DNA from: Bacteroidota bacterium
GTDB taxonomy: Bacteria > Bacteroidota > Bacteroidia > Bacteroidales > UBA7960
NCBI GenBank assembly: GCA_018335675.1
Contig: JAGXRQ010000129.1
Location: 6,253-70,252 of the forward strand
Length of the DNA: 64,000 nt
Reading direction: 5' to 3'
Shown: positions 1 through 64,000 of the stretch, one piece after another
How positions within the stretch are numbered: the first letter of the stretch is position 1
How the letters are laid out: each line of letters starts with the position of its first letter
Notes under the pieces: generated by a model
Told to the model about the DNA's origin: nothing
The model's input: only the letters and a program-made list of their open reading frames with translations
Database searches by the model: none
Position numbers and translations under genes: made by a program

Positions 1-1
1 C

Positions 2-247
2 TTCGAAATTTATAATGCACTTCGCAAACTTATCCGGAACTTCCGAATTATGGGGAAATCTCCACTGCTCATCGGAAGATGTTCGTGCATTAAGGAGCCT
101 GCCTTCAGATGAATATAATACTGTGTTACATGGTGTCTTAAAAAGATCTGATGGTAAACTATGCCAATATATAATAAATCCAATTACATATGATGCTAAT
201 GCACCTATAATTATCTTAATTTTATGTTTGATTAAAATGCTTTTCAA
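2..247 (-). CDS. N-terminal part of a PBP1C-like peptidoglycan glycosyltransferase (gene runs off the left edge of the window)
   Basis: Manual minus-strand translation. The frame is open from 304 down to the window edge. From TTG at 247 it reads MKSILIKHKIKIIIGALASYVIGFIIYWHSLPSDLFKTPCNTVLYSSEGRLLNARTSSDEQWRFPHNSEVPDKFAKCIINFE. That is a signal-anchor helix followed by the D-x-QWRFP ... P-x-x-F ... I-x-FE(D) pattern typical of PBP1C/GT51 N-termini. It is absent from the ORF track because the window truncates it. The start codon is uncertain (TTG at 247, 259 or 280). Confidence 0.55.
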   Translation of the reverse strand, partial: MKSILIKHKIKIIIGALASYVIGFIIYWHSLPSDLFKTPCNTVLYSSEGRLLNARTSSDEQWRFPHNSEVPDKFAKCIINFE

Positions 248-277
248 TGTTGAGTTCAAAGGCGTTGTTTTATTCTT

Positions 278-285
278 CAAAATTA
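278..285 (-). promoter_or_regulatory. Candidate Bacteroidota -7 promoter element (TAATTTTG on the minus strand) for the PBP1C-like gene
   Basis: The plus strand reads CAAAATTA, which is TAATTTTG on the minus strand and matches the TAnnTTTG consensus. It lies 31 nt upstream of the TTG at 247. Confidence 0.3.
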
Positions 286-343
286 TTGTTTTTGTAAACA
301 ATTTCTAGAAAAGCAAGTTTCATATTTAATATATTTTTAAACA

Positions 344-1645
344 ATGAAAAATAGTATCTCCATTTTTTGGTTTAGACGTGATCTTAGATTGTCTGATAAT
401 AAGGCACTTCACTATGCTTTAAAGGGAGCTAATCCGGTGTTGCCTATATTTATATTTGATGATAATATTTTAAATGAACTTGACAAAGATGATAGTAGAG
501 TAGAGTTTATATATACTCAATTAGTAAAGCTAAAAATGGAATTACAATCTATTGGGAGCGATATTGTTGTGAAAATTGGCAATCCAATAAGAATAATCAA
601 AGAAATAATCAATGATTATAATGTTAAATCAGTTTTCTGTAACAAAGATCATGAACCATACGGAATTGATAGAGACAAAGATATTCAGGAATTGCTGGCA
701 AAATCAGGAATAGAATTTATACAATATCTAGATCACTTGATAGCTGATAAAAACTCAGTGTTAAAATCAGATGGTAAGCCTTATACCGTATATACTCCAT
801 TTAAAAACAGATTTAAGCAAGTTATTTCTAGCTCTGATTATATTGACTATGATGTTAATTCGTGTAAAAATAACTTTGCTCAAGTGTTAGAGTCTTTTAT
901 TATTCCATCAATGCATTTATTTGGGTTTAAATCAAAAAATATTGAGTTCCCCTCTGCTAATATTAATCCTGATATAATAAAAAATTATAATAACACAAGG
1001 GATATTCCGTCAATTGAAGGAACAACAAAACTTGGCATCCACATAAGGTTTGGGACTATTAGTATTCGAGAATTATATAGAAATTCAATTGATTTAAATG
1101 AGGTGTTCATTAATGAATTGATTTGGAGAGAGTTTTATGCTATGATATTAATGCACTATCCGAATGTAGTATATAGTTCATTTAAAAAACAATACGATAA
1201 TATTAAATGGATTAATGATGATAAAGATTTTGAATCATGGATGAATGGAGAAACTGGATATGAAATTGTTGATGCAGGCATGAGACAATTAAATGAAACA
1301 GGCTGTATGCATAATAGAGTGAGAATGATAACTGCGAGCTTTCTTACCAAACATCTATTAATAGATTGGAGATGGGGTGAAGCATATTTTGCAAGAAAAT
1401 TGCTTGATTATGAATTGTCTTCGAATAATGGGGGATGGCAATGGTGTGCCGGAAGCGGAAGCGATGCAGCCCCATATTTTAGAATATTTAACCCTGAAAG
1501 GCAGATGGAAAAATTTGACCCCAAAAAGGAATATATCAGAATGTGGATACCAGAATTTGATTCGAATAGTTATAGAAATAAAATTGTTGATCATAAAAGA
1601 GCCATTGAAAGATGCAAGATAGTTTACAGCAGTGCCCTTAAATAA
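344..1645 (+). CDS. phrB: Deoxyribodipyrimidine photolyase / cryptochrome family FAD protein
   Basis: 433 aa. The N-terminus FWFRRDLRLSDNKAL and the C-terminal FAD-binding block TGYEIVDAGMRQLNETGCMHNRVRMITASFL...NNGGWQWCAGSGSDAAPYFRIFNP are classic photolyase signatures. Confidence 0.9.
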   Translation: MKNSISIFWFRRDLRLSDNKALHYALKGANPVLPIFIFDDNILNELDKDDSRVEFIYTQLVKLKMELQSIGSDIVVKIGNPIRIIKEIINDYNVKSVFCNKDHEPYGIDRDKDIQELLAKSGIEFIQYLDHLIADKNSVLKSDGKPYTVYTPFKNRFKQVISSSDYIDYDVNSCKNNFAQVLESFIIPSMHLFGFKSKNIEFPSANINPDIIKNYNNTRDIPSIEGTTKLGIHIRFGTISIRELYRNSIDLNEVFINELIWREFYAMILMHYPNVVYSSFKKQYDNIKWINDDKDFESWMNGETGYEIVDAGMRQLNETGCMHNRVRMITASFLTKHLLIDWRWGEAYFARKLLDYELSSNNGGWQWCAGSGSDAAPYFRIFNPERQMEKFDPKKEYIRMWIPEFDSNSYRNKIVDHKRAIERCKIVYSSALK

Positions 1646-2287
1646 TTATTCTAATCTCTGGTGATTTATTATGGTAGTAAATTTCTCAGGATTGAAGAAG
1701 TGATAGAATTTCAACTTTTCTAAAAGGTTCTCATTTGATTTCATTTCATATATCTCATCATTAAAAACCTCTTTGTAAACGCGCCAAATTAATTCAGTAC
1801 AGAAGAAATGTGTAGTATCATTATGGTCAAAGGAATGATCAAAAGGAATCTGCTGTTTCAAATAAAATGTTGCCTGCTCTGATAAATTATTCGCTTTTTC
1901 AGGTATTTCGTTGATTTTATTGTATCTAACCACTACAACAGTTCTGGGAACGCTCTCCTTTACAAAAGTTAGGAGATTTTGTTTTTGAACTCCATCAAAA
2001 TCTGACAAAGTACTTGAAACTGAATGTATAACATCAAAATTTCCCGCGGAATCCAAAACAAGCAATCCAACATGGGAAAGTGAAATCTCTTCCTTTAAGG
2101 TTTTCATTATAAGATTACTGACAAATCCTTGTCCCTGCCTTAATATTATATCACCTTCCTGTAAAAGGGCAATTTCTTTCTTACTTAATTTATAATGGCC
2201 GTAAAAAGAATGTTCCTGGTGGGAAGTGTTGCCACAGCCGACCAGGAACATACAATAAGTTATTAAAGCAAACAATAACCTGTTCAA
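1646..2287 (-). CDS. Lipoprotein, YiiX/YaeF-like permuted papain-fold (NlpC/P60-related) enzyme
   Basis: Lipobox LVGCGN. GDIILRQGQGFVSNLI...SLSHVGLLV followed by a late FFCTELIWRVY resembles the permuted His...Cys arrangement of the YiiX/DUF830 family. Confidence 0.55.
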   Translation of the reverse strand: MNRLLFALITYCMFLVGCGNTSHQEHSFYGHYKLSKKEIALLQEGDIILRQGQGFVSNLIMKTLKEEISLSHVGLLVLDSAGNFDVIHSVSSTLSDFDGVQKQNLLTFVKESVPRTVVVVRYNKINEIPEKANNLSEQATFYLKQQIPFDHSFDHNDTTHFFCTELIWRVYKEVFNDEIYEMKSNENLLEKLKFYHFFNPEKFTTIINHQRLE

Positions 2288-2311
2288 ATCTAAATAATCT
2301 TATTAAAAGTA

Positions 2312-2755
2312 TTAAACTTCTTCTTCAACTTCTTCTTCGCCTTCTTCGCCTTCTTCTTCCCAATTGAATTCAGCGTCATCAAAAGGAGATTCTTTTTTAA
2401 GGTCAACTAACCACTTGTCGCCTTGTTTTACTAGAGGAAGTTGATCAAACTCACCATCAATTGTATAAGAGCAAATTGCTTTGTCTCCTTCAATTATACA
2501 TTCAAGATCTTTAATCTCACCTGGAGTTGTGTCTTCTTCTTCAGCCATGCCTGCACTCATTGCAGATAATGATTTGTACATGTCAAGAATTTGAATAGTC
2601 TCAGCAGTACCATATTTTTTTGCATCTTCAAACTTTTGCTGCTCTAAAAGGTTAATAAATTTAGTTGCAACTTGTTCTGGAGTTTGTTTTTTTCCGCAAG
2701 CCGAAAAAATAAAGAGGCCTGCCATTACGATTGTAAAAAGTTTTAATGTTCTCAT
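2312..2755 (-). CDS. Small lipoprotein (DUF4878-like) with a poly-acidic C-terminal tail
   Basis: Signal peptide with lipobox FSACGK. The tail is NWEEEGEEGEEEVEEEV. Family assignment is from memory only. Confidence 0.45.
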   Translation of the reverse strand: MRTLKLFTIVMAGLFIFSACGKKQTPEQVATKFINLLEQQKFEDAKKYGTAETIQILDMYKSLSAMSAGMAEEEDTTPGEIKDLECIIEGDKAICSYTIDGEFDQLPLVKQGDKWLVDLKKESPFDDAEFNWEEEGEEGEEEVEEEV

Positions 2756-2910
2756 TGTTGGTATATTTTAATTTGAAAATATTTTAACAACACAAAGGTA
2801 TCTTTTTTTTTTTGCGACCAAAATAAATTTGAAAAAAAATGCAAAAAAATCATTTTAATGAATATTGAAAAAACAAATAACATTTTAATCACAGCTAACG
2901 TAAAAAATGT

Positions 2911-3582
2911 ATGGATGTTAATTTTAAATACAAAATTAGTAATGACGCATTTTCGAAATTTGCCGAAGTGTTAAATAATTTTAAATTACCCGGAATCGAC
3001 TCTCAATTAAAGATGGCTCCGGAAAAAAGAAAAAATGAAATACGAATGCCGGCAATCAATATAGACACAAAAAAAAATGCGGTATTGTTTTTGTTATATC
3101 CTAAAAAGGAAAATATTTTCACTGTTTTAATTCAAAGAAAACAATATGATGGCGTTCATGGGGGGCAAATTTCTTTTCCGGGAGGTAGAATCGAAGAAAA
3201 TGAAACCCTTGAGCAAACAGCAAAAAGAGAAACATTTGAAGAAATAGGCCTAGATGTTGAGAAAATTGAAATTATTGGTCAGTTAACAAATTTATATATT
3301 CCGCCAAGCAATAATCTGGTTTATCCGTTTGTCGGTTATGTAAATGAAACACCAAGATTTGTTGCAGATGGACTTGAAGTTTCAGAAATCTTGGAAATAG
3401 ATTTAAACTTCTTTTTTAATGAAAAGAATATTGAATCAAAATGGATTGATTTTAAAAACCAACCTAGTATGAAAGTTCCTTGTTTTGTTTATGATGATAA
3501 AATTATTTGGGGAGCAACAGCGATGATTATAATGGAATTTGTTGATTTAATTTCCAAACATAATCTAGCAAAAGACTTTTAA
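2911..3582 (+). CDS. NUDIX hydrolase, CoA pyrophosphatase type
   Basis: Nudix box GGRIEENETLEQTAKRETFEEIGL, preceded by VLIQRKQYDGVHGGQISFPGG. This matches the CoA-pyrophosphatase (NudL-like) upstream signature. Confidence 0.75.
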   Translation: MDVNFKYKISNDAFSKFAEVLNNFKLPGIDSQLKMAPEKRKNEIRMPAINIDTKKNAVLFLLYPKKENIFTVLIQRKQYDGVHGGQISFPGGRIEENETLEQTAKRETFEEIGLDVEKIEIIGQLTNLYIPPSNNLVYPFVGYVNETPRFVADGLEVSEILEIDLNFFFNEKNIESKWIDFKNQPSMKVPCFVYDDKIIWGATAMIIMEFVDLISKHNLAKDF

Positions 3583-3720
3583 TAATTATTGGGAAGGTTG
3601 AATTATTGGTCGTTTCGTTTATTTTATTTAAATTTGATATTGGAAAAATAGTGAAAATATAACAATTAATTGATGTTCGTTTGACAATTTTTGTTACTTA
3701 GCAATCAAATACATTTTCTT

Positions 3721-4263
3721 ATGATAAGAATTAAGAAACATAATCATTTAGCAAAGGCAGTTTTCCTCATAGCAGGAATAATTCTTGCCTTGCAATTAAA
3801 TGCTCAGCAATCTGAAATAAGGATGCAGTCAGTCTTTTTATATAACTTTACTAGGCTGGTATCTTGGCCGGCTGACTATCAACAAGGCGATTTTGTTATG
3901 GCCGTTTATGGTAGTACACCAATGCTTGAAGAAATTGAATCTTTGGCTGCAACAAGAAAAGCAGGAACTCAGAATATAGTTGCCAGAAAATTCAATTCTA
4001 TTAATGAGTTATCAAAATGCCATATCATTTATATTCCAAGAGGTGAATCTCGCAATACTACCAATATTGTGAATGGATTAAAAGAAAAGAACATTAAAGC
4101 ATTGATAGTGACTGATTCCAGAAATTCAATTAAAAGCGGAGCTGTGATAAACTTTACAATAGTTGATGGTAAACAACGATTTGAACTTAGTCAGGAAAAT
4201 GCTAAAATCATGGGACTTACTTTGGGTGGTGAAATTACTAGACTTGCTATTTTAGTTGATTAA
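3721..4263 (+). CDS. YfiR-family (DUF4154) periplasmic protein
   Basis: Signal peptide AVFLIAGIILALQLNAQ, then the hallmark VFLYNFTRLVSWP. I prefer the ATG at 3721 over the TTG at 3691 given in the ORF track. Confidence 0.7.
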   Translation: MIRIKKHNHLAKAVFLIAGIILALQLNAQQSEIRMQSVFLYNFTRLVSWPADYQQGDFVMAVYGSTPMLEEIESLAATRKAGTQNIVARKFNSINELSKCHIIYIPRGESRNTTNIVNGLKEKNIKALIVTDSRNSIKSGAVINFTIVDGKQRFELSQENAKIMGLTLGGEITRLAILVD

Positions 4264-4286
4264 TTAAGTCAATTTGAGAAGAATAT

Positions 4287-4321
4287 AAAAACTACCAAAA
4301 TCTTTTTTGGTAGTTTTTTTT
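4287..4321 (+). terminator. Rho-independent terminator after the YfiR-like gene
   Basis: AAAAACTACCAAAA-TCTT-TTTTGGTAGTTTTTTTT. The perfect 9-bp core stem is 4292-4300 paired with 4305-4313, extended by A/T pairs and followed by a T-run. Confidence 0.7.
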
Positions 4322-4435
4322 ATATTTCTAACAGTCTTCAAAATATTTTAATATTTTTGTTGCTAGCAAGAGATAATTTTATCTTTTAACTGTTTCCTCA
4401 ATTCTATCAAATAAGCGACAATAAAAAATAAAAAT

Positions 4436-6388
4436 ATGAAAATCAAACTAAGCATTGGTAGAAAACTTAGCCTTGGTTTTACCATTTTGATCGGTTTTTT
4501 CCTTTTTAGTAATATTTTTACTTTCTCGGTATTTAGGGAAAGTCAAAGGATAAACGACCAAAATAGTAATGTTTATGTACCTTCCATGTTATTGCTAATG
4601 GAGTTTAATAACATGATAATTACCAGTGAAAGATTAATTGGAAATTGGATTTTTATTCAAAGTGACATAGATACTCAAGATAAGAATCAACTAAAAGCTA
4701 TTATAGCTCAGGATTATATTGACATTAAAAGCAAACTTGTTAGAATTTCTGAGAATTGGGATTTAGAAATGCAAGAGAAATTGGAAGAAATTTTTAGCGA
4801 TGTTGATTTGCTGTTTGTTACTCACAAATATGTAATGGATGAGTTGGCAGACTGGACAAGCTACGACGATCCAATGATACTTTTCTTTGTACGTCCAATG
4901 ATGGAAGAGGGTGGCGATATTGCAATGATGACAAGAAAAATAACAAATCAACTAGACGAGCTTATAGATATTCAGAATCAAAACGTTGAGCTTGGTTATA
5001 AGCAAATGAATGATTCTTTAGATTCACTAGGAAGGCTTACCATTATATTAACGTTATTGCTAATTATAAGTGGAGCGCTAATAGCTTATTTCTCAATTAA
5101 GAGTATTACAAATCCTGTAAATAAACTTAGAGTTGCATTACAGCTTATGGGCCAGGGTAAAATTCCTGAAACTGCTGTTTATGTCACTAATGATGAGATA
5201 GGGGAAATGGCAAAGGCACTGAATTTCTTAGTCGATGGGTTGAAGGATAAATCTAGTTTCTCTGTTGAGATTGGTCAGGGAAATTTTGCATCAGATTTTA
5301 AACCGCTTAGTGAAGAGGATGATCTAGGACTTGCTCTTTTGGATATGCGCGAAAGTCTTAAAAATGCAAAAGAGGAAGAAAATAAAAGAAGAATCGAAGA
5401 TGACAAAAGATCATGGGCAACACATGGTATTGCTAAATTTGCCGAACTATTAAGGCAAAACAATGATAATATTCAAGAACTTTCTTTTAGCATTATAAAG
5501 AATCTTGTTAAGTATCTTGATGCTAATCAAGGAGGTATCTTTATTGTTAATGATGAAGAAATTGGCGAAAAATCAGTAGATATTAAGGCCTGTTTTGCCT
5601 ATGATAAAAAGAAATTCCTAAAGAAAACCATATATATAGGTGAAGGTCTTGTTGGAACATGCTTGCAAGAGGGAGAATCTATATTCTTAACCGACGTACC
5701 TGATACTTATGTTAATATTACTTCAGGATTAGGAGATTCTAATCCAAGATGTATTCTTATTGTTCCGTTAAAACTTAATGATGAAATATTTGGTGTTATT
5801 GAGATAGCATCATTTAAAATAATGGAATCTTATCAGATTGAATTTGTTGAAAGAATTGCAGAATCTATTGCTGCTACAATTTCAACAGTGAAGATAAATA
5901 TCAGAACAACAGAACTTTTACATCAATCACAGGAACAAAGTGAAGAAATGCGTGCTCAGGAAGAAGAAATGAGACAAAATATGGAAGAAATGCACGCTAC
6001 TCAGGAAGAGATGGAAAGGAAGGAAATCGAAAGCCAAAGCTTTTATGAGGCAATAAATGAGTCTGTGGCTCTGGTTGAAATTAGTATGGATGGAAATGTA
6101 AGACGCGTAAATAAAAAAGTATGTGACATACTATTATTTTCTGAGGGAGAATTGTCAGGCCATTCTCATGTGAAATTCTTTGATAAGTATTTTGTAGAGA
6201 CTTCTACGTACCATCAAATGTGGAGTGATTTAACTAATGGTCAAAAATTTGATGGAACAATTAGCTTAATCAAAAGGAATGGGACTAAGCTTTCTGCTCA
6301 GGTTGCTATACATTCAATTAAGAATAAATACAGAGAGCCTGTTAAAATAATTTTCATTATTCGAGAATATTCTGAGGTACATGCATAA
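4436..6388 (+). CDS. Membrane sensor: TM, helical extracytoplasmic domain, TM, HAMP, GAF, coiled coil, PAS. No output domain recognised.
   Basis: 650 aa. Two hydrophobic helices lie at about residues 10-30 and 200-222. HAMP-like NDEIGEMAKALNFLVDGL. GAF-like YLDANQGGIFI...IFGVIEIASFK. Coiled coil EEMRAQEEEMRQNMEEMHATQEEMERKE. The last ~120 aa are PAS-like. No H-box, ATPase or GGDEF motifs were seen. Confidence 0.8.
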   Translation: MKIKLSIGRKLSLGFTILIGFFLFSNIFTFSVFRESQRINDQNSNVYVPSMLLLMEFNNMIITSERLIGNWIFIQSDIDTQDKNQLKAIIAQDYIDIKSKLVRISENWDLEMQEKLEEIFSDVDLLFVTHKYVMDELADWTSYDDPMILFFVRPMMEEGGDIAMMTRKITNQLDELIDIQNQNVELGYKQMNDSLDSLGRLTIILTLLLIISGALIAYFSIKSITNPVNKLRVALQLMGQGKIPETAVYVTNDEIGEMAKALNFLVDGLKDKSSFSVEIGQGNFASDFKPLSEEDDLGLALLDMRESLKNAKEEENKRRIEDDKRSWATHGIAKFAELLRQNNDNIQELSFSIIKNLVKYLDANQGGIFIVNDEEIGEKSVDIKACFAYDKKKFLKKTIYIGEGLVGTCLQEGESIFLTDVPDTYVNITSGLGDSNPRCILIVPLKLNDEIFGVIEIASFKIMESYQIEFVERIAESIAATISTVKINIRTTELLHQSQEQSEEMRAQEEEMRQNMEEMHATQEEMERKEIESQSFYEAINESVALVEISMDGNVRRVNKKVCDILLFSEGELSGHSHVKFFDKYFVETSTYHQMWSDLTNGQKFDGTISLIKRNGTKLSAQVAIHSIKNKYREPVKIIFIIREYSEVHA

Positions 6389-6432
6389 TTTGGTGATTCT
6401 ATTTAAATAGGTTGCAACTAAAATTTATAGAA

Positions 6433-8772
6433 ATGTTTAATATTTTAGGCTTTTACAAAAAAATCAAAATCCAAAATAAACTTTTATTGTTTATTCTAAC
6501 TTTCACAATACTTATTTATATAGTTGCATTTTCTCTTGTTATTTCAGGTATGAGAAACAAAATATTTAGTGATGCTGAAAAGCTAATTCAGTCAAATGCG
6601 AGAGAATACGCCAATTTGGTTGGTGAAGAGTTGAATTTTGATTTCGATATTACACAAGGTATGGGTTGGTCTATGCATGGATTTAAAAATGTTCCACAAG
6701 AATTGTTTTTCTATTTTTATAAAGACATATTGAAAAATAATATTGAAAGAAATCCTAATTTTTATTCTACATGGATTAGTTGGGAACTTAGTGAAATAGA
6801 CCCTGATTATTATCTTCCATATGGTAGAATACGCCAAACGTACTTTAAACATGGCAATCAAATTAGGTACAAGCAAGATACTTTAAATCTTGGTGGTGAT
6901 GTTATAGGTGGACTTTATCACCAGGTTAAAGTAGCCATGAAAGATTATATGTCAGATCCATATTGGTATTCTTATACTGGAAGAACCGAAGATCAAGTTT
7001 TAGAAGTGAGTCCTTGTATCCCAATTATTATTAATGGAAAGTTTGCAGGGTTGGCAGGCTCTGATATTGTATTAAGTCGTTTCCAGGATTTATCTCAATC
7101 TATAAAGCCTTTTGATGTAGGATATACTTTTATAATTTCTAATAATGGAACTTATGTTGGGCATCCTAATGAGTCTTTTGTAGGCCAAAAAATTTCAGAT
7201 ATCAGACCCGAATACTCAAGAGAAAACAGCATTGTTGAAAAAATATCCAGAGGAGAGTTCTTTTCGCATGTGAGTCATGATAATTATTTCAATGGTGATG
7301 CTTATATTGCATACGCTCCTGTTTATATTGGAAATACTCAAATCCCATGGTCTGTTGGTTCAGCAGTTCCTATGAGTATCATTGTAAGCGAAGCAAACAG
7401 AATTTTACTTCGATCTATTATAGTCGCGATAATTGGTTTAGCATTACTTTCATACTTAATTTACATTGTAGCCAGAAGAATTTCAAAGCCTTTGTCAACA
7501 ATAAGTAGAGTTTTGGAAAAAATTGCTATAGGTGACCTTAGGGATACAAGAAAAATTAAAGTCAAAACAGAAGATGAAATAGGAACAATATCAAAAGCAT
7601 TGAACAGCTTAATTGATGGATTGAATAAAACTGCTGATTTTGCAAATGAAATTGGAAGAGGAAATCTTGAGGCTGAGTTTAATATGCTTGGAGACAATGA
7701 TGTTCTTGGCGAAGCCCTATTAAATATGAGAGAAAGTCTTAAACATGCTAATATTGAAGAAGTTAAAAGACAAGAGGAGGACAATAGAAGGAATTGGGCT
7801 ACTCAAGGGCATGCGATGTTTGCTGAAATATTAAGACAAAATAATGATGATATAAACACTTTGTCTTTTAATGTTATAAAAAATCTGGTAAAATATCTAA
7901 GTGCAAATCAGGGAGGAATATTTATTCTAAATGATGATGACGAAAAGAATAAGTTTTTAGAAATGAAAGCATGCTATGCATTTGATAGACAAAAATATTT
8001 AACCAAAAAGATTGAAATTGGTGAAGGACTTGTTGGCGCATGCTTCCTTGAAAAGAAAACGGTATATCTTGCTAAAGTGCCTGAAGATTATATTCTTATT
8101 ACATCAGGCTTAGGAGACGAAGTTCCATCAACAGTATTAATTGTGCCTTTAATTGTGAATGATAATATATTCGGGGTTGTTGAACTCGCTGCTTTCAAAC
8201 CATTTGATGCGCATTTTATTGATTTTGTTGAAAAAATAGGAGAGAGCATTGCTAGTACTATATCTTCTGTAAAGATAAATGTGCGCACCAAATTCTTATT
8301 GGAACAATCTCAGCAGCAAGCTGAGGAAATGTCGGCTCAGGAAGAGGAAATGCGTCAGAATATGGAAGAAATGCACGCCACTCAAGAAGAAATGGCTAGA
8401 AAGGAATTAACTCTTCAAAATGTAATAAAAACCACTAATACTTTTCAAATTTTTGTTGAATATGATTTTAATGGGATTATTAAAAACTCTAATGATCTTC
8501 TTTCCAACTTGTTAGGATATACTAAAGACGAACTTAGAGGTAAACATCATAGCATCTTATTTGCTGATGAAGATTATAAAGGGTCTGATGAGTATGGCGA
8601 CTTCTGGGTAAAAATGAATGACCAGGAGAATTTACTTCAGGAGTTTAGGTTACTTGCAAAGAATGGAGATATATTGACATTTACCGGTGTTTATCATCCT
8701 GTTTTTGACCAAGGGTATCCACTTAAAGTTATGCAGTTTGGGGTTAATGTTACAGACTATCTATGCAAATAG
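6433..8772 (+). CDS. Membrane sensor paralogue: TM, Cache-like extracytoplasmic domain, TM, HAMP, GAF, coiled coil, PAS. No output domain recognised.
   Basis: The extracytoplasmic part is about 290 aa with a Cache-like core (INGKFAGLAGSDIVLSRF...GYTFIISNNGTYVGHP). The cytoplasmic part is highly similar to the upstream gene (DEIGTISKALNSLIDGL, YLSANQGGIFI, FGVVELAAFK, AQEEEMRQNMEEMHATQEEM). The start is either ATG 6433 or TTG 6412. Confidence 0.8.
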   Translation: MFNILGFYKKIKIQNKLLLFILTFTILIYIVAFSLVISGMRNKIFSDAEKLIQSNAREYANLVGEELNFDFDITQGMGWSMHGFKNVPQELFFYFYKDILKNNIERNPNFYSTWISWELSEIDPDYYLPYGRIRQTYFKHGNQIRYKQDTLNLGGDVIGGLYHQVKVAMKDYMSDPYWYSYTGRTEDQVLEVSPCIPIIINGKFAGLAGSDIVLSRFQDLSQSIKPFDVGYTFIISNNGTYVGHPNESFVGQKISDIRPEYSRENSIVEKISRGEFFSHVSHDNYFNGDAYIAYAPVYIGNTQIPWSVGSAVPMSIIVSEANRILLRSIIVAIIGLALLSYLIYIVARRISKPLSTISRVLEKIAIGDLRDTRKIKVKTEDEIGTISKALNSLIDGLNKTADFANEIGRGNLEAEFNMLGDNDVLGEALLNMRESLKHANIEEVKRQEEDNRRNWATQGHAMFAEILRQNNDDINTLSFNVIKNLVKYLSANQGGIFILNDDDEKNKFLEMKACYAFDRQKYLTKKIEIGEGLVGACFLEKKTVYLAKVPEDYILITSGLGDEVPSTVLIVPLIVNDNIFGVVELAAFKPFDAHFIDFVEKIGESIASTISSVKINVRTKFLLEQSQQQAEEMSAQEEEMRQNMEEMHATQEEMARKELTLQNVIKTTNTFQIFVEYDFNGIIKNSNDLLSNLLGYTKDELRGKHHSILFADEDYKGSDEYGDFWVKMNDQENLLQEFRLLAKNGDILTFTGVYHPVFDQGYPLKVMQFGVNVTDYLCK

Positions 8773-8824
8773 AAAATCTGTTGCAAAAGTATTGTTTAAA
8801 AAACCCTAAGTAATTGGAGCTACA

Positions 8825-9583
8825 ATGATTAATATTTCAGTAGTATCTTATCTTAATTCACTTCCTTTCCTATATGGAATTAATAGTTCAAAATTCTTTA
8901 AAGATATTAATCTTACCACGGAGCTGCCTTTTGAGAGTGCTAATAGTTTTAAAAATGGTAGGGCAGATATCGCTTTAGTGCCCGTTGGTTCATTACCATT
9001 GCTTTCCAATTATAAAGTAATATCTGATTATTGTATTGGTTCTGATGGCCCTGTGCGAACGGTATTACTTTTAAGCAATACCGAGTTACCTAAGATAAAA
9101 ACAATTCATCTCGACTTTCATTCCCTAACATCTGTAAAGCTTGTTAAAATACTTGCCGAATCCTTCTGGAAAATTTCACCGCATTACATTAATACTTCTA
9201 TCAACAAGTATGTTGATAACCATCATTTTGAATCAGCGGTTTTGATTGGAGACAAAACATTTGAACTTGTCAACCAATATAAGTATTCATACGACCTTGC
9301 TGAAGAGTGGAAAAAGTATACAGGCTTACCTTTTGTATTTGCCTGTTGGGTTGGAAAAGAAAATATTAGCAGTGAAATCGTAGATGCTTTGAATAGTGCA
9401 TTTAAATTCGGAATCGAAAATCTTGACTTTGTTGCAGAGAAATACAAAGATCAAATTATACTCACAAAGTCGGAAATTCTAAGTTATTACAATGAAAATA
9501 TAAAATATCATCTTGGAGAAGAGCAAAAAAAAAGCATGGATAAGTTTTTATCCATGCTAAAGCTATCTAAGATGTATATTTAG
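8825..9583 (+). CDS. mqnA: Chorismate dehydratase MqnA (futalosine route to menaquinone)
   Basis: 252 aa. The N-terminus ISVVSYLNSLPFLYGI...GRADIALVPVGSL fits the MqnA/VitK2_biosynth family. MqnD has a different N-terminus. Confidence 0.7.
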   Translation: MINISVVSYLNSLPFLYGINSSKFFKDINLTTELPFESANSFKNGRADIALVPVGSLPLLSNYKVISDYCIGSDGPVRTVLLLSNTELPKIKTIHLDFHSLTSVKLVKILAESFWKISPHYINTSINKYVDNHHFESAVLIGDKTFELVNQYKYSYDLAEEWKKYTGLPFVFACWVGKENISSEIVDALNSAFKFGIENLDFVAEKYKDQIILTKSEILSYYNENIKYHLGEEQKKSMDKFLSMLKLSKMYI

Positions 9584-11509
9584 CTATTTTTTCTTCTTTT
9601 GAGCTTCGGCAATTTGTTTCATTTTTTCCTGCCATTTACTCTGTTTAACAGGTTTTTTCTTATTCTCTTCAATTTTGGCTCTAAGTGCATCTTCATCAAT
9701 AAACTGTTGGATTAGATACATTTGGCCAAGACTTATAGCATTTGCAAGAAAATAATAATAACTCAACCCTGATGCAAAGCTGTTAAAAATAAAAAGCAAC
9801 ATAACCGGCATCATATACATCATTGTTTTCATTCCCGGCATTTGGTTGGCGCTTCCTGTCATTTGAGTATTCATCCTTGTGTAAATAATCGTCGAAACTG
9901 CCATAAGGATTGTAAATAAACTAACATGACTGCCATAGAAAGGAATTGTAAATGGAAGATCAAAAATTGAATCGTATGAAGAAAGGTCGTCTGCCCATAA
10001 AAACGCTTCCTGACGGAGTTCTATTGAAGCAGGGAAAAATCTAAAAAGTGCCAAAAGAATAGGAAGCTGAAGCAACATAGGGATACAGCCTGCCATAGGG
10101 TTAACTCCTGCTTTCTTATATAAAGCCATTGTTGCTTGCTGCTTTTTCATAGAATCTTCTTTCTTAGGAAATTTCTTACCTAACTCCTCAATGTCCGGCT
10201 TTAACACCCTCATTTTTGCAGATGAAATGTATGTTTTATAAGCAATTGGCAATAAAACAATTTTAAGCATTATAGTAAGCAGAAGAATAATTAATCCATA
10301 CCCTAGATTCATAGAATCTAACCAATTGAAGATAGGGATTACAATAAATCTATTAATCCAAGACATTAAGAAGAAACTCCAACCCAATGGTATTTGTCTT
10401 TCCAGCTTTAAATCATAAGCACTTAAGGTTTGATAATGATTTGGCCCCAAATAAAGGTTCATTGCAATATTGTTATCAGATCTTACATCATACTCAATAT
10501 CTATAGAAGCGCTCATTCTTCTTACAAAATTGGGTGATTCCTCCTCATTTAAAGTGATAGCTTGAATATCTGCATTCTTAAAATGCTCTTTTGCAATAAG
10601 GCTAATTGAGAAGAACTGCTGTTTAAATGAAATCCATTTTATATTAGTTCTTAGATCTTCTCTGTCGTCTTTGTTTTCGCTTAAATATGATACCTCGTCA
10701 TTAACATAATGATAATGTATAGTTGTATTTCTCTGCTCGTTTACATAGCTCTTTTCCTGTTTTGGAGAGAACATATCCCACTTTATGTTGATGAAAGGAA
10801 CATTCTGAGATATTATACCTTGCATGCCAACAAAGCGAATGTCAAAGTCAATCATATAATCATTGCCTTTCAAACCATAATATAATTCAATATATTGAGG
10901 ATTTTCTATTGCTGGATCTGATATATACATGCGCATACCAAATTCAAGAGAATCGTTGCCGCTTACATTAAATTGTTTTTTGCCCGGTTGACTTTCTTCA
11001 TATGGGTGCGAAATAAAAAACAAATCACTGGTAGATATTAATTTGTTGGCGTAATAAAAATTGACGGCAAAGTCATTGTATTCTTCAATAAAGAGTGATA
11101 AAGGATTTTGGTCTGATGTTTTATAGTTTTTCAATTCAGCATTTGTAATAAAACCTCCTTTGGTACTAATTGTAAGCTTTATCAGTTCATTTTCCAGATA
11201 GTAATAATCATTTTCTCCAATTGTATTGGCAGCAAAAATTCCATACTTATCATTATCCTGAACACCTTCTGTGTTAGTTTTTATATCTGCTTGCTTATCA
11301 GCTTCTTTTGGAGTTTCTGTTGGTAAATCATTAGCATTAAATCCATCAACAGATTTAGCTGCTTCAGCATTTTGCCTATTTACCTCTGCAATGCTGTCTT
11401 GTCTAATTCTGGCTTTTTCTCTATCTTCGGCAGATGGAGTAGACCAAATGCTATAAACTAATAAAATACCTATTATTACAACAATTCCGATAATATTATC
11501 TCTACTCAT
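9584..11509 (-). CDS. yidC: Membrane protein insertase YidC
   Basis: 641 aa with a large periplasmic N-domain. The conserved core is MALYKKAGVNPMAGCIPMLLQLPILLALFRFF. The C-terminal tail is basic. Confidence 0.95.
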   Translation of the reverse strand: MSRDNIIGIVVIIGILLVYSIWSTPSAEDREKARIRQDSIAEVNRQNAEAAKSVDGFNANDLPTETPKEADKQADIKTNTEGVQDNDKYGIFAANTIGENDYYYLENELIKLTISTKGGFITNAELKNYKTSDQNPLSLFIEEYNDFAVNFYYANKLISTSDLFFISHPYEESQPGKKQFNVSGNDSLEFGMRMYISDPAIENPQYIELYYGLKGNDYMIDFDIRFVGMQGIISQNVPFINIKWDMFSPKQEKSYVNEQRNTTIHYHYVNDEVSYLSENKDDREDLRTNIKWISFKQQFFSISLIAKEHFKNADIQAITLNEEESPNFVRRMSASIDIEYDVRSDNNIAMNLYLGPNHYQTLSAYDLKLERQIPLGWSFFLMSWINRFIVIPIFNWLDSMNLGYGLIILLLTIMLKIVLLPIAYKTYISSAKMRVLKPDIEELGKKFPKKEDSMKKQQATMALYKKAGVNPMAGCIPMLLQLPILLALFRFFPASIELRQEAFLWADDLSSYDSIFDLPFTIPFYGSHVSLFTILMAVSTIIYTRMNTQMTGSANQMPGMKTMMYMMPVMLLFIFNSFASGLSYYYFLANAISLGQMYLIQQFIDEDALRAKIEENKKKPVKQSKWQEKMKQIAEAQKKKK

Positions 11510-11532
11510 TTTTTGATTTTTTTAATGGATTG

Positions 11533-11540
11533 CAAATATA
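11533..11540 (-). promoter_or_regulatory. Candidate -7 element TATATTTG for yidC
   Basis: The plus strand reads CAAATATA, which is TATATTTG on the minus strand. It lies 24 nt upstream of the yidC ATG at 11509. Confidence 0.35.
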
Positions 11541-11621
11541 TATTATTTTTAGTAAATGGCTTGAAAAATCTAGAAAATGTTAGGTTATTTATGTGCCAAG
11601 AATACAACTTGCAAATGTATT

Positions 11622-11672
11622 CCTGAAAATAATTACAATGTTTCGAAATGTAATATTGTAATTATTTTCAGG
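11622..11672 (-). terminator. 18-bp perfect inverted repeat immediately downstream of pyrG (terminator or attenuator-like hairpin)
   Basis: CCTGAAAATAATTACAAT (11622-11639) and ATTGTAATTATTTTCAGG (11655-11672) flank a 15-nt loop that contains the palindrome TTTCGAAA. The hairpin begins 2 nt after the pyrG stop. No clear U-tract follows it on the minus strand. Confidence 0.45.
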
Positions 11673-11673
11673 A

Positions 11674-13317
<1,644 letters not shown>

Positions 13318-13436
13318 TTAAGTTTTCGCTTGCGAATGTAAGAAAAGATTAGAAATTATCAGAGCATATAACCCAAATTAATTTTATTTTTTGGTAATTA
13401 ACGATTATTATAGGATTGAAGGAAATAAAATAATAC

Positions 13437-13444
13437 TAATTTTG
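13437..13444 (+). promoter_or_regulatory. Candidate -7 element TAATTTTG
   Basis: Matches TAnnTTTG and lies 37 nt upstream of the ATG at 13481. Confidence 0.35.
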
Positions 13445-13480
13445 TGTAGCTCACGGATTTATTAATTAACTGCCAAATCA

Positions 13481-13861
13481 ATGGATATAAAATTTTTTGT
13501 TAAAATAGCCAGATCGTTTCTAGGATTAGTTCTTTTAATTTTTGGTATTAATTATTTTACCGGTTTTTTAGGCATTCCAATACCGGATGGTAATGGAGCT
13601 CTTTTTATTGAAACAATGGGAAATATTGGATTCTTTTTTCCTTTAATGGCGGCCTTGGTTATCGCTTTAGGAATTTGTCTAGTGGGTAATATTTTTGTTT
13701 CTCCAGCATTACTTATCTTGTTCCCGATAAATATTAATATACTGCTTTTCAATGTGTTGTATAGCCCAATAAATATGTCATTAAGTATTGTAATGTTTCT
13801 GGCGCATTTATTTTTGCTGTGGTATTATAGGAAACAATACATTAATAATAAGCAACAATAA
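13481..13861 (+). CDS. Small polytopic membrane protein (about 4 TM helices), function unknown
   Basis: 126 aa with four hydrophobic stretches. No motif recognised. Confidence 0.5.
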   Translation: MDIKFFVKIARSFLGLVLLIFGINYFTGFLGIPIPDGNGALFIETMGNIGFFFPLMAALVIALGICLVGNIFVSPALLILFPININILLFNVLYSPINMSLSIVMFLAHLFLLWYYRKQYINNKQQ

Positions 13862-13870
13862 ATAGTTTTG

Positions 13871-14527
13871 TTATTTTCCGAGGTTTTTTAGCTGTTTAAT
13901 ATAATCAGTAGGATTTTCAGCTTTAAATACTGCGCTACCCGAAACTAGTACATTTGCACCTGCATTAACTAAGTTTTCTACATTACTTATATCAACTCCT
14001 CCGTCAACTTCAATAAGTGCCTTACTATTTGTTTGTTCAATAAGCTCTTTTAGTCTTGATATTCTTTGATAACTTGATTTAATGAAGCTTTGGCCACCAA
14101 ATCCGGGATTTACAGACATAATCAATGCCAAATCAACTTCAGGAAGAATATCTTTTAAAAGGTCAACACTAACATGAGGATTAATTACAACGCCGGCCTT
14201 CATTCCAAGTTTTTTTATCTGATTTACAGTTCTATGTAGGTGATTGCAGGTTTCATAATGAACAGTCAAAATATCTGCGCCTGATTTTTTAAATTCTTCA
14301 AGATATTTATCAGGTTCGCTTATCATAAGATGAACATCAAGGGGCTTTTTTGCAATCGACTTAATTTGAGATATAATTGAAAATCCGAAAGAAATGTTAG
14401 GTACAAAATGACCATCCATTACATCTACATGGAACCAATCAGCCATGCTGTTATTAATCATTTCAATGTCCTTCTCAAGATTAAGAAAATTCGCGGAAAG
14501 TAAAGAGGGTGCGATAAGGTGCTGCAT
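13871..14527 (-). CDS. rpe: Ribulose-phosphate 3-epimerase
   Basis: APSLLSANF, HVDVMDGHFVPN, MSVNPGFGGQ and VDGG are canonical Rpe motifs. Confidence 0.95.
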   Translation of the reverse strand: MQHLIAPSLLSANFLNLEKDIEMINNSMADWFHVDVMDGHFVPNISFGFSIISQIKSIAKKPLDVHLMISEPDKYLEEFKKSGADILTVHYETCNHLHRTVNQIKKLGMKAGVVINPHVSVDLLKDILPEVDLALIMSVNPGFGGQSFIKSSYQRISRLKELIEQTNSKALIEVDGGVDISNVENLVNAGANVLVSGSAVFKAENPTDYIKQLKNLGK

Positions 14528-14540
14528 ATGTTTTTTCTTG

Positions 14541-14548
14541 CAAATTTA
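14541..14548 (-). promoter_or_regulatory. Candidate -7 element TAAATTTG for rpe
   Basis: The plus strand reads CAAATTTA. It lies 14 nt upstream of the rpe ATG at 14527. Confidence 0.35.
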
Positions 14549-14815
14549 ATAAAGTTATTGTTAGTTAATAGAATTCTCAATTATGATAAACTGAGCTGAA
14601 TTGATTTTTATAATTAATAAACTTCTTATTATCCGTTTTATTAACAATACGTTGAAAACTAATAAACGCCTATAAAACAGTTATTTAAATAAAAAGTTTG
14701 GTACAAATCGAATAAGACCATAATAAATTTTTTTTTCAAAAATAATTTTTGTGTATGTTTGTAAAGCTTTAGAAATTTTAACAAATAACAAATACAATAA
14801 TTATTACTTGGTTAT

Positions 14816-15211
14816 ATGGATATTCATTCAAACGATGTTTTTCACATAAAAGGCACAGATGATACGCCTGAGGTACTTATAGATCCTGAAAAAGGTCTGA
14901 TAAAATTTTCAGGACGTTCTTTGCCGGAAGACCCTAAAGAGTTTTATATTCCAATAAAGGAAAACTTGGAAAAATATGCTGAAACTCCCACAAGTGGAAC
15001 AAAAGTTATATTCAAGTTTGAATATTTCAATACGGCATCGTCAAAAATAATTATGGAAATTATAGATATTGTTAAAAAAATATCAGCAAAAGATGATAAA
15101 GTTGTATACGAATGGCATTATCTTGAAGATGATGATGATATGAAAGAAGCAGGAGATGACTATGCAGATATTGCAGAGATTGAATTTAATTTTTACACAT
15201 ACGATGACTAG
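14816..15211 (+). CDS. SiaC-family (DUF1987) regulatory phosphoprotein-like protein
   Basis: 131 aa. IKGTDDTPEVLIDPEKGLIKFSGRSLPEDPKEFY ... FEYFNTASSKIIMEII ... YEWHY follows the same layout as Pseudomonas SiaC (GTQSTP..G.L...G.SYPEN ... LNTSS.K ... WHY). The C-terminus is acidic. Confidence 0.7.
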   Translation: MDIHSNDVFHIKGTDDTPEVLIDPEKGLIKFSGRSLPEDPKEFYIPIKENLEKYAETPTSGTKVIFKFEYFNTASSKIIMEIIDIVKKISAKDDKVVYEWHYLEDDDDMKEAGDDYADIAEIEFNFYTYDD

Positions 15212-15249
15212 AAATACCTTTACCAATTTTGCCAAACAAAAACCAAACA

Positions 15250-15278
15250 AAAAGCCTTTTCAATTTGAAAAGGCTTTT
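15250..15278. terminator. Bidirectional rho-independent terminator between convergent genes
   Basis: AAAAGCCTTTTC-AATTT-GAAAAGGCTTTT is a perfect 12-bp stem, flanked by an A-run on one side and a T-run on the other. Confidence 0.75.
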
Positions 15279-15287
15279 GTTTTATAA

Positions 15288-16187
15288 TTACCATAGAGGA
15301 GAGGGGTATTTCCCTTTTTCTGCCAGGTGTTTTAGCTTTTCTTTAACAATTGGCTTATCGCCAGCGTATGTTACTCCAAACCATTCTGCCGAAGTAGGAA
15401 GAACCTTGCATTGAATTTCATTTTTCTCAATAAGGTTGTTTATTATCAAGGGGATATAAAACTCAGATTTAGAATTGTTAATATTATTTTTTAGAAATTC
15501 TTTGAAAAGATTGTCGGCATGTTCGAAATAGACAGGAGTAAACCCCCAGCAATTCATAGAAACAATAGAATCTTCATTAATTTCTACTTGATTATTGTTT
15601 TCATCAGTAAAACAAACCTTATTTTTAATTCTTTCAATTTTAGTTCTTTCAACAACATTTTTCACGTAGTGATTTTCAACAGTGCAAACGCCTCTTGATA
15701 CGTAGCCTTGCTCAGAAAGAGTATTCCCCAATCTATAGCCAACCATAAATGCATCACTTTTTTTAATGTCTGGCTTTGATAACTCTTCAGCTAATACTTT
15801 GAATGCGTCGTTTCCATAAAAATCATCTGCATTAATAACAGCAAAAGGCTCTTTAACAGCATTTCTTGCCACCCATACTGCATGTCCTGTTCCCCATGGT
15901 TTTTCTCTGTCTTCTGGACAATTAAATCCTTCAGGAAGCATATCAAGCTCCTGATAAACCAATTCGTAAGGTACTTTGCCTTTAAATCTTTTAGAAAAAA
16001 CTTCATCAAATTCTTTTTCAATGTTTTTTCTTATAATAAAAACAATTTTTCCAAATCCATTCCTCAAAGCATCAAAAACAGAGTATTCAATGATTGTTTC
16101 ACCATTAGGTCCAATACCATCTATTTGTTTAAGGCTTCCATATCTGCTACCCATTCCAGCAGCAAGAATTACTAATGTAGGTTTCAT
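15288..16187 (-). CDS. Sugar-phosphate nucleotidyltransferase family protein
   Basis: The N-terminus LVILAAGMGSRYGSLKQID is the G-x-G-t-R nucleotidyltransferase loop. 299 aa. Substrate not assignable. Confidence 0.75.
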   Translation of the reverse strand: MKPTLVILAAGMGSRYGSLKQIDGIGPNGETIIEYSVFDALRNGFGKIVFIIRKNIEKEFDEVFSKRFKGKVPYELVYQELDMLPEGFNCPEDREKPWGTGHAVWVARNAVKEPFAVINADDFYGNDAFKVLAEELSKPDIKKSDAFMVGYRLGNTLSEQGYVSRGVCTVENHYVKNVVERTKIERIKNKVCFTDENNNQVEINEDSIVSMNCWGFTPVYFEHADNLFKEFLKNNINNSKSEFYIPLIINNLIEKNEIQCKVLPTSAEWFGVTYAGDKPIVKEKLKHLAEKGKYPSPLW

Positions 16188-16204
16188 AAAGAGATTGCTA
16201 ATTA

Positions 16205-16726
16205 TTAAAAATTATGAGTAACACCACCCCTAATAATAGGATTTTTTGCAGGAGAGTTTGGGTCAAGTAAAACATCATATAATATCATTCCATATGCTGT
16301 TGTACTTGAAGATATTGGGATTCGATATCCAACTCCAACGGGTAATGAAGTAACCCATTTGCGATTTCCAGTTGCAGGCAAGCCTATATTCATTAATTGA
16401 ACTTCAGCATGTCCGAATATATCTTTATAAAATGTTACCTGAGTAAAAACCCTGGCTCCAAATGCATACTCAGCTTCTTTTTTATCCCTGTGCGCATATG
16501 AGTAAAATGGCGAAAATCCAAAATCTACAATACTTACTCTATATCCAATAAGAGGAGCAATGTCTAAATAATACCCTTCGTTATAGTTTACACTAACATT
16601 TCCACCTGTGTATAGTTGTCCGTTTACATTAAATGAAAACAATAGTCCAACTATTGTAAGAAATAATAACCTATATACATTTTTCGTGAAATGCTTTCCG
16701 GAATCTTTTGTTTTAATCGTTTCCAT
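16205..16726 (-). CDS. Small predicted outer-membrane beta-barrel protein
   Basis: Signal-anchor N-terminus, alternating aromatic/hydrophobic pattern and a C-terminal Phe (GGVTHNF). Confidence 0.45.
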   Translation of the reverse strand: METIKTKDSGKHFTKNVYRLLFLTIVGLLFSFNVNGQLYTGGNVSVNYNEGYYLDIAPLIGYRVSIVDFGFSPFYSYAHRDKKEAEYAFGARVFTQVTFYKDIFGHAEVQLMNIGLPATGNRKWVTSLPVGVGYRIPISSSTTAYGMILYDVLLDPNSPAKNPIIRGGVTHNF

Positions 16727-16749
16727 AATATTTTATTTTGGTTTATAGA

Positions 16750-17469
16750 CTAGATATTTTTAGCTAATACATCAGCAATATGAATTGTTTTTATTGGGAG
16801 GTCATTTTTATCTATGTATGATTGTAAATGCATTAAACAACTTCCTTCAGTGCTAATAATATATTCAGCACCGGTAATTATGGCATTATCAATTTTTTGC
16901 TGAGCCATTGCGGTTGAAATTGCTTCATGTTTAACCGAAAAAGTTCCCCCAAAACCACAACAAACATCACTTTTTTCCATTTCAATAATTTCGAGACCCT
17001 TTACGTTGGCAAGCAATTGCCTTGGTTCATCGCCAAGCTTGTATTCTCTTAATGCTGAGCAAGAATCGTGAATTGTTGCTTTTGCCTTAAACTCTGAATT
17101 GAAATTTTTGATTTTAAGCACATTTACTAAGAAATCGGTCAATTCATATATTCTTTTTGTAAGATTTCGAGCTTCAAGATGGTATGAAGAATTGTCAAAT
17201 AAAGTAGGATAATGATTTCTTACCATTCCAATACATGATGCAGAAGGACCAACAACATAGTTGTTTGTATTAAAGTCATTAATAAACTTTGCTGCAACTT
17301 CTTTAGCCTCATCAAAGAAACCACCATTCAACGCCATTTGTCCACAGCAGGTTTGTTTAGGATTATAATTAACTTTCACCCCAGCTTTTTTCAGTATCTT
17401 AACCATACTGATACCGGTTTCGGGTGAAACCTGATCAATAAAACAAGGGATAAAAATATCAACTTCCAT
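16750..17469 (-). CDS. lutA: (Fe-S) oxidoreductase with CCG domains, LutA/YkgE-like
   Basis: 239 aa. FIPCFIDQ...KQTCCGQ and SDVCCGFGG are the two CCG cysteine motifs. Confidence 0.75.
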   Translation of the reverse strand: MEVDIFIPCFIDQVSPETGISMVKILKKAGVKVNYNPKQTCCGQMALNGGFFDEAKEVAAKFINDFNTNNYVVGPSASCIGMVRNHYPTLFDNSSYHLEARNLTKRIYELTDFLVNVLKIKNFNSEFKAKATIHDSCSALREYKLGDEPRQLLANVKGLEIIEMEKSDVCCGFGGTFSVKHEAISTAMAQQKIDNAIITGAEYIISTEGSCLMHLQSYIDKNDLPIKTIHIADVLAKNI

Positions 17470-17524
17470 AATTATTCAAATTAACATTCAAAAATACTAG
17501 AAATAATCAAAACCCAGCGCTGAT

Positions 17525-18307
17525 TTATAATCTTTGCCTGTTTACTTCGAATAAAACAATTCCTGCAGCAACAGAAACATTTAGTGAAGCTGTTTTTCCT
17601 TTCATAGGAATAGAAGCTTTAGAATCGACCAGCTTTAAAATGTATGGAGAAATACCTTTATCTTCAGATCCCATTATTATTGCAACCGGCTTGGTCAGGT
17701 CTTCTGAGTAAATTGTACCGGGTGCTTTTTCTGTACAAGCAATGATAGATATTTCGCAAAGCCTTAGAAATTCTATTGTTTCCATAAGATCCTTTTCTCT
17801 GCATACCGGCATTCTTGACAATGCACCTGCAGATGTTTTAATAGCTTCTGCATTTATTGGAGCACTTCCTTTTTCCTGAATTATAATCCCGTGTGCCCCT
17901 GCGCACTCAGCACTACGAGCAATTGCACCAAGATTTCTGATATCTGTTACTTTATCCAAAATTATAATCAGTGGAATATCATCAGTTTTGGTGATATTTT
18001 TTATCAATTCTTCTACAGTAATGTAGTTTATAAGAGGTAAAAAAGCAATAACTCCCTGATGATTTCCCTTTGAAATCTTGTTGAGTTTCTCGATAGGAAC
18101 CATTTGGAATGGGATGTTGAGCTTTCTAATTAAATGAAATAAGCTTTTGAAATTATCTCCCGATGGTCCTTGTTGAAAAAGAACTTTCTCAGGAATTTTA
18201 CCTTCTTTGATTGCCTCATGTATAGGGCGAATACCATAAATTAAATTTTCCAATTCTGTACTGTTTTGTTTGTTTATTTTCTCCAATTTTCTATTCCTAG
18301 GTACCAT
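17525..18307 (-). CDS. rlmB: 23S rRNA 2'-O-ribose (Gm2251) methyltransferase, SpoU/TrmH family
   Basis: N-terminal substrate-binding part IYGIRPIHEAI. C-terminal SpoU motifs NLGAIARSAE, MGSEDKGIS and SLNVSVAAGI. Confidence 0.8.
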   Translation of the reverse strand: MVPRNRKLEKINKQNSTELENLIYGIRPIHEAIKEGKIPEKVLFQQGPSGDNFKSLFHLIRKLNIPFQMVPIEKLNKISKGNHQGVIAFLPLINYITVEELIKNITKTDDIPLIIILDKVTDIRNLGAIARSAECAGAHGIIIQEKGSAPINAEAIKTSAGALSRMPVCREKDLMETIEFLRLCEISIIACTEKAPGTIYSEDLTKPVAIIMGSEDKGISPYILKLVDSKASIPMKGKTASLNVSVAAGIVLFEVNRQRL

Positions 18308-19533
18308 GGATTTCTATAGTCTGCCTTTCTTTTTAAGACATAATGATTATCAGAGTAAGGATGCGACTTTTTAATGAATTCAAACTGTAATTCATTCATT
18401 CTCCAGGTATCTTTATAATGCCAGACTTCAAAACCATCATTTAAGATAACTATATCCGGCGCCCCAAAGATAGTATAAATCATGCCTCGATCTGTTTTCC
18501 AACCTTCTTTATATGAAGTGAAAAATATATTTGATAATTGGACATTGTTATAATAGCGGCTAACCAGACTTCTTGCTCTTACAGGATCTCCTGCAACTCC
18601 TACCCAAAATCTATCTATTGCACCACGCAAATCAGCGCTTTCTGAAACAGCCGAAAACTCAGTATTTGAAACTATATATCTTATAGGATTTAACATTGAT
18701 TGGTAAGATGTTAATTTTGGATATCCATCATGAAAATAAAACAAAGAAAACCCATTGAAAGTTTCATCACCATGAAAAAAACGACAATGACCATTTTTGT
18801 CAATATTTACTATAGCCTCACCATCAATAAATTTAATAATACCAATAGATTTAGTATTAATTTCTTCATCTGTAATGGTTTCTTCTAAAAAAGGTGGTCG
18901 TGCGGGTTTTAAATCTTCACTAATAAGCATTGCATTCATTTGAAAATCTGCTTTACTGTTGTGGTTTAACTTAATTACTGAAGAATTTGCAATGAAATTT
19001 GAAAAAGCCATTTCTCCGCCTGAGTTGTATATTTTGAAGTTTTGTGAGGAGTATGCATGCTGTTTTTTTATCTCATAAATATATGAAAGTTCAGACTTTT
19101 TATTGTGGTCGATAATTTTCAAATGCATTATATAATCGTTTCCGCTCTTGGCTTTAAATACGATGCTGTCTTGTATATACTTACCGGATTCAAAATGAAC
19201 AGAGTCTATTAATAATACAGATGCACTGTCTAAGGGTTTTGTAGAATTATATGAAGTAATAATATTGTAGCTAAGTGTAATTTTTGATTTAAACTTTGCT
19301 TCATCAGGCTTTTTTATGTAATGAAGTTCGTCTGATTTGATCCTGAAATAGAGTATCGATTCTTCATCATTCTGATGATAAATAATTACTTCTGGATTTA
19401 TTTCGGATAATTCCTGCTTATAAATATTCTGGAGGTTAAGATTGCTTACTTTTACTAATGTTCTGCATCCCCAAAGTGTAAAAAGCAGAAATAAAGTCAG
19501 GTTCAAACTATAAAATAATCTTCTATCCTTCAT
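18274..19533 (-). CDS. GWxTD domain-containing protein (secreted)
   Basis: The literal motif GWKTDRGMIYTIFGAPD lies near the C-terminus. The N-terminus has a signal or lipoprotein sequence (LWGC). Confidence 0.75.
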   Translation of the reverse strand: MKDRRLFYSLNLTLFLLFTLWGCRTLVKVSNLNLQNIYKQELSEINPEVIIYHQNDEESILYFRIKSDELHYIKKPDEAKFKSKITLSYNIITSYNSTKPLDSASVLLIDSVHFESGKYIQDSIVFKAKSGNDYIMHLKIIDHNKKSELSYIYEIKKQHAYSSQNFKIYNSGGEMAFSNFIANSSVIKLNHNSKADFQMNAMLISEDLKPARPPFLEETITDEEINTKSIGIIKFIDGEAIVNIDKNGHCRFFHGDETFNGFSLFYFHDGYPKLTSYQSMLNPIRYIVSNTEFSAVSESADLRGAIDRFWVGVAGDPVRARSLVSRYYNNVQLSNIFFTSYKEGWKTDRGMIYTIFGAPDIVILNDGFEVWHYKDTWRMNELQFEFIKKSHPYSDNHYVLKRKADYRNPWYLGIENWRK

Positions 19534-19716
19534 AATGAAAGTTTTTTCAAATATCGGAATTTTTTCTAAAATGCATTAATACTGTAATTTATTTGCGAGA
19601 TTAAGCAATATGTCTTAAAGTTTTGATATAGCAGCTAATTGCTCATAAAACTAAGGGAAACACTTAGTTTTTTATGTGATTTATGTTTAAATTTGACTTT
19701 CCTAAAAATAATAATC

Positions 19717-20628
19717 ATGGAATGGGATGAGATAATTGAAATGATTGAGGTTGCTAAGGCTCAAAAATGTAAGAAGCTAAGCTTATCCAACAGAGGCATT
19801 ACTTCATTGCCACCTGAAATCGGAAAACTTTCATTTCTTCAAAGCCTAGATTTATCATACAATCAGCTCGACAAACTTCCTGAGGAATTTCTAAAATTAT
19901 CCAATCTTAAGTCAATTTACCTAAATCATAATGAATTAGCAGTATTGCCGACCGATATTGGAAAATTAAAGAATCTAACAATATTAGATCTTAGCCACAA
20001 TTATTTAAATACTCTTCCAGCTTCTATAGGCAATATAGTAAACCTGACTCAACTGGATGTCAGTTATAATCAAATTAAGAAGCTTCCTATAGAGTTGATA
20101 AACCTGACCGGACTAAAAAAGTTATATCTTGAAGATAATCCATGTGAGTTTCCCCCAGAAAAAGTTATAAAACGTGGGCTATATGCCACAATGCATTACT
20201 TATTTGGAGAATTGAGGAAGAAGGAAACAGCAAAAGTTATGATTCAGGTTTATAATATGCCAAGAGATATTTCACAACCTTTCACGCAATATCTGCAGTA
20301 TTTCAATGAATTGGTTGCTTCCTTTAAGCATATGGATATAAATTTTGATGTTAAATTTATAAAGCAAGATTTTACGGCAGACATGGATATGGATCTTGAA
20401 ATGGAAAGTTATTTGCTTGATTTTATTAGCCATATAAAGAGAAATGTTGATGCTGCTCCAATGAAAGATGGTAAAAAAGATAAGTCGCAAGTTTTTGATG
20501 TGCAGGTTGTTGAGTTAAAATCTCATTTAGATGACCTTAAAACTCTTTTAGAAACCAAGATTCTGGATATAAAGGAATTGCAAACAAGAATGGAAAAGCT
20601 AAGCAACATAATCGAGAAAAAGAAATAG
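19717..20628 (+). CDS. Leucine-rich repeat protein with a coiled-coil C-terminal region
   Basis: About six tandem 23-aa LRRs (LxxLxLxxNxLxxLPxxIgxL). No signal peptide. I prefer the ATG at 19717 over the upstream TTG at 19639. Confidence 0.8.
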   Translation: MEWDEIIEMIEVAKAQKCKKLSLSNRGITSLPPEIGKLSFLQSLDLSYNQLDKLPEEFLKLSNLKSIYLNHNELAVLPTDIGKLKNLTILDLSHNYLNTLPASIGNIVNLTQLDVSYNQIKKLPIELINLTGLKKLYLEDNPCEFPPEKVIKRGLYATMHYLFGELRKKETAKVMIQVYNMPRDISQPFTQYLQYFNELVASFKHMDINFDVKFIKQDFTADMDMDLEMESYLLDFISHIKRNVDAAPMKDGKKDKSQVFDVQVVELKSHLDDLKTLLETKILDIKELQTRMEKLSNIIEKKK

Positions 20629-20631
20629 TCT

Positions 20632-22371
20632 CTAGAAAATGCTTGTAAAACCAATATGAATCTTTGCATTATTGAATCTGAAATTGTCTTCCTGTAATTT
20701 TCCTAAAGCATAATAAACTGATATTATACCTGGTTTTGTTTTGAAATGCAAACCTGCGGCAATTCCAATCGGAAAATTATTATAATAACCAATATTGCTA
20801 TAGTTTTCGATCCATGCTGCATTAGCTAAAAGGTTTAAATAGCTTTCTTTTGCTAGATAGAACCTGTATTCTGCCTCAATAATGCCGAAAGAACTACATT
20901 TTATTACATTTTCGTCAAATCCTTTCAATGAGCTAAACCCACCTATTCTATATAGTTCGTTATCAAGAAATATTTTCCCTGATTGGATGTTTGCTATTAT
21001 TGTTGCTGCAATCAAACTTCTATTTAATACAGGAATGTTATATCTGAATATACTTTCAGAAATTATCTGTGTAGTTTTTTCAGGAATTTGAATTTGAGAA
21101 TTGTTTTTTTCAACTATTCTACTTCCGGTTGCCAACGATGATTTAAAAAGCCATCCTTCATTTAATGTATGGTTTACCTTTCCTGATTTCATTCCGAATT
21201 CAATACCATAAAGATTCTTCTTATAATTTGCAGAGAAAATATTTTGAGAAGCAAAAATGGCAGGTTGTTGGAATAATTCATTTGATTCGAAAACAGCAAA
21301 TGCAGAAAAATCAAAATTTTTATATCCTGCAAAGGCTAATGATGGCCTGTGTTTAACTAGAATAAAAGAAGTATCTTGCTTGTTTATGTATAATGAATAG
21401 CCTGTTTTTATAGGAGTGCCTAAAATATATAGAAATTCTCCTGATAAATTTAGCTGCTGAGATCCTTCTCCCGGAGCCATCCACTTAATTTCAATATGTT
21501 CGCCATAGCTTAGACTGTTAATTAAAAACAAATTAAGTTGTCCGGAAATTCTGTATTTCTTATTGTTGATTTCATCTGGAAGTGTTATCAAACCTGCAAT
21601 GCCGTCGAATCTGTTGGCTTTAATAGACTGCAAAGGAAATTCAATTTCTGAACCTGAGGGAGTAAATTTAATCCCAGGAGTATTTGACAAGTTTGCAAAT
21701 TCAAGATCTGATAGTTTGTTGCCGGCATTATTTATTAGAATCTCAGAATATGGCATTCCTGTCTTAAGCCTTGTTAATCCTTTTATGTATGACGGCATAA
21801 GGTTTACATCTCCTAACAATTTGATTTCACTGATTGTAAATCGATTTCCTTTATTAATGTTCCACGTAAAAATTATCGTATCGCCCAAAAAAGAAATATT
21901 TTCCTTATAAATTGATGCTAGAGGAAATCCATTGTTTTCGAGGTTTTTGATAATTTCACTTTCAAAATAGCCTAGCTTTGAATATTCATAAGCTTGATTT
22001 AATGATTTGTTTTTTTTGAATACTTCAGGAAAGGAGCGTGATATTTCTTCAATATTTTTTGCTTTAAAGAAATGTTTGTTGCCAATATTGATATAAACAA
22101 AAGTATTGTTGCCGTATATTATTGTGCTGTCTATTACAGCCTTCAAATATCCTTTTTCTGCAAGATATTGAGGAAGTATTGTTAGATAATCTGCCTTTTC
22201 ATTATTAAGCTGAGCTTCTTTAAGCTTTTTATTTATAATTAAGACTTCAGCTTCTGAGATTTCATTGTTCTGAGTAAGAATTATTTGATAATCAACCTGA
22301 CAAACACAAGTATTTGTAATGATGAAAATTAATGAATATCCAAAAAATAATATTTTCAGGAAATAGCCCAT
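20632..22371 (-). CDS. Omp85-family (BamA/TamA/ShlB-like) outer-membrane protein with POTRA-like N-terminal region
   Basis: 579 aa with a signal peptide. [16 protein letters not shown] resembles the conserved Omp85 RxGGxxxLRGF loop-6 motif. The C-terminal residue is Phe. Confidence 0.6.
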
Positions 22372-23042
22372 TTTATTTCTTCTTTTCCCTGTTGCTTTAA
22401 TAATTCATTAGTTTTTGAAAAATGTTTGCATCCCAAAAATCCTCTAGAAGCTGAGAGGGGAGATGGGTGCACCGATTTCAGAATATGATGCTTAGTTTGA
22501 TCAATTAATTCAGCTTTTGCCTGGGCATAATTCCCCCAAAGTAAAAAAACAAGTCCTACCTTATTTTCTGAAAGCTTAGTAATAACTTTATCAGTAAAAG
22601 TTTCCCAGCCCTTTTTTTGGTGAGAACCGGCATTGTTTGCTCTAACAGTTAATGTTGCATTAAGCAACAAAACCCCTTGATTAGCCCAACTTTCAAGGTT
22701 CCCATGTTTTGGTGGAATAATTCCTAGGTCGTTTTTAATCTCCTTGAAAATGTTTTTAAGTGAAGGCGGCTGTGGTATTCCATGATTTACAGAGAAACAC
22801 AATCCATGAGCTTGTCCGGGACCATGATAAGGATCCTGGCCTAAAATTATTACTTTAACTTTATTGAAAGGAGTATGATTAAATGCATTAAAAATTAATG
22901 ATCCCGGGGGATATATAGTATGTGTTTTCTTTTCTTCTATAAGAAATAATTTTAGTTTTTTAAAGTAGTCGGACTCAAATTCTTCTTCAAGGATTTTTTT
23001 CCAGCCTTCTTCGATTACAGCATTGACCTTAATTTCTTCCAT
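22356..23042 (-). CDS. ung: Uracil-DNA glycosylase
   Basis: [18 protein letters not shown] and HPSPLSA motifs. Confidence 0.95.
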
Positions 23043-23057
23043 AATAACACCTTAAAA

Positions 23058-24422
23058 TCAAAATTTCAATTCTTTAACAAATTTAGCAAGATCAATCCCA
23101 TCAAAACTACCTGAGCTCATAAACAGCAGACAAGTATTTTTAAGGCTTAGTTGTTTAATTTTATTAAATAACAATTCTGAATTTGTAAAAACTTCCAAAT
23201 CTTTTTTGTTAAATGACTCATAAATATACGCAGGCTCAACAGCTGGTAGTTTTTTTATTTCAAGAGTGTGGGGATTATAATAAACAAATGCATAATCTGC
23301 TTTTTCAAGAGCTCCATTATAATGCTTAAGAAATTCTTTATTTAAACTGCTATAAGTATGAAGTTCCATGCAGGCAATGATTTTCTTACTTGGGAATTGC
23401 TCTTTTACTGCTTCTGTAGTTGCTTTAATTTTTGAAGGGGCATGAGCAAAGTCTTTAAATGCTATTGTAGAACCATAATTATAAATCATTTCAAGTCTTT
23501 TACTTGCACCTTTATAAGATTGAATAGCTTTATAAAAGTCTTCATCATCAATGCCAAGTTGGTTACACACTAGTCGTGCACCATTCATATTTAGTAAGTT
23601 ATGTTTTCCGAAAACAGATAATTCATATTTATTTTTGCCTTCTATTACAATTGTTTTGTCATTTTCTATCGAAAAATCAGGCAAACCATAAGGTAATAGC
23701 TCAATATTTGAATTTTTGAATTCGCTGCAAAGTTTATTTACTTCATTATCGTCTGAGCAATAAATTAACTTTCCATTATCAGGTTCAATCACATTAATAA
23801 ACTTTCTAAACTGATCAACATAAATATCGAAAGTTGGAAAAACATTGATATGATCCCAAGCAATTCCACTTATCAGAGCAATATTAGGTTTGTATAAATG
23901 AAATTTAGGTCTTTTGTCGATAGGAGAGCTAAGGTATTCATCACCTTCAAGAATCATAAAAGGAGCATCGTATGAAAGTTTTACCATCACATCAAAGCCA
24001 TCAAGTTGAGCTCCAACCATATAATCTGTGTCGATATCATAATAATTCAATACATGCAAAATCATTGCTGTTATGGTAGTTTTGCCATGACTACCACCAA
24101 TTACAACTCTTGTTTTGGCCTGACTTTGTTCGTAAAGATACTCGGGGTAAGAAAATATTTGCAATCCTAATTCCTTGGCTCTAAGCAATTCCGGATTATC
24201 TTCTTTGGCATGCATACCGAGAATTACTGCATCGATGCCTTTATGAATTCTAGATGCATCCCATCCAATAGTTTTAGGTAAAAGATTATACTTGTTTAGG
24301 CGAGTTTTTGATGGTTCGAAAATTTCATCGTCAGAGCCCGTAATTCTGTAGCCTTTTAAATGTAGGGCAATTGCCAAGTTGTGCATTGCGCTTCCACCGA
24401 TTGCAATAAAATGTAAATGCAT
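23058..24422 (-). CDS. mpl: UDP-N-acetylmuramate:L-Ala-gamma-D-Glu-meso-DAP ligase (murein peptide ligase)
   Basis: The N-terminus HFIAIGGSAMHNLAIAL..GY.ITGSD and the ATP loop GGSHGKTTIT indicate the Mur ligase family with an Mpl-type N-terminus. Confidence 0.88.
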   Translation of the reverse strand: MHLHFIAIGGSAMHNLAIALHLKGYRITGSDDEIFEPSKTRLNKYNLLPKTIGWDASRIHKGIDAVILGMHAKEDNPELLRAKELGLQIFSYPEYLYEQSQAKTRVVIGGSHGKTTITAMILHVLNYYDIDTDYMVGAQLDGFDVMVKLSYDAPFMILEGDEYLSSPIDKRPKFHLYKPNIALISGIAWDHINVFPTFDIYVDQFRKFINVIEPDNGKLIYCSDDNEVNKLCSEFKNSNIELLPYGLPDFSIENDKTIVIEGKNKYELSVFGKHNLLNMNGARLVCNQLGIDDEDFYKAIQSYKGASKRLEMIYNYGSTIAFKDFAHAPSKIKATTEAVKEQFPSKKIIACMELHTYSSLNKEFLKHYNGALEKADYAFVYYNPHTLEIKKLPAVEPAYIYESFNKKDLEVFTNSELLFNKIKQLSLKNTCLLFMSSGSFDGIDLAKFVKELKF

Positions 24423-24523
24423 TTTTATAAGTTTTAATGTGGGATAAAATTAATTGTTTTCCCAAAATATTGACTTAAACAATATCAAAATCCGTAATTT
24501 TGCATTCAAATTTTTAATTAACA

Positions 24524-24946
24524 ATGGAAAAACCTTTGAAAAATATAGAGCATCCCGGCATTATTGAGGAAATAAATGATAATAATCTTATTGTTAGAAT
24601 TCAGCCTCAATCAGCTTGTGCATCATGTCATTCCAAAAGCTACTGTGGGGTTGCAGATAACAACGATAAAATTGTTGAGATAACTGTAACAGACAGCAAA
24701 AACTATAATAAGGGCCAAGATGTTACTATAATGCTAGAGCAGAATTTAGGTTTCAAAGCTTTATTTATGGGGTATTTAGTCCCATTTCTAATTTTAGTAG
24801 TATCATTGATTGTTCTAATAGAAATAACAAAGAATGAGGGTTTATCCGCCCTTATTGCATTTTCTTTAATGCTTCCTTATTATTTCATGCTATATAGATT
24901 GAAACATAAATTGAAAAAAACATTTACATTCAGGCTAAAACACTAA
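24524..24946 (+). CDS. RseC/MucC-family protein (SoxR-reducing system type)
   Basis: 140 aa. CASCHSKSYCG cysteine motif followed by two TM helices. Confidence 0.65.
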   Translation: MEKPLKNIEHPGIIEEINDNNLIVRIQPQSACASCHSKSYCGVADNNDKIVEITVTDSKNYNKGQDVTIMLEQNLGFKALFMGYLVPFLILVVSLIVLIEITKNEGLSALIAFSLMLPYYFMLYRLKHKLKKTFTFRLKH

Positions 24947-24950
24947 TAAA

Positions 24951-24976
24951 AAAGGGCACCCGAAAGAGTGCCCTTT
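24951..24976. terminator. Bidirectional terminator between convergent genes
   Basis: AAAGGGCAC-CCGAAAGA-GTGCCCTTT is a 9-bp GC-containing stem with flanking A and T runs. Confidence 0.75.
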
Positions 24977-24996
24977 GTGTTTGTTAATTGTAAAAA

Positions 24997-26016
24997 TTAG
25001 TTGATAATAGTAACCCAATTGTGAGTATCAGCTTCATCACCATATTGAATTGCCTGCAATTTTTCGTATAGCTTAGTTGAAATCTTACCTGCTTTACCAT
25101 CTTTACAAAACTGATAAACCTTACCATTTTCCCTGTCAACAAGTTTTCCGATAGGAGAGATGATTGCGGCAGTACCGCATGCGCCAACCTCATCAAAGCC
25201 ATCAAGTTCTTCAACAGCCACTTTTCTTCTTTCAACTTTCAAGCCTAAATCTTCAGCAAGTTGCATTAGACTCATATTTGTTATTGAAGGAAGAATAGAC
25301 GAACTTTTTGGAGTAATGTATGAATTTTCTTTAATTGCAAAGAAATTAGCAGGACCTGCTTCATCTATATATTTTTTCTCTTTTGCTTCTAAGAATAGAA
25401 CTGATGAAAATCCTTCTTTTTTTGCTCTTTCTCCTGCGAAAAGGCTTCCTGCGTAGTTTCCGCCAACTTTAATATGTCCGGTTCCGAGTGGAGCAGCGCG
25501 ATCGAAATCTCTCACAATTTGTAGAGTAACAGGATTGAATCCCTCTTTAAAATACGGACCAACTGGTCCAACAAAAACCATAAACATATATTCATCGGCA
25601 GGTTTAACTCCTACCTGAGGACCTGAGCCAAAAAGTAGTGGTCTGATATAAAGAGAAGCACCGTGTCCGTAGGGTGGCAAATACTTTTCATTCAACTTTA
25701 CTGCTTTAACAATCATTTCAAAGAATAAATCATCAGGAACTTCTGCCATTAAAATTCCTTCAGCGGATTTGCGCATTCTTTTTGCATTTTCCTGCCAGCG
25801 GAATAATCTAATTTTTCCATCTTTACCTCTGTAGGCTTTCATTCCTTCAAATGCTTCCTGCCCATAATGAAGGCAAGTTGCAGCAATGTGAATACTTACA
25901 AATTCGGAGGATGAAGTTTCAACTTCTCCCCATTTTCCGTTGCGATAATAGCAGCGAACATTATAGTCAGTTTTAAAATAACCAAATGGGAGTGTACCCC
26001 AGTTAATGTCTTGCAT
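24997..26016 (-). CDS. ilvE: Branched-chain amino acid aminotransferase
   Basis: 339 aa, class IV aminotransferase. Motifs LHYGQEAFEGMKAY and GTGHIKVGGNYA. Confidence 0.92.
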   Translation of the reverse strand: MQDINWGTLPFGYFKTDYNVRCYYRNGKWGEVETSSSEFVSIHIAATCLHYGQEAFEGMKAYRGKDGKIRLFRWQENAKRMRKSAEGILMAEVPDDLFFEMIVKAVKLNEKYLPPYGHGASLYIRPLLFGSGPQVGVKPADEYMFMVFVGPVGPYFKEGFNPVTLQIVRDFDRAAPLGTGHIKVGGNYAGSLFAGERAKKEGFSSVLFLEAKEKKYIDEAGPANFFAIKENSYITPKSSSILPSITNMSLMQLAEDLGLKVERRKVAVEELDGFDEVGACGTAAIISPIGKLVDRENGKVYQFCKDGKAGKISTKLYEKLQAIQYGDEADTHNWVTIIN

Positions 26017-26162
26017 GATATAATGAATTTTATCTGTTTATGAATAATTTGCTTGGCAGCTAAATTATAATATTAAATTGAAATCGGTATTTTTTTTTGC
26101 AATATTTTTGAATGATTTAGGTAAAAATGGATTTAAGACAGAATATTGAAAATTAAATCAAA

Positions 26163-27647
26163 TTAATCCAATACCAAAGATGTAATTTGGTCCATAAGCC
26201 TATTCATTTTGGTGCGAAGTTCGGCCTGAGTGCCGTCATAATTATTTACAATAAAAGCGAATGCAATTTGTTTCCCGTTTTTTGTTGTAGTATATCCGGC
26301 AAATGCTCTCACATTTGACAGAAAACCACTTTTTGCTGTCAAAACATTTTCAGAGGCAGTTCCTGTAAATCCATTTCTAAGTGAACCGGATTTTCCGGCA
26401 ACAGGCAGCCCTTTTTGGAAATGAGTAAAAATTTCGTTATTTGCTGTAATTGCTAAGCAATTAGCTAAGAATTGAAGAGTTAGGCAGTTTGAAGGCGATA
26501 ACCCACTTCCGTCATAAATTTTTACTCCGTTAGTATTAACGCCTTTCTCTCTCCATAAATCAAGCATTATTTTTATTCCGTCTTGTGTTGTGCCAGTATT
26601 TCCATGTGAAGCTGAGATAGTTTTAATAAGGCTTTCTGCATAGGAGTTAACGCTAACTAAATTTGTACGATAGGCTATTTCAGTTAATTCTGGAGATACC
26701 CATTCAGCAATAAAATTTAATTCTGACTGATTTATGTTTGATTTTTGTGAATTATAAATAACATTAATACTTCCTGTTGTTTGAATTCCTTTAGAGTTAA
26801 GGAAATTATTGAATGTAGCAGCAAAGAAGTAGGGTGGGTCGGGAATTGAGCCTCTTACTTCAAATTCATTTGCACCAAGAGGAATTGTCCCGGTTGAAAA
26901 TCTTTCATTTGAATATGGAATTCCGTATATATAAACATTGTCGCCTGTGCCGGCAGCTGCCGTTAAGACGCTATTATGAAGTATTAGACCAGGAACAAAA
27001 GGATTTACTCTTACTACTGTTGTTTCGCCTCCAATAGTGTTTGACGCTCTAAAAAACACTGAATACTCATTCTCATTAAAGGATAGTCCACTTGTTCCTG
27101 CCCCGAAATAATTACCTAAGTCTTCCCAAAGCCATTTAGGTGAAACCATAATTGAATCGAAGACACTTGCATCTACAATGATGTTTCCGTTTATACGTTT
27201 AATACCGGCTAAATTAATTGCATTATAAAAATGATCTATAACTAATTCTGTTTTCAGGCTATCGTTCATTCTTCCGGCACCAAAGCTTGGGTCGCCGGAA
27301 CCCTTGAAAATGAGGTCACCATTTAAGTTACCTGAATTGTCAATTTTGCCGGTATAACTCAATGTAGTTTTATATTTATAATCAGGTCCTAACAGTATTA
27401 AAGCAGTTGATGTTGTTAGTGCCTTCAGAGTTGAGGCAGGAGTTAAGGAAAGATTACTATTATATGAATAAATTTCTTTTTCTGATTCAATTGAAAAAAT
27501 TGACAATCCCCAACTTGAGTGCTTAATTCCGGGGTCTGCGGCAAACTTTTTTACTTCATTGTCAAATGCTATATTAGATTTAGGCTTATTCCACGATGAG
27601 AATAGAAGTAATAAGCCCAATGCAATTAAGAAACCCGAAATTCTCAT
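26163..27647 (-). CDS. dacB: D-alanyl-D-alanine carboxypeptidase/endopeptidase (PBP4, peptidase S13)
   Basis: Signal peptide, SxxK motif PASTLK, 494 aa, KSG-like motif AKSGF. Confidence 0.85.
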   Translation of the reverse strand: MRISGFLIALGLLLLFSSWNKPKSNIAFDNEVKKFAADPGIKHSSWGLSIFSIESEKEIYSYNSNLSLTPASTLKALTTSTALILLGPDYKYKTTLSYTGKIDNSGNLNGDLIFKGSGDPSFGAGRMNDSLKTELVIDHFYNAINLAGIKRINGNIIVDASVFDSIMVSPKWLWEDLGNYFGAGTSGLSFNENEYSVFFRASNTIGGETTVVRVNPFVPGLILHNSVLTAAAGTGDNVYIYGIPYSNERFSTGTIPLGANEFEVRGSIPDPPYFFAATFNNFLNSKGIQTTGSINVIYNSQKSNINQSELNFIAEWVSPELTEIAYRTNLVSVNSYAESLIKTISASHGNTGTTQDGIKIMLDLWREKGVNTNGVKIYDGSGLSPSNCLTLQFLANCLAITANNEIFTHFQKGLPVAGKSGSLRNGFTGTASENVLTAKSGFLSNVRAFAGYTTTKNGKQIAFAFIVNNYDGTQAELRTKMNRLMDQITSLVLD

Positions 27648-27662
27648 ATTATTATACCTTAG

Positions 27663-28616
27663 TTATTTTCCAAAAACTGAAATATTAAAGTATTTGCGAG
27701 GGTCTTCTTTTATATCTTCAATTAATTTTTCCAATTGTTTTGAAGAGCCTTCAAGATTCTTATATAATGATTCGTCATGAATAAGAAGTCCGACTGAACC
27801 TTCGCCTTTATTAATTTTAGCCATTATAGCTTCAAACTCTTCAAGTGCCAAGTTTGCGTTGTTTATCGTCTGTTTGATATTTGCAGAAGCGAGGGAATCA
27901 CTAACAGCTTCAAAGTTTTGAATTATTGCTGTAATTGACTTATTGTTTTTTTCAATATTTGTAGTAATCGACTCAGCGTTAGATATTATTGTAGCAATGC
28001 GTTTCGCCTGAGAATAAAAAGTTGTATCGAGAGTATGGGTAGTTCTTTCAAAATTACTGATTATGAGCTTAATATTTTCAAGGCTTTCAGCAATATTTGC
28101 TCTAGATTTCTCATTAAAAATATATTGAATTACAGCCATAACGGAATCAATTTGCGCAAGAAGGTTTTCAGCTTGCTTCTTAAAAGGCAGGAGTTGAAGG
28201 CTGACTTCATCTTGTAGGGTTGCCTGGATTTTAGTTTCTAAGGTGTCGCCTGATTGAATCAATCTCTTCGAATCACCTAATAAGATTTCTATCTCCCTTT
28301 TCCCAAGTATATCAGAACTATAAAGCCTTGCAATGGAGTTGTCAGGAATATTGATTACTTTGTCAACAATTGCTTCAACAACTATTCTACCGCTTCCATC
28401 AGGATGAAAAGCAATATTTTGTACCTGCCCAATTTTCACTCCACTTATTGTAACTGCGTTAGACTCAATGAGTCCGCTTACCTGATCATAAACAGCAAAA
28501 AAGCGAACTTGTTTGGTGAAAAGGTCTGTTCCTTTAAGATAGTTAACACCCCAAATAAAAAGTAAGGCGGTTAATACTATAACTAATCCAATTTTTGCTT
28601 CACGTCTTATTTTCAC
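27663..28616 (-). CDS. MlaD/MCE-family protein
   Basis: N-terminal TM, then the MCE domain GLIESNAVTISGVKIGQVQNI, then a long helical C-terminal region. Confidence 0.8.
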   Translation of the reverse strand: MKIRREAKIGLVIVLTALLFIWGVNYLKGTDLFTKQVRFFAVYDQVSGLIESNAVTISGVKIGQVQNIAFHPDGSGRIVVEAIVDKVINIPDNSIARLYSSDILGKREIEILLGDSKRLIQSGDTLETKIQATLQDEVSLQLLPFKKQAENLLAQIDSVMAVIQYIFNEKSRANIAESLENIKLIISNFERTTHTLDTTFYSQAKRIATIISNAESITTNIEKNNKSITAIIQNFEAVSDSLASANIKQTINNANLALEEFEAIMAKINKGEGSVGLLIHDESLYKNLEGSSKQLEKLIEDIKEDPRKYFNISVFGK

Positions 28617-28639
28617 TTTATCTAATTTTTAAGTTTGAT

Positions 28640-29863
28640 TTAATTATTTGCTTGCATAAGTCTAAGAGCTTCTGCTGCTGTAATTCTTTCATTGTTGTAA
28701 AATGCAACAACAAAAGCATCTTTGTATCCCGCATCTTGCATTTTGCCTTGAATAGCAATTGCATCTTGCAAAGTTCTCTCTTTTCCTACAGTATACTTAT
28801 ATAATCCATCATGAAAGTAATAATCTATATTTTCTAGATTGGCAAATTCAGGAGAATCTATTGGCCTTATTGTTTTTGATGCGGCAAATTGCACTTTGAA
28901 GAATACTTGATTAGTATCTTCAGAATTAATTTGTTTCGACGTATTTTGATTCGTGTTGTTTGATTCAGGCTTGTTTTCAGAAACTTCAGGTTTTATATTT
29001 TTTCTCTCTTCTGTTTTATCAACAACAACTGGTTTTTCTTCAATAACCTCCTCATTTACAAATGGAATAGGACTTCTGCCTGTTGCTAAACGATCTTGTT
29101 GTTGTTTATAATCCCTAAATGCTCTGTAGATTGCAGAAGCAATGTGATTTTGACCTGTTTCACTCATTAAATATTCTTCTTCTTTTGGGTTGTCAATAAA
29201 ACCTACTTCAACTAAAATTGCAGGCATTGTTACTCTCCAAAGTACAATAAACGGAGCTTGTTTTACACCTCTGTCATGTCGTTGGGCTCGATCTCTAAAC
29301 TGATTCTGAATATTTGATGCAATTTCAATACTTTGATTAAGATATGCATTTTGATATAACGAAAAAATAATATGTGATTCTGACGAACTTGGATCGTATC
29401 CATCATATGTTTCTAAATAATCCTCTTCGTACAAAATTGCCGCATTTTCAAGTTTTGCAACTTCAAGGTTATCTTTACTTTTATGCAATCCCATAACGAA
29501 AGTTTCAGTGCCTATCGCTTTTGATGACGCGCTAGCGTTACAATGAATAGAAATAAAAAGGTCTGCTTTATTCTTATTTGCAATTTCAGCTCGTGTATTT
29601 AGGGGGATAAATTCATCAGTTGACCGGGTATAGATAACTTTAACATCGGGAAGATTTTGTTTTATATAATCACCCACTTTTAAAGCAATGGAAAGGGCTA
29701 TGTCTTTTTCAAAAGATTTTTTTCCAAGAGCACCAGGGTCTTTCCCTCCATGTCCGGCATCTATAACTACTGTAGTAACCACGCCTTTTTTGTCAGCAAA
29801 TGCTTCTTGAAATAAAAATCCAAGTAAAAGAAAAATACCAAAAAGTATAAAGTATCGTTTCAC
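28640..29863 (-). CDS. N-acetylmuramoyl-L-alanine amidase (Amidase_3) with C-terminal SPOR domain
   Basis: VVIDAGHGGKDPGA and SIHCNA motifs. The C-terminal part FFKVQFAASKT...DAGYKDAFVVAF is SPOR-like. Confidence 0.88.
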   Translation of the reverse strand: MKRYFILFGIFLLLGFLFQEAFADKKGVVTTVVIDAGHGGKDPGALGKKSFEKDIALSIALKVGDYIKQNLPDVKVIYTRSTDEFIPLNTRAEIANKNKADLFISIHCNASASSKAIGTETFVMGLHKSKDNLEVAKLENAAILYEEDYLETYDGYDPSSSESHIIFSLYQNAYLNQSIEIASNIQNQFRDRAQRHDRGVKQAPFIVLWRVTMPAILVEVGFIDNPKEEEYLMSETGQNHIASAIYRAFRDYKQQQDRLATGRSPIPFVNEEVIEEKPVVVDKTEERKNIKPEVSENKPESNNTNQNTSKQINSEDTNQVFFKVQFAASKTIRPIDSPEFANLENIDYYFHDGLYKYTVGKERTLQDAIAIQGKMQDAGYKDAFVVAFYNNERITAAEALRLMQANN

Positions 29864-29958
29864 TAAATATTGCCTAATTTTGTTTAGTTTTGCTGCTTAT
29901 TTATAATACGTCGAATCAGCATTATTATTTTGCTTCACAAAAATAATACATATAAAAA

Positions 29959-32718
29959 TTGCTTACAAGACCGGTTAATAAGTTTTTAGGAGTTTTTTTG
30001 TTTGCTTGCGTCCTGAGTATCCCGTTTTCGTTAGGATTCTCAAAGAATGGAACTGCCAGGCCAGGATTTATTGCAGATTCATTGTTAACAACTTTTCAGG
30101 GATCATATATAGATACCATTCCTTTATTATCTGCGGAAACAGAAATAGACTCAATCATTAATGTTGAATTATCTCCTGAAACTGAGAGGATTACAGGCTC
30201 TGGGGTTATTCTGGAAGATATTGTTATTTATTCTTGCCTGGATTCTATTGATTCTTATTTTACTAGTCAAAAAGTATTTTTGTTTGGCAATGCCGACTTA
30301 AAATATCAGGATATTCATTTAGTTGCTGATTTCATAGAAATTGATTTTGTGAAAAATGAATTGCGGGCTACCGGTTTGCCAGACTCTATGGGTATTGTTA
30401 GGGGCTTGCCTGTATTTAAAGAGGGGGATCAAAGCTTTCAAGCCGAAGAGATTAGGTATAACTTTGAAACTAAGAAGGGCAGAACCCTTAATGTAATAAC
30501 AGAAGAGGCAGATGGCTTTCTTCATGGTGAAGTTGTTAAGATTATGCCTGATAAGATAGTTTATATTGCCGAAGGCAAATTTACAACTTGCGATAAACCT
30601 CATCCTCATTTTCACATAGGATTTAGAAAAGCTAAGGTAATTCCCAAAGATAAAATCGTCACTAGCTTTGCTTTCTTGAAAATTTACGATGTTCCAACAC
30701 CTTTAATAGTCCCTTTTGGATTTTTTCCTAACAGAACAGGTCAAGCCTCCGGTATAATATTACCTTCATACGGAGAATATAGAAATAGAGGCTTCTACCT
30801 TGAAAATGGGGGTTTTTATTGGGGAATTAATGAATATCTTGACCTTTCTTTAAAAGGTAGTATATACTCCAGAGGTGGATGGGGTTTTGATGTAGGAAGC
30901 AGATATAATAAACGATATAAATATAATGGCTCTTTTAGCGTTGCAACTGCAACAACAATAATTGGAGAGGAAAACCTTCCAGGATATGAGAAAAGCAAGG
31001 ATTATAGAGTTATGTGGAGTCATAATCAGGACCCCAAAGCTCGTCCGAATAGTGTATTCCGCGCTAGTGTTAACGCTGGAAGCAGTCAGATGTCGAGATA
31101 TAGCCCAATATCTGATAATGACTATCTGTCAAATACATTTTCATCAAACATTTCTTATTCTGCTACTTGGTCAGGGAAATATAACTTCTCAGCAAACTTA
31201 AGGCATTCTCAAAATACAATTTCAAAAACCGTTGACCTGAGTCTTCCCGAAATTGCATTTAGTGTTAATAGGTTTTATCCTTTAAGAAGAAAAACAGTTG
31301 TTGGTCAGTATAAATGGTATGAAAATATTACAATGAATTACACCTTGAATGCTAGAAATCAGGTTAATACATTAGATTCGCTGCTTTTCAGACAGGAAAC
31401 ATTAAACGAATTTAAAAACGGAATAAGTCATTCAATCCCAATTAGTCATTCAACAAGGGTTTTCAAACATTTTAATTTTAGTAATAGCATAAATTATAAT
31501 GAGAGGTGGTATTTCCAATCAATTGAAAAGAGATGGGATTATGACGATTTGGAAAGTTATTCGGTTGTGAGGGGTGATACTATTTATGGACGTTTAGTTA
31601 CCGACACCATTACTGGATTTAAAGCAGGAAGAGATTTTTATTACAATACATCCTTAAGCACCAAAATATACGGACTTGCCAATTTTAAAAGAAGTGGATT
31701 AAGGGCAATAAGGCATGTTGTATCACCTAGTGTAGGATTCACATATAGGCCGGATTTTTCGACACCCTTTTGGGGCAGTTACAAAACTTTTGACGATCCA
31801 AGGTTTGAACAACCTCAGAAATATTCAATATTCGAACAGGGCATATACGGCTCTCCTCCGGCAAATCAATCGGGGTCTATAAATTTCGCTATTGGTAATA
31901 ATCTGGAAATCAAAGTGAGAAGTAAAAAAGATACTGTTTCCGGTGAAAGAAAAATTGCACTAATTGATAGATTCACCATAGGCTCTTCATACGATTTGGC
32001 TAAAGATTCTGTGAATTTCTCAGACCTTACCATGTCGGGAAGTACAAGATTATTTGGAAATTTTGATATAACTTATGGAAGTAGTTGGACTCCGTATGCT
32101 GTTGATAGCGCTGGAGTTAGTATTAATAAGTTCTTGTGGGAAACGGATAAAAAGCTCTTGCATTTAAAGAATACATCATGGAGCTTAAGCTTCAACTACA
32201 ACTTAAGTTCTGCCGATTTTGGTGGCGCACCATCTGGTAGTCAATCATCAAGAGATAATCAAGGAATTTCTGATCCGGCTTCAAATGATGGCGACACTGA
32301 AAATAGCTCAATGGCTGTAATTCAAACTAGCCCTAATGGGAATTTAAATCAGCATGTAATCGATTACTCAATACCATGGAATCTTAGATTTTCATACAAC
32401 TTCAGATTTGATACCAGGAATTTTATGCATACAGGAGTAACAAACAGGGAGTACATTCAAAGCCTATCATTTTCGGGAGATATAAAATTAACAAGTAAAT
32501 GGAGAATTGGTTTTCAATCAGGATATGATTTTCTAAGAAAAGAACTTACTTACACATCTGTTGATATTTATCGAGATCTTCACTGCTGGGAAATGACATT
32601 TAATTGGATTCCCTTTGGGTTCAGACAAAGCTATAATTTTACTATTAGAGTTAAGGCCGCTGTTTTACAAGACTTAAAACTGTCGAGGAGAACACACCAT
32701 TTGGATAGATATAATTAA
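29959..32718 (+). CDS. Large outer-membrane protein, Bacteroidota LptD-like (putative LPS-assembly protein)
   Basis: 919 aa with a signal sequence. GKFTTCDKPHPHFHIGFRKAKVIP resembles the OstA/LptD region. The long beta-rich C-terminus is typical. TTG start. Confidence 0.65.
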   Translation: MLTRPVNKFLGVFLFACVLSIPFSLGFSKNGTARPGFIADSLLTTFQGSYIDTIPLLSAETEIDSIINVELSPETERITGSGVILEDIVIYSCLDSIDSYFTSQKVFLFGNADLKYQDIHLVADFIEIDFVKNELRATGLPDSMGIVRGLPVFKEGDQSFQAEEIRYNFETKKGRTLNVITEEADGFLHGEVVKIMPDKIVYIAEGKFTTCDKPHPHFHIGFRKAKVIPKDKIVTSFAFLKIYDVPTPLIVPFGFFPNRTGQASGIILPSYGEYRNRGFYLENGGFYWGINEYLDLSLKGSIYSRGGWGFDVGSRYNKRYKYNGSFSVATATTIIGEENLPGYEKSKDYRVMWSHNQDPKARPNSVFRASVNAGSSQMSRYSPISDNDYLSNTFSSNISYSATWSGKYNFSANLRHSQNTISKTVDLSLPEIAFSVNRFYPLRRKTVVGQYKWYENITMNYTLNARNQVNTLDSLLFRQETLNEFKNGISHSIPISHSTRVFKHFNFSNSINYNERWYFQSIEKRWDYDDLESYSVVRGDTIYGRLVTDTITGFKAGRDFYYNTSLSTKIYGLANFKRSGLRAIRHVVSPSVGFTYRPDFSTPFWGSYKTFDDPRFEQPQKYSIFEQGIYGSPPANQSGSINFAIGNNLEIKVRSKKDTVSGERKIALIDRFTIGSSYDLAKDSVNFSDLTMSGSTRLFGNFDITYGSSWTPYAVDSAGVSINKFLWETDKKLLHLKNTSWSLSFNYNLSSADFGGAPSGSQSSRDNQGISDPASNDGDTENSSMAVIQTSPNGNLNQHVIDYSIPWNLRFSYNFRFDTRNFMHTGVTNREYIQSLSFSGDIKLTSKWRIGFQSGYDFLRKELTYTSVDIYRDLHCWEMTFNWIPFGFRQSYNFTIRVKAAVLQDLKLSRRTHHLDRYN

Positions 32719-32760
32719 GTCGGAAGTCGAAAGTTGGAAGTTTTAAGTTTTGAGGGTGAA
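32719..32760. repeat. Degenerate heptamer array (GTCGGAA GTCGAAA GTTGGAA GTTTTAA GTTTTGA GGGTGAA)
   Basis: Six consecutive 7-nt units start on the first base after the stop codon at 32716-32718. Read directly from the sequence. Confidence 0.85.
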
Positions 32761-32939
32761 AAATGGGTAAATAAGAGGATGTTTTTTGGTTGGTTCATAT
32801 ATTTTTGAAATGTTTTAAAAAAATATTAGTGAGTTAAGAAAAAAAATTGAATATTTGCAAAGCGAAAACATAAATTGAAATACATAACAATAAATCGCGT
32901 TTAAACTATCAAAACAATTATTATAAAACATAAAAAAGT

Positions 32940-33521
32940 ATGAAAACTTTATTGCAAATTGGTCTTTATGTGGTAATTATCGTATTAGGTTTTTTTATTT
33001 ATCAGAGTGTAATGGAGCCAATTAGATTTGGACGTGAAGCATCAAAACGCGAAGCCGCCATTATACAAAAATTAAAAGATATACGTTCAATTCAAGTTGC
33101 ACACAGATCCAGGTATGGCAAATTTTTGGGAGACCTTGACTCATTAGTAACATTCGTTAAATTAGATTCTCTTCCTGTTGTTACTGCAATAGGCGCAGTG
33201 CCGGATTCTCTTACAGAAGCACAAGCAGTTAAATTAGGAGTTGTAAGAAGGGATACAACATGGGTGGTTGCCAAAGACAGTTTGTTTAAATCAACAAAAT
33301 ATCCTATAGATTCTATTCCTTATGTACCATACAGCGAAGGGAAAAGATTTAGCCTTGAGGCTGGAACAATAACCCGTGGCCTTGTTACAATTCCTGTGTT
33401 TGAAGCTAAAACAAACGCACCTGATTATATGCAAGGTTTGAAATATAAAATATATTATACCAGAGAAAATCTTAAAGTTGGTTCTATGCAGGAATCTTCT
33501 GTGGATGGTAATTGGGAATAA
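32940..33521 (+). CDS. Membrane-anchored hypothetical protein
   Basis: 193 aa with an N-terminal TM helix (LLQIGLYVVIIVLGFFIY). No motif recognised. Confidence 0.5.
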   Translation: MKTLLQIGLYVVIIVLGFFIYQSVMEPIRFGREASKREAAIIQKLKDIRSIQVAHRSRYGKFLGDLDSLVTFVKLDSLPVVTAIGAVPDSLTEAQAVKLGVVRRDTTWVVAKDSLFKSTKYPIDSIPYVPYSEGKRFSLEAGTITRGLVTIPVFEAKTNAPDYMQGLKYKIYYTRENLKVGSMQESSVDGNWE

Positions 33522-33546
33522 TACCTGAAAATCAATCACTGCACAG

Positions 33547-34407
33547 TTGGACAAAATAGTAAGTATTATTGATAAATCCTTTGTACAGGATTCAACGAAA
33601 AAGAATTTTTTATCCATCGAGCTTATGCCCGATGGATTTTCTTATTGTATTCTTGACACTGAACGTTTTGAATACAAAATTCTTGAATCTTATGCGTTTG
33701 GATATGAGCTCGATCCTGTAAATGCTGCTATGGCTGCAGAGTGCATTATTCAAGACAATGCAATACTTCAAAACCAATTTGAAAGGGTTAGCTTATCCTT
33801 GGTTTCTCAAAACTATACTCTTATTCCTGATAATCTTTTTAGTGATTCTCAAAAGCAGTCATATTTAAGGTTTAATAAAGATTTTGAAAAGTCTGATTAT
33901 GCTGTTAATGCAGATAAATTAAACAACCTTAAAGCTTATAATATTTACCCGGTACACAATGCTATTTCAGAAATGATGTCGAAATTTTATGATGATTATA
34001 GAATTAGACATTATACATCACCTTTAATGGAATCTTTAATGTACCTGTTAGCAACAGGAAGCACCAAGTCAGATGTATTAATAAACGTATATAACGGTTA
34101 TTTCGATATTGTCATAATTCAATCCGGAATTATTAGACTTATCAATACTTTTAAATATGTCACATACGATGACCTTATGTATTATGCTTTCTGGGTAATT
34201 GAAAAACTTGAACTGCAGGCAGACGCCCTAAATTTGCTTATTTCCGGAAATATAAGCATTGAATCATCTTTATATAGAAGCATTAGATTGTATTTTAAGT
34301 CTGTTGAATTTGCATCACGAAACGACTTATATCGATATGCTTATGAGTTTGATGAAATACCTCACCATTATTTTTCCACTTTATTAAATTTGAACGCATG
34401 CGGATAA
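33547..34407 (+). CDS. Hypothetical protein, possibly DUF3822 family
   Basis: 286 aa with a TTG start. LSIELMPDGFSYCILD and its position directly upstream of rsmD recall Bacteroidota DUF3822 proteins. Assignment is from memory only. Confidence 0.45.
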   Translation: MDKIVSIIDKSFVQDSTKKNFLSIELMPDGFSYCILDTERFEYKILESYAFGYELDPVNAAMAAECIIQDNAILQNQFERVSLSLVSQNYTLIPDNLFSDSQKQSYLRFNKDFEKSDYAVNADKLNNLKAYNIYPVHNAISEMMSKFYDDYRIRHYTSPLMESLMYLLATGSTKSDVLINVYNGYFDIVIIQSGIIRLINTFKYVTYDDLMYYAFWVIEKLELQADALNLLISGNISIESSLYRSIRLYFKSVEFASRNDLYRYAYEFDEIPHHYFSTLLNLNACG

Positions 34408-34940
34408 TTGGCGGACGGCTGCAGAGAAGACAATTGCCGGTTAATTCTAGATTGCCGGTTAGGCCAACAACAGATATGGCTAAAGAAGCTTTATTTAGCA
34501 TTCTGAATAATCACTTTGAATTTTCAGAAATCAGTGTTCTTGATTTATTCGCCGGCACAGGAAGCATATCAATTGAATTTGCTTCCAGAGGAGCAATAGA
34601 AGTAATCGCTGTTGATAATAATGTTAAATGCCATGCTCATATTAAAGATATTTCTACTAAATTCGAGGTTGATAATTTGAAAGTAGTAAAAGCTGACGCT
34701 ATTCATTTTTTGGAAATTTGTAAGCAATCATTTAATATTATATTTGCTGATCCACCTTTCGATTTTGAAAATACTCTGAAAGTTGCAGAATTGGTAATGA
34801 ACTCAAATTTGCTTGAAAATGAAGGATGGCTTATTATAGAGCATCCAAAAGAAATAAAAATGAATCATATTCCCGGATTTTTTGATAAAAGAAATTATGG
34901 AAAAGTGAACTTTAGTTTTTTTAAAAAATCAAACATATGA
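34398..34940 (+). CDS. rsmD: 16S rRNA (guanine966-N2)-methyltransferase
   Basis: RIIGG...RPTTDMAKEALFSIL, SAM motif LDLFAGTGS, and the catalytic motif FADPPF. Confidence 0.9.
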   Translation: MRIIGGRLQRRQLPVNSRLPVRPTTDMAKEALFSILNNHFEFSEISVLDLFAGTGSISIEFASRGAIEVIAVDNNVKCHAHIKDISTKFEVDNLKVVKADAIHFLEICKQSFNIIFADPPFDFENTLKVAELVMNSNLLENEGWLIIEHPKEIKMNHIPGFFDKRNYGKVNFSFFKKSNI

Positions 34941-35383
34941 CAATAAGAAGAGGTTCGATTGAAGATATGGCGATAATTGCCGATTTTCAGGTTAAAATGG
35001 CAAAGGAAACTGAAAACATTGATTTGCAACCTGAAGTGACATTAAAAGGAGTTCATTACATATTAAACAATCCCGGATACGGTTTTTACGTTGTTAATGA
35101 AATCGATAATAAAGTAATTAGCTCAATGTTAGTGCTATACGAGTGGAGCGATTGGAGAAATCATAAAATAGTGTGGCTTCATTCGGTTTATGTTTTGCCA
35201 GAATATAGATGTAATGGGTATTTTAAAGAAATGTTTGATTACATCAGAGATTGGGTAAAGATAGACCCAAATATAGGCGGAATGAGACTTTATGTTGACC
35301 GAAATAACAAAGGAGCCCAGAAGCTTTACGAAAAAATAGGTATGAATGCCGACCATTATATTATGTATGAATGGTTCAAATAA
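34937..35383 (+). CDS. GNAT-family N-acetyltransferase
   Basis: 148 aa. YVLPEYRCNGYFKEMF plus GAQKLYEKIGM is the acetyl-CoA binding motif A region. Confidence 0.8.
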   Translation: MTIRRGSIEDMAIIADFQVKMAKETENIDLQPEVTLKGVHYILNNPGYGFYVVNEIDNKVISSMLVLYEWSDWRNHKIVWLHSVYVLPEYRCNGYFKEMFDYIRDWVKIDPNIGGMRLYVDRNNKGAQKLYEKIGMNADHYIMYEWFK

Positions 35384-35399
35384 TCATAAATCTATAATC

Positions 35400-35879
35400 A
35401 TGGAAAAAATTGCATTGTTTCCCGGATCTTTCGACCCTATTACCAAAGGTCACGAGTCTGTTATTAAGAGAGCAGCTCCTTTGTTTGATAAGATTATTGT
35501 GGCTATAGGTATCAATACTGAAAAGAGAGAGTTCTTTACGGTTGAGCAAAGAACTAAATGGTTGAAAGAGGTTTTTAAAGAGCAAAAGAATATTGAAATA
35601 ATGGTTTATGAAGGCTTAACTGTTGACTTTTGCAGAAAAGTGAATGCCCGTTTTCTTCTAAGAGGATTAAGAACTTCTGCTGATTTTGAATTTGAAAGAA
35701 GCATCGGACAAACAAATAAAATACTTTATCCTGAGGTTGAAACTTTATTTCTTTTAACTACACCGGAACATACCGCCCTGAATTCATCTATCGTTAGAGA
35801 TGTCCTGAAAAATGGGGGAGATGTTTCAAGCTTTGTGCCCGACGCCCTCGTAAATGATTTGCAGAAATACAGACACTAA
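35400..35879 (+). CDS. coaD: Phosphopantetheine adenylyltransferase
   Basis: MEKIALFPGSFDPITKGH is the canonical N-terminus. The ORF-track start at 35346 would overlap the GNAT gene. Confidence 0.95.
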   Translation: MEKIALFPGSFDPITKGHESVIKRAAPLFDKIIVAIGINTEKREFFTVEQRTKWLKEVFKEQKNIEIMVYEGLTVDFCRKVNARFLLRGLRTSADFEFERSIGQTNKILYPEVETLFLLTTPEHTALNSSIVRDVLKNGGDVSSFVPDALVNDLQKYRH

Positions 35880-35920
35880 AAGGCTTGATTAAGCGTTTTG
35901 GATATTAAACTAATCTGGCA

Positions 35921-37381
35921 ATGATGTCTTTAAAGAAATTTCTTATATTTTGTTTATTGCTTTGCATATCAGTTACTTCCTTTTCTCAATTTGAAGTAAA
36001 CATTAAAGGCTCATTTCCGGGCGCATCCGGAAAAAAGATAAGGTTGTTTGAATTTTCAGATCAGATTTCTCTAAGGCATAAGTTTATTGATAGTAGCATT
36101 ATTGATAAGAATAATGAGTTTTCTTTTTCATTCACTTCATTTAATCCAAAATATATATTTTTTAGAATAGACCACTCGAGTACAGGATTTTACATAGAAC
36201 CAGGGAAAAACTATGTAATTAATTTTGATTCTGTTGACTTTAAAAATATCGATATTAGAAGAAATCCTTATCTGGAGCCTATTGATTTGTTATTAAAAAT
36301 TAGTTCTTCAGAATCTCCTATATTGAATGAATTGATAGATTCTCTCGAATATATGCTGCAAGGCTTTTTGAACGAAAATCTATCCGCTAATAGAAGAAGA
36401 CAATTAGCTCCTCTGGTAATTAAGTTTAAAGAAAAAACAGACTCTGTATTTCTTGGTATTGATAATTTATACTTTAAGAATTACTATAAGTATTTGCTTG
36501 GAAGATACATGAGAATTGCAAATGCTAAACCTGATTATTTGCTTGGCCTTGAATACTTCTATGATATGGAAGTATTGTATGACAATACTGCATATATGGA
36601 CTTTTTCAATAGTTATTTTGATTCATTTATTTTTACCGGCAGCAAAGGCATTAAAATTCAGGATATTGAATTTACGATTAATGAGTTAGGTAGTTATACT
36701 GCTTTAATGGATTCATTGGGCAAAGATTCACTGCTGCGAAATGAGGTTCTAAGAGAATTAGTATTATTGAAAAGCATGGATAAGTTATATTATAACCGTG
36801 ATTTTAATAGAAACAATATTGAGAAAATACTAAACCAAGTAATTAATCATAGCAAATTCAATAGGCATAAGGAAATTGCAGAAAATATTATTTATTCAAG
36901 GACATATTTAAGGCCTGGTTCTCAAGCACCTGATTTATTTTTAATGGATGGAAAAGAAAACGTTTTTGAATTGAAAGATTTAAATGGAAAGTTTTTATAT
37001 CTGAGTTTTTACACATCCTGGTGCGTTCCCTGTATGGAGGAATTTCCTATTAAGGAAATTCTCTATCAGAAATATGGTGATTTTATTCATTTTGTTTCTG
37101 TATCGGTTGATCGTTATAAAACTCAGTATGAGCAATTTAATCGCAACAATAAGTATTCATGGCAATTCTATCATTTCAAAGATAATTTTGAATTACTAGA
37201 TGATTATCATGTGAGGGCATTCCCATTATTTGTATTGATAAGTCCTGACGGAAAAATAGTAAGTCATACCGCACAGTACCCAAGCCAAATGATACAAGGA
37301 TATTTTGATTACCTTAAGTTTCAGTATTTTAACACAGACAGGGAACAAAGAAGAAAGATATTTGAGGATATCAACAGGTAG
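35921..37381 (+). CDS. TlpA-like thiol-disulfide oxidoreductase with a long N-terminal domain (secreted)
   Basis: Signal peptide. The C-terminal thioredoxin fold carries the WCVPC active site. Confidence 0.75.
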   Translation: MMSLKKFLIFCLLLCISVTSFSQFEVNIKGSFPGASGKKIRLFEFSDQISLRHKFIDSSIIDKNNEFSFSFTSFNPKYIFFRIDHSSTGFYIEPGKNYVINFDSVDFKNIDIRRNPYLEPIDLLLKISSSESPILNELIDSLEYMLQGFLNENLSANRRRQLAPLVIKFKEKTDSVFLGIDNLYFKNYYKYLLGRYMRIANAKPDYLLGLEYFYDMEVLYDNTAYMDFFNSYFDSFIFTGSKGIKIQDIEFTINELGSYTALMDSLGKDSLLRNEVLRELVLLKSMDKLYYNRDFNRNNIEKILNQVINHSKFNRHKEIAENIIYSRTYLRPGSQAPDLFLMDGKENVFELKDLNGKFLYLSFYTSWCVPCMEEFPIKEILYQKYGDFIHFVSVSVDRYKTQYEQFNRNNKYSWQFYHFKDNFELLDDYHVRAFPLFVLISPDGKIVSHTAQYPSQMIQGYFDYLKFQYFNTDREQRRKIFEDINR

Positions 37382-37384
37382 TTT

Positions 37385-38011
37385 TTAACTTTTTATTTTT
37401 AAATAGTTTTCCAGCAAATATTGCAACGAATTATATGTGTAAGGCAAAACGTTAATCATGTCATTTCTACAAATCCATTTTACTTCCTGAATTCCTTCTT
37501 CCAATTGAGGTGTTAATTGTTGGGATTCATTAGCCAACAGTTCATACCACCAGTTTTTTTTCAGAACAAAATCATAACGATTTATGTAAATGTGATATGT
37601 ATGTGCAATGAAACGATTGATGTGTATTGTTTTAAGTCCACATTCCTCCTTTACTTCCCGAATAGCAGCCATTTCAGGAGTCTCACCATTATCGATTTTA
37701 CCTTTAGGCAAATCCCACATATTGTTTCTATAAATAAAAAGTATGTCGTTATTTGAATTCTTAACAATGCCGCCGGCAGCTTCAATTATCCTAAAAAAAC
37801 TCGCAAATTTTAAAAAGAGTCTTTCAGGAATATCTCCAAAAATGTTTAATGAATTGTATTTACTGTCTGTGGAGTACTTTTCAAGAATGTTAAAGAAATC
37901 GTCAAATATACTTTTATCAATGAATAGCGCATCAGAGCAATCAAGATTAGGCTGCTCTGTAGAAAAATTTATTTCCTTATTATTGATAAAAACTTTATAA
38001 ATTTGTTGCAT
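37385..38011 (-). CDS. NUDIX hydrolase with an unknown ~75-aa N-terminal domain
   Basis: Nudix box GKIDNGETPEMAAIREVKEECGL. Confidence 0.8.
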   Translation of the reverse strand: MQQIYKVFINNKEINFSTEQPNLDCSDALFIDKSIFDDFFNILEKYSTDSKYNSLNIFGDIPERLFLKFASFFRIIEAAGGIVKNSNNDILFIYRNNMWDLPKGKIDNGETPEMAAIREVKEECGLKTIHINRFIAHTYHIYINRYDFVLKKNWWYELLANESQQLTPQLEEGIQEVKWICRNDMINVLPYTYNSLQYLLENYLKIKS

Positions 38012-38666
38012 GAGTATATTTAGTGAATTAGAACTACAGACTGCACAATATTTATTGCAAATTAAAGCAATAAAATTAAATGCTCAAAATCCTTTTACTT
38101 GGGCAAGCGGATTAAGGTCGCCAATTTATTGTGACAATAGGAGAATATTATCATTTCCTGAAGTAAGAGATTTTGTATCTGAAGGCATTTCCAAACTCGC
38201 ATTAAAATACTTTGCTGAAGCGGAAGTAATAGCCGGAGTAGCAACGGGTGGAATTGCTCATGGAGTGCTTGTTGCGAAGATTTTGAATAAACCATTTGTA
38301 TATGTAAGAAGCAGTGCAAAAGGTCATGGCCTCCAAAATCTGGTAGAGGGATATCTTGAACCCGGCAAACGTGTTTTAGTAATTGAGGATCTTGTTAGCA
38401 CAGGAGGAAGTAGCCTGGAAGCTGTTAAGGCATTAAGGGAAAACAAGTCTGAAATATTGGGTATGATTGCAGTTTTTACTTATGGACTTCAAGCGGCTAC
38501 TGATAATTTTGAAAAAGCTAATTGCACATTATTTACTTTGAGCAATTATAAAGCCCTTATTCATCAAGCAAAATATTTAGGTATGATAAATGATGAAGAC
38601 GAAAAAGCATTGAATAATTGGAGCGAAAACCCGCAGGAATGGAGCGAAAGATATATTAACAAATAA
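38010..38666 (+). CDS. pyrE: Orotate phosphoribosyltransferase
   Basis: FTWASGLRSPIYCDNR and PRPP motif VLVIEDLVSTGGSS. Confidence 0.93.
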   Translation: MSIFSELELQTAQYLLQIKAIKLNAQNPFTWASGLRSPIYCDNRRILSFPEVRDFVSEGISKLALKYFAEAEVIAGVATGGIAHGVLVAKILNKPFVYVRSSAKGHGLQNLVEGYLEPGKRVLVIEDLVSTGGSSLEAVKALRENKSEILGMIAVFTYGLQAATDNFEKANCTLFTLSNYKALIHQAKYLGMINDEDEKALNNWSENPQEWSERYINK

Positions 38667-38681
38667 TCTAGAGCAAAAAAA

Positions 38682-39092
38682 ATGTCGAAATATACAAGCA
38701 AAAAAACTATTATTTCTGCGCCATGCAGCAAGGTTTATACTTTTCTGTCTGATTTTAATAACTTTGGGAAGTTAATGCCACCTCAAGTAAAAAATTGGAA
38801 ATCAGATGAAGAATCTTGCACTTTCACTATTGATGGTATGGCAGATCTTTCAATGAAAATCCTTAGAAAGTCTGAAAATAAAAGCATAAATATTATCTCA
38901 TTCGGCAAAAATCCGGTAGAGTACACTATGGATATTTTATTTTGGGAAATTAATGATAATAGCTGTGAAGTGTTGATTGAGTTTGACGTTGAACTAAACC
39001 CATTCCTAAAAATGCTTGCCGATAAGCCACTGCAAAATTTTGTTGATATGCTTGCTGAAAAACTTAAAGAACTATTTGAAAAGACTAATTAA
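38682..39092 (+). CDS. SRPBCC (START/polyketide-cyclase-like) family protein
   Basis: 136 aa. The size and N-terminal pattern (ISAPCSKVYTFLSDFNNFGKLMP) are typical. The call is weak. Confidence 0.55.
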   Translation: MSKYTSKKTIISAPCSKVYTFLSDFNNFGKLMPPQVKNWKSDEESCTFTIDGMADLSMKILRKSENKSINIISFGKNPVEYTMDILFWEINDNSCEVLIEFDVELNPFLKMLADKPLQNFVDMLAEKLKELFEKTN

Positions 39093-39847
39093 TAAATCAA
39101 TTCTACTTCCTTAAACGCATACTCTCTAGTTTCTCCAGTGCTTAGCATTAGGCGAAGTTTACCATACTCTGAAATTCCAATTATTTTACCTTCGATAACT
39201 TTTCCATCAGCTTTATAGTCAGCATATTCATTTAATCGGTATAGGTGAGATAAATATTTATTGTCAATTGATTGATAATCAGACTTTATAAGTAAATTAT
39301 ACCATTTTGTTAGCTGTTTGCAAATTTCCTCAGCACATTTATAAATTTCAAGGGTTTTATTTGTAATATTTTTCAGAGAGGTAGGGCTATTTAAGTTGCT
39401 AGGGAAATAATCTTGATTTACATTTAACCCTATTCCTATTACAGTTTCATTTAGGTTATTACCCAAAATAGTGTTTTCTATAAGTATGCCTGCAACTTTC
39501 GAGTTGTTTACTATTATATCGTTTGGCCATTTAACAAAAACCTCATGTTTCTTCTTAAGAAGATTATAAACACTTTCTCTAACAGCTAAGGATATTACTT
39601 TATTTAAGAAAAACTGTTTTTCAGCCTCCAGGAATTTTGGAAATATAACAAAGGAAGCAGTTAAATTTTTTTCAGATTCACTAAACCAAATATTATGTCC
39701 GGCTCCTTTACCTTCCGTTTGATCACTTGTCCATATCATTGTGCCTTCCACTATACTCCTCGATTTAATATTGCGCCAGGCTTCCAGATTGGTTGAATCT
39801 GTTTTAGGAAGATATATTGTTGTTGTACCGAAAGATACTGTCTTCAT
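39089..39847 (-). CDS. birA: Biotin--[acetyl-CoA-carboxylase] ligase (class I, no HTH domain)
   Basis: 252 aa. VKWPNDI motif, a glycine-rich loop (GKGAGHN) and a C-terminal SH3-like domain. Confidence 0.85.
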   Translation of the reverse strand: MKTVSFGTTTIYLPKTDSTNLEAWRNIKSRSIVEGTMIWTSDQTEGKGAGHNIWFSESEKNLTASFVIFPKFLEAEKQFFLNKVISLAVRESVYNLLKKKHEVFVKWPNDIIVNNSKVAGILIENTILGNNLNETVIGIGLNVNQDYFPSNLNSPTSLKNITNKTLEIYKCAEEICKQLTKWYNLLIKSDYQSIDNKYLSHLYRLNEYADYKADGKVIEGKIIGISEYGKLRLMLSTGETREYAFKEVELIY

Positions 39848-40030
39848 TGTTAATTAATTTGTAACGGATTAATGTTAATAAAGTCCTCAAAAATACTTAA
39901 TTTTGCCTGTTATCCGCAAGAAGAAAGTTGATTATTTTGAGTAAAATACGCAAATAGGCTTAAAATATGATTTAATCGAATAAAAGTTCGTATAAAATGG
40001 AATTATAAACAAAGAGTAATAAAAAAATAC

Positions 40031-40543
40031 ATGTTGAAAAACTTAGAAAAGAAAAAGCCAACCGCAAAAAAAGCATTAAAAAGCAAGAAGGAAGAAAAGG
40101 AAAATTTACTTGAAATAGAAAATATTTTGCATTTTGCAATCGAAGGGATTTTAAATAAAAAGGGTCTTGATGTTGTTTGTATCGACCTCAAAAAAATTAA
40201 TAGTAGTGTATGTGATTATTTTGTTATATGTCACGGTACATCAAATACCCATGTTAATGCTCTAGCAGATTCTGTTGAAGATGAAGTTAGGAATAATACA
40301 GGTCAAAAGCCTACTTACAGAGAAGGTTTTGCAAATGCAGAATGGATTTTGTTAGATTTTATTGATGTTGTTGTTCATATATTTCAGGAAGATATTAGAA
40401 ACTTTTATAAACTTGAGTCACTTTGGGCTGATGCACCTATTAAAAAAATCGAGCCTAGTAAACCTGCTGAAGTTAAACCAAAAGTTATAAAACCAAAAAC
40501 TGTCTCCGCAAAAAAGAAAGTTGCTGAAAAGTCTAAAAAATAA
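40031..40543 (+). CDS. rsfS: Ribosome silencing factor RsfS with Lys-rich N- and C-terminal extensions
   Basis: The core DVVCIDLKK...DYFVICHGTSNTHVNALADSV...EWILLDFIDVVVHIF is RsfS/iojap. The tails are KKKPTAKKALKSKKEEKE and KPAEVKPKVIKPKTVSAKKKVAEKSKK. Confidence 0.8.
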   Translation: MLKNLEKKKPTAKKALKSKKEEKENLLEIENILHFAIEGILNKKGLDVVCIDLKKINSSVCDYFVICHGTSNTHVNALADSVEDEVRNNTGQKPTYREGFANAEWILLDFIDVVVHIFQEDIRNFYKLESLWADAPIKKIEPSKPAEVKPKVIKPKTVSAKKKVAEKSKK

Positions 40544-40611
40544 GATATTTCTGAACAAAACATACTTTTTATAGTTATTGAATATTAGTGCATATTAATT
40601 GTTTTATATTG

Positions 40612-42741
40612 ATGAATAAGGAAACACAAAAACCAAACACCGAAAAAAAGACTAACAGTCAAGACCCATTAGGTAAAAACAATGGAACTAATGGAAAGAA
40701 GCCGGCTTTTAATTTTTATTGGATTTATGGAATCCTTGCCGTTATATTTATTGCAGTTTCGTTTTTTAATTGGGATAAATCAATTATTGAAACATCTCAA
40801 CAACAGTTTGAAAATGAAATGCTTAAGGATGGTGATGTTAGAGAAGTGAAAATTGTAAATCAGGAATTAGTTGAAGTTGTGATAAAAGAAACATCATTGC
40901 ATAAAGGAAAGTATGATGAAATTAAAAATAAGGGAATAAATGACAAAGGACCCCATTATGTTTTTACAATAGGCTCTGTCGATAATTTTGAAAACATTGT
41001 TCGAGATTATAACAAAACAGTTGAACAAGCACATCAGGTTAATGTATTTCATGAAAAAAGAAAGAATTGGTCTAGTGATATTTTTAGTTGGCTAATTCCA
41101 ATAGGTCTTTTAATTGTTTTTTGGGTCTTTATATTGAGAAGAATGGCCGGTGGTGGTGCAGGAGGGCAAATGTTCAATATTGGTAAATCAAAGGCTCAAT
41201 TGTTTGATAAAGACACAAATGTCAATATAAACTTTAATGATGTTGCCGGACTAGAAGAAGCAAAGATTGAATTGATGGAAATTGTTGATTTCCTCAAAAA
41301 TCCGAAAAAATATACCAGTCTAGGAGGTAAAATACCCAAAGGCGCTTTACTAATTGGATCGCCGGGGACAGGAAAAACTTTATTGGCAAAGGCTGTTGCT
41401 GGAGAAGCTCAGGTGCCTTTCTTTTCTCTAAGTGGAAGTGATTTTGTTGAGATGTTTGTGGGTGTTGGTGCTTCAAGAGTTAGAGATCTTTTTAAACAAG
41501 CTAAGGAAAAAGCTCCTTGTATTATTTTTATTGATGAAATTGATGCTATTGGTAGGGCAAGGGGTAAAAATCCTGTTACAGGAGCTAATGACGAGAGGGA
41601 AAATACTCTTAACCAGCTTCTTACTGAAATGGATGGTTTTGGCACTAACGTAGGTGTTATTATTCTTGCTGCAACAAATAGAGCCGATATTCTTGACCGT
41701 GCATTAATGAGAGCAGGAAGATTTGATAGGCAAATACACGTTGAAATGCCTGACCTGGAAGAAAGAAAAGCAATATTTAAAGTTCATATGAAACCTCTTA
41801 AGTTTAATGAGGATGTTGATATTGAATTTTTATCTCGTCAAACACCAGGATTTTCCGGAGCTGACATTGCTAATGTTTGTAATGAAGCGGCTTTGATTGC
41901 TGCAAGAAGAAACAAAACGTCTATTGAAAAACAAGATTTTCTTGATGCTATAGACAGAATTGTAGGAGGTCTTGAAAAACGAAATAAGATTATCTCTCCG
42001 AATGAAAAGAAAACTGTTGCTTATCATGAGTCGGGACATGCTACTGTTAGCTGGCTTCTTGAACATGCTCACCCTTTGGTTAAAGTAACTATTGTTCCTC
42101 GCGGTAAAGCTTTAGGCGCTGCCTGGTATCTGCCGGAAGAAAGACAGATTACAACATTTGAGCAAATTTTTGATGATATTACTGCAACACTTGGTGGGAG
42201 AGCAGCCGAGGAAGTTATTTTTGGCAAAACTTCTACCGGCGCATTAAACGACCTTGAGAAAATTACTAAACAAGCTTATGCAATTGTTGCTTATTTCGGA
42301 CTTAATAAAAAGCTTGGAAATATAAGTTATTATGATTCTACAGGTCAGTCTGAGTTTTCTTTTACAAAGCCTTTTTCTGAAAAAACTGCTGAAACTATTG
42401 ATGAGGAAGTAAGAAATATTGTTGAAGCAGCATACCAAAGAGCTAAGAAGATTCTTCTTGAAAACAAAGCAAAATTGGTTGAACTTGCTGAGTTATTACT
42501 CCAAAAAGAAGTAATATTTAGGGAAGATCTTGAGGGAATTTTCGGAAAAAGACCTTTTGCAGAGGTTCAATATCAAGAAAAGAAAGTAAAAGAAATTGCG
42601 GAAGAAAAATCTAAAACTGCGAAAAAGCCTTTAGTGAAAAAAGAAAACAAGCCAACTTCTGAAAAACCTAAGGTTGCTGTTAAAAAAGATTCTGATAAAA
42701 GTGTAGCTGCAAAAACGGTTAAACCTAAGAAAGTAAAATAA
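40612..42741 (+). CDS. ftsH: ATP-dependent zinc metalloprotease FtsH
   Basis: Walker A GSPGTGKTLLAKAVAGEA, Walker B IIFIDEIDA, and the zinc site HESGHA. The C-terminal tail is Lys-rich. The ATG at 40612 is preferred over the GTG at 40588. Confidence 0.97.
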   Translation: MNKETQKPNTEKKTNSQDPLGKNNGTNGKKPAFNFYWIYGILAVIFIAVSFFNWDKSIIETSQQQFENEMLKDGDVREVKIVNQELVEVVIKETSLHKGKYDEIKNKGINDKGPHYVFTIGSVDNFENIVRDYNKTVEQAHQVNVFHEKRKNWSSDIFSWLIPIGLLIVFWVFILRRMAGGGAGGQMFNIGKSKAQLFDKDTNVNINFNDVAGLEEAKIELMEIVDFLKNPKKYTSLGGKIPKGALLIGSPGTGKTLLAKAVAGEAQVPFFSLSGSDFVEMFVGVGASRVRDLFKQAKEKAPCIIFIDEIDAIGRARGKNPVTGANDERENTLNQLLTEMDGFGTNVGVIILAATNRADILDRALMRAGRFDRQIHVEMPDLEERKAIFKVHMKPLKFNEDVDIEFLSRQTPGFSGADIANVCNEAALIAARRNKTSIEKQDFLDAIDRIVGGLEKRNKIISPNEKKTVAYHESGHATVSWLLEHAHPLVKVTIVPRGKALGAAWYLPEERQITTFEQIFDDITATLGGRAAEEVIFGKTSTGALNDLEKITKQAYAIVAYFGLNKKLGNISYYDSTGQSEFSFTKPFSEKTAETIDEEVRNIVEAAYQRAKKILLENKAKLVELAELLLQKEVIFREDLEGIFGKRPFAEVQYQEKKVKEIAEEKSKTAKKPLVKKENKPTSEKPKVAVKKDSDKSVAAKTVKPKKVK

Positions 42742-43382
42742 TGCAGGATAGTACATCAAAGGAGAAAGTATTAAAGAATATCAGGGCTGCACTCGTAAAT
42801 CCGATGCTTCCCCCATTTCCTCCTCAGGATACGACAGCACCCGTTCTTCAACCTTTGGAAGATGAAGATAGTCTTGATGTTTCCTTTGCTATGGCTTTTA
42901 ATGCAGTTGGCGGGCAATTTGTTTATACTCTCAATTCTTCTGAGTTAAAGGAAGGCATTTTATCTCTAATTAATCAGAAGGATTATAAAACAGTTTATTG
43001 CAGTATTCCTGATATTAAAGATTTTCTTATTAGAAAAAAAGTTCAAATTATTGAGGATGAATCTCAGGTGCCTCATTGCGATTTGGTAATTTCTGATTGT
43101 GAATGTCTTATAGCTCGTTTTGGCTCTATTGTATTTAGCAGTAAGCAATCCTTATCGCGCAAAGGTATTGCTAGTCCTGAAAGCCACATTGTTGTTGCGA
43201 ATAATAATCAGGTCGTAAAAGATATTAAGGATGCAATGACGTATTTGAAAGATAAATATGAAAATGTTATTCCATCTATGTTGTCAGTTGTTACAGGGCC
43301 TAGTAGAACAGCCGATATTGAAAAAACATTGGTGATGGGAGCGCATGGACAAAAAGAACTTTTTGTTTTTATGTTAGGATAA
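42741..43382 (+). CDS. LUD-domain protein (LutC/YkgG family)
   Basis: 213 aa. The N-terminus KEKVLKNIRAAL and the overall size fit LutC-like proteins. Its ATG shares one base with the ftsH stop codon (TAATG). Confidence 0.7.
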   Translation: MQDSTSKEKVLKNIRAALVNPMLPPFPPQDTTAPVLQPLEDEDSLDVSFAMAFNAVGGQFVYTLNSSELKEGILSLINQKDYKTVYCSIPDIKDFLIRKKVQIIEDESQVPHCDLVISDCECLIARFGSIVFSSKQSLSRKGIASPESHIVVANNNQVVKDIKDAMTYLKDKYENVIPSMLSVVTGPSRTADIEKTLVMGAHGQKELFVFMLG

Positions 43383-43386
43383 TATT

Positions 43387-43590
43387 ATGAATGATAATTG
43401 GGAAAAGGTTTATACATCAACATTTGAACATAAAGTTGAAATTGTAAAAGCAGTTTTGGAAAACAATGATATTGAGTCAATTATTTTAAATAAGAAGGAT
43501 TCTTTTTATCTTATGGGCGAAATTGAATTATATGTTAGCAAAGATGATGTAATTAGAGCAATAACTATAATCGAAAAGGAGGAAATTTGA
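43387..43590 (+). CDS. DUF2007-like small protein (putative signal-transducing fold)
   Basis: 67 aa. VYTSTFEHKVEIVKAVLENNDIESIILNKKD is typical of DUF2007. Confidence 0.55.
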   Translation: MNDNWEKVYTSTFEHKVEIVKAVLENNDIESIILNKKDSFYLMGEIELYVSKDDVIRAITIIEKEEI

Positions 43591-44405
43591 GTAATATATT
43601 ACAGCGAACAATAACAGGTGTTGTTTTTGTTTTTTTAATTGTCCTGACAATTCATTTTGGTCATATATACTTTTCTGCTTTGTTTCTGATTGTTAATATC
43701 ATCGCAATGTGGGAGTTTTATTCCCTAATTGAGAAAAAGGATGTAACAGCCAATAAATATGCAGGTATCGCAGCAGGTACATTTTTGTTTGCTTCAAATG
43801 CTCTCATAGCATTAGATTTGGCGCCTCGTGCTGTGCTACATATTAATTTTATTGCAATTTTTTTGATTTTTCTTTTTGAACTTTATAGGAAAAACAAGCA
43901 TCCATTCTCAACTATAGCATTTACTTTTTTTGGGATATTGTATATTGCGGTTCCCTTTTCTTTGATGAACTACTTTCCAAATCCTGCGCAAGAAAGCAAT
44001 GTTTACCACTTGGAAATATTGATGGGTTTCTTCATACTAGTATGGGTAAACGAGACTTTTGCTTATATAGTTGGAATCTCAATTGGAAAACACAGACTTT
44101 TCGAGAGAATATCCCCCAAGAAATCGTGGGAAGGAGCTATTGGTGGAGGAATTATGTGTTTGGTAGCAGCATTCGTTATATCATATTTTTATACCCAAAT
44201 CACACATATTGATTGGTTAATAATTGCAGGAATTGTTATCGTATTCGGAACATATGGCGATTTGTTTGAATCAATGTTTAAACGTAGCATAGATGCAAAA
44301 GATAGTGGAGTTCTCCTTCCAGGTCATGGAGGCGTGCTTGATAGATTCGACGGCGTTTTCATGGCTGCTCCATTTGTATATGTTTACCTTTTACTTATTT
44401 TTTAG
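43587..44405 (+). CDS. cdsA: Phosphatidate cytidylyltransferase
   Basis: CTP-transferase signature SMFKRSIDAKDSGVLLPGHGGVLDRFDG. The TTG start is preceded by AAGGAGG (43576-43582). Confidence 0.88.
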   Translation: MSNILQRTITGVVFVFLIVLTIHFGHIYFSALFLIVNIIAMWEFYSLIEKKDVTANKYAGIAAGTFLFASNALIALDLAPRAVLHINFIAIFLIFLFELYRKNKHPFSTIAFTFFGILYIAVPFSLMNYFPNPAQESNVYHLEILMGFFILVWVNETFAYIVGISIGKHRLFERISPKKSWEGAIGGGIMCLVAAFVISYFYTQITHIDWLIIAGIVIVFGTYGDLFESMFKRSIDAKDSGVLLPGHGGVLDRFDGVFMAAPFVYVYLLLIF

Positions 44406-44416
44406 ATTGTTTTTTT

Positions 44417-45079
44417 ATGAAGATTCACAAAGAAGGATTTACTAGTATTATTATAACCACAATTATATTTTTAGCTTCTGTAATAGTTATTCAGATTGTC
44501 TCTAAAGATTTCCATTGGCTTCATGGCATTCTTTATGTTTCTTTTATAATAACTTGGGGAATAGTTGTTTACTTTTTTAGAGTTCCTAAAAGAAAGTTTG
44601 TTTTTGATGAAAACGCAATAATTAGTCCTGCTGATGGGAAAATTGTGGTAGTGGAGAAAGTTATAGTAAATGAGTTTTTTAGGAATGAAGAAAGACTACA
44701 GGTTTCAATATTTATGTCGCCTCTTGATGTGCATATGAATATTATTCCTTTCAATGGTATTATAAAATATTTCAAATATTACCCAGGTAAATATCTATTT
44801 GCTTGGGCTCCAAAATCTTCATTAATTAATGAAAGAACAAGTATTGTTTTGGAGAAAGATTCCAAAAAAAATGCACTGATTCGCCAGATTGCAGGTGCAT
44901 TAGCAAGGCGAATTGTTTGTTATTGCAAGAAAGATAAATCCTTTAATCAAGGTGAGCAGCTAGGATTTATAAAATTTGGGTCAAGAGTTGATTTATTCCT
45001 ACCACTTGATACAAAAATCAATGTTAAAATAGGGGATAGGGTTGTTGGAGGAATTAGTATTATTGGATATTGGGACTAA
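44417..45079 (+). CDS. psd: Phosphatidylserine decarboxylase proenzyme (short form)
   Basis: 220 aa. The self-cleavage motif is FGSRV within GFIKFGSRVDLFLP. The N-terminus has TM helices. Confidence 0.88.
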   Translation: MKIHKEGFTSIIITTIIFLASVIVIQIVSKDFHWLHGILYVSFIITWGIVVYFFRVPKRKFVFDENAIISPADGKIVVVEKVIVNEFFRNEERLQVSIFMSPLDVHMNIIPFNGIIKYFKYYPGKYLFAWAPKSSLINERTSIVLEKDSKKNALIRQIAGALARRIVCYCKKDKSFNQGEQLGFIKFGSRVDLFLPLDTKINVKIGDRVVGGISIIGYWD

Positions 45080-45786
45080 AGAATATCTTTTAATTCAGCC
45101 AAGGATTTTATAACAAATGTAGGTTCTGGGTTATCATGCCCATTGTGATATGGCTGTTTAAACCAGACAGATTCTATTCCAGCATTGGTTGCTCCAAAAA
45201 TATCTGACTCCGGATCGTCGCCCACAACAAGACATTTTTCTTTGCTTGCACCGGTTTTTTCTATTGTATAATTAAAAAATCTTTTGTCGGGCTTAAGGCA
45301 GCCAACATCTTCGCTTAAAATCACTTCAGTAAAATACTTGTCAAGTCCGCTATTCTTTAGCTTCGGCAGCTGAATTTCACTGAATCCGTTGCTAATTATA
45401 CATAATTGATACTTTTCAGAAAGGTATGAAAGTATATCCTCGACACCTTCAAATAAAGTAATATTTTCAGGATTGTACTTTATATATTTGTTTGCCATTT
45501 CCTTACCTATACGCTCAGCTTCAATATCATTTATAAACATTTTTAGTGTGTTTATAAATCTATCGTCATTTAGGCTTTTTTTACCAATGATTCCTGCTCT
45601 ATACTCTTCCCAAAGTACTTTATTAATAGATTTGTATGCTCCAATAAAATCTTCAAATGAGGCTGAGCAAAGCTTTTCAAGATTAAGTTCATCAAATAGT
45701 CTTTTTATAACTTGCTTTGCATTGGCTTTAAAATCCCATAAGGTTTGATCTAAATCAAATAAGATGTGTGTATATTTTTTGTTCAA
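45076..45786 (-). CDS. HAD-superfamily hydrolase, YjjG-like nucleotidase
   Basis: HILFDLDQTLWDF (the DxD motif) and VVGDDPESDI. TTG start. Confidence 0.72.
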   Translation of the reverse strand: MNKKYTHILFDLDQTLWDFKANAKQVIKRLFDELNLEKLCSASFEDFIGAYKSINKVLWEEYRAGIIGKKSLNDDRFINTLKMFINDIEAERIGKEMANKYIKYNPENITLFEGVEDILSYLSEKYQLCIISNGFSEIQLPKLKNSGLDKYFTEVILSEDVGCLKPDKRFFNYTIEKTGASKEKCLVVGDDPESDIFGATNAGIESVWFKQPYHNGHDNPEPTFVIKSLAELKDIL

Positions 45787-45809
45787 GACAGTATTTTTTA
45801 AATCGCTTG

Positions 45810-45817
45810 CAAAATTA
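45810..45817 (-). promoter_or_regulatory. Candidate -7 element TAATTTTG for the HAD gene
   Basis: The plus strand reads CAAAATTA. It lies 24 nt upstream of the start at 45786 and overlaps the left arm of the adjacent inverted repeat. Confidence 0.35.
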
Positions 45818-45844
45818 AGCTTTATAGAGCAATAAAGCTTAATT
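45813..45844 (-). terminator. 13-bp perfect inverted repeat downstream of recQ
   Basis: AATTAAGCTTTAT-AGAGCA-ATAAAGCTTAATT lies 13 nt after the recQ stop codon. Confidence 0.45.
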
Positions 45845-45856
45845 CGTTAAGAATAA

Positions 45857-47773
45857 TTAGGAATTTTCATTCCAGGTCAAGACTTGGGTGTCAGGGTTGA
45901 TTATAATCTTCTTACTATCAATTAGATATCGGATAACATTCATTATTTGCAGTTCTTCCTTGCTGCTTTTTGCTGTTTTCATTACTTCGTCTACAGTAAA
46001 AGCTTTGTCCTTTACCATTGGCTTTAGCCATTCTAGAACCTTATCAAACTCAAGATTACTAAGTTCTAATTTATTTCTTTCAAGGCAAACATCACATCTG
46101 CCGCAACGTTTTGCATCTTCTTCTCCGAAATATTCTATCAAGTATTGGCTTCTACATTTACTAATTGATGTAACGTATGCAATCATAGCCTCAGCTCTCA
46201 ATTCTGCAAACTTCTTCCTGTCTGCGTAAACCTGTGGAGATAAAATAAAGTCTCTGGAATCAACTCTGCCTTGACAATATACAATTCTTGGTTTGTTGTT
46301 TTGAGGAGAATATTTTACAATTTTCATATTATCGAGCTGCTTAAGGCTATTAATTATATCATCTTTTCCTAAATTTAGCCTTTTAGCAATAACGCTTTCA
46401 TCAATTTTTATCATATCTGAAAACAATCCCGAATACGACCTCAGTAAGGTTTTTAATATGTTATCGAAAGCGGGTGTTGAAACCTGAAATCTGTAAATAT
46501 CTTCTTTGTTGAGCAAAATCAGAAGCTTTGATGGGTTACTTAAAGCTCCCTCAAGTAATATGTAGCCTTCGCTCTCGAGTAACTTTAAAGCATTGTATGC
46601 TTCAATTGTGTTAAAATTATAATTATTGCAGAATTCAGATAATTCGAAATCAAAAGCAAAATTTTCTCCACTTCCTACAGCTAACTGAAAATAGTTTCCT
46701 AGTGAATTGTAAACTTGCTTTATAAACTTAATTTCAGGGTAAGATGAGCGGATAAATGCTCTTGTATTTGAAATATCAGATTGATCATACAAAAGCACTG
46801 TATAGGCTTTTTTTCCGTCTCTTCCAGCTCTTCCAGCCTCTTGAAAGTATGCTTCCGGACTCTCGGGCATGTCTATATGTACTACAAATCTTACTGTGGG
46901 CTTATCAATACCCATCCCAAAAGCATTTGTTGCAACAATAACAGGAAATTTATCACTCATCCATGCATCTTGTTTGCGACTTCTTGTTATAGCATCCAAA
47001 CCGGCATGATAGTAATCAGACTGAATTCCATTCTTTTTTAAATAAGTTGCTATTTCCTTAGTTCTTTTTCTACTTCTGACATAAACTACACCTGTTCCTT
47101 TAACATTCCTGCATATCTTCAATAATCTTCCCAGCTTATCTTCTTCTTTATATACAACGTAAGCAAGGTTTTTTCTCTCAAATCCTGAACGAAAAACACA
47201 GTGGTTTTTAAACTCAAGTCTTTCAATAATATCTTTTACTACTGATTTTGTTGCAGTTGCAGTTAGAGCTAAAAATGGAACATTAGGTAATAATTCCCTG
47301 ATTTCAGATATTCTTAAATATGGTGGACGAAAGTCGTAACCCCATTGAGATATACAATGCGATTCATCGATAGCAACAAGATTAACATTCATCTTCTGCA
47401 TTCTCACCCTCATAATTTTTGTAACAAGCCTTTCAGGACTTACATACAAAAACTTAATATTTCCGTAAACACAATTATCAAGTATTATATCAATTTCCCT
47501 AGAACTCATGCCTGAATAAACACAAACAGCCTTTATGCCTCTTTGCTTAAGATTTTCGACCTGATCTTTCATAAGTGCAATAAGAGGAGATATCACTATG
47601 CAAAGACCTTCTTTGGCAAGTCCGGGAACCTGATAACATATAGATTTTCCACCTCCTGTTGGCAATAAAGCAAGGGTATCTTTTCCTTCCAATACAGAAT
47701 TTATGATGTCTTCCTGTAATGGTCGGAATTTGGAGTATCCCCAGTATTTAAGTAATATCTGCTTTATTTCCAA
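45857..47773 (-). CDS. recQ: RecQ-family ATP-dependent DNA helicase
   Basis: Walker A LPTGGGKS, DExH box AIDESHCISQWGYDFRP, and the helicase C motif FQEAGRAGRDG. 638 aa. TTG start. Confidence 0.9.
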   Translation of the reverse strand: MEIKQILLKYWGYSKFRPLQEDIINSVLEGKDTLALLPTGGGKSICYQVPGLAKEGLCIVISPLIALMKDQVENLKQRGIKAVCVYSGMSSREIDIILDNCVYGNIKFLYVSPERLVTKIMRVRMQKMNVNLVAIDESHCISQWGYDFRPPYLRISEIRELLPNVPFLALTATATKSVVKDIIERLEFKNHCVFRSGFERKNLAYVVYKEEDKLGRLLKICRNVKGTGVVYVRSRKRTKEIATYLKKNGIQSDYYHAGLDAITRSRKQDAWMSDKFPVIVATNAFGMGIDKPTVRFVVHIDMPESPEAYFQEAGRAGRDGKKAYTVLLYDQSDISNTRAFIRSSYPEIKFIKQVYNSLGNYFQLAVGSGENFAFDFELSEFCNNYNFNTIEAYNALKLLESEGYILLEGALSNPSKLLILLNKEDIYRFQVSTPAFDNILKTLLRSYSGLFSDMIKIDESVIAKRLNLGKDDIINSLKQLDNMKIVKYSPQNNKPRIVYCQGRVDSRDFILSPQVYADRKKFAELRAEAMIAYVTSISKCRSQYLIEYFGEEDAKRCGRCDVCLERNKLELSNLEFDKVLEWLKPMVKDKAFTVDEVMKTAKSSKEELQIMNVIRYLIDSKKIIINPDTQVLTWNENS

Positions 47774-47811
47774 AATTTTGTAAATATTAAAGGGTTTTTG
47801 CTAAAATCAAC

Positions 47812-47819
47812 TAATTTTG
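47812..47819 (+). promoter_or_regulatory. Candidate -7 element TAATTTTG
   Basis: Matches TAnnTTTG and lies 70 nt upstream of the ATG at 47889. Confidence 0.3.
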
Positions 47820-47888
47820 AAAAATGTTGTAAAAACAGCACCTTTATTGTTTTAAAATATTGCGTTTAACTAGTTTTTCAAATCAATA

Positions 47889-49283
47889 ATGTCAAAAGTA
47901 ATACTTTTTTTCTCTATTTTTTTAATTAGCATTACTGCTCTTTCCCTTGAAAGAGTAGTAAGGGATAATGAAATTCCTATAGAAGAGTTAAATGATATGC
48001 TCTTAAATGCCGTTTATAAAGGTAATTTAGATAGTGTTAAAATATTGTTGCAAAAGGGGGCAAATGCAAATGCAACAGACTTAAGAAATATTTCAGCCTT
48101 AATTTATGCTGTTCAAGGTGGCTATGATTCAATAGTTGAGGTACTTGCGGAAAATGGTGCTGATCTAAATCATAAAGGTTATTTAAGGAGAACGGCTTTG
48201 TTTGAGGCTTCAAGATTTAATTACTTTCATATTGCAGAATATCTTGTTTTAAAGGGTGCCGAAATAAATTCGGGCGATATCTATGGAAATACAGCTTTAT
48301 TTTATGCTGTTGCTAATGCAAATTTCTTTATGGCCGATATGTTAATTTTCTACGGTGCTAATGTAAATCATAAAAATAATAAGCAAGCTTCACCTTTGCA
48401 TATAGCAAGCTGGTATGGACAATTGGAAATTGCAGGATTACTAATTGAGGCCGGAAGCGATGTTGATGCTGCCGACAGACATGGTAATTCTCCCTTAATT
48501 GTTGCTGTGATGTCATACAATATTGATATGGCATGGTATCTTATAGAAAGTGGTGCAGATATAGTATCTCTTAATAATGAATTTCACGACATTTTCTCTA
48601 TTGCAGCCTTTAATAAAGATTATGAGATGTTCGATTTTTTAGCAAGCTATAATGTTAAACCTGAAGATTATCCTCATAAATATAAAAGCCCTGCAGGTAT
48701 ATCATACTTGCGCAACGATAAAGAATTGAAAAGGCTGATTTCAAAGCATAAAGAATTTAAGCCCAAAGGACTGTATATTACTCATTTTGTGTATGAACCG
48801 ACGTTTCATTTTAGTAATAATGAATTTATGGTTGGCGCTCAAGTGGGATTTTTTGAATCTAGATTAGGCTTTAATCTTCTGCTGGGATATGAATCAAGAA
48901 TCGACCATAAAAAAGTTTTGGTAGCAGAAAGTGAAGATTTGTCTTATCAATATTGGGAAAAAAGAAGAATATGGCATTTGGCTTTAAATAAAGAACATTC
49001 ATTTTATCTTGGAAATTTTGTTGCAGGATTTCATTATGGAATAAAAGGCGCCTATACATATGGTTCTTACCGAGGTTCTGAAAATTATCCTGAAAGCAGA
49101 TTTTTGGCAGCTCCATTTGCCGGTGTTTTTATAGGAAATGAGTGGTTTAGAATAAAATCCGAATATGAGTATTTTGATATAAAACAACCTTCTATTCCCA
49201 AAAATAGATATAGTATTGGCGTTTCATTTAAAATACCAATCAGAAGTATTAATTTTACAGAGTCGAATTATTCGGTTTTCTAG
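47889..49283 (+). CDS. Signal-peptide ankyrin-repeat protein fused to a C-terminal predicted beta-barrel domain
   Basis: Signal peptide VILFFSIFLISITALS. There are about 6-7 ANK repeats (G-x-TALxYA..G....v..Ll..GAdvN pattern). The last ~200 aa show alternating aromatic/hydrophobic strands and end in a terminal Phe (NYSVF). Confidence 0.8.
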   Translation: MSKVILFFSIFLISITALSLERVVRDNEIPIEELNDMLLNAVYKGNLDSVKILLQKGANANATDLRNISALIYAVQGGYDSIVEVLAENGADLNHKGYLRRTALFEASRFNYFHIAEYLVLKGAEINSGDIYGNTALFYAVANANFFMADMLIFYGANVNHKNNKQASPLHIASWYGQLEIAGLLIEAGSDVDAADRHGNSPLIVAVMSYNIDMAWYLIESGADIVSLNNEFHDIFSIAAFNKDYEMFDFLASYNVKPEDYPHKYKSPAGISYLRNDKELKRLISKHKEFKPKGLYITHFVYEPTFHFSNNEFMVGAQVGFFESRLGFNLLLGYESRIDHKKVLVAESEDLSYQYWEKRRIWHLALNKEHSFYLGNFVAGFHYGIKGAYTYGSYRGSENYPESRFLAAPFAGVFIGNEWFRIKSEYEYFDIKQPSIPKNRYSIGVSFKIPIRSINFTESNYSVF

Positions 49284-49381
49284 GATTAGGTATCAGGTGT
49301 CGGGTATAGGGTATAGGGTATAGGGTATAGGGTATAGGGTATAGGGTATAGGGTATAGGGTATAGGGTATAGGGTATAGGG
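49284..49381 (+). repeat. Heptamer tandem array: GATTAGG TATCAGG TGTCGGG followed by 11 perfect TATAGGG units
   Basis: Counted base by base. The perfect units start at 49305, 49312 and so on up to 49375. The array begins on the base after the stop codon at 49281-49283. Confidence 0.97.
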
Positions 49382-49383
49382 TG

Positions 49384-49426
49384 TTTTAACTTTTAACTTT
49401 TAACTTTCAACTTTTAACTTTTCAAC
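49384..49426 (+). repeat. Heptamer tandem array TTTTAAC x3, TTTCAAC, TTTTAAC, TTTTCAAC
   Basis: Counted base by base. The array ends on the base before the ATG at 49427. Confidence 0.95.
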
Positions 49427-50179
49427 ATGGCATTAATAGAAGAATTTGAAAAACAAGGAAATTGGTTATTTAGATACAGGGGTTATCTGCCACTTATAAT
49501 TCTAATAGCAGGAGGTATTGTGTTTGCATATACTGAGCTTTATCCCGAAAGCTTTTATATAAAAACTTCACCTTACAGAAATTATTTCGAATGGTTTTGT
49601 ATTGCCGTTAGCATATATGGGTTGTTAGTGCGCATATATACGGTAGGGCATACTCCGAAAAATACTTCCGGGAGAAATGTTAAAGGACAAATCGCTGATA
49701 CATTAAATACAAGCGGTATTTATTCAGTTGTTAGGCATCCTTTATATTTCGGCAATTTTTTTATGTGGCTTGGCCCGGCATTACTTATCGGACATCCATG
49801 GTTTGTTGTAGTTTTTTGCTTTTTCTATTGGGTTTATTATGAAAGAATTATGTTTGCGGAAGAGCAGTTTTTAAGAGGTAAGTTTGGGGAAACATATACT
49901 GATTGGGCGAAAAATGTGCCTGCATTTATTCCTGCTTTTAGAAAGTTTAAAAAACCCAATATGGCATTTAATTATAAAAAGGTTATTAGAAAAGAAAAAA
50001 ATGGTCTTGTTGCGGTTTTTTTAATATTCTCAGCATTCAATTTTGCCGGGCAACATATTGGAGAGCAGGAGGGATATAATCTACCTTTATTATATACTGC
50101 CGCGGCAGTTGTAGTTTTGTACATTGGTATTAGAATTATTCAAAAATTATCAAGTGTTTTGAATGAAAAGACTAATTAA
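49427..50179 (+). CDS. ICMT/PEMT-family membrane methyltransferase
   Basis: 250 aa and polytopic. SGIYSVVRHPLYFGNFFMWLG and YERIMFAEEQFL are the isoprenylcysteine carboxyl methyltransferase-like signature. Confidence 0.75.
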   Translation: MALIEEFEKQGNWLFRYRGYLPLIILIAGGIVFAYTELYPESFYIKTSPYRNYFEWFCIAVSIYGLLVRIYTVGHTPKNTSGRNVKGQIADTLNTSGIYSVVRHPLYFGNFFMWLGPALLIGHPWFVVVFCFFYWVYYERIMFAEEQFLRGKFGETYTDWAKNVPAFIPAFRKFKKPNMAFNYKKVIRKEKNGLVAVFLIFSAFNFAGQHIGEQEGYNLPLLYTAAAVVVLYIGIRIIQKLSSVLNEKTN

Positions 50180-50606
50180 GAATTCATATATTAAATTATT
50201 TTTCCTGGGGGTTTTCTTTTTGGTATGTTCTGGCTGTACTGAAAAAGTAGACAAGTTTGAAAATTGCACTGATGCCGATTATGATAATTGTAATACTGAT
50301 GAGCCTTTGGTCGGTGCAGTTGTTGTATATGTCACAATTAATGATATTCACAACAACGTAATAGTTATCATAAAAGAAGGTCTTTATGAATCAGGTGAGA
50401 TAGTATTGACTGACACATTGCAGCAAAATTCAAAAACATATAATTTCGATATTAATACAACCTATTCTGCAGCCGCATTTTATAAAAATGATAATGATTC
50501 AGTTATCGCAATAGATGGTGGAAAACTTGAATACTATACATACAAGGCCTGTGAACTGACTTGCTATGAAGTAAAGAATTTAAAGATCGACCTTAGACTT
50601 AAGTAA
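50163..50606 (+). CDS. Lipoprotein, function unknown
   Basis: Lipobox LVCSGC. 147 aa. Overlaps the preceding gene by 17 nt. Confidence 0.55.
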   Translation: MKRLIKNSYIKLFFLGVFFLVCSGCTEKVDKFENCTDADYDNCNTDEPLVGAVVVYVTINDIHNNVIVIIKEGLYESGEIVLTDTLQQNSKTYNFDINTTYSAAAFYKNDNDSVIAIDGGKLEYYTYKACELTCYEVKNLKIDLRLK

Positions 50607-50661
50607 TATTATAAAAAATTCGTTTAGTGTAATAAATTGCTTTGTTGAATTATATAAATTG

Positions 50662-50669
50662 TATATTTG
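50662..50669 (+). promoter_or_regulatory. Candidate -7 element TATATTTG
   Basis: Matches TAnnTTTG and lies 53 nt upstream of the ATG at 50722. Confidence 0.3.
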
Positions 50670-50721
50670 TGCATACATTTTGTAATTATAAATTTACATT
50701 TTAACATTAAAAAGCAACCGT

Positions 50722-51240
50722 ATGAAAAAGCTATGTACATTAGTTTTAGCAGTATTATTCCTAAGTATTTTTTCTCAGAACATATTTGCTCAGGATGAAC
50801 AGGTTGTTGTTCCGGGCATTAAGCTATCGGGTCCAAGGCTTGGTGTTACTTACGTTTCTCCCGGAGAATTGGCAGATAACCTTGACTCAAGATATGGTAT
50901 GCATCCATTTTTTACTCAGTTTGGATGGCAGTTTGAATACCGTTATTTTACTTTAGAAAATGGTACGTCAGGATTGGTAGAGCTTGTAGCTTTGCTCGGA
51001 GGAATGGACCAAGGTGTTATTTTTCCTAGTGCTAGCTTGATGATAGGATTAAGAAATGCCCAAGGACTGGAGTTTGGGTTTGGTCCAAACATATCCCCAA
51101 GTGGATCTGCATTGGTATTCGCAGTGGGTGTTACCGCACAGTCTCAAAACATAAATTTTCCTATAAACTTCGCTGTAGTGCCTTCAAATAAAGGTATCAG
51201 ATTCAGTCTTCTGGTGGGATTTAATGCAAGGAAGAAGTAG
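50722..51240 (+). CDS. Secreted or outer-membrane hypothetical protein
   Basis: Signal peptide ending IFAQD. 172 aa, Gly- and aromatic-rich, beta-like pattern. Confidence 0.5.
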   Translation: MKKLCTLVLAVLFLSIFSQNIFAQDEQVVVPGIKLSGPRLGVTYVSPGELADNLDSRYGMHPFFTQFGWQFEYRYFTLENGTSGLVELVALLGGMDQGVIFPSASLMIGLRNAQGLEFGFGPNISPSGSALVFAVGVTAQSQNINFPINFAVVPSNKGIRFSLLVGFNARKK

Positions 51241-51333
51241 GGTAAGTGTTTTTATTCTACCAATTTTCTCGAAAATCAAAGGCAATAATGAAGTTTTTTT
51301 TGTAAAAATCAAAGGCGGAAGGATTTGAAGATG

Positions 51334-51501
51334 TTAGTCCACAATTTCGATTTTTCCAATGTTGCAGCTTTTACAATCAGAACCACACCCCCCACAAGAA
51401 CCACCCACCTTATTTAAGCTTTTAAAATACTTATAGCTTTTGTAAAAAGCGGCTAAAGAGGCTGCGAATATTGTAATGTATGTAAGTAATATCTGTGTCA
51501 T
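51334..51501 (-). CDS. FeoB-associated Cys-rich small membrane protein (not in ORF track)
   Basis: Manual translation gives MTQILLTYITIFAASLAAFYKSYKYFKSLNKVGGSCGGCGSDCKSCNIGKIEIVD (55 aa). It has one TM helix followed by a G-x-C-G-G-C-G..C..C cluster. The ATG lies 4 nt downstream of the feoB stop codon on the same strand. Confidence 0.7.
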   Translation of the reverse strand: MTQILLTYITIFAASLAAFYKSYKYFKSLNKVGGSCGGCGSDCKSCNIGKIEIVD

Positions 51502-51505
51502 AGTT

Positions 51506-54031
51506 TTAATATCCTAATAAACTTCCTATTTGAAATACCAGCATAGACACTATATATGCCAGTGATGTTGTGTAAACCATTGCGAAAACACCCCATTTCC
51601 AATGCCCTGCTTCACGGCTTATGGCAGCTATTGTTCCAATGCAAGGGAAGTATAGCAGCACAAACAGCATAAATGATAATGCTACTAGTGGGGTAAATAC
51701 TTTTTGGCCTTTTTTATCGCCATAATGATATGTTTGCTGCTGAAGGTTTTCAACAAGGTTTGGATTTGATGTTTGTACATTCTCCTCTGAATAATAGAGT
51801 ACAGCTAAAGTGCTTACTACAATCTCTTTGGCTGCGAGGCCGGATAAAATGCTTATCGTCATCTTCCAGTCGAATCCCAATGGAGACATCACAGGGCTAA
51901 GAGTTTTGCCAATACGACCTATATAGCTATTATTTTGCCTGTCTATCAATGATTCTAATTCAGCTTTTTCGATTTCGGCTTCTTTTTCTAAAAATAATTG
52001 TTCAATTTCTATAATATTCGCGCCAGAGATTTGTGATATTTTTTCTTCAAATTCAACGATAATCTGTTCTTTTTTGTCATTAAGAATCTTCTCAGATTTC
52101 ATTCCAACAGGAAAATATCCCAATGCCCATATAATTATTGAAGAGATTAATATGATTCCGCTAATCTTTTTGAGATATTGCACTGCTTTCGACCACATAT
52201 GAATTGATGTGGTTTTTATTGTTGGTAGCCGGTAAGGTGGAAGCTCCATTACAAAAGGAATTTCTTCCGCTTTGAAAATAGTTTTCTTTAATATTAGAGC
52301 AGTTATAACTGCCGCTGATACTCCTGCTGCATAAATCAAAAACAAGATTGTACCCTGATTATTCGGAAAAAATGCACTGATGAAAAGTACATAAATTGGT
52401 AATCTCGCACTGCACGACATAAATGGATTAATAAGCATAGTAATTAATCTGTCGTTTCTGCTTGCCAGTGTTCGGGTTGCCATTATTGCAGGTACATTAC
52501 ACCCAAATCCCATAAGTAAAGGAATAAATGACTTGCCATGCAGTCCAATTTTATGCATTATTTTATCCATTATGAACACTGTACGCGACATATAACCTGT
52601 GTCTTCCATAAGGCTGATAAAGAAAAATAACAGCATAATATTTGGCAAAAACACCAAAACACTTCCAACGCCCTTTACAACACCGTTTATGAGAAGATCT
52701 TTAAATGGTCCGGGATTAATCAGTGAATCAAGAATTAATGCTAATTCTTCAACACCAGTCTCTATCCATTCCATTGGATAACTGCCCAATATGAATGTAG
52801 CTGAAAATATAAACCACATTATCGCAAGAAATATTGGAAATCCCCACAATTTATGAGTTAATATACCATCGATAGCTTCACTTTTTCGCTTGCTCTTGGC
52901 AGTGCCGGCGACAAATGTTTCTTTGAGAGCACCTGCTATAAATCCATATTTCAAATCTGTGAAAACAGTTTCAGATGTGTCGTTAAACCTGCTTTCTATT
53001 CTTTCAATCTCCTGCTTGGCAACTTGTATAATTTCTTCATTGTTGGCGCATGATTGCGATATTGTTTTGATTGCCAATTCGTCGTTTTCAAGCAATTTAA
53101 TAGCAAGAAAGCGTGACGAAACCATATCTGTCAACTTCTGATTATCAGTAGTTTTTAATTTTTCCTGAACAGATTTGATTGATTTCTCAATTGTTTCACC
53201 ATAATTAATATGAATATGACGAATTACTTCATTCTGATCTTCAAAAACTTCTACAATCTTGTTGAATACTTCGTTAATTCCTTTTCCCCTCGAACTAATT
53301 GCCGGAATTATTGGAATTCCTATCATCTTACCCAAAAGGTCATAATCAAATCTGTCGCCTTTCTTCTGCAGCTCATCATACATATTTAAGACCATCACAA
53401 CTTTTATATCCATGTCAATAAGCTGTGTGGTAAGAAACATGTTTCTCTCAAGATTTGAGGCATCCACAACATTTATAACAATATCAGGCAAATTGTTAGT
53501 TATAAAATCTCTGACATAAACCTCTTCGGGAGAATATGGCGATATTGAATATGTGCCCGGTAAGTCAGTGATGTTAAATACATAACCATTTTGACGAACT
53601 TTGGCTTGTTTTGCATCAACAGTTACCCCGCTATAATTACCAACTCTTTCCCTGGAGCCGGTTGCATAATTGAAAAAAGTAGTTTTGCCACTGTTTGGGT
53701 TGCCTACTATTGCAACATTAATAACCTTTTCTTGCTTTTTAAGAATTTTGCGGGTTTCTGACTCAAGTATACCATTAAATCCTTTTGATTTAATAGATTC
53801 AAATTCTGACTCAGGTATAACTTCAATTAATGCTGCTTCAGAACGTCTTAATGAAACAAAATATCCCAAAATATTATATTCGATTGGGTCTTGTAAGGGA
53901 GCTTTTTTTATTACTTCAACAACTTTTCCAACAATAAATCCCATTTCTATGATCCTCTTACGGAATGCACCACGCCCTCTAACTTTAAGGATAATGCCTC
54001 TTTCCCCGTTCTTCAAATCAAGCAATGTCAT
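51506..54031 (-). CDS. feoB: Ferrous iron transporter, FeoA-FeoB fusion
   Basis: The N-terminal ~75 aa form a FeoA-like SH3 domain (GERGIILKVRGRGAFRKRIIEMGF..G). This is followed by the G-domain VGNPNSGKTTFFN and a polytopic permease. 841 aa. Confidence 0.95.
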   Translation of the reverse strand: MTLLDLKNGERGIILKVRGRGAFRKRIIEMGFIVGKVVEVIKKAPLQDPIEYNILGYFVSLRRSEAALIEVIPESEFESIKSKGFNGILESETRKILKKQEKVINVAIVGNPNSGKTTFFNYATGSRERVGNYSGVTVDAKQAKVRQNGYVFNITDLPGTYSISPYSPEEVYVRDFITNNLPDIVINVVDASNLERNMFLTTQLIDMDIKVVMVLNMYDELQKKGDRFDYDLLGKMIGIPIIPAISSRGKGINEVFNKIVEVFEDQNEVIRHIHINYGETIEKSIKSVQEKLKTTDNQKLTDMVSSRFLAIKLLENDELAIKTISQSCANNEEIIQVAKQEIERIESRFNDTSETVFTDLKYGFIAGALKETFVAGTAKSKRKSEAIDGILTHKLWGFPIFLAIMWFIFSATFILGSYPMEWIETGVEELALILDSLINPGPFKDLLINGVVKGVGSVLVFLPNIMLLFFFISLMEDTGYMSRTVFIMDKIMHKIGLHGKSFIPLLMGFGCNVPAIMATRTLASRNDRLITMLINPFMSCSARLPIYVLFISAFFPNNQGTILFLIYAAGVSAAVITALILKKTIFKAEEIPFVMELPPYRLPTIKTTSIHMWSKAVQYLKKISGIILISSIIIWALGYFPVGMKSEKILNDKKEQIIVEFEEKISQISGANIIEIEQLFLEKEAEIEKAELESLIDRQNNSYIGRIGKTLSPVMSPLGFDWKMTISILSGLAAKEIVVSTLAVLYYSEENVQTSNPNLVENLQQQTYHYGDKKGQKVFTPLVALSFMLFVLLYFPCIGTIAAISREAGHWKWGVFAMVYTTSLAYIVSMLVFQIGSLLGY

Positions 54032-54076
54032 ACGAAGTAATTATATTCTGTTAATTTAGATTGAATTAAAATAATG

Positions 54077-54084
54077 CAAATATA
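54077..54084 (-). promoter_or_regulatory. Candidate -7 element TATATTTG for feoAB
   Basis: The plus strand reads CAAATATA. It lies 46 nt upstream of the feoAB ATG at 54031. Confidence 0.3.
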
Positions 54085-54142
54085 TAAAATTTAAACAATA
54101 ATAACTTTCAAATGTTTTTGTTATTAATGTGAATGTTTTTTT

Positions 54143-54197
54143 GGGGAATAGGGTATAGGGGTATAGGGGTATAAGGTATAAGGTATAAGGAAGTCGG
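54143..54197 (+). repeat. G-rich 7-8-nt tandem array (GGGGAAT AGGGTAT AGGGGTAT AGGGGTAT AAGGTAT AAGGTAT AAGG AAGTCGG)
   Basis: Read directly. The array belongs to the same GGGTAT(A) family as 49305-49381 and is on the same strand. Confidence 0.9.
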
Positions 54198-54240
54198 CAT
54201 CAGACCCGGGGGGTAAGATTGTGATGATAAAACTTGAGAC

Positions 54241-54289
54241 TGTCATCTGTCGACTATTGACTATTGACTATCGACTTACGACTGCCGAC
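54241..54289 (+). repeat. Degenerate heptamer array TGTCATC TGTCGAC TATTGAC TATTGAC TATCGAC TTACGAC TGCCGAC
   Basis: Seven consecutive 7-nt units, each ending in AC or TC, counted base by base. Confidence 0.9.
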
Positions 54290-54395
54290 TTATATAGAAT
54301 TAAACAATCAACGCATCTTATAATGACTATCAAGAAATTAAGGAAATCAAAGATTCAATGATTTATAAATTTAGAGAAAGCAGAGTTTTTTTGTA

Positions 54396-54403
54396 TAATT
54401 TTG
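54396..54403 (+). promoter_or_regulatory. Candidate -7 element TAATTTTG for dxs
   Basis: Matches TAnnTTTG and lies 26 nt upstream of the dxs TTG start at 54429. Confidence 0.4.
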
Positions 54404-54428
54404 CATTACTAATCAGAAATAAATAGCT

Positions 54429-56351
54429 TTGAGTAGATCAGAAAATATACTATCAAAAATTAATACTCCTGATGATGTAAAAAAACTTACACCTGAGGAA
54501 CTAGTTGAATTATGTGCTGAGCTTAGGGGTTTTATAATAGACTGTGTTTGTACAAATCCTGGCCATTTTGGTGCAAGCTTGGGGGTTGTTGAACTTACTG
54601 TTGCATTGCATTATGTTTTTAATACTCCGTATGATAAATTAATTTGGGATGTTGGTCATCAGGCTTATGCTCATAAAATTATTACCGGTAGAAAAGATTT
54701 ATTTTGTAAAAACAGGACATACAAAGGAATAAGCGGGTTTCCTAAAATGAAAGAGAGCCCTTATGATGCTTTTGGAACCGGTCATTCATCAACAAGTATT
54801 TCTGCCGCTCTTGGGATGGCGATAGCTTCGAAAATTAGAGGTGAAGACGATAGAAAACATATCGCGGTAATTGGAGATGGTAGTTTAACTGCTGGAATGG
54901 CATTTGAAGCAATGAATCATGCCGGTGTTGCAAATTCTGATATTCTTGTTATCCTTAATGATAATGGGATAGCAATTGACAAAAATGTTGGTGCCCTTAA
55001 AGAATATCTTACTGATATCACTACTTCTAAATCATATAATAAGTTTAAGGATGAAGTATGGAATCTATTAGGTTCATCAAAGGGATTTGGAACAAAAATA
55101 CGTAAGCTGGTGCAAAGAATTGGTCACGCAATTAAATCAACAATATTAAAGCAAAGCAATTTCTTCGAGTCTCTTAATTTCAGATATTTTGGGCCTGTCG
55201 ATGGTCACGATGTTCAGTATCTTGCCAAGCTTCTTAATGATTTAAAAGATATAAAAGGACCAAAGCTTTTACATGTGGTTACAGTGAAAGGTAAGGGATA
55301 TTCTTTTGCAGAACAAGACCAGACAAAATTTCATGCACCCGGTATATTTAATAAGGATACCGGTGAAATAGAAGTTTCTTCTACTGAAAAAGATAAACCA
55401 CCCAAATATCAAAATGTTTTTGGTGAAACATTGCTTGAGCTTGCTAAAGAGAATCCTCATATAGTGGGAATAACACCTGCAATGCCTTCAGGATGCTCTC
55501 TAAATATAATGATGGATGAAATTCCTGAGAGAGCTTTTGATGTTGGTATTGCTGAACAACATGCAGTTACGTTTGCTGCCGGACTTGCAGTGCAAGGCTT
55601 AATTCCATTTTGCAACATATATTCATCTTTTTTCCAACGTGCATATGATCAGGCAATTCACGATGTTGCGCTTCAGAATCTTCATGTAGTGTTTTGTCTT
55701 GATAGGGCAGGGCTTGTTGGCGAGGATGGAGCAACTCATCACGGAGCATTCGACCTTTCTTTTATGAGAATAATTCCGAACCTGATTATAGCTTCACCAA
55801 TGAATGAAGAGCAAATGAGAGATATCATGTACACTGCTCAGCTCAAAAGCACTGGACCATGGGTAATTAGATATCCTAGAGGAAATGGTGTTATGAAGGA
55901 TTGGAGAACAAAAATGAAAAAGATTGAAATTGGTAAAGGGCGCAAGCTTCTTGAAGGTGATAAGATTGCTGTTATTTCAATTGGTCATGTTGGAAATGCA
56001 GTTTTAAAGGCATGCGAAATGCTTGAGAAAGAAAAAGGAATAAGTGTTGACCTTTATGATTTGATTTTTCTTAAACCAATTGACGAAGAGCTTTTACACC
56101 AGATTTTCAAAAAACACACAAAAATAATTACTGTAGAAGATAACTCAATTACAGGTGGCATGGGCAGTGCAGTATTGGAATTTATGTCTGATAACGGGTA
56201 TAGCGCATATGTAAAAAGACTTGGTATCCCTGATGAATTTATTGAACAAGGCTCTCTTAAGGAGTTATATGCTGAATGTGGTTATGATGTAAATGGTATT
56301 TTTGAGACTATAAAAACTGTTTGTGAAAAAGAATTTTTAATAATTTCATAA
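54429..56351 (+). CDS. dxs: 1-deoxy-D-xylulose-5-phosphate synthase
   Basis: GHFGASLGVVELTVALHYVF, WDVGHQAYAHKI, and the TPP motif IGDGSLTAGMAFEAMN. 640 aa. Confidence 0.95.
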   Translation: MSRSENILSKINTPDDVKKLTPEELVELCAELRGFIIDCVCTNPGHFGASLGVVELTVALHYVFNTPYDKLIWDVGHQAYAHKIITGRKDLFCKNRTYKGISGFPKMKESPYDAFGTGHSSTSISAALGMAIASKIRGEDDRKHIAVIGDGSLTAGMAFEAMNHAGVANSDILVILNDNGIAIDKNVGALKEYLTDITTSKSYNKFKDEVWNLLGSSKGFGTKIRKLVQRIGHAIKSTILKQSNFFESLNFRYFGPVDGHDVQYLAKLLNDLKDIKGPKLLHVVTVKGKGYSFAEQDQTKFHAPGIFNKDTGEIEVSSTEKDKPPKYQNVFGETLLELAKENPHIVGITPAMPSGCSLNIMMDEIPERAFDVGIAEQHAVTFAAGLAVQGLIPFCNIYSSFFQRAYDQAIHDVALQNLHVVFCLDRAGLVGEDGATHHGAFDLSFMRIIPNLIIASPMNEEQMRDIMYTAQLKSTGPWVIRYPRGNGVMKDWRTKMKKIEIGKGRKLLEGDKIAVISIGHVGNAVLKACEMLEKEKGISVDLYDLIFLKPIDEELLHQIFKKHTKIITVEDNSITGGMGSAVLEFMSDNGYSAYVKRLGIPDEFIEQGSLKELYAECGYDVNGIFETIKTVCEKEFLIIS

Positions 56352-56361
56352 ATAATAGAAA

Positions 56362-57195
56362 TTGGATTCATACAGCGATATTTGGTTTAACTATCAACAG
56401 GTTTTAATGGCTATTGGTCTCACTATTGTTGCAGGCCTTGCTACAGGTATTGGAAGTGCAATTGCTTTTTTCACCAAAAGAACAAATGCTAAATTTCTTT
56501 CTCTCTCTTTGGGGTTTTCAGGTGGAGTTATGATTTATATTTCATTTGTTGAAATTTTTGCAAATTCACAGGAAATATTAATTCAAGAAAAAGGAGAAAC
56601 ATTAGGCCAAATAATTACTATCGCAGGCTTCTTCACCGGAATGTTGGTAATTGCAATTATTGATAAAATTGTGCCCGATTTTGAAAATCCTCATGAAATC
56701 AAAAAAGTAGAGGAAATTGTACCTTCGGAAGAATATAAAAAGAATAAAAAGCTTTACCGAATGGGCGTTTTATCTGCTGTTGCAATTGCAGTGCATAATT
56801 TTCCTGAAGGTATTGCTACTTATCTTGTTGCACTTCAGGATATTAAATTGGGATTACCTATTGCTATTGCAATTGCTATTCATAATATTCCCGAAGGAAT
56901 TGCTGTGTCAGTGCCAATTTATCATGCAACAGGTAGTAAAAAGAAAGCTTTCAAATATTCTTTTTTATCAGGTTTGGCCGAGCCTCTGGGTGCTATTTTT
57001 GCAGTTCTTATTTTAACTCCTTTTTTAAATCAGGTAGTATTTGGATTTGTTTTCGCATCTGTTGCAGGTATAATGGTTTTCATTTCTATAGATGAACTTT
57101 TACCTGCCGCTCGAGAATATGGAAGGCCTCATCTAGCACTGTATGGCCTAATTTCCGGAATGGGAATTATGGCAATTAGTTTAATTTTATTGTAA
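56362..57195 (+). CDS. zupT: Zinc transporter ZupT (ZIP family)
   Basis: HNFPEGIA and HNIPEGIAV motifs with about 8 TM helices. The start is uncertain (TTG 56362 or ATG 56407). Confidence 0.85.
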   Translation: MDSYSDIWFNYQQVLMAIGLTIVAGLATGIGSAIAFFTKRTNAKFLSLSLGFSGGVMIYISFVEIFANSQEILIQEKGETLGQIITIAGFFTGMLVIAIIDKIVPDFENPHEIKKVEEIVPSEEYKKNKKLYRMGVLSAVAIAVHNFPEGIATYLVALQDIKLGLPIAIAIAIHNIPEGIAVSVPIYHATGSKKKAFKYSFLSGLAEPLGAIFAVLILTPFLNQVVFGFVFASVAGIMVFISIDELLPAAREYGRPHLALYGLISGMGIMAISLILL

Positions 57196-57199
57196 AGCT

Positions 57200-57625
57200 A
57201 TGATATTTGTTAACGAAACAACAGTTAGAGTCAGATATGCTGAAACCGATCAAATGGGGTTTGTATATTATGGCAATTATGCTCAATATTATGAAGTTGG
57301 TAGAGTATCAGCAATGCGTGAGCTAGGAATTAGCTATAAAGAAATGGAAGAAAAAGGGATTATAATGCCTCTAGCTTCAATGAGCACAAAATTTATAAAG
57401 CCTGCTCATTATGATGATCTGCTAACAATAAAAACCTATGTTAGAGAAATGCCTAAAGTTAGAATGATTTTTGATTATGAAATATATAATCCTAATGGTG
57501 AGTTGATTAACGTTGGTGAAACTGTTTTGGTTTTTCTTGATCCTATAAGAATGAAACCTTGTGGTGCGCCCAGTTGGTTTATGGATATTATTAATGAAAA
57601 ACTGCCGGAACATTTTGAAAAATAA
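57200..57625 (+). CDS. Acyl-CoA thioesterase, YbgC/4HBT family
   Basis: VRVRYAETDQMGFVYYGNYAQYYEVGR is the hot-dog fold signature with the catalytic Asp. Confidence 0.85.
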   Translation: MIFVNETTVRVRYAETDQMGFVYYGNYAQYYEVGRVSAMRELGISYKEMEEKGIIMPLASMSTKFIKPAHYDDLLTIKTYVREMPKVRMIFDYEIYNPNGELINVGETVLVFLDPIRMKPCGAPSWFMDIINEKLPEHFEK

Positions 57626-57701
57626 TTGTATAAACTTTTTCCTAACTTGGTTGTTGTAAATTCAACAAACATAAATATATAAATAATTAAATACGTAAAA
57701 A

Positions 57702-58097
57702 ATGAGTGTAGAAGTAATTTTAGGTGAAAACCTTAAAGTAGATGTAAACTATAGAGGTACAATTATCAAAACTGATCAACCAACAATGGCAGGAGGAGAT
57801 GGCTCAGCTCCATCACCTATGGATTTGTTTTTTGCTTCAATTGCAGCTTGTGCAGGGTATTATGCTAAGGCTTTTTGTCTGGGAAGAGGTATATCTTATG
57901 AAGGTATTAAAATAACGATGGATATGAGTCGCAGCCTTGAAACACGTCTTGTTGATAATGTAGTTATCAATGTTGAATTACCATCAGGTTTTCCTGAGAA
58001 ATATACTCCTGCTCTAATTAAATCAGTTGAATCATGTGCTGTGAAAAAACATATTAATGCAGGTATGAATTTTCAAGTTAATTCATCAAATTTGTAG
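57702..58097 (+). CDS. OsmC-family protein
   Basis: 131 aa. GGDGSAPSPMDLFFASIAACAG and a second Cys in VESCAVKKH. Confidence 0.8.
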   Translation: MSVEVILGENLKVDVNYRGTIIKTDQPTMAGGDGSAPSPMDLFFASIAACAGYYAKAFCLGRGISYEGIKITMDMSRSLETRLVDNVVINVELPSGFPEKYTPALIKSVESCAVKKHINAGMNFQVNSSNL

Positions 58098-58118
58098 TCT
58101 TTAACTAAAGTATAAAAA

Positions 58119-58481
58119 GTGAATAAAAAAACATTAGTTCTTGGAGTTAGTCCAAACCCATTGAAATATTCGCATAAAGCCGTCAAGAGGCTGTTGGAAA
58201 ATGGGATTGAAGTTCATGCTGTGGGCAAATATGTTACTACTGTTGATGATTTGGAAGTAAAAAATGAACCCTATCCCATTGATGGAATTCATACAATTGC
58301 TTTGTACTTAAATGCTCAGAATCAGAAAGAATACTACGATTATATTCTAAGCCTAAAACCACAAAGAATAGTTTTTAATCCCGGAACTTATAACGACGAG
58401 CTTATTAAGCTTGCTAAAGACAATGGCATTAAAGTCGTAGAAGATTGTGTTTTAGTTATGCTAAGGTCAGGCGATTATTGA
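58119..58481 (+). CDS. CoA-binding domain protein (YccU/YneT-like)
   Basis: 120 aa. TLVLGVSPNPLKYSHKAVKRLLENG..V..VG is typical. GTG start. Confidence 0.78.
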   Translation: MNKKTLVLGVSPNPLKYSHKAVKRLLENGIEVHAVGKYVTTVDDLEVKNEPYPIDGIHTIALYLNAQNQKEYYDYILSLKPQRIVFNPGTYNDELIKLAKDNGIKVVEDCVLVMLRSGDY

Positions 58482-58560
58482 TTTGTTGAGCAAAATAACA
58501 TTTCCAATAGACATATATTGGGGTTTGTTAATCTAATTTTTAAGGCTTTAGAAAGAAATA

Positions 58561-58606
58561 AAGAATTATTGTTTGCAGATTATTTTGCGACAATAATTCT
58601 TTTTTG
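58561..58606 (+). terminator. Hairpin plus T-run downstream of the CoA-binding protein gene
   Basis: AAGAATTATTGT (58561-58572) pairs with ACAATAATTCTT (58590-58601) across a 17-nt loop, followed by TTTT. Confidence 0.45.
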
Positions 58607-58682
58607 TAATTTTAACTCTCTAACAATTCAATTATAATATTCTTTTTCGGTTATTTGCATATTAATCCAAAACAATAAAGTC

Positions 58683-59627
58683 ATGAAAAAAATAATTGTT
58701 TTTGCATCTGTAATATTGCTTTCTTGTGCTGTATTTTCGCAGATCCCAGCAAGCTGGCAGGGGCATGATTCAAGAATTACATCTATTTCATTTACAAACG
58801 ATGGTAAACATATAGCAACAGGCTGTTTTGATGGTATTGTTACAATTTGGAAAACTACAGACGGTAAAAAGGTAAGAGAAATAGTTGCTCATACAGATGC
58901 TGTAAATGGAATAGCATTCTCTCATGATAATTCAAGAATGGTTACAATTAGTAGTGATTTGAGAATAAAAGTATGGGATTTTGCAACAGGTGACAATATT
59001 TCAAATGCTCCCGCACATGGTGGTAGCATAAATTCTATAACGCTAAACCCTATCAAAGATGAGTTTATAACTACGGGTGATGATAAAATGTTTAGAATTT
59101 GGGAAGTTAATCCTTTGAAAATGACTTTAAGTCAAGTTGTGCATGCCACTGAAGTAAACGATGCTGTTTTTAATCATGATGGTAATAATATTATTACTGT
59201 AGGCTCAGATACTCATGTAAAACTTCTTGGTAGACGTCGTGGAAATGTTCTTGCAACTTTAAAAGGTCATGAAGGACCAATTAAATCTGCCAGATACAAT
59301 CACAATGGAAGATTTTTGGCTACTGCTGGTTTTGATAAATTAATTAAGATTTGGGATGTTAATACTCGTAGAGAAAGGCATTCACTTGAAGGACATATTG
59401 AAAACATCTATTCTGTAGCATTCATGCCTGATTCAAATTTTCTTGCATCAGGTGGCGATGACCTATATATTATAATTTGGAATGCTTCCTCAGGTGAAAG
59501 GGTCAAAACTATAGAAACCAATGTTACATTGCGATCACTAACTTTTTCTCCTGATGGAAAATTGCTTGTTTTTGGTGATGAAACAGGGAAAATTCATGTT
59601 TTGAAAACTAAAGAAATTCTCGAATAA
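58683..59627 (+). CDS. Signal-peptide WD40 (seven-bladed beta-propeller) repeat protein
   Basis: Signal peptide IIVFASVILLSCAVFSQ. Seven repeats follow with the GH...(I/V)W(K/D/E/N) pattern: TIWK, KVWD, RIWE, KIWD, IIWN and others. Confidence 0.85.
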   Translation: MKKIIVFASVILLSCAVFSQIPASWQGHDSRITSISFTNDGKHIATGCFDGIVTIWKTTDGKKVREIVAHTDAVNGIAFSHDNSRMVTISSDLRIKVWDFATGDNISNAPAHGGSINSITLNPIKDEFITTGDDKMFRIWEVNPLKMTLSQVVHATEVNDAVFNHDGNNIITVGSDTHVKLLGRRRGNVLATLKGHEGPIKSARYNHNGRFLATAGFDKLIKIWDVNTRRERHSLEGHIENIYSVAFMPDSNFLASGGDDLYIIIWNASSGERVKTIETNVTLRSLTFSPDGKLLVFGDETGKIHVLKTKEILE

Positions 59628-59658
59628 GTTTTTTAATTATTTAATTCTATTAAATAAT

Positions 59659-59694
59659 TACTTTTGCGTCACAAAAGTACTTTACTTTCTTTTA
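59659..59694 (+). terminator. Hairpin plus T-rich tail after the WD40 gene
   Basis: TACTTTTG-CGTCA-CAAAAGTA, followed by CTTTACTTTCTTTT. Confidence 0.5.
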
Positions 59695-59837
59695 CAATAA
59701 TTCATATTACTGAAAATTAATTGATTTCTATAATTTTGTTTATAGGCTTACTCAATGTTTGATTATTTGGAAAATATTTTGGTAATCAAATAAACTGTTA
59801 AGCCTATTGTTTTATAAAAACCTTAACATATATAACT

Positions 59838-61022
59838 ATGAATACAAAAAAAGCAGGTTTCAACACCAAACTGGTACATGCCGGAATGATTGAAGATCAA
59901 TTTGGTAGTGCAACAGTTCCAATTTATCAAACTTCTACTTTCAGGTTTAAAAGCGCCGATCATGGTGCAGAGTGCTTCGCTGATGATACTCACGGATATA
60001 TTTATACCCGTATTAACAATCCCACTATCGATGCTCTTGAAAATTTAGTTGCTGAATTAGAAAATGGTTATAGAGCAATTGCTACAGCATCAGGCATGGG
60101 AGCCGTAAATACCATTTATATGGCACTGCTTAGCCAGGGAGATCATATGGTTAGTACTGCAGCTGTTTATGGTCCATCTAGAGTTGTAATGGAAAAGCAT
60201 TATTCAAGATTTGGAATTGAGGCAACTTATGTTAATACTTCTAACCCAAAAGATGTAAAAAAAGCAATTAAACCCAACACAAAAGTTCTTTTCATAGAAA
60301 CTCCTTCAAATCCTACAATGGACATTACAGACATAAAGGAGATGGTGAAAATTGCCAAAGAACATAACCTAATTACAGTTGTAGATAACACTTTTTGTGG
60401 TCCATATTTACAGATGCCACTAGATATGGGCATTGATATAGTATTCCATTCGGTTACAAAATCAATGAATGGTCATGCCGATATTGTTGGAGGAATTATT
60501 ATTGTTAAGGAAAAAGAGCTTTACAAAAAAGTTAGAGCTATGATGGTTACACTTGGATGTAATATGGATCCTCATCAAGCATATATGGTTATTAGAGGAT
60601 TAAAAACTTTATCATTGAGAGTTGAAAAATGTCAGGAAAATGCCAAAGTTGTTGCCAAGTTTCTTGAAGACCATCCAAAAATTGCATGGGTAAGATATCC
60701 TGGTTTAAAATCACATCCTCAATATAAGCTCGCTCAAAAACAGATGAATGGTCCTGGTGCTATGATTTCATTTGAAGTTAAAGGTGGTTTAAAAGCAGGC
60801 AAAGTATTAATGGATAATGTTAAACTAGCTATTTTAGCAGTTTCGTTGGGCGGTATAGAAACATTAATTCAACACCCGGCATCAATGACTCATTCAAAAA
60901 TGGATAAAGCATCTAGAGAAAGTGCAGGAATTACCGATGGATTAGTAAGATTTTCAGTAGGGATTGAAAATGTTGAAGATATTATTGCAGATTTGTCGCA
61001 GGCATTGGAAAAAATTAAATAA
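59838..61022 (+). CDS. Cys/Met-metabolism PLP-dependent enzyme, most like methionine gamma-lyase
   Basis: 394 aa. YTRINNPT, the PLP-lysine motif SVTKSMNGH, and the C-terminal part LVRFSVGIE. Assignment to MGL rather than a cystathionine or O-acylhomoserine enzyme is tentative. Confidence 0.85.
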   Translation: MNTKKAGFNTKLVHAGMIEDQFGSATVPIYQTSTFRFKSADHGAECFADDTHGYIYTRINNPTIDALENLVAELENGYRAIATASGMGAVNTIYMALLSQGDHMVSTAAVYGPSRVVMEKHYSRFGIEATYVNTSNPKDVKKAIKPNTKVLFIETPSNPTMDITDIKEMVKIAKEHNLITVVDNTFCGPYLQMPLDMGIDIVFHSVTKSMNGHADIVGGIIIVKEKELYKKVRAMMVTLGCNMDPHQAYMVIRGLKTLSLRVEKCQENAKVVAKFLEDHPKIAWVRYPGLKSHPQYKLAQKQMNGPGAMISFEVKGGLKAGKVLMDNVKLAILAVSLGGIETLIQHPASMTHSKMDKASRESAGITDGLVRFSVGIENVEDIIADLSQALEKIK

Positions 61023-61057
61023 AAGCTTATAAAACCATTAAAAATATTAGTATTTTT

Positions 61058-61092
61058 GTCTCCCTCAAAAAAATGATGGGAGACTTTTTTTT
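61058..61092 (+). terminator. Rho-independent terminator
   Basis: GTCTCCC...GGGAGAC stem followed by T8. Confidence 0.7.
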
Positions 61093-61189
61093 ATAATTAA
61101 CTGATATTTAACTTTTTATTGAAGCAAAACGCTTTAATCAATTAGCATTCATCCTATAACCAATGTGTTATTAACTTATTTTTATACTA

Positions 61190-63379
61190 ATGGAAAACAA
61201 AGAAAAACTTAACCCTGCAATTGAAATTAATACAGATATTCAAACAGAGGATAAGAGCACTGATCCGGCCACTAAAGCCGGTGAGACAAAGAAGAGAGTA
61301 GTAAAGGCTAAAGCAGTAAAGGCTGAAACTGAAGAAAAAAAGAAGAAGGTTGCAAAGCCAAAAGCAGTTAAGTCTGAAACAGAGGAAAAAAAGAAGAAAG
61401 CTGCTAAGCCAAAAGTAGTTAAAGCTGAACCTGAGGATAAAAAGGAAAAGCCTAAAAAGACTACTAAAAAGACACAACCAGAGAAAGAAATTGAAGTAAC
61501 TGACGCAGTAGATGAAAAATCTGTTTCTACAGAAAGCGTAGTAGAGACTACTGTTGTTGCTGAAAAACCAAAGAAAGCTGTTTCTAAAACTGAAAAACCC
61601 AAATCAGATGATTCAGAAAACCAAGAAGAGGAAGAAGATATTAATCTGAAATACGATGGTTACACAAAAGAACAGTTGGTTGAAGTTGTTGAAGCTCTCG
61701 TTCAGCATGAAGATGTTAACCATATAAGAAAATACATTGGTGCTATAAAAGTTGCATTCAGAAAGCTCGTTAAGAGTGAAAGTCTATCATCTCTTGAGAA
61801 AAACTTTTCTGATGGCAGTGAAGAGCATGATACTAATGAAGAAAATGAGGAGGTTACAGTATCAACTGATCCTCTTGTAGAAAGATTTGATAAGTCTTTT
61901 TCAATTTATAAGGAAAAGAAAAATGCATATGATGTTGCATTTGAAAAGCAAAAGACAGATAACCTCAAAGAAAAAGAGTCAATTCTTGAAGAACTTAGAA
62001 ATCTTGTAGATTCAGAAGAAGAGCTTAAGAAAACATACGACCAGTTTAAAAACCTTCAGGAAAGGTGGAAAGAAATTGGTCCTGTTCCGCAAAATGCAAA
62101 AAGCACATTATGGAACAACTTTAATTTTCTTGTCGAGAAATTCTTTGATAAAGTTAAAATTAATAAAGAGCTTAAAGATCTTGACCTTAAAAAGAATCTT
62201 GAAGCAAAAACTGAACTTTGCGAAAAAGCTGAAGAATTGTTTTTGGAGCCTTCAATTACAAAATCATTCCAGCAATTACAGAAACTACATGAAGCTTGGA
62301 AAGAAATAGGCCCAGTCTCAAAAGACATGAAAGATATTCTTTGGGAAAGGTTTAAAACTGCCAGTGATAAACTAAATCAACGTAGGCAAGATTTTTATGA
62401 TGGGTTAAGAGATGAGCAAAAGAAGAATTATTCCGCAAAACTTGTTCTTTGTGAAAAAGCTGAACAAATAGTTGAACTTCAACCTGATAACGTACGTGAC
62501 TGGAAAGAAAACACCGACCAGATAAATGAGCTTTTCAAAGTTTGGAAAACTATTGGGTATGCACCTAAAAAGGTAAATAATGAAATATGGAACCGTTTTA
62601 TAGCGGCAATAGATAAATTCTTTAAGAACAAAAAGAATTTCTTTAAACAATTTAAAGATCAACTTACTGAAAACTATAACCAGAAATTGAATCTTTGCAT
62701 TCAGGCAGAAGCAATTAAGGATAGTGAAGATTGGAAGCAAACAACAGATCAGCTTATTGCATTACAACAAGAATGGAAGAAGATAGGCCCAACTCCAAAT
62801 AAGTATTCCGATAAAGTTTGGAAAAGGTTTAGAGAAGCATGTGATCATTTCTTTAACAGAAAATCTGAATATTTCTCAAATATTGGTGAAAAGCAATCTG
62901 AAAATCTGAAAAAGAAACTTGAACTTATTGAAAAAGTTAAGAATTTTGAATATACAGATGACAATAATCAGAACCTTAAAACATTAAACGAATTTCAACG
63001 TGAATGGATGAATATAGGTCATGTGCCTATCAAGCAGAAAGAAAAGATTCAAAAGGAATTTAAGAAGATTATTGACGAGCTGTTTGAAAAATTAAAGATT
63101 AGCCAAAGGTCGCAAAAAGCATATTCTTTTAAATCAAAAATTGAGAATTTAAAAAATGCTCCAAATGCGGATAATATTATTTACAAAGAAAAGTCGTTCC
63201 TAGTAAATAAAATCAACGGACTTAATAATGACATTAAAGTTTGGGAAAATAATATTGGATTTTTTGCGTCTTCAAAGAAAGCTGATGTTTTAAAGGCTGA
63301 ATTTGAACAAAAAATTAAAAGAGCTAAAGAAGAGATTAAAGTAATAGAGGAGAAATTAAAAATCCTTCAAAGTATGTAA
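61190..63379 (+). CDS. DUF349 repeat protein with a Lys/Glu/Pro-rich repetitive N-terminal region
   Basis: At least five repeats of the W-x-x-F....F motif occur after K(E/D)..W(K/M).IGP(V/T). Examples are WKEIGPVPQN..LWNNFNFLVEKFF, WKEIGPVSKD..LWERFK, WKKIGPTPNK..VWKRFREACDHFF and WMNIGHVP. The N-terminus has 17-aa tandem repeats KAVKxETEEKKKKxAKP. Confidence 0.85.
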   Translation: MENKEKLNPAIEINTDIQTEDKSTDPATKAGETKKRVVKAKAVKAETEEKKKKVAKPKAVKSETEEKKKKAAKPKVVKAEPEDKKEKPKKTTKKTQPEKEIEVTDAVDEKSVSTESVVETTVVAEKPKKAVSKTEKPKSDDSENQEEEEDINLKYDGYTKEQLVEVVEALVQHEDVNHIRKYIGAIKVAFRKLVKSESLSSLEKNFSDGSEEHDTNEENEEVTVSTDPLVERFDKSFSIYKEKKNAYDVAFEKQKTDNLKEKESILEELRNLVDSEEELKKTYDQFKNLQERWKEIGPVPQNAKSTLWNNFNFLVEKFFDKVKINKELKDLDLKKNLEAKTELCEKAEELFLEPSITKSFQQLQKLHEAWKEIGPVSKDMKDILWERFKTASDKLNQRRQDFYDGLRDEQKKNYSAKLVLCEKAEQIVELQPDNVRDWKENTDQINELFKVWKTIGYAPKKVNNEIWNRFIAAIDKFFKNKKNFFKQFKDQLTENYNQKLNLCIQAEAIKDSEDWKQTTDQLIALQQEWKKIGPTPNKYSDKVWKRFREACDHFFNRKSEYFSNIGEKQSENLKKKLELIEKVKNFEYTDDNNQNLKTLNEFQREWMNIGHVPIKQKEKIQKEFKKIIDELFEKLKISQRSQKAYSFKSKIENLKNAPNADNIIYKEKSFLVNKINGLNNDIKVWENNIGFFASSKKADVLKAEFEQKIKRAKEEIKVIEEKLKILQSM

Positions 63380-63406
63380 TTATAAACAACTAAATAATTT
63401 GAGGAA

Positions 63407-64000
63407 ATGAAAAAGCTTGTTCTGGGAATATTTGTTGTTACATTATTTAGCTTTAACCTTAAAGCTATTGACTATGGAATTAGGGGAGGAGTTAATTTCT
63501 CATCTCTTCCTAATGTTGAAGTAGATTTAGGAAATTACAAACTCTTTGGTGAACCGGATAATTATTTTGGTTATCACATTGGAGGATTTACTCAGGTTAA
63601 GTTCTTATCTTTATATTTTCAACCTGAAATCCTTTTCACATCTGTAGGCACTTTTATGCGCCTGGAGGAAGTTGAAAATGATATTACTTTTGAAATTAAC
63701 AGAGCTTATTTCAAAACCCGATATTATAAAGTTGATGTACCTCTTATGATTGGGCCACATATTGGTCCGGTTAGATTGGGAGTTGGTCCTGTTTACTCAC
63801 TAATGCTAGGTCATTCAAATGATTACGATGCTGAAATATTGGGAGTTGACTACAAACAGAATTTATTCCTTTCAAATTTTGGATATCAGATTGCGGCAGG
63901 AATATCGCTGGGAAATCTAATACTAGACCTTAAGTATGAAGCCGGTTTGAGTAAATTTGGAGATACTGTTACAGTTGGTAGTGTTACAAACCCATTTAAT
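63407..64000 (+). CDS. Outer-membrane beta-barrel (porin/OmpA-barrel-like) protein, 3' end outside the window
   Basis: Manual translation from the ATG at 63407 gives MKKLVLGIFVVTLFSFNLKAIDYGIRGGVNFSSL... The frame is open to the window end (198 codons). This is a typical Bacteroidota small OM barrel N-terminus. Confidence 0.65.
   Translation, partial: MKKLVLGIFVVTLFSFNLKAIDYGIRGGVNFSSLPNVEVDLGNYKLFGEPDNYFGYHIGGFTQVKFLSLYFQPEILFTSVGTFMRLEEVENDITFEINRAYFKTRYYKVDVPLMIGPHIGPVRLGVGPVYSLMLGHSNDYDAEILGVDYKQNLFLSNFGYQIAAGISLGNLILDLKYEAGLSKFGDTVTVGSVTNPFN

Follow-up and report, generated by a model that had tools for sequence, protein, structure and literature searches.

Two receptors without a transmitter beside a YfiR-like gene in a Bacteroidales bacterium belong to a large family that shares its front end with RsbK-type kinases

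How does a membrane receptor pass on a signal if it lacks any domain known to do so? This question is raised by three consecutive genes of an uncultured Bacteroidales bacterium (Bacteroidota; UBA7960), found within a 64,000-nt stretch (the window) of contig JAGXRQ010000129.1, assembly GCA_018335675.1. A reading of the sequence alone had described a YfiR-like periplasmic protein followed by two tandem sensors, A and B, with unlike extracytoplasmic parts, a common cytoplasmic module, and no recognizable output domain. It was postulated that these form a YfiR-gated module that signals through the terminal PAS and coiled coil to an unlinked partner. The three ORFs are present as first described (Table 1), and genes called independently on that contig yield products of 180, 650, and 779 aa; alternative TTG starts lie at 3691 for the YfiR-like gene and at 6412 for sensor B, the latter giving 786 aa rather than the 779 aa from the ATG at 6433. 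Together with the Pfam matches, these calls establish the set as a DUF4154 protein and two HAMP-GAF-helix-PAS sensors. The genes flanking the module encode a C92 amidase, DUF4878, NUDIX, and MqnA.

Table 1. Features of the YfiR-like/receptor locus (window positions; residue numbers refer to the encoded protein).
Feature	Position	Strand	Evidence or comment
YfiR-like periplasmic protein (DUF4154), 180 aa	3721..4263	+	Pfam PF13689
Terminator-like hairpin between YfiR-like gene and sensor A	4287..4318	+	14-bp stem, 4-nt loop, T-run
Sensor A, 650 aa, TM1-four-helix-bundle ectodomain-TM2-HAMP-HAMP-like insert-GAF-~79-residue helix-PAS, without transmitter	4436..6388	+	
Sensor A ectodomain, residues 34-202, predicted four-helix bundle	4535..5041	+	AF2, Foldseek
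Sensor A HAMP, residues 221-270	5096..5245	+	Pfam PF00672 E=4.4e-06, 27.4 bits vs cut-off 25
Sensor A GAF, residues 345-482	5468..5881	+	Pfam GAF_2 E=4.7e-13, 50 vs 28.6; AF2 GAF fold
Sensor A single long helix from GAF to PAS, residues 465-543	5828..6064	+	AF2 model
Sensor A invariant acidic heptad core, EEMRAQEEEMRQNMEEMHATQEEM	5942..6013	+	Candidate methyl-accepting or docking site
Sensor A C-terminal PAS, residues 545-647	6068..6376	+	Pfam PAS_9 29.8 bits vs cut-off 27
Sensor B, 779 aa, TM1-dCache-like ectodomain-TM2-HAMP-GAF-long helix-PAS, without transmitter	6433..8772	+	
Sensor B invariant acidic heptad core, EEMSAQEEEMRQNMEEMHATQEEM	8323..8394	+	
SiaC-family (DUF1987) gene, unlinked to sensors, possible downstream switch component	14816..15211	+	Pfam PF09345 E=1.6e-34

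The absence of an output domain has been upheld by every search applied. HAMP, GAF, and PAS, like DUF4154 in the upstream protein, score above their cut-offs, and no canonical transmitter or cyclase was detected: searches of both sensors with Pfam and NCBIfam gave no HisKA, HATPase, GGDEF, EAL, HD-GYP, or MCPsignal family, and no STAS, SpoIIE, or HTH family, at E<1. In sensor B, HAMP occupies residues 353-405 (38.7 bits) and GAF residues 481-617 (GAF_2, 49.5 bits), and the PAS passes TIGR00229 (35.0 vs 22.9). An AF2 model of the GAF-helix-PAS region of sensor A (pLDDT 90.2) matches only GAF and PAS structures in a structure search, with no output fold; its C-terminal domain has a PAS fold whose structural match is the PAS of NifL (TMt 0.85).

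The two inputs do differ, as had been claimed, and feed one common module. Sensor A has transmembrane segments at residues 15-33 and 203-221, and its ectodomain, which matches no Pfam profile, is modeled by AF2 (pLDDT 90.7) with helices at 7-73, 81-105, 110-136, and 161-239. The best PDB matches found by Foldseek are the ligand-binding domain (LBD) of Vc1313 (TMt 0.75), the MCP2201 LBD, a NarQ fragment, and the Tar LBD; the matches to chemoreceptor 4HB ligand-binding domains reach TMt values of 0.65-0.75, but with E-values of only 0.02-0.1. In addition, the ectodomain aligns by hhalign with the 4HB_MCP_1 domain of a kinase (L108_7). From the model, a four-helix bundle between two transmembrane helices can be assigned with confidence. 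For sensor B, the match to the dCache_1 profile (PF02743) reaches 40.7 bits where the cut-off is 45 and covers only the second half of the profile; the precomputed annotation of the contig lists dCache_1 for this protein, and a relative (L045) scores 65.8 bits. No terminator-like hairpin is present in the 23-nt gap between the two sensor genes, and the A+B tandem recurs in five other loci (L001, L004, L005, L006, and L007).

Lack of the output is a trait of the family rather than the result of truncation. Homologues number over 3,232, and a threshold of E<=1e-30 gives 4,110 representative clusters; the best 120 homologues are 412-691 aa long and contain only HAMP, GAF, and PAS. A scan of 49 longer relatives (900-2,405 aa) revealed GAF, PAS, HAMP, and Cache domains only, with no HisKA, HATPase, GGDEF, EAL, SpoIIE, MCPsignal, or REC. 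Had the orthologues been longer kinases, sensors A and B would be truncated copies, but the relatives scanned, long or short, carry sensor domains only. The family, with its thousands of members, is very large and undescribed. Its ectodomains are of the 4HB, dCache, or sCache type, and there are several paralogues per locus, in one case as many as five in tandem. Many members stop 25-100 residues past the helix and have no PAS, which rules out the terminal PAS as an indispensable output. The PAS is optional within the family, whereas the helix is invariant.

The helix had been taken for a generic coiled coil. Instead, it is homologous to the helix that joins GAF and kinase in RsbK-type, CheR/CheB-linked hybrid kinases, and no other element of the family is as strongly conserved (QEEEMRQN-EE--ATQE invariant), with 16 invariant columns within 17 residues of the helix core in A1. 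The invariant residues are Q508, E509, E510, E511, M512, R513, Q514, N515, E517, E518, T522, Q523, and E524. Over 72 nt, the cores of sensors A and B show 11 nucleotide differences, of synonymous type, but only one amino-acid change, which indicates strong purifying selection. AF2 predicts one continuous, single-pass helix of 79 residues (model positions 170-248, block pLDDT 90-97). In a profile over 88 members, the acidic pairs are heptad-spaced (-5/-4, 2/3, 9/10, and 16/17); EE is invariant in the central pairs, and the second residues of the flanking pairs alternate between E and Q (51:37 and 74:6).

Such a pattern recalls the methyl-accepting chemotaxis proteins (MCPs) Tar and Tsr of E. 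coli. The segment NMEELQAT can be set beside SMEQLTAT of Tar (site Q309), whose sites 295/302/309 are heptad-spaced too, although, of four acidic pairs, only E9-E10 (then x-x-A-T) fits the MCP consensus in full. Like MCPs, the family has a 4HB or dCache ectodomain, TM2-HAMP, many scattered paralogues per genome, and a helix whose EE/EQ pairs are heptad-spaced, one of them preceding x-x-A-T, with E/Q alternation at the flanks; furthermore, some members adjoin CheR and CheB. Unlike MCPs, it has no MCPsignal domain (PF00015, none at E<1), no hairpin tip, and no nearby CheA/CheW, a GAF domain precedes the helix, and the helix is predicted to run in a single pass rather than as an antiparallel hairpin. 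Sequence pattern and gene linkage, the two lines of support, suggest that glutamates of the helix are probably methylated by CheR/CheB-type enzymes.

The closest described relatives are kinases. RsbK of B. cereus is a CHASE3-HAMP-GAF-S-helix-HK-REC protein whose S-helix is methylated by RsbM and which feeds the PP2C protein RsbY (PMC4574943), and BmsA and CfcA of Pseudomonas are CHASE3/GAF hybrid kinases with neighboring cheR/cheB (PMC8175716, PMC6849547). When the family was compared by hhalign with a kinase encoded beside CheR, the alignment extended from TM1 into the helix (probability 99.7%, E=5.3e-26, 469 columns; family 6-540 vs kinase 2-493), at an identity of only ~24%. The kinases that adjoin CheR are 4HB_MCP_1/HAMP-GAF-helix-HisKA-HATPase-REC proteins, and CheB is also encoded alongside; kinship with RsbK is drawn from these kinases of RsbK architecture. 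Among CheR-anchored loci of at least 6 kb (n=49), a match to the GAF+helix module is present in 36 and an MCP domain in one, and 33 of the 40 proteins that match the module align through the helix. By profile alignment, the homology of the family covers the RsbK-type front end in full, comprising ectodomain, TM, HAMP, GAF, and acidic helix.

The likeness to RsbK-RsbM-RsbY lies in the helical ectodomain, TM, HAMP, GAF, and acidic signaling helix, and also in the output to a PP2C partner switch, since PP2C/SiaC genes stand beside some receptors of the family. The receptors differ in that HisKA, HATPase, and REC are missing, the helix being followed by PAS or by the C-terminus; the HisKA + HATPase_c (+ REC) transmitter was not found in sensors A and B at E<1, nor in the 49 longer relatives. 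They also carry a conserved ~55-residue insert between HAMP and GAF, absent from the kinases, and may have dCache or sCache ectodomains. Because of the helix homology, the wiring, which the sequence-only reading called undescribed should its inference hold, is not wholly without precedent: for the front end and for its probable control, a relative has been described in the RsbK type, and what is undescribed is the loss of the kinase.

CheR adjoins true receptors of the family in nine loci (L054, L057, L060, L067, L073, and L077, and further L146, L149, and L084), and six of these nine also contain CheB and/or a GAF-PAS-PP2C/DUF6272/SiaC switch. In L146 the order is CheR-receptor-CheR, and L077 is a tight operon, receptor-HisKA-CheR-CheB-GAF-(HAMP-GAF-PAS-PP2C)-DUF6272-SiaC. 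RsbM is reported as an orphan methyltransferase, whereas a CheB-only esterase accompanies CheR in the receptor-linked operons. The PP2C proteins beside receptors carry a helix homologous to that of the family, and those of L077, L060, and L067 are TM hairpins without an ectodomain. Such linkage is infrequent: CheR lies within 10 kb in only 6 of 80 receptor-anchored loci, none of which six has the YfiR-like gene. No CheR-type (RsbM-like) methyltransferase adjoins sensors A and B, and CheR, CheB, PP2C, and DUF6272 genes are missing both from the window and from the 5.6 kb of contig past its left edge.

The receptor-linked operons also resemble SiaABCD, a partner switch of P. aeruginosa (PMC8457831), in encoding a HAMP-containing PP2C, DUF6272 in the SiaB position, and a SiaC-family protein. 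They differ from it in that there is no SiaD-type cyclase, the PP2C carries GAF-helix-PAS, and CheR/CheB are present. In the window, SiaC is solitary, with no PP2C and no DUF6272 to complete a SiaABC set of SiaA (PP2C), SiaB (kinase), and SiaC. It matches the SiaC proteins of the receptor-adjoining CheR-PP2C operons (phmmer E=1e-31 to 1e-33); its gene lies 8.4 kb downstream and, in the closest relatives, is not syntenic with the sensors, the equivalent position in L001, L004, and L005 having no SiaC.

The upstream gene is linked to one receptor type. Its product covers profile positions 3-142 of 143 in PF13689 (E=2.8e-29, 102.5 bits, cut-off 24.9) and has a single N-terminal hydrophobic segment, residues 10-28, as an export signal. 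Scores for NCBIfam sequest_YfiR (15.2 bits vs cut-off 85) and TOL_0243 YfiR-like (94.9 vs 125) fall below threshold; by these profiles, it is a member of the DUF4154 family and not an equivalog of characterized YfiR. In 39 of 80 related loci, spanning two orders (Bacteroidales and Cytophagales), the gene immediately preceding the receptor on the same strand encodes a homologue, so that the adjacency is conserved; for PAS-tailed receptors of the 4HB type, the figure is 37 of 49. The YfiR-like gene accompanies the 4HB type of sensor A and not the dCache-like type of sensor B. The terminator-like hairpin noted between this gene and the sensors is real. Elsewhere, a gap of no more than 51 nt in 14 of the 39 loci (smallest 3-16 nt) indicates that the pair is operonic. 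A Tll0287-like protein is encoded downstream in 14 loci, and periplasmic/haem partners vary by lineage.

In YfiBNR of P. aeruginosa and HmsCDE of Yersinia, periplasmic YfiR represses an inner-membrane signaling protein through its periplasmic domain. The present locus is similar in that the gene for an exported DUF4154 protein lies directly upstream of that for a two-TM HAMP receptor, an adjacency kept across orders. It differs in that the receptor has no GGDEF, its ectodomain is a predicted four-helix bundle and not of the YfiN type, and no YfiB/OmpA-like lipoprotein gene lies nearby.

Taken together, these results have led to a model to which we would give an even chance, in which sensors A and B are RsbK-like receptors without a transmitter, gated by YfiR and signaling in trans through a probably methylatable helix. 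Because the receptors contain no kinase, a partner encoded elsewhere must take over the signal. In this model, the YfiR-like protein would lock sensor A in one signaling state by binding its periplasmic four-helix bundle, as YfiR does with YfiN, and sensor B would read a small ligand through its dCache-like domain. The conformational signal would travel from HAMP through GAF to the long dimeric helix, whose acidic face would be the functional output, read in trans by a separate partner with a related GAF-helix-PAS module; the likeliest is a SiaA-like PP2C phosphatase, membrane-anchored and without a sensor of its own. The helix would probably be tuned by CheR/CheB-type glutamate methylation, as RsbM does on the S-helix of RsbK, and the PAS may serve as a second, cytoplasmic input or contact. 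The AF2 models are of monomers and carry no information on hetero-oligomers; the contact between receptor and partner is putative. It should be noted, as one point against this model, that the substrate of operonic CheR/CheB could be the PP2C protein or the kinase instead of the receptor.

A broader proposal is advanced tentatively, as a possibility still on the doubtful side: that Bacteroidota (Bacteroidales/Marinilabiliales, Cytophagales) possess a CheA-independent, chemosensing-like system, in which thousands of receptors without a transmitter (4HB, dCache, or sCache ectodomain, then HAMP-GAF) would bear a single-pass methyl-accepting helix, adapted by a CheR/CheB pair of its own and acting in trans on a membrane-anchored GAF-PAS-PP2C phosphatase and a DUF6272/SiaC phospho-switch, and periplasmic accessory proteins (a YfiR-like protein or a Tll0287-like haem protein) would gate particular receptors, with sensors A and B as two such receptors.

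It is rather unlikely that, in line with the sequence-only reading, the receptors work purely by contact of PAS or helix with an unlinked partner outside CheR/CheB/PP2C, and without methylation, much like phytochromes with a PAS or two-helix output that bind a repressor. Among the best structural matches of the GAF-helix-PAS model are XccBphP (PAS9 output) and RpBphP1, whose mode of action is protomer swapping with a repressor. The lack of CheR, CheB, and PP2C in the window, the 74 of 80 loci without CheR nearby, and the lineage-variable partners such as the Tll0287-like protein would fit as well. However, the PAS is missing from many members and the helix is invariant, this helix has its homologue in the CheR-linked kinases, receptors do adjoin CheR in nine loci, and the conserved exposed polar residues (Q, E, N, and T) point to one partner or enzyme family-wide.

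Quite improbable is the idea that kinase-less paralogues enter mixed dimers with RsbK-type hybrid kinases or HisKA proteins (L077_10), as co-receptors or dominant-negative subunits. None of the 80 Bacteroidota receptor loci was found to contain an RsbK-type kinase, and the CheR-adjoining kinases, with their ~24% identity, come from other metagenome lineages. Front-end homology is complete, there are several paralogues per locus, and a 379-aa HisKA protein directly follows the receptor in L077 and L067, all as mixed dimers would have it, but the HAMP-GAF insert argues against register-matched heterodimers. A third view, that the sensors are remnants of kinases after decay or truncation, or else sinks for ligands without any part in signaling, is favored by nothing besides the lack of an output domain and is very improbable, given two intact ORFs, the purifying selection on the helix, and conservation that already contradicts it, with the same end point in thousands of homologues of two orders.

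Censuses of signal transduction sort by output domain, and consequently a family without one is invisible to them, despite its thousands of members, the longest of which reach 2,400 residues. If the helix is a methylated output, as the favored model holds, adaptation by methylation would reach beyond chemoreceptors and RsbK-type kinases to receptors that control a phosphatase switch in trans, and a substrate would have been found for the orphan CheR/CheB genes of Bacteroidota, a phylum in which classical chemotaxis is mostly lacking. If the broader, CheA-independent proposal is true, it would add a third kind of methylation-adapted pathway to the MCP-CheA arrays and the RsbK-type kinases. The conserved YfiR-like partner would widen YfiR-type periplasmic gating beyond c-di-GMP cyclases. 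The family is carried by cultured Draconibacterium, Marivirga, Fulvivirga, and Pseudochryseolinea, which makes the whole proposal testable.

The sequence-only reading had described a YfiR-like gene (gene 1) followed by two tandem sensors without a transmitter (sensors A and B), and gene calls, Pfam and NCBIfam scans, and AF2/Foldseek have confirmed this observation. When genes were called independently on the source contig (ENA metagenome, 78.5 kb), the same three ORFs were obtained (180, 650, and 779 aa). Sensor B has two possible starts: TTG at 6412 would yield 786 aa, and ATG at 6433, the choice of the gene call, yields 779 aa. The product of gene 1 is a DUF4154/YfiR-family protein (Pfam, E=2.8e-29) with a single, N-terminal hydrophobic segment, and it falls below the NCBIfam equivalog cut-offs for both YfiR proper and the TOL_0243 YfiR-like family. 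The dCache score of the sensor B ectodomain lies slightly under the Pfam cut-off. The claim that neither sensor has a recognisable output domain is borne out by profile scans and by Foldseek of the sensor A model. Kinase, cyclase, phosphodiesterase, MCP signalling, STAS, PP2C, and DNA-binding domains were all absent from both proteins in Pfam and NCBIfam, even at E<1. For residues 296-650 of sensor A, AF2 gave a confident model (pLDDT 90.2) that runs from a long helix through the GAF domain and an unbroken 79-residue helix to the PAS domain. When this model was compared with the PDB, only GAF and PAS proteins were returned, with no hidden enzyme fold, and the top matches are phytochromes that end in PAS/helical output, such as XccBphP and RpBphP1. 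Residues 1-253 are modelled as a four-helix bundle that continues into both TM helices (pLDDT 90.7), and among solved structures this bundle is closest to the 4HB ligand-binding domains of chemoreceptors and to the sensor-TM-HAMP fragment of NarQ.

Coordinates of features in the window and in loci of related receptors (L handles)
Feature	Coordinates	Strand	Description
Gene 1	3721-4263	+	YfiR-like/DUF4154
Hairpin	4287-4318		terminator-like
Sensor A	4436-6388	+	TM 15-33 and 203-221; HAMP, GAF, PAS_9 domain
HAMP-GAF linker	5246-5467		sensor A residues 271-344
Sensor B	6433-8772	+	TM 26-44 and 323-341 (786-aa numbering); dCache-like ectodomain, HAMP, GAF, PAS
SiaC-family gene	14816-15211		solitary
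Tll0287-like lipoprotein	L047:11850-12509		also in 13 other Cytophagales loci (cluster 4)
Paralogue array	L076:4270-16142	single strand	five dCache-type receptors
Barrel and exported protein	L077:8380-9990		also in L060 and L067
TerB-ABC fusion	L077:18209-20980		last gene of operon
MCP, CheY, CheB	L079:9894-15458		Rhodocytophaga aerolata
Receptor between CheR-like genes	L146:696-4160		exact helix motif

The missing output is a trait of the family of homologues of sensors A and B, which is very large and uncharacterised. The homologues returned by a word-indexed search number more than 3,232; the top 120 are 412-691 aa long, carry HAMP, GAF, and PAS only, and belong to Bacteroidota wherever a taxon name is given. 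With the GAF+helix module as the query, exhaustive phmmer found 13,190 representative clusters (4,110 at E<=1e-30), with sizes up to 2,405 aa. It had been considered that the orthologues might be longer kinases; however, the 49 long relatives scanned for domains (44 of 900-1,300 aa and five of 1,367-2,405 aa) carry sensor domains only, namely GAF, HAMP, up to 10 PAS, and dCache_1, sCache_3, Cache_3-Cache_2, or PilJ ectodomains, and none contains HisKA, HATPase, GGDEF, EAL, SpoIIE, MCPsignal, or REC. The name free Met-sulfoxide reductase, which one source gives a homologue, was rejected because no Cys is invariant in the GAF domain. Kinship with NarX/NarQ was also rejected: the NarX-like kinases of Bacteroidetes lack HAMP and GAF [reviewed in PMC8199190], and the family is consequently distinct from them. 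In the literature searched, HAMP-GAF receptors that lack a kinase were not found described for Bacteroidota.

The common output element of these proteins is probably the invariant acidic helix between GAF and PAS rather than the PAS domain. Many homologues are 546-595 aa long and end 25-100 residues past this Met/Glu/Gln segment without a PAS; long forms repeat the motif ahead of every PAS. The earlier signalling proposal holds for the lack of output and for the YfiR adjacency, but the terminal PAS, which it named together with the coiled coil, cannot be the essential output. In a 20-sequence alignment, the densest invariant block of the entire protein is Q508-E-E-E-M-R-Q-N-x-E-E-x-x-x-T-Q-E524. 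Among 88 members, acidic pairs at -5/-4, 2/3, 9/10, and 16/17 are spaced exactly as heptads; both central pairs are invariantly EE, and the second residue of the flanking pairs is E or Q (51:37 and 74:6). The same heptad pattern is seen in E. coli Tar (annotated K-12 record), where the sites Q295, E302, and Q309 read EQ, EE, and EQ, and the family's N-M-E-E-L-Q-A-T aligns with S-M-E-Q-L-T-A-T around Tar Q309. The candidate methyl-accepting peptide is QEEEMRQNMEELQATQEE. Between sensors A and B, 11 of 72 nucleotides of the helix segment differ, and one residue. Conservation at exposed polar positions exceeds what a coiled coil needs, which suggests a conserved partner or an enzyme acting on this surface.

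Methylation of such a helix has a precedent. In Bacillus cereus, RsbK (CHASE3, HAMP, GAF, S-helix, HK, CA, REC) is methylated on its S-helix by the CheR-type enzyme RsbM and signals through the PP2C response regulator RsbY to the RsbV/RsbW/sigma-B switch; 127 RsbK-like kinases have been counted in ten phyla (PMC4574943). CHASE3/GAF hybrid kinases of Pseudomonas include BmsA and CfcA, and the bmsA orthologue is grouped with genes for a hybrid kinase, CheR, and CheB (PMC8175716, PMC6849547). RsbK shares its architecture with the CheR-linked kinases that match the front end of the family, as revealed by a reverse test in which an alignment of receptor-linked CheR proteins was used to retrieve 80 metagenome loci. 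True family receptors tightly adjoin CheR in three of these (L146, L149, and L084); in L146, the receptor is separated from its two flanking CheR-like genes by 22 and 14 nt. Of the 49 CheR loci of at least 6 kb, 36 encode a protein matching the window's GAF+helix module, usually immediately 5' of CheR and with CheB or a REC protein 3', and an MCP domain and CheW were each found in one only. Alignment extends through the helix in 33 of 40 such proteins, which have repeated QQEELRxTNEELEE heptads, and the three that were scanned are 4HB_MCP_1/HAMP-GAF-HisKA-HATPase-REC hybrid kinases. The CheR context in the metagenome loci is mostly hybrid kinases and not PP2C/SiaC. A profile-profile comparison of the family with one CheR-linked hybrid kinase gave a probability of 99.7%, with 469 aligned columns that reach from TM1 into the helix. 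By this homology, sensors A and B are best regarded as transmitter-less relatives of RsbK-type receptors. In contrast to the RsbK-type kinases, however, the family has a conserved HAMP-GAF insert of ~55 residues, which looks like a degenerate second HAMP in its sequence pattern. In sensor A, the conserved linker reads EIGxGNF...PLSExDxLGxxLxxMRxxL, with several invariant residues.

Family receptors also lie beside adaptation genes in named genomes. When 80 receptor-anchored loci were searched by phmmer with E. coli CheR and CheB, a CheR homologue was found within two genes of the receptor in six (L054, L057, L060, L067, L073, and L077), two of which also have a CheB_methylest-only protein and none of which has a canonical MCP. 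In L077 (CheR, E=1.7e-41; CheB_methylest, E=1.3e-49; Pfam), genes that overlap or are spaced by 1-4 nt encode, in order, a motif-bearing receptor, a HisKA protein, CheR, CheB, a small GAF protein, HAMP-GAF-PAS-SpoIIE, DUF6272, SiaC, and a TerB-ABC transporter fusion. The same set is present in L073 (Draconibacterium), divergent from a dCache-type receptor. Direct reading shows that the operonic PP2C proteins have a helix, EQQEILRQNAEEMQASQEEL or ENEEELHQNAEEMRATQEEL, that is homologous but slightly diverged; the suggestion that they lack it came from a strict motif pattern that was too narrow. These proteins are operon partners of family receptors rather than orthologues of sensors A and B, and in three loci they begin with a TM hairpin, have no ectodomain, and so require an external sensor. 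No paper on a CheR/CheB-PP2C-SiaC operon in Bacteroidota was found in the literature searched. The last gene of the L077 operon, a 923-aa TerB + ABC_tran + ABC2_membrane fusion with a 4-nt overlap, is a candidate for the final target of the switch.

Taken together, these results have led to a model in which the helix is probably a substrate of CheR/CheB and would be read in trans, probably by a GAF-helix-PAS phosphatase or, in some lineages, a kinase. For sensors A and B themselves, the putative link to CheR, CheB, and the phosphatase rests on family-level homology; CheR, CheB, PP2C, and DUF6272 were found neither in the window nor in the 5.6 kb past its left edge. The window's SiaC-family gene, 8.4 kb downstream, is similar to the SiaCs of the operons (E=1e-31 to 1e-33), but synteny with the sensors was rejected, as the closest relatives have no such gene there. 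MCPs are normally scattered far from adaptation genes, like E. coli tsr, trg, and aer, which sit outside the che operon; consequently, the low rate of CheR adjacency is not strong evidence against the model. On this model, sensors A and B would represent a new kinase-less form of RsbK-type candidate methylatable receptor, with YfiR-type gating.

The YfiR-like gene is the sole strongly conserved neighbour of the family. At least 577 receptor loci exist in Bacteroidales/Marinilabiliales and Cytophagales; of the 80 sampled from named genomes, 39, spread over both groups, have a same-strand YfiR-like gene immediately 5' of the receptor, so that the adjacency noted in the window is conserved. An HMM search of the 80 added none to this number. 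The gene accompanies 37 of 49 4HB-type receptors with a PAS tail, two of 15 short ones, and never the dCache type. The gap to the receptor ranges from -38 to 390 nt (median 98) and is at most 51 nt in 14 loci, indicating that the pair is operonic in many lineages despite the good terminator-like hairpin between the window's two genes, which had been correctly noted; no such hairpin was found in the 23-nt gap between sensors A and B. The order NUDIX, YfiR-like, A, B is identical in the closest Bacteroidales MAGs. Given the conserved adjacency, the most likely role of the YfiR-like protein is to gate the sensor A four-helix bundle, as YfiR does YfiN.

The other neighbours in the 80 loci are housekeeping genes (prfA, msrA, truA, aminotransferase, NUDIX), with no further conserved one. 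In 14 Cytophagales loci, the next gene 3' of the receptor, on the same strand, encodes a Tll0287-like lipoprotein (PF11845, E=1.8e-21) that has a CxxCH haem motif; with the YfiR-like gene 5', this makes a unit of three genes, two of them for periplasmic accessory proteins. In three CheR-linked loci, the genes 5' of the receptor do not include YfiR; they encode a 385-aa outer-membrane barrel, BBP2-like, and an exported protein of 146 aa that is conserved but has no Pfam match. The small exported ORF is not a diverged YfiR (hhalign probability 1.7%), and the two may form another periplasmic accessory module. The tandem dCache-type paralogues of one Bacteroidales MAG (766-786 aa) are an MCP-like expansion of the family. 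Finally, in the cytophagalean R. aerolata, a 970-aa family member is only a few kb away from genes for a true MCP (1,051 aa), CheY, and a full-length CheB; thus, classical chemotaxis genes and the family can coexist.

Follow-up and report, generated by a model that had tools for sequence, protein, structure and literature searches.

According to Mrazek (2007) as cited in PMC4679880, heptamers are the most abundant class of long SSRs in bacteria and have been ascribed to polymerase slippage. As represented in PMC4679880 and PMC4692102, the general class of Mrazek (2007), termed LSSR, comprises perfect 5-11 nt head-to-tail repeats that run far beyond chance length, are non-coding and arise through polymerase slippage. 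Among its G-rich members, Rehm et al. (2015) described the units GGGAATC (GGGNATC) in Xanthomonas and GGGGAYT in Nostoc, present in 2-26 mostly intergenic units; such G3N4 heptamers, located within 50 bp past stop codons, are transcribed and form G-quadruplexes (G4) in vitro; no function has been demonstrated for them (PMC4692102). TAACTGA direct repeats located 5′ of start codons were reported from Beggiatoaceae, Cyanobacteria and five Bacteroidetes, together with mixed heptamer arrays within one intergenic region in Gramella, Aequorivita and Elizabethkingia (MacGregor, 2015; PMC4679880). The TAACTGA repeats differ between strains by 7-nt-step indels, and a role in translation initiation has been proposed for them (PMC4679880). 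In Haemophilus influenzae, the hmw1A repeat pairs with a G-rich arm into a long hairpin that RNase III cleaves, and expression follows the number of copies (PMC12721329). TTTTGAT heptads are found in PctxAB of Vibrio cholerae (bioRxiv 10.1101/2021.05.14.444153), and TTTTGAA heptads lie 5′ of Nostoc recF and recO (bioRxiv 10.1101/2022.06.06.494920). The repeat class to which the locus presented here belongs is already described (Mrazek, 2007; PMC4679880; PMC4692102).

The locus lies in a 64,000-nt stretch (hereafter the window) of the genome of an uncultured Bacteroidales bacterium with a GC content of 33%. The spacer of 143 nt, which extends from the stop codon TAG of an ankyrin-repeat gene (ank, 49281-49283) to the ATG of an ICMT-family gene (49427), was proposed by a sequence-only reading to consist of little besides heptamers, and both direct reading and TRF analysis (11.6 and 5.6 copies) bore this out. 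Three degenerate units, which form the old portion of the G-rich tract, are followed by a perfect G-rich array (G-array) and then by a TTTTAAC-type array (T-array; Table 1). Read in the other register, the G-array consists of 11 perfect TATAGGG units at 49305-49381 followed by TG, and TRF assigned to the T-array, at 49384-49422, a period of 7, 5.6 copies and 93% matches. Both arrays are head-to-tail repeats of a unit within the 5-11 nt range and are longer than expected by chance. When up to two mismatches were allowed, GGGTATAGGGTATA matched the window at 15 places where 0.19 would be expected, a count of 15 being reached in none of 100 shuffles, whereas the T-array 14-mer gave 8 matches against 4.9 expected, five of them within the array itself. 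The T-array alone is thus less exceptional than the G-array with respect to chance. A scan of the window for exact arrays of this kind with periods of 4-12 returned period 7 only, apart from one 12-nt run of period 4. The likeness of the repeat to the plant telomere unit TTTAGGG, pointed out in the earlier reading, was dismissed as incidental.

Stop codons occur in every plus-strand frame of both arrays, with TAG in all three frames of the G-array, and the minus strand is closed by TAA in the T-array; since all plus-strand frames are closed, the spacer is not coding. The ORF list has no entry of 50 aa or more inside it, and the nearest minus-strand ORFs stop at 49116 and 49187. Scans of the whole window with the Rfam gathering thresholds and for tRNAs gave no matches, and no significant inverted repeat or fold of the REP/BIME palindrome type was found at the spacer.

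Table 1. Repeat arrays, genes and promoter elements in the window (window positions)
Feature	Position	Strand	Basis and details
Degenerate heptamers GATTAGG TATCAGG TGTCGGG	49284..49304	+	Sequence; begin at the first base past the stop codon
Perfect (GGGTATA)x11.6 array (G-array)	49302..49382	+	TRF: period 7, 100% matches, score 162
(TTTTAAC)-type array (T-array)	49384..49426	+	Sequence: TTTTAAC x3, TTTCAAC, TTTTAAC, 8-nt TTTTCAAC; adjoins ATG
Single period-4 run, ATTC x3	18390-18401		Exact-array scan
-7 promoter box TAATTTTG, canonical Bacteroidetes, 5′ of ank	47812..47819	+	Custom TAnnTTTG scan
ank, 464 aa, ankyrin repeats and C-terminal region of unknown fold	47889..49283	+	ORF list; Pfam Ank / Ank_2, E about 1e-35
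ICMT/PEMT-family membrane methyltransferase, 250 aa	49427..50179	+	Pfam PEMT / ICMT
ORF147	50163..50606	+	ORF list; 17-nt overlap with ICMT gene
Second G-rich heptamer array (GGGGAATA GGGTATA GGGGTATA GGGGTATA AGGTATA x3)	54143..54190	+	Sequence; TRF
CGACTAT / CGACTTA heptamer array	54251..54292	+	TRF; same intergenic region as 54143..54190
Third locus (AAGTCGG AAGTCGA AAGTTGG AAGTTTT AAGTTTT)	32715..32749	+	Sequence; TRF

The closest relative identified was the MAG GCA_964601515.1 (locus L120), whose ICMT protein shares 84% and whose Ank protein shares 78% amino acid identity with those encoded in the window. The gene order ank-ICMT-ORF147 is kept in this relative, and the 137 nt around the -7 box upstream of ank are identical at 117 of 137 positions, the promoter core being identical throughout. 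This box is likely the promoter of an ank-ICMT-ORF147 unit, of which ORF147 is probably the last gene; the promoter scan located the next canonical -7 box past ORF147 at 50662-50669. The search for ICMT homologs found 4804 proteins, mostly of 250 aa and with 99-100% coverage, and the start codon at 49427 is confirmed by these full-length homologs, which share the length of the protein.

The sequence-only reading had also argued that the spacer leaves no space for a conventional promoter, and the motif scans upheld this point. No TAnnTTTG box occurs in the spacer, where about 0.13 would be expected by chance per 143 nt, and scans for sigma-70-like promoters and intrinsic terminators gave none there, with counts matching those of shuffled sequences. 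The window has 31 upstream gaps that measure 60 nt or more; 21 of them carry a TAnnTTTG box, including those 5′ of ank, ORF172, feoB and dxs, and the canonical box is missing from the other 10. ICMT is probably co-transcribed with ank, because the spacer is without a -7 box while 21 of these 31 gaps carry one; we infer co-transcription across the spacer solely from the missing promoter and terminator motifs. The T-array could instead act as a non-canonical promoter that yields a short-leader or leaderless ICMT transcript, with the G-array as an upstream element. Of the 8 positions of TAnnTTTG, defined and undefined alike, 7 are matched by each of four overlapping TAACTTT(T/C) motifs at 49387, 49394, 49401 and 49415. 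In addition, the relative retains the array, and distant ICMT orthologs have a promoter of their own about as far from the gene; in one of them (L122), a TAATTTTG box precedes the ATG by 46 nt. However, the final consensus G is present in none of the four motifs, a suitably spaced -33 TTTG is missing, the full consensus is used in 21 of the 31 gaps of this genome, and the conserved order of the three genes with their spacer is consistent with one operon. We therefore regard a promoter in the T-array as quite improbable.

Comparison of the orthologous spacers suggested how the arrays arose. The spacer of the relative is 90 nt long and consists of (AGGTATC)x3.9 and (TTTAACT)x7.1 without a perfect core. 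Its left units (GATTAGG TGTCGGG TATCAGG TATCAGG TATAGAA) are identical to 49284..49304 at 17 of 21 positions, and its right array matches the T-array at 36 of 43 positions, while only 57.8% of the third codon positions of ICMT are identical. The heptamer scaffold is accordingly old, as the relative shows the same two-array layout, and this layout already existed before the lineages of the window and of its nearest sequenced relative diverged. The two spacers occupy the same site and differ in unit numbers, as slippage predicts; further indels must also have occurred, since the net difference of 53 nt is no multiple of 7. By the same comparison, the perfect 11-unit core is a lineage-specific expansion of one unit type from an older degenerate tract of RGG-ending units. 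A recent expansion had been read earlier from the degenerate flank and perfect core, and the relative, which keeps the RGG-ending units and a TTTTAAC array but has no (TATAGGG)11, sustains that reading. At least one further array, (GGGTATA)x7.9, is present elsewhere in the MAG of the relative. Distant ICMT orthologs (at most 74% identity) have other upstream genes and no heptamers, and a metagenome scan with the ICMT protein, in which the window's own contig was absent, gave a best identity of 64% and upstream regions without heptamers. The conservation of the tandem arrays is weak evidence of selection, because their units align trivially and ongoing slippage can homogenise them without function.

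The reliability of the array length was considered next to its possible variation. The same 143-nt spacer is present in two assembly records, an ENA k141 contig and a JGI contig, which are identical over 12.7 kb but may stem from the same reads. Perfect tandem repeats are hard to assemble, and contigs of the k-mer-limited Logan assembly end inside the array on either side, so that this assembly is uninformative on copy number; look-ups of the exact proteins yielded, besides Logan contigs broken in the array, only records that match the window without a difference. On the other hand, the core measures 81 nt, less than the 141-mer to which the name of the ENA contig points (the use of k=141 being read from that name), and could thus be spanned by single k-mers or reads, two assembly pipelines yield the identical spacer, heptamers occupy the same site in the relative, and more than 100 other genomes hold the same repeat. 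The possibility, raised beforehand, that faulty assembly produced the array or its length is hence extremely improbable.

It had also been suggested that copy-number changes could alter promoter geometry as in phase variation, which would make the spacer a contingency locus where the genes of the ICMT operon are tuned or switched as 7-nt units are added or removed. A long perfect array is highly slippage-mutable, array length differs between this genome and the relative, and for H. influenzae hmw (PMC12721329) as well as V. cholerae ctxAB (10.1101/2021.05.14.444153) expression is known to depend on heptamer copy number. The spacer, however, holds no promoter elements whose spacing could be altered and does not have the placement in a promoter, a 5′-UTR hairpin or an ORF that is typical of contingency repeats; moreover, the 43-nt T-array stands between the variable array and the ATG, and copy number is identical in both spanning assemblies, possibly from the same reads. 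The neighbouring genes are of housekeeping type, and the repeat class is not associated with surface or virulence genes (PMC4692102). RNAfold drew a periodic helix between the two arrays, but its energy equalled that of shuffled sequences (z = 0.06), so that an hmw-like hairpin is unsupported. The phase-variation proposal has no support here, and a contingency locus is very unlikely.

The predicted G4 potential of the G-array, noted in the sequence-only reading, held up on paper. The array has the 7-nt unit, the G3-4 tract and the at least four consecutive units of the repeats of Rehm et al., and it offers 12 in-phase GGG tracts separated by 4-nt loops. With G4 energies enabled, ViennaRNA predicted three tandem G4s at -25.6 kcal/mol, compared with -8.0 kcal/mol for the array alone. 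In the 64 kb, canonical G3N1-7 x4 motifs occur only in the G-array and in the array at 54143-54169, i.e., only in heptamer arrays. These features would fit a functional DNA or mRNA G4 element just past the ank stop codon, analogous to REP-like 3′ structures, which could stabilise the upstream cistron against 3′-5′ decay, cause polymerase or ribosome pausing, or modulate ICMT translation; related heptamers, moreover, are transcribed and form G4 in vitro (PMC4692102). Against such an element, the orthologous spacer of the nearest relative contains one GGG and no G4 in its fold, which indicates that a G4-based function is not conserved at the locus, and no regulatory role was found by Rehm et al. 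(PMC4692102).

The 64 kb of this genome contain two G-rich arrays and three heptamer loci. The second G-rich array is located between the divergent promoters of feoB and dxs and is flanked by -7 boxes, one at 54077-54084 (-) and the other at 54396-54403 (+); it is unlikely to be transcribed, a point against a functional G4 element. The third locus begins at the stop codon of an LptD-family gene (29959-32718; Pfam LptD_2). A hairpin or cruciform at 54143-54295 or at the spacer was rejected, as only a 9-10 nt arm was available and the fold z was -1.26; for the array 54251..54292, the inverted-repeat search found as the sole complementary arm 9 nt at 54283-54291 opposite 54191-54199.

A genome-collection search for (GGGTATA)n of at least three units revealed more than 116 stretches in many phyla, with locus GC contents of 29-71%; none of 116 loci shared non-repeat similarity with the window. 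At the 74 scored loci, the median gap from the array to the 5′-side ORF was 33 nt, compared with 107.5 nt on the 3′ side, and fell to 20.5 nt when the ORF lay on the G-strand. A divergent gene configuration, that of the second array in the window, was the rarest (10 of 74). Across bacteria, G-rich heptamer arrays usually sit just after a stop codon, and the present locus, with degenerate units from +1 and the perfect core from +19 past the stop codon, lies where Rehm et al. place such repeats. Pairs of a G-array followed by a C-array were found downstream in 24-28 of 92 cases against 1-2 upstream, about a quarter of loci having a complementary downstream array. The number of in-phase GGG tracts per array had its mode at four and reached at least four in 77 of 99 arrays, a distribution that covers arrays of at least three units and is cut at its lower end by this search threshold. 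A literature search for the exact tandem GGGTATA string gave no matches in the searchable literature. Special enrichment of GGGTATA was dismissed, since viral contigs contained 9 GGGTATA stretches compared with 32 and 5 for composition-matched control heptamers. For the G4 element, the sense-strand placement about 20 nt past stop codons and the mode of four tracts speak in its favour, whereas the comparable frequency of non-G3 control heptamers of the same composition in viral contigs and the shaping of the tract numbers by the threshold weaken it. On balance, a functional G4 element appears unlikely, although less so than the promoter and contingency explanations.

Taken together, we consider it probable, with some reservation, that the spacer consists of two heptanucleotide SSRs, generated by slippage and situated inside an ank → ICMT → ORF147 transcription unit. 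The region would be transcribed as intercistronic RNA, in which the conserved (UUUUAAC)n may provide an A/U-rich, structure-poor leader without a Shine-Dalgarno sequence, where ribosomes could load for the ICMT gene; the T-array ends at the base before the ATG, and no purine-rich Shine-Dalgarno sequence is present in the last 20 nt. The G-rich core would be a recent, near-neutral by-product of replication slippage rather than a dedicated on/off switch. It could form up to three tandem G4s as DNA or RNA, according to the energy model, and the folded core might at most form a barrier, like other structured 3′-proximal repeats, and in this way protect the upstream cistron or uncouple it. The positional bias of the class and the G-then-C polarity hint at a function or a directional mechanism, and a purely neutral account leaves both unexplained. 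A more speculative and quite improbable extension is that the spacer is an intercistronic module, in which a length-variable G4 tract sets the flow of transcripts or ribosomes to a fixed A/U-rich leader and allows heritable stepwise tuning of ICMT versus ank, and that the polar G-then-C pairs past stop codons form an unrecognised 3′-end or insulator family.

Taken alone, the locus matters little: it adds a Bacteroidales example with the new unit GGGTATA to the known G-rich heptamer class. The one orthologous pair indicates that a heptamer scaffold can outlast synonymous-site saturation while unit types expand, and argues against an obligatory G4 function because G4 capacity comes and goes within the pair. 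The survey of more than 100 genomes, with its shared unit and post-stop placement across phyla and GC contents, makes it a more pointed question why heptamers and this position are preferred among bacterial SSRs. If functional, the arrays would represent compact tunable intercistronic elements for organisms without Shine-Dalgarno-based initiation.

Heterocystous cyanobacteria harbor STRR heptamers with units such as CCCCAGT, which were rejected as a counterpart because the present host belongs to Bacteroidales and the units differ. The repeats of Rehm et al. and the G-array both have a 7-nt unit with a G3-4 tract and 3-4 other bases, both (GGGTATA)n and those repeats occur singly or as convergent G/C pairs, and at this locus as at theirs related genomes retain the site but differ in array length. 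The differences are that the unit here is GGGTATA instead of GGGNATC or GGGGAYT, that the host is a Bacteroidales bacterium of 33% GC, and that the G-array precedes an A/T-rich heptamer array rather than a complementary C-rich one. With the TAACTGA repeats, the T-array shares forward heptamers that end a few nucleotides from the start of a gene without a Shine-Dalgarno sequence; in the register TAACTTT its unit shares TAACT, i.e., 5 of 7 positions, and differs at 2 of 7, but no genome-wide network is evident and the T-array lies in an apparent intercistronic spacer. The (ATCTTTC)n repeats of hmw1A are likewise transcribed heptamers that adjoin a G-rich segment 5′ of a gene and change in 7-nt steps (PMC12721329), whereas the two arrays here pair no better than random, no variation within a population was seen at this locus and the genes are not adhesins. 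The heptads of PctxAB and recF/recO resemble the T-array as TTTTNNN units in 3-8 tandem copies directly 5′ of a coding region; they lie in or near mapped promoters and are bound by a regulator or proposed to be so, in contrast to the T-array, whose spacer has no promoter motifs. The general class that holds both arrays, without a substantive difference as far as it is represented in PMC4679880 and PMC4692102, is the LSSR class of Mrazek (2007).

Direct reading of the sequence and Tandem Repeats Finder analysis bore out the layout that the sequence-only reading had described for the 143-nt spacer, and the flanking genes were as it stated, encoding a 464-aa ankyrin-repeat protein (ank) and a 250-aa ICMT/PEMT-family methyltransferase (ICMT). 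The program returned two period-7 repeats, a G-array at 49302-49382 (11.6 copies, 100% matches, score 162) and a T-array at 49384-49422 (5.6 copies, 93% matches). As read from the sequence, the T-rich units run on to 49426, the base before the methyltransferase start, which is set by the equal length of thousands of homologs. A probe of two units, allowing two mismatches, matched the window 15 times versus 0.19 expected, and no shuffle scored as high. Among periods 4-12, long exact arrays in the window were confined to period 7, apart from one 12-nt run (ATTC x3, 18390-18401). The window has a G+C content of 32.8%, and canonical G3N1-7 x4 motifs were confined, across the 64 kb, to the spacer array and another heptamer array (54143-54169).

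Features of the spacer and -7 boxes of neighbouring genes
Feature	Position	Strand	Basis
-7 box of ank	47812-47819	+	TAnnTTTG scan; conserved in L120
Ankyrin-gene stop TAG	49281-49283	+	sequence
Degenerate heptamers GATTAGG TATCAGG TGTCGGG (n=3)	49284-49304	+	sequence
Perfect TATAGGG units (n=11)	49305-49381, then TG	+	sequence
TTTTAAC x3, TTTCAAC, TTTTAAC, 8-nt TTTTCAAC	49384-49426	+	sequence
ATG of methyltransferase gene	49427	+	sequence
-7 box of ORF172	50662		TAnnTTTG scan
-7 box of feoB	54077	-	TAnnTTTG scan
-7 box of dxs	54396		TAnnTTTG scan

The 12.7-kb region including the spacer is identical in ENA contig k141_47774 and one JGI contig; these two full records may share reads and so are not evidence against copy-number heterogeneity. 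The name of the ENA contig implies a k-mer longer than the perfect core (81 nt), so the core's unit count is probably backed by reads. The Logan assembly of run SRR6212587 breaks within the G-array from both sides, which is expected of short-k assembly and carries no copy-number information.

Homologs of the methyltransferase were named Bacteroidales, Tenuifilaceae or Salinivirgaceae, the closest being in MAG GCA_964601515.1, an 'uncultured Bacteroidales bacterium' (locus L120). Both genomes have the gene order ank-ICMT-ORF147 (ORF147 and ICMT overlap by 17 nt), with identities of 78% for the ankyrin protein, 84% (aa) and 79.5% (nt) for the methyltransferase, and only 57.8% at its third codon positions. 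The 90-nt L120 spacer reads GATTAGG TGTCGGG TATCAGG TATCAGG TATAGAA, then (TTTAACT)x7.1 up to the ATG; 17 of 21 positions of the left degenerate units and 36 of 43 in the T-array are identical to the window. Because L120 shares the two-array layout, the architecture, judged from these alignments, predates the divergence of the two genomes. The perfect (TATAGGG)11 core occurs in the window lineage only, and the L120 spacer, with one GGG, gave no G4 when folded with G4 energies. The comparison shows that two heptamer simple sequence repeats fill a spacer of conserved layout and that one unit type expanded recently in the window lineage, which upheld the expansion first proposed from the perfect core and degenerate flank. 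As a caution, homogenisation instead of selection can be the source of repeat conservation. More distant orthologs (up to 74% identity) had other upstream genes and no heptamers, and many carried an ordinary promoter, such as TAATTTTG 46 nt before the ATG in L122.

The ankyrin ortholog gene call in L120 (494 aa) probably begins 30 codons too early (1681-1770), and the alignment and conserved promoter place its start at the MSKVILFFS methionine. At L120 4479-4515 a perfect 9-nt array (AGGGAAATA)x4.1 adjoins a run of N (scaffold gap), and repeats seem to break this assembly too. Locus L079 of the same MAG (1442-1619) is another composite repeat spacer, with (TATAGGG)x7.9 and, 38 nt on, a tandem repeat of period 23 nt (ACCATTTCTGTAACTCTTCTGTC x3.7, 96%); a 600-aa ORF lies just downstream.

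Bacteroidetes promoters carry the -7 box TAnnTTTG, which was present in 21 of the window's 31 upstream gaps of 60 nt or more, with about 0.13 expected by chance per 143 nt. The scan of the spacer found none, the only near-matches being TAACTTT(T/C) without the final G, and neither a sigma-70-like promoter nor an intrinsic terminator was found there. The absence of a promoter was thus upheld, with the caveat that 10 other gaps in the window are also without a canonical -7 box. The most economical reading of these motifs is that ank-ICMT-ORF147 would form one transcript, with the spacer as intercistronic RNA.

In RNAfold without G4 energies, the arrays paired with each other, forming a periodic helix of -27.8 kcal/mol; this equals the shuffle mean (z = 0.06), leaving an inter-array hairpin unsupported, and an inverted-repeat search at the spacer returned nothing of note. 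Phase variation through copy-number change, suggested by the sequence-only reading, was not borne out, given the lack of promoter motifs and of a supported hairpin. Once G4 energies were added, the array alone shifted from -8.0 to -25.6 kcal/mol, with three tandem three-layer G4s predicted; the proposed G4 potential is real on paper, being upheld by motif count and energy model. RecQ helicases unwind G4 DNA, and a RecQ-family gene (45857-47773, minus strand) is the divergent neighbour of ank, 1.5 kb from the G4-capable array. This adjacency is probably coincidence, because L120 has it without the G4.

A second heptamer cluster (54143-54295) occupies part of the 397-nt gap between divergent feoB and dxs, with units GGGGTATA / GGGTATA / AGGTATA, one AAGTCGG, then CGACTAT / CGACTTA, and pairing limited to a 9-nt arm. 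As it lies between two canonical -7 boxes, it is probably not transcribed. At 32715-32749, AAGTCGG / AAGTTGG / AAGTTTT heptamers run from the stop codon of an LptD-family gene (29959-32718), thus right after the stop on the sense strand, as at the ank-ICMT spacer. Other repeats include a 51-nt tandem repeat (61288-61444, 3.1 copies, 82%), encoding a Lys/Ala/Glu-rich repeat in a 729-aa ORF (61190-63379), and a CTT / AAG trinucleotide run (2317-2359) within ORF 2312-2755.

An exact scan for (GGGTATA)3, with one genome per species, returned at least 116 stretches. Hosts among the listed matches included Bacteroidota (Chitinophagales, Cytophagales, Bacteroidales), Ignavibacteria, Calditrichia, Elusimicrobia, many Patescibacteria, Chloroflexi, Hydrogenedentota, Syntrophaceae, Methylomirabilis and Cyanobacteria, with locus G+C of 29 to 71%; apart from the repeat itself, none of the listed loci showed homology to the window. 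Perfect copies among them numbered 3 (66 arrays), 4 (30), 5 (10), 6 (2), 7 (7), 8 (2) and 9 (1), so that the window's 11.6 units are the longest among the matches listed, although short-read assemblies shorten long arrays. The listed arrays were usually flanked by variant G3N4 units (GGGTGTA, GGGGATA, GGGTTTA, GGGTTCA), with a mode of four in-phase GGG tracts. Tandem GGGTTTA, the plant-type telomere heptamer, lies beside GGGTATA arrays in bacterial MAGs (L020, L022, L028, L091; Hydrogenedentota, Methylomirabilis, Chisholmbacteria and others), a pattern that resembles ordinary drift of units inside G3N4 arrays.

The array class is placed after stop codons. Among listed loci, a median of 33 nt separated the array from the ORF lying 5' of it on the G-strand, versus 107.5 nt on the other side. 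Where this 5' ORF was co-oriented the median fell to 20.5 nt, which places the array just after its stop codon; divergent genes were the rarest configuration. A complementary C-rich heptamer array lay within 220 nt downstream of 24-28 of 92 arrays, versus 1-2 of 92 upstream and about 2% of control segments. Such G-then-C pairs occur across many phyla (e.g. L005, L006, L011, L019, L037, L111 and L117, among loci L004-L119). Among viral contigs, 9 stretches contained (GGGTATA)3 and 52 contained (TTTTAAC)3. Counts of 32 and 5 for two composition-matched controls, (GGTAGTA)3 and (GAGTGTA)3, indicate that GGGTATA is not a specially favoured word, and tandem heptamers generally are far above chance expectation for a 21-mer.

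We propose that the spacer would be transcribed and that its conserved (UUUUAAC)n tract would act as an A/U-rich, weakly structured leader for Shine-Dalgarno-independent initiation in Bacteroidota, the role proposed for TAACTGA arrays (MacGregor 2015, PMC4679880). The G-rich core would be a near-neutral slippage product, able to form G4s, that may, incidentally, shield the upstream cistron or uncouple it; such a near-neutral view does not account for the bias in position seen across the class or for its G-then-C polarity. Of the initial interpretation, part is supported: expansion, G4 potential and promoter absence hold, phase variation and family novelty do not.

Functional precedents include the (ATCTTTC)n array of hmw1A in H. 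influenzae, acting via a hairpin in the 5'-UTR that RNase III cleaves (PMC12721329), and TTTTGAT heptads of V. cholerae and TTTTGAA heptads of Nostoc near start codons (bioRxiv 10.1101/2021.05.14.444153; 10.1101/2022.06.06.494920). Their defining features are a promoter or hairpin that has been mapped, variation at the population level, and expression that follows copy number; these were not found for the spacer in its sequence or in the two full records, which may share reads.

The exact tandem string GGGTATAGGGTATA was absent from the searchable literature, but the class has been described. Among the long SSRs of prokaryotes, heptanucleotides form the most abundant class, probably through polymerase slippage (Mrazek 2007, as cited by MacGregor 2015, PMC4679880). 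TAACTGA arrays lie just upstream of start codons, and Bacteroidetes intergenic regions hold several different heptamer arrays with 7-nt-step indels between strains (MacGregor 2015, PMC4679880). The G-rich heptamers GGGAATC and GGGGAYT (2-26 units) form G4s in vitro and are transcribed. They are found on the coding strand within 50 bp of the preceding stop codon, either alone or in convergent pairs, the latter mentioned for Xanthomonas; they are scarcer than expected between divergent genes, their sites are conserved while length differs between related genomes, and they have no link to surface genes and no demonstrated function (Rehm 2015, PMC4692102). All of these descriptive features are matched here except unit sequence and host, G4 formation and transcription being predictions here. 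The spacer arrays belong to an already described class of heptamer repeats, to which they add the GGGTATA unit and a Bacteroidales host.
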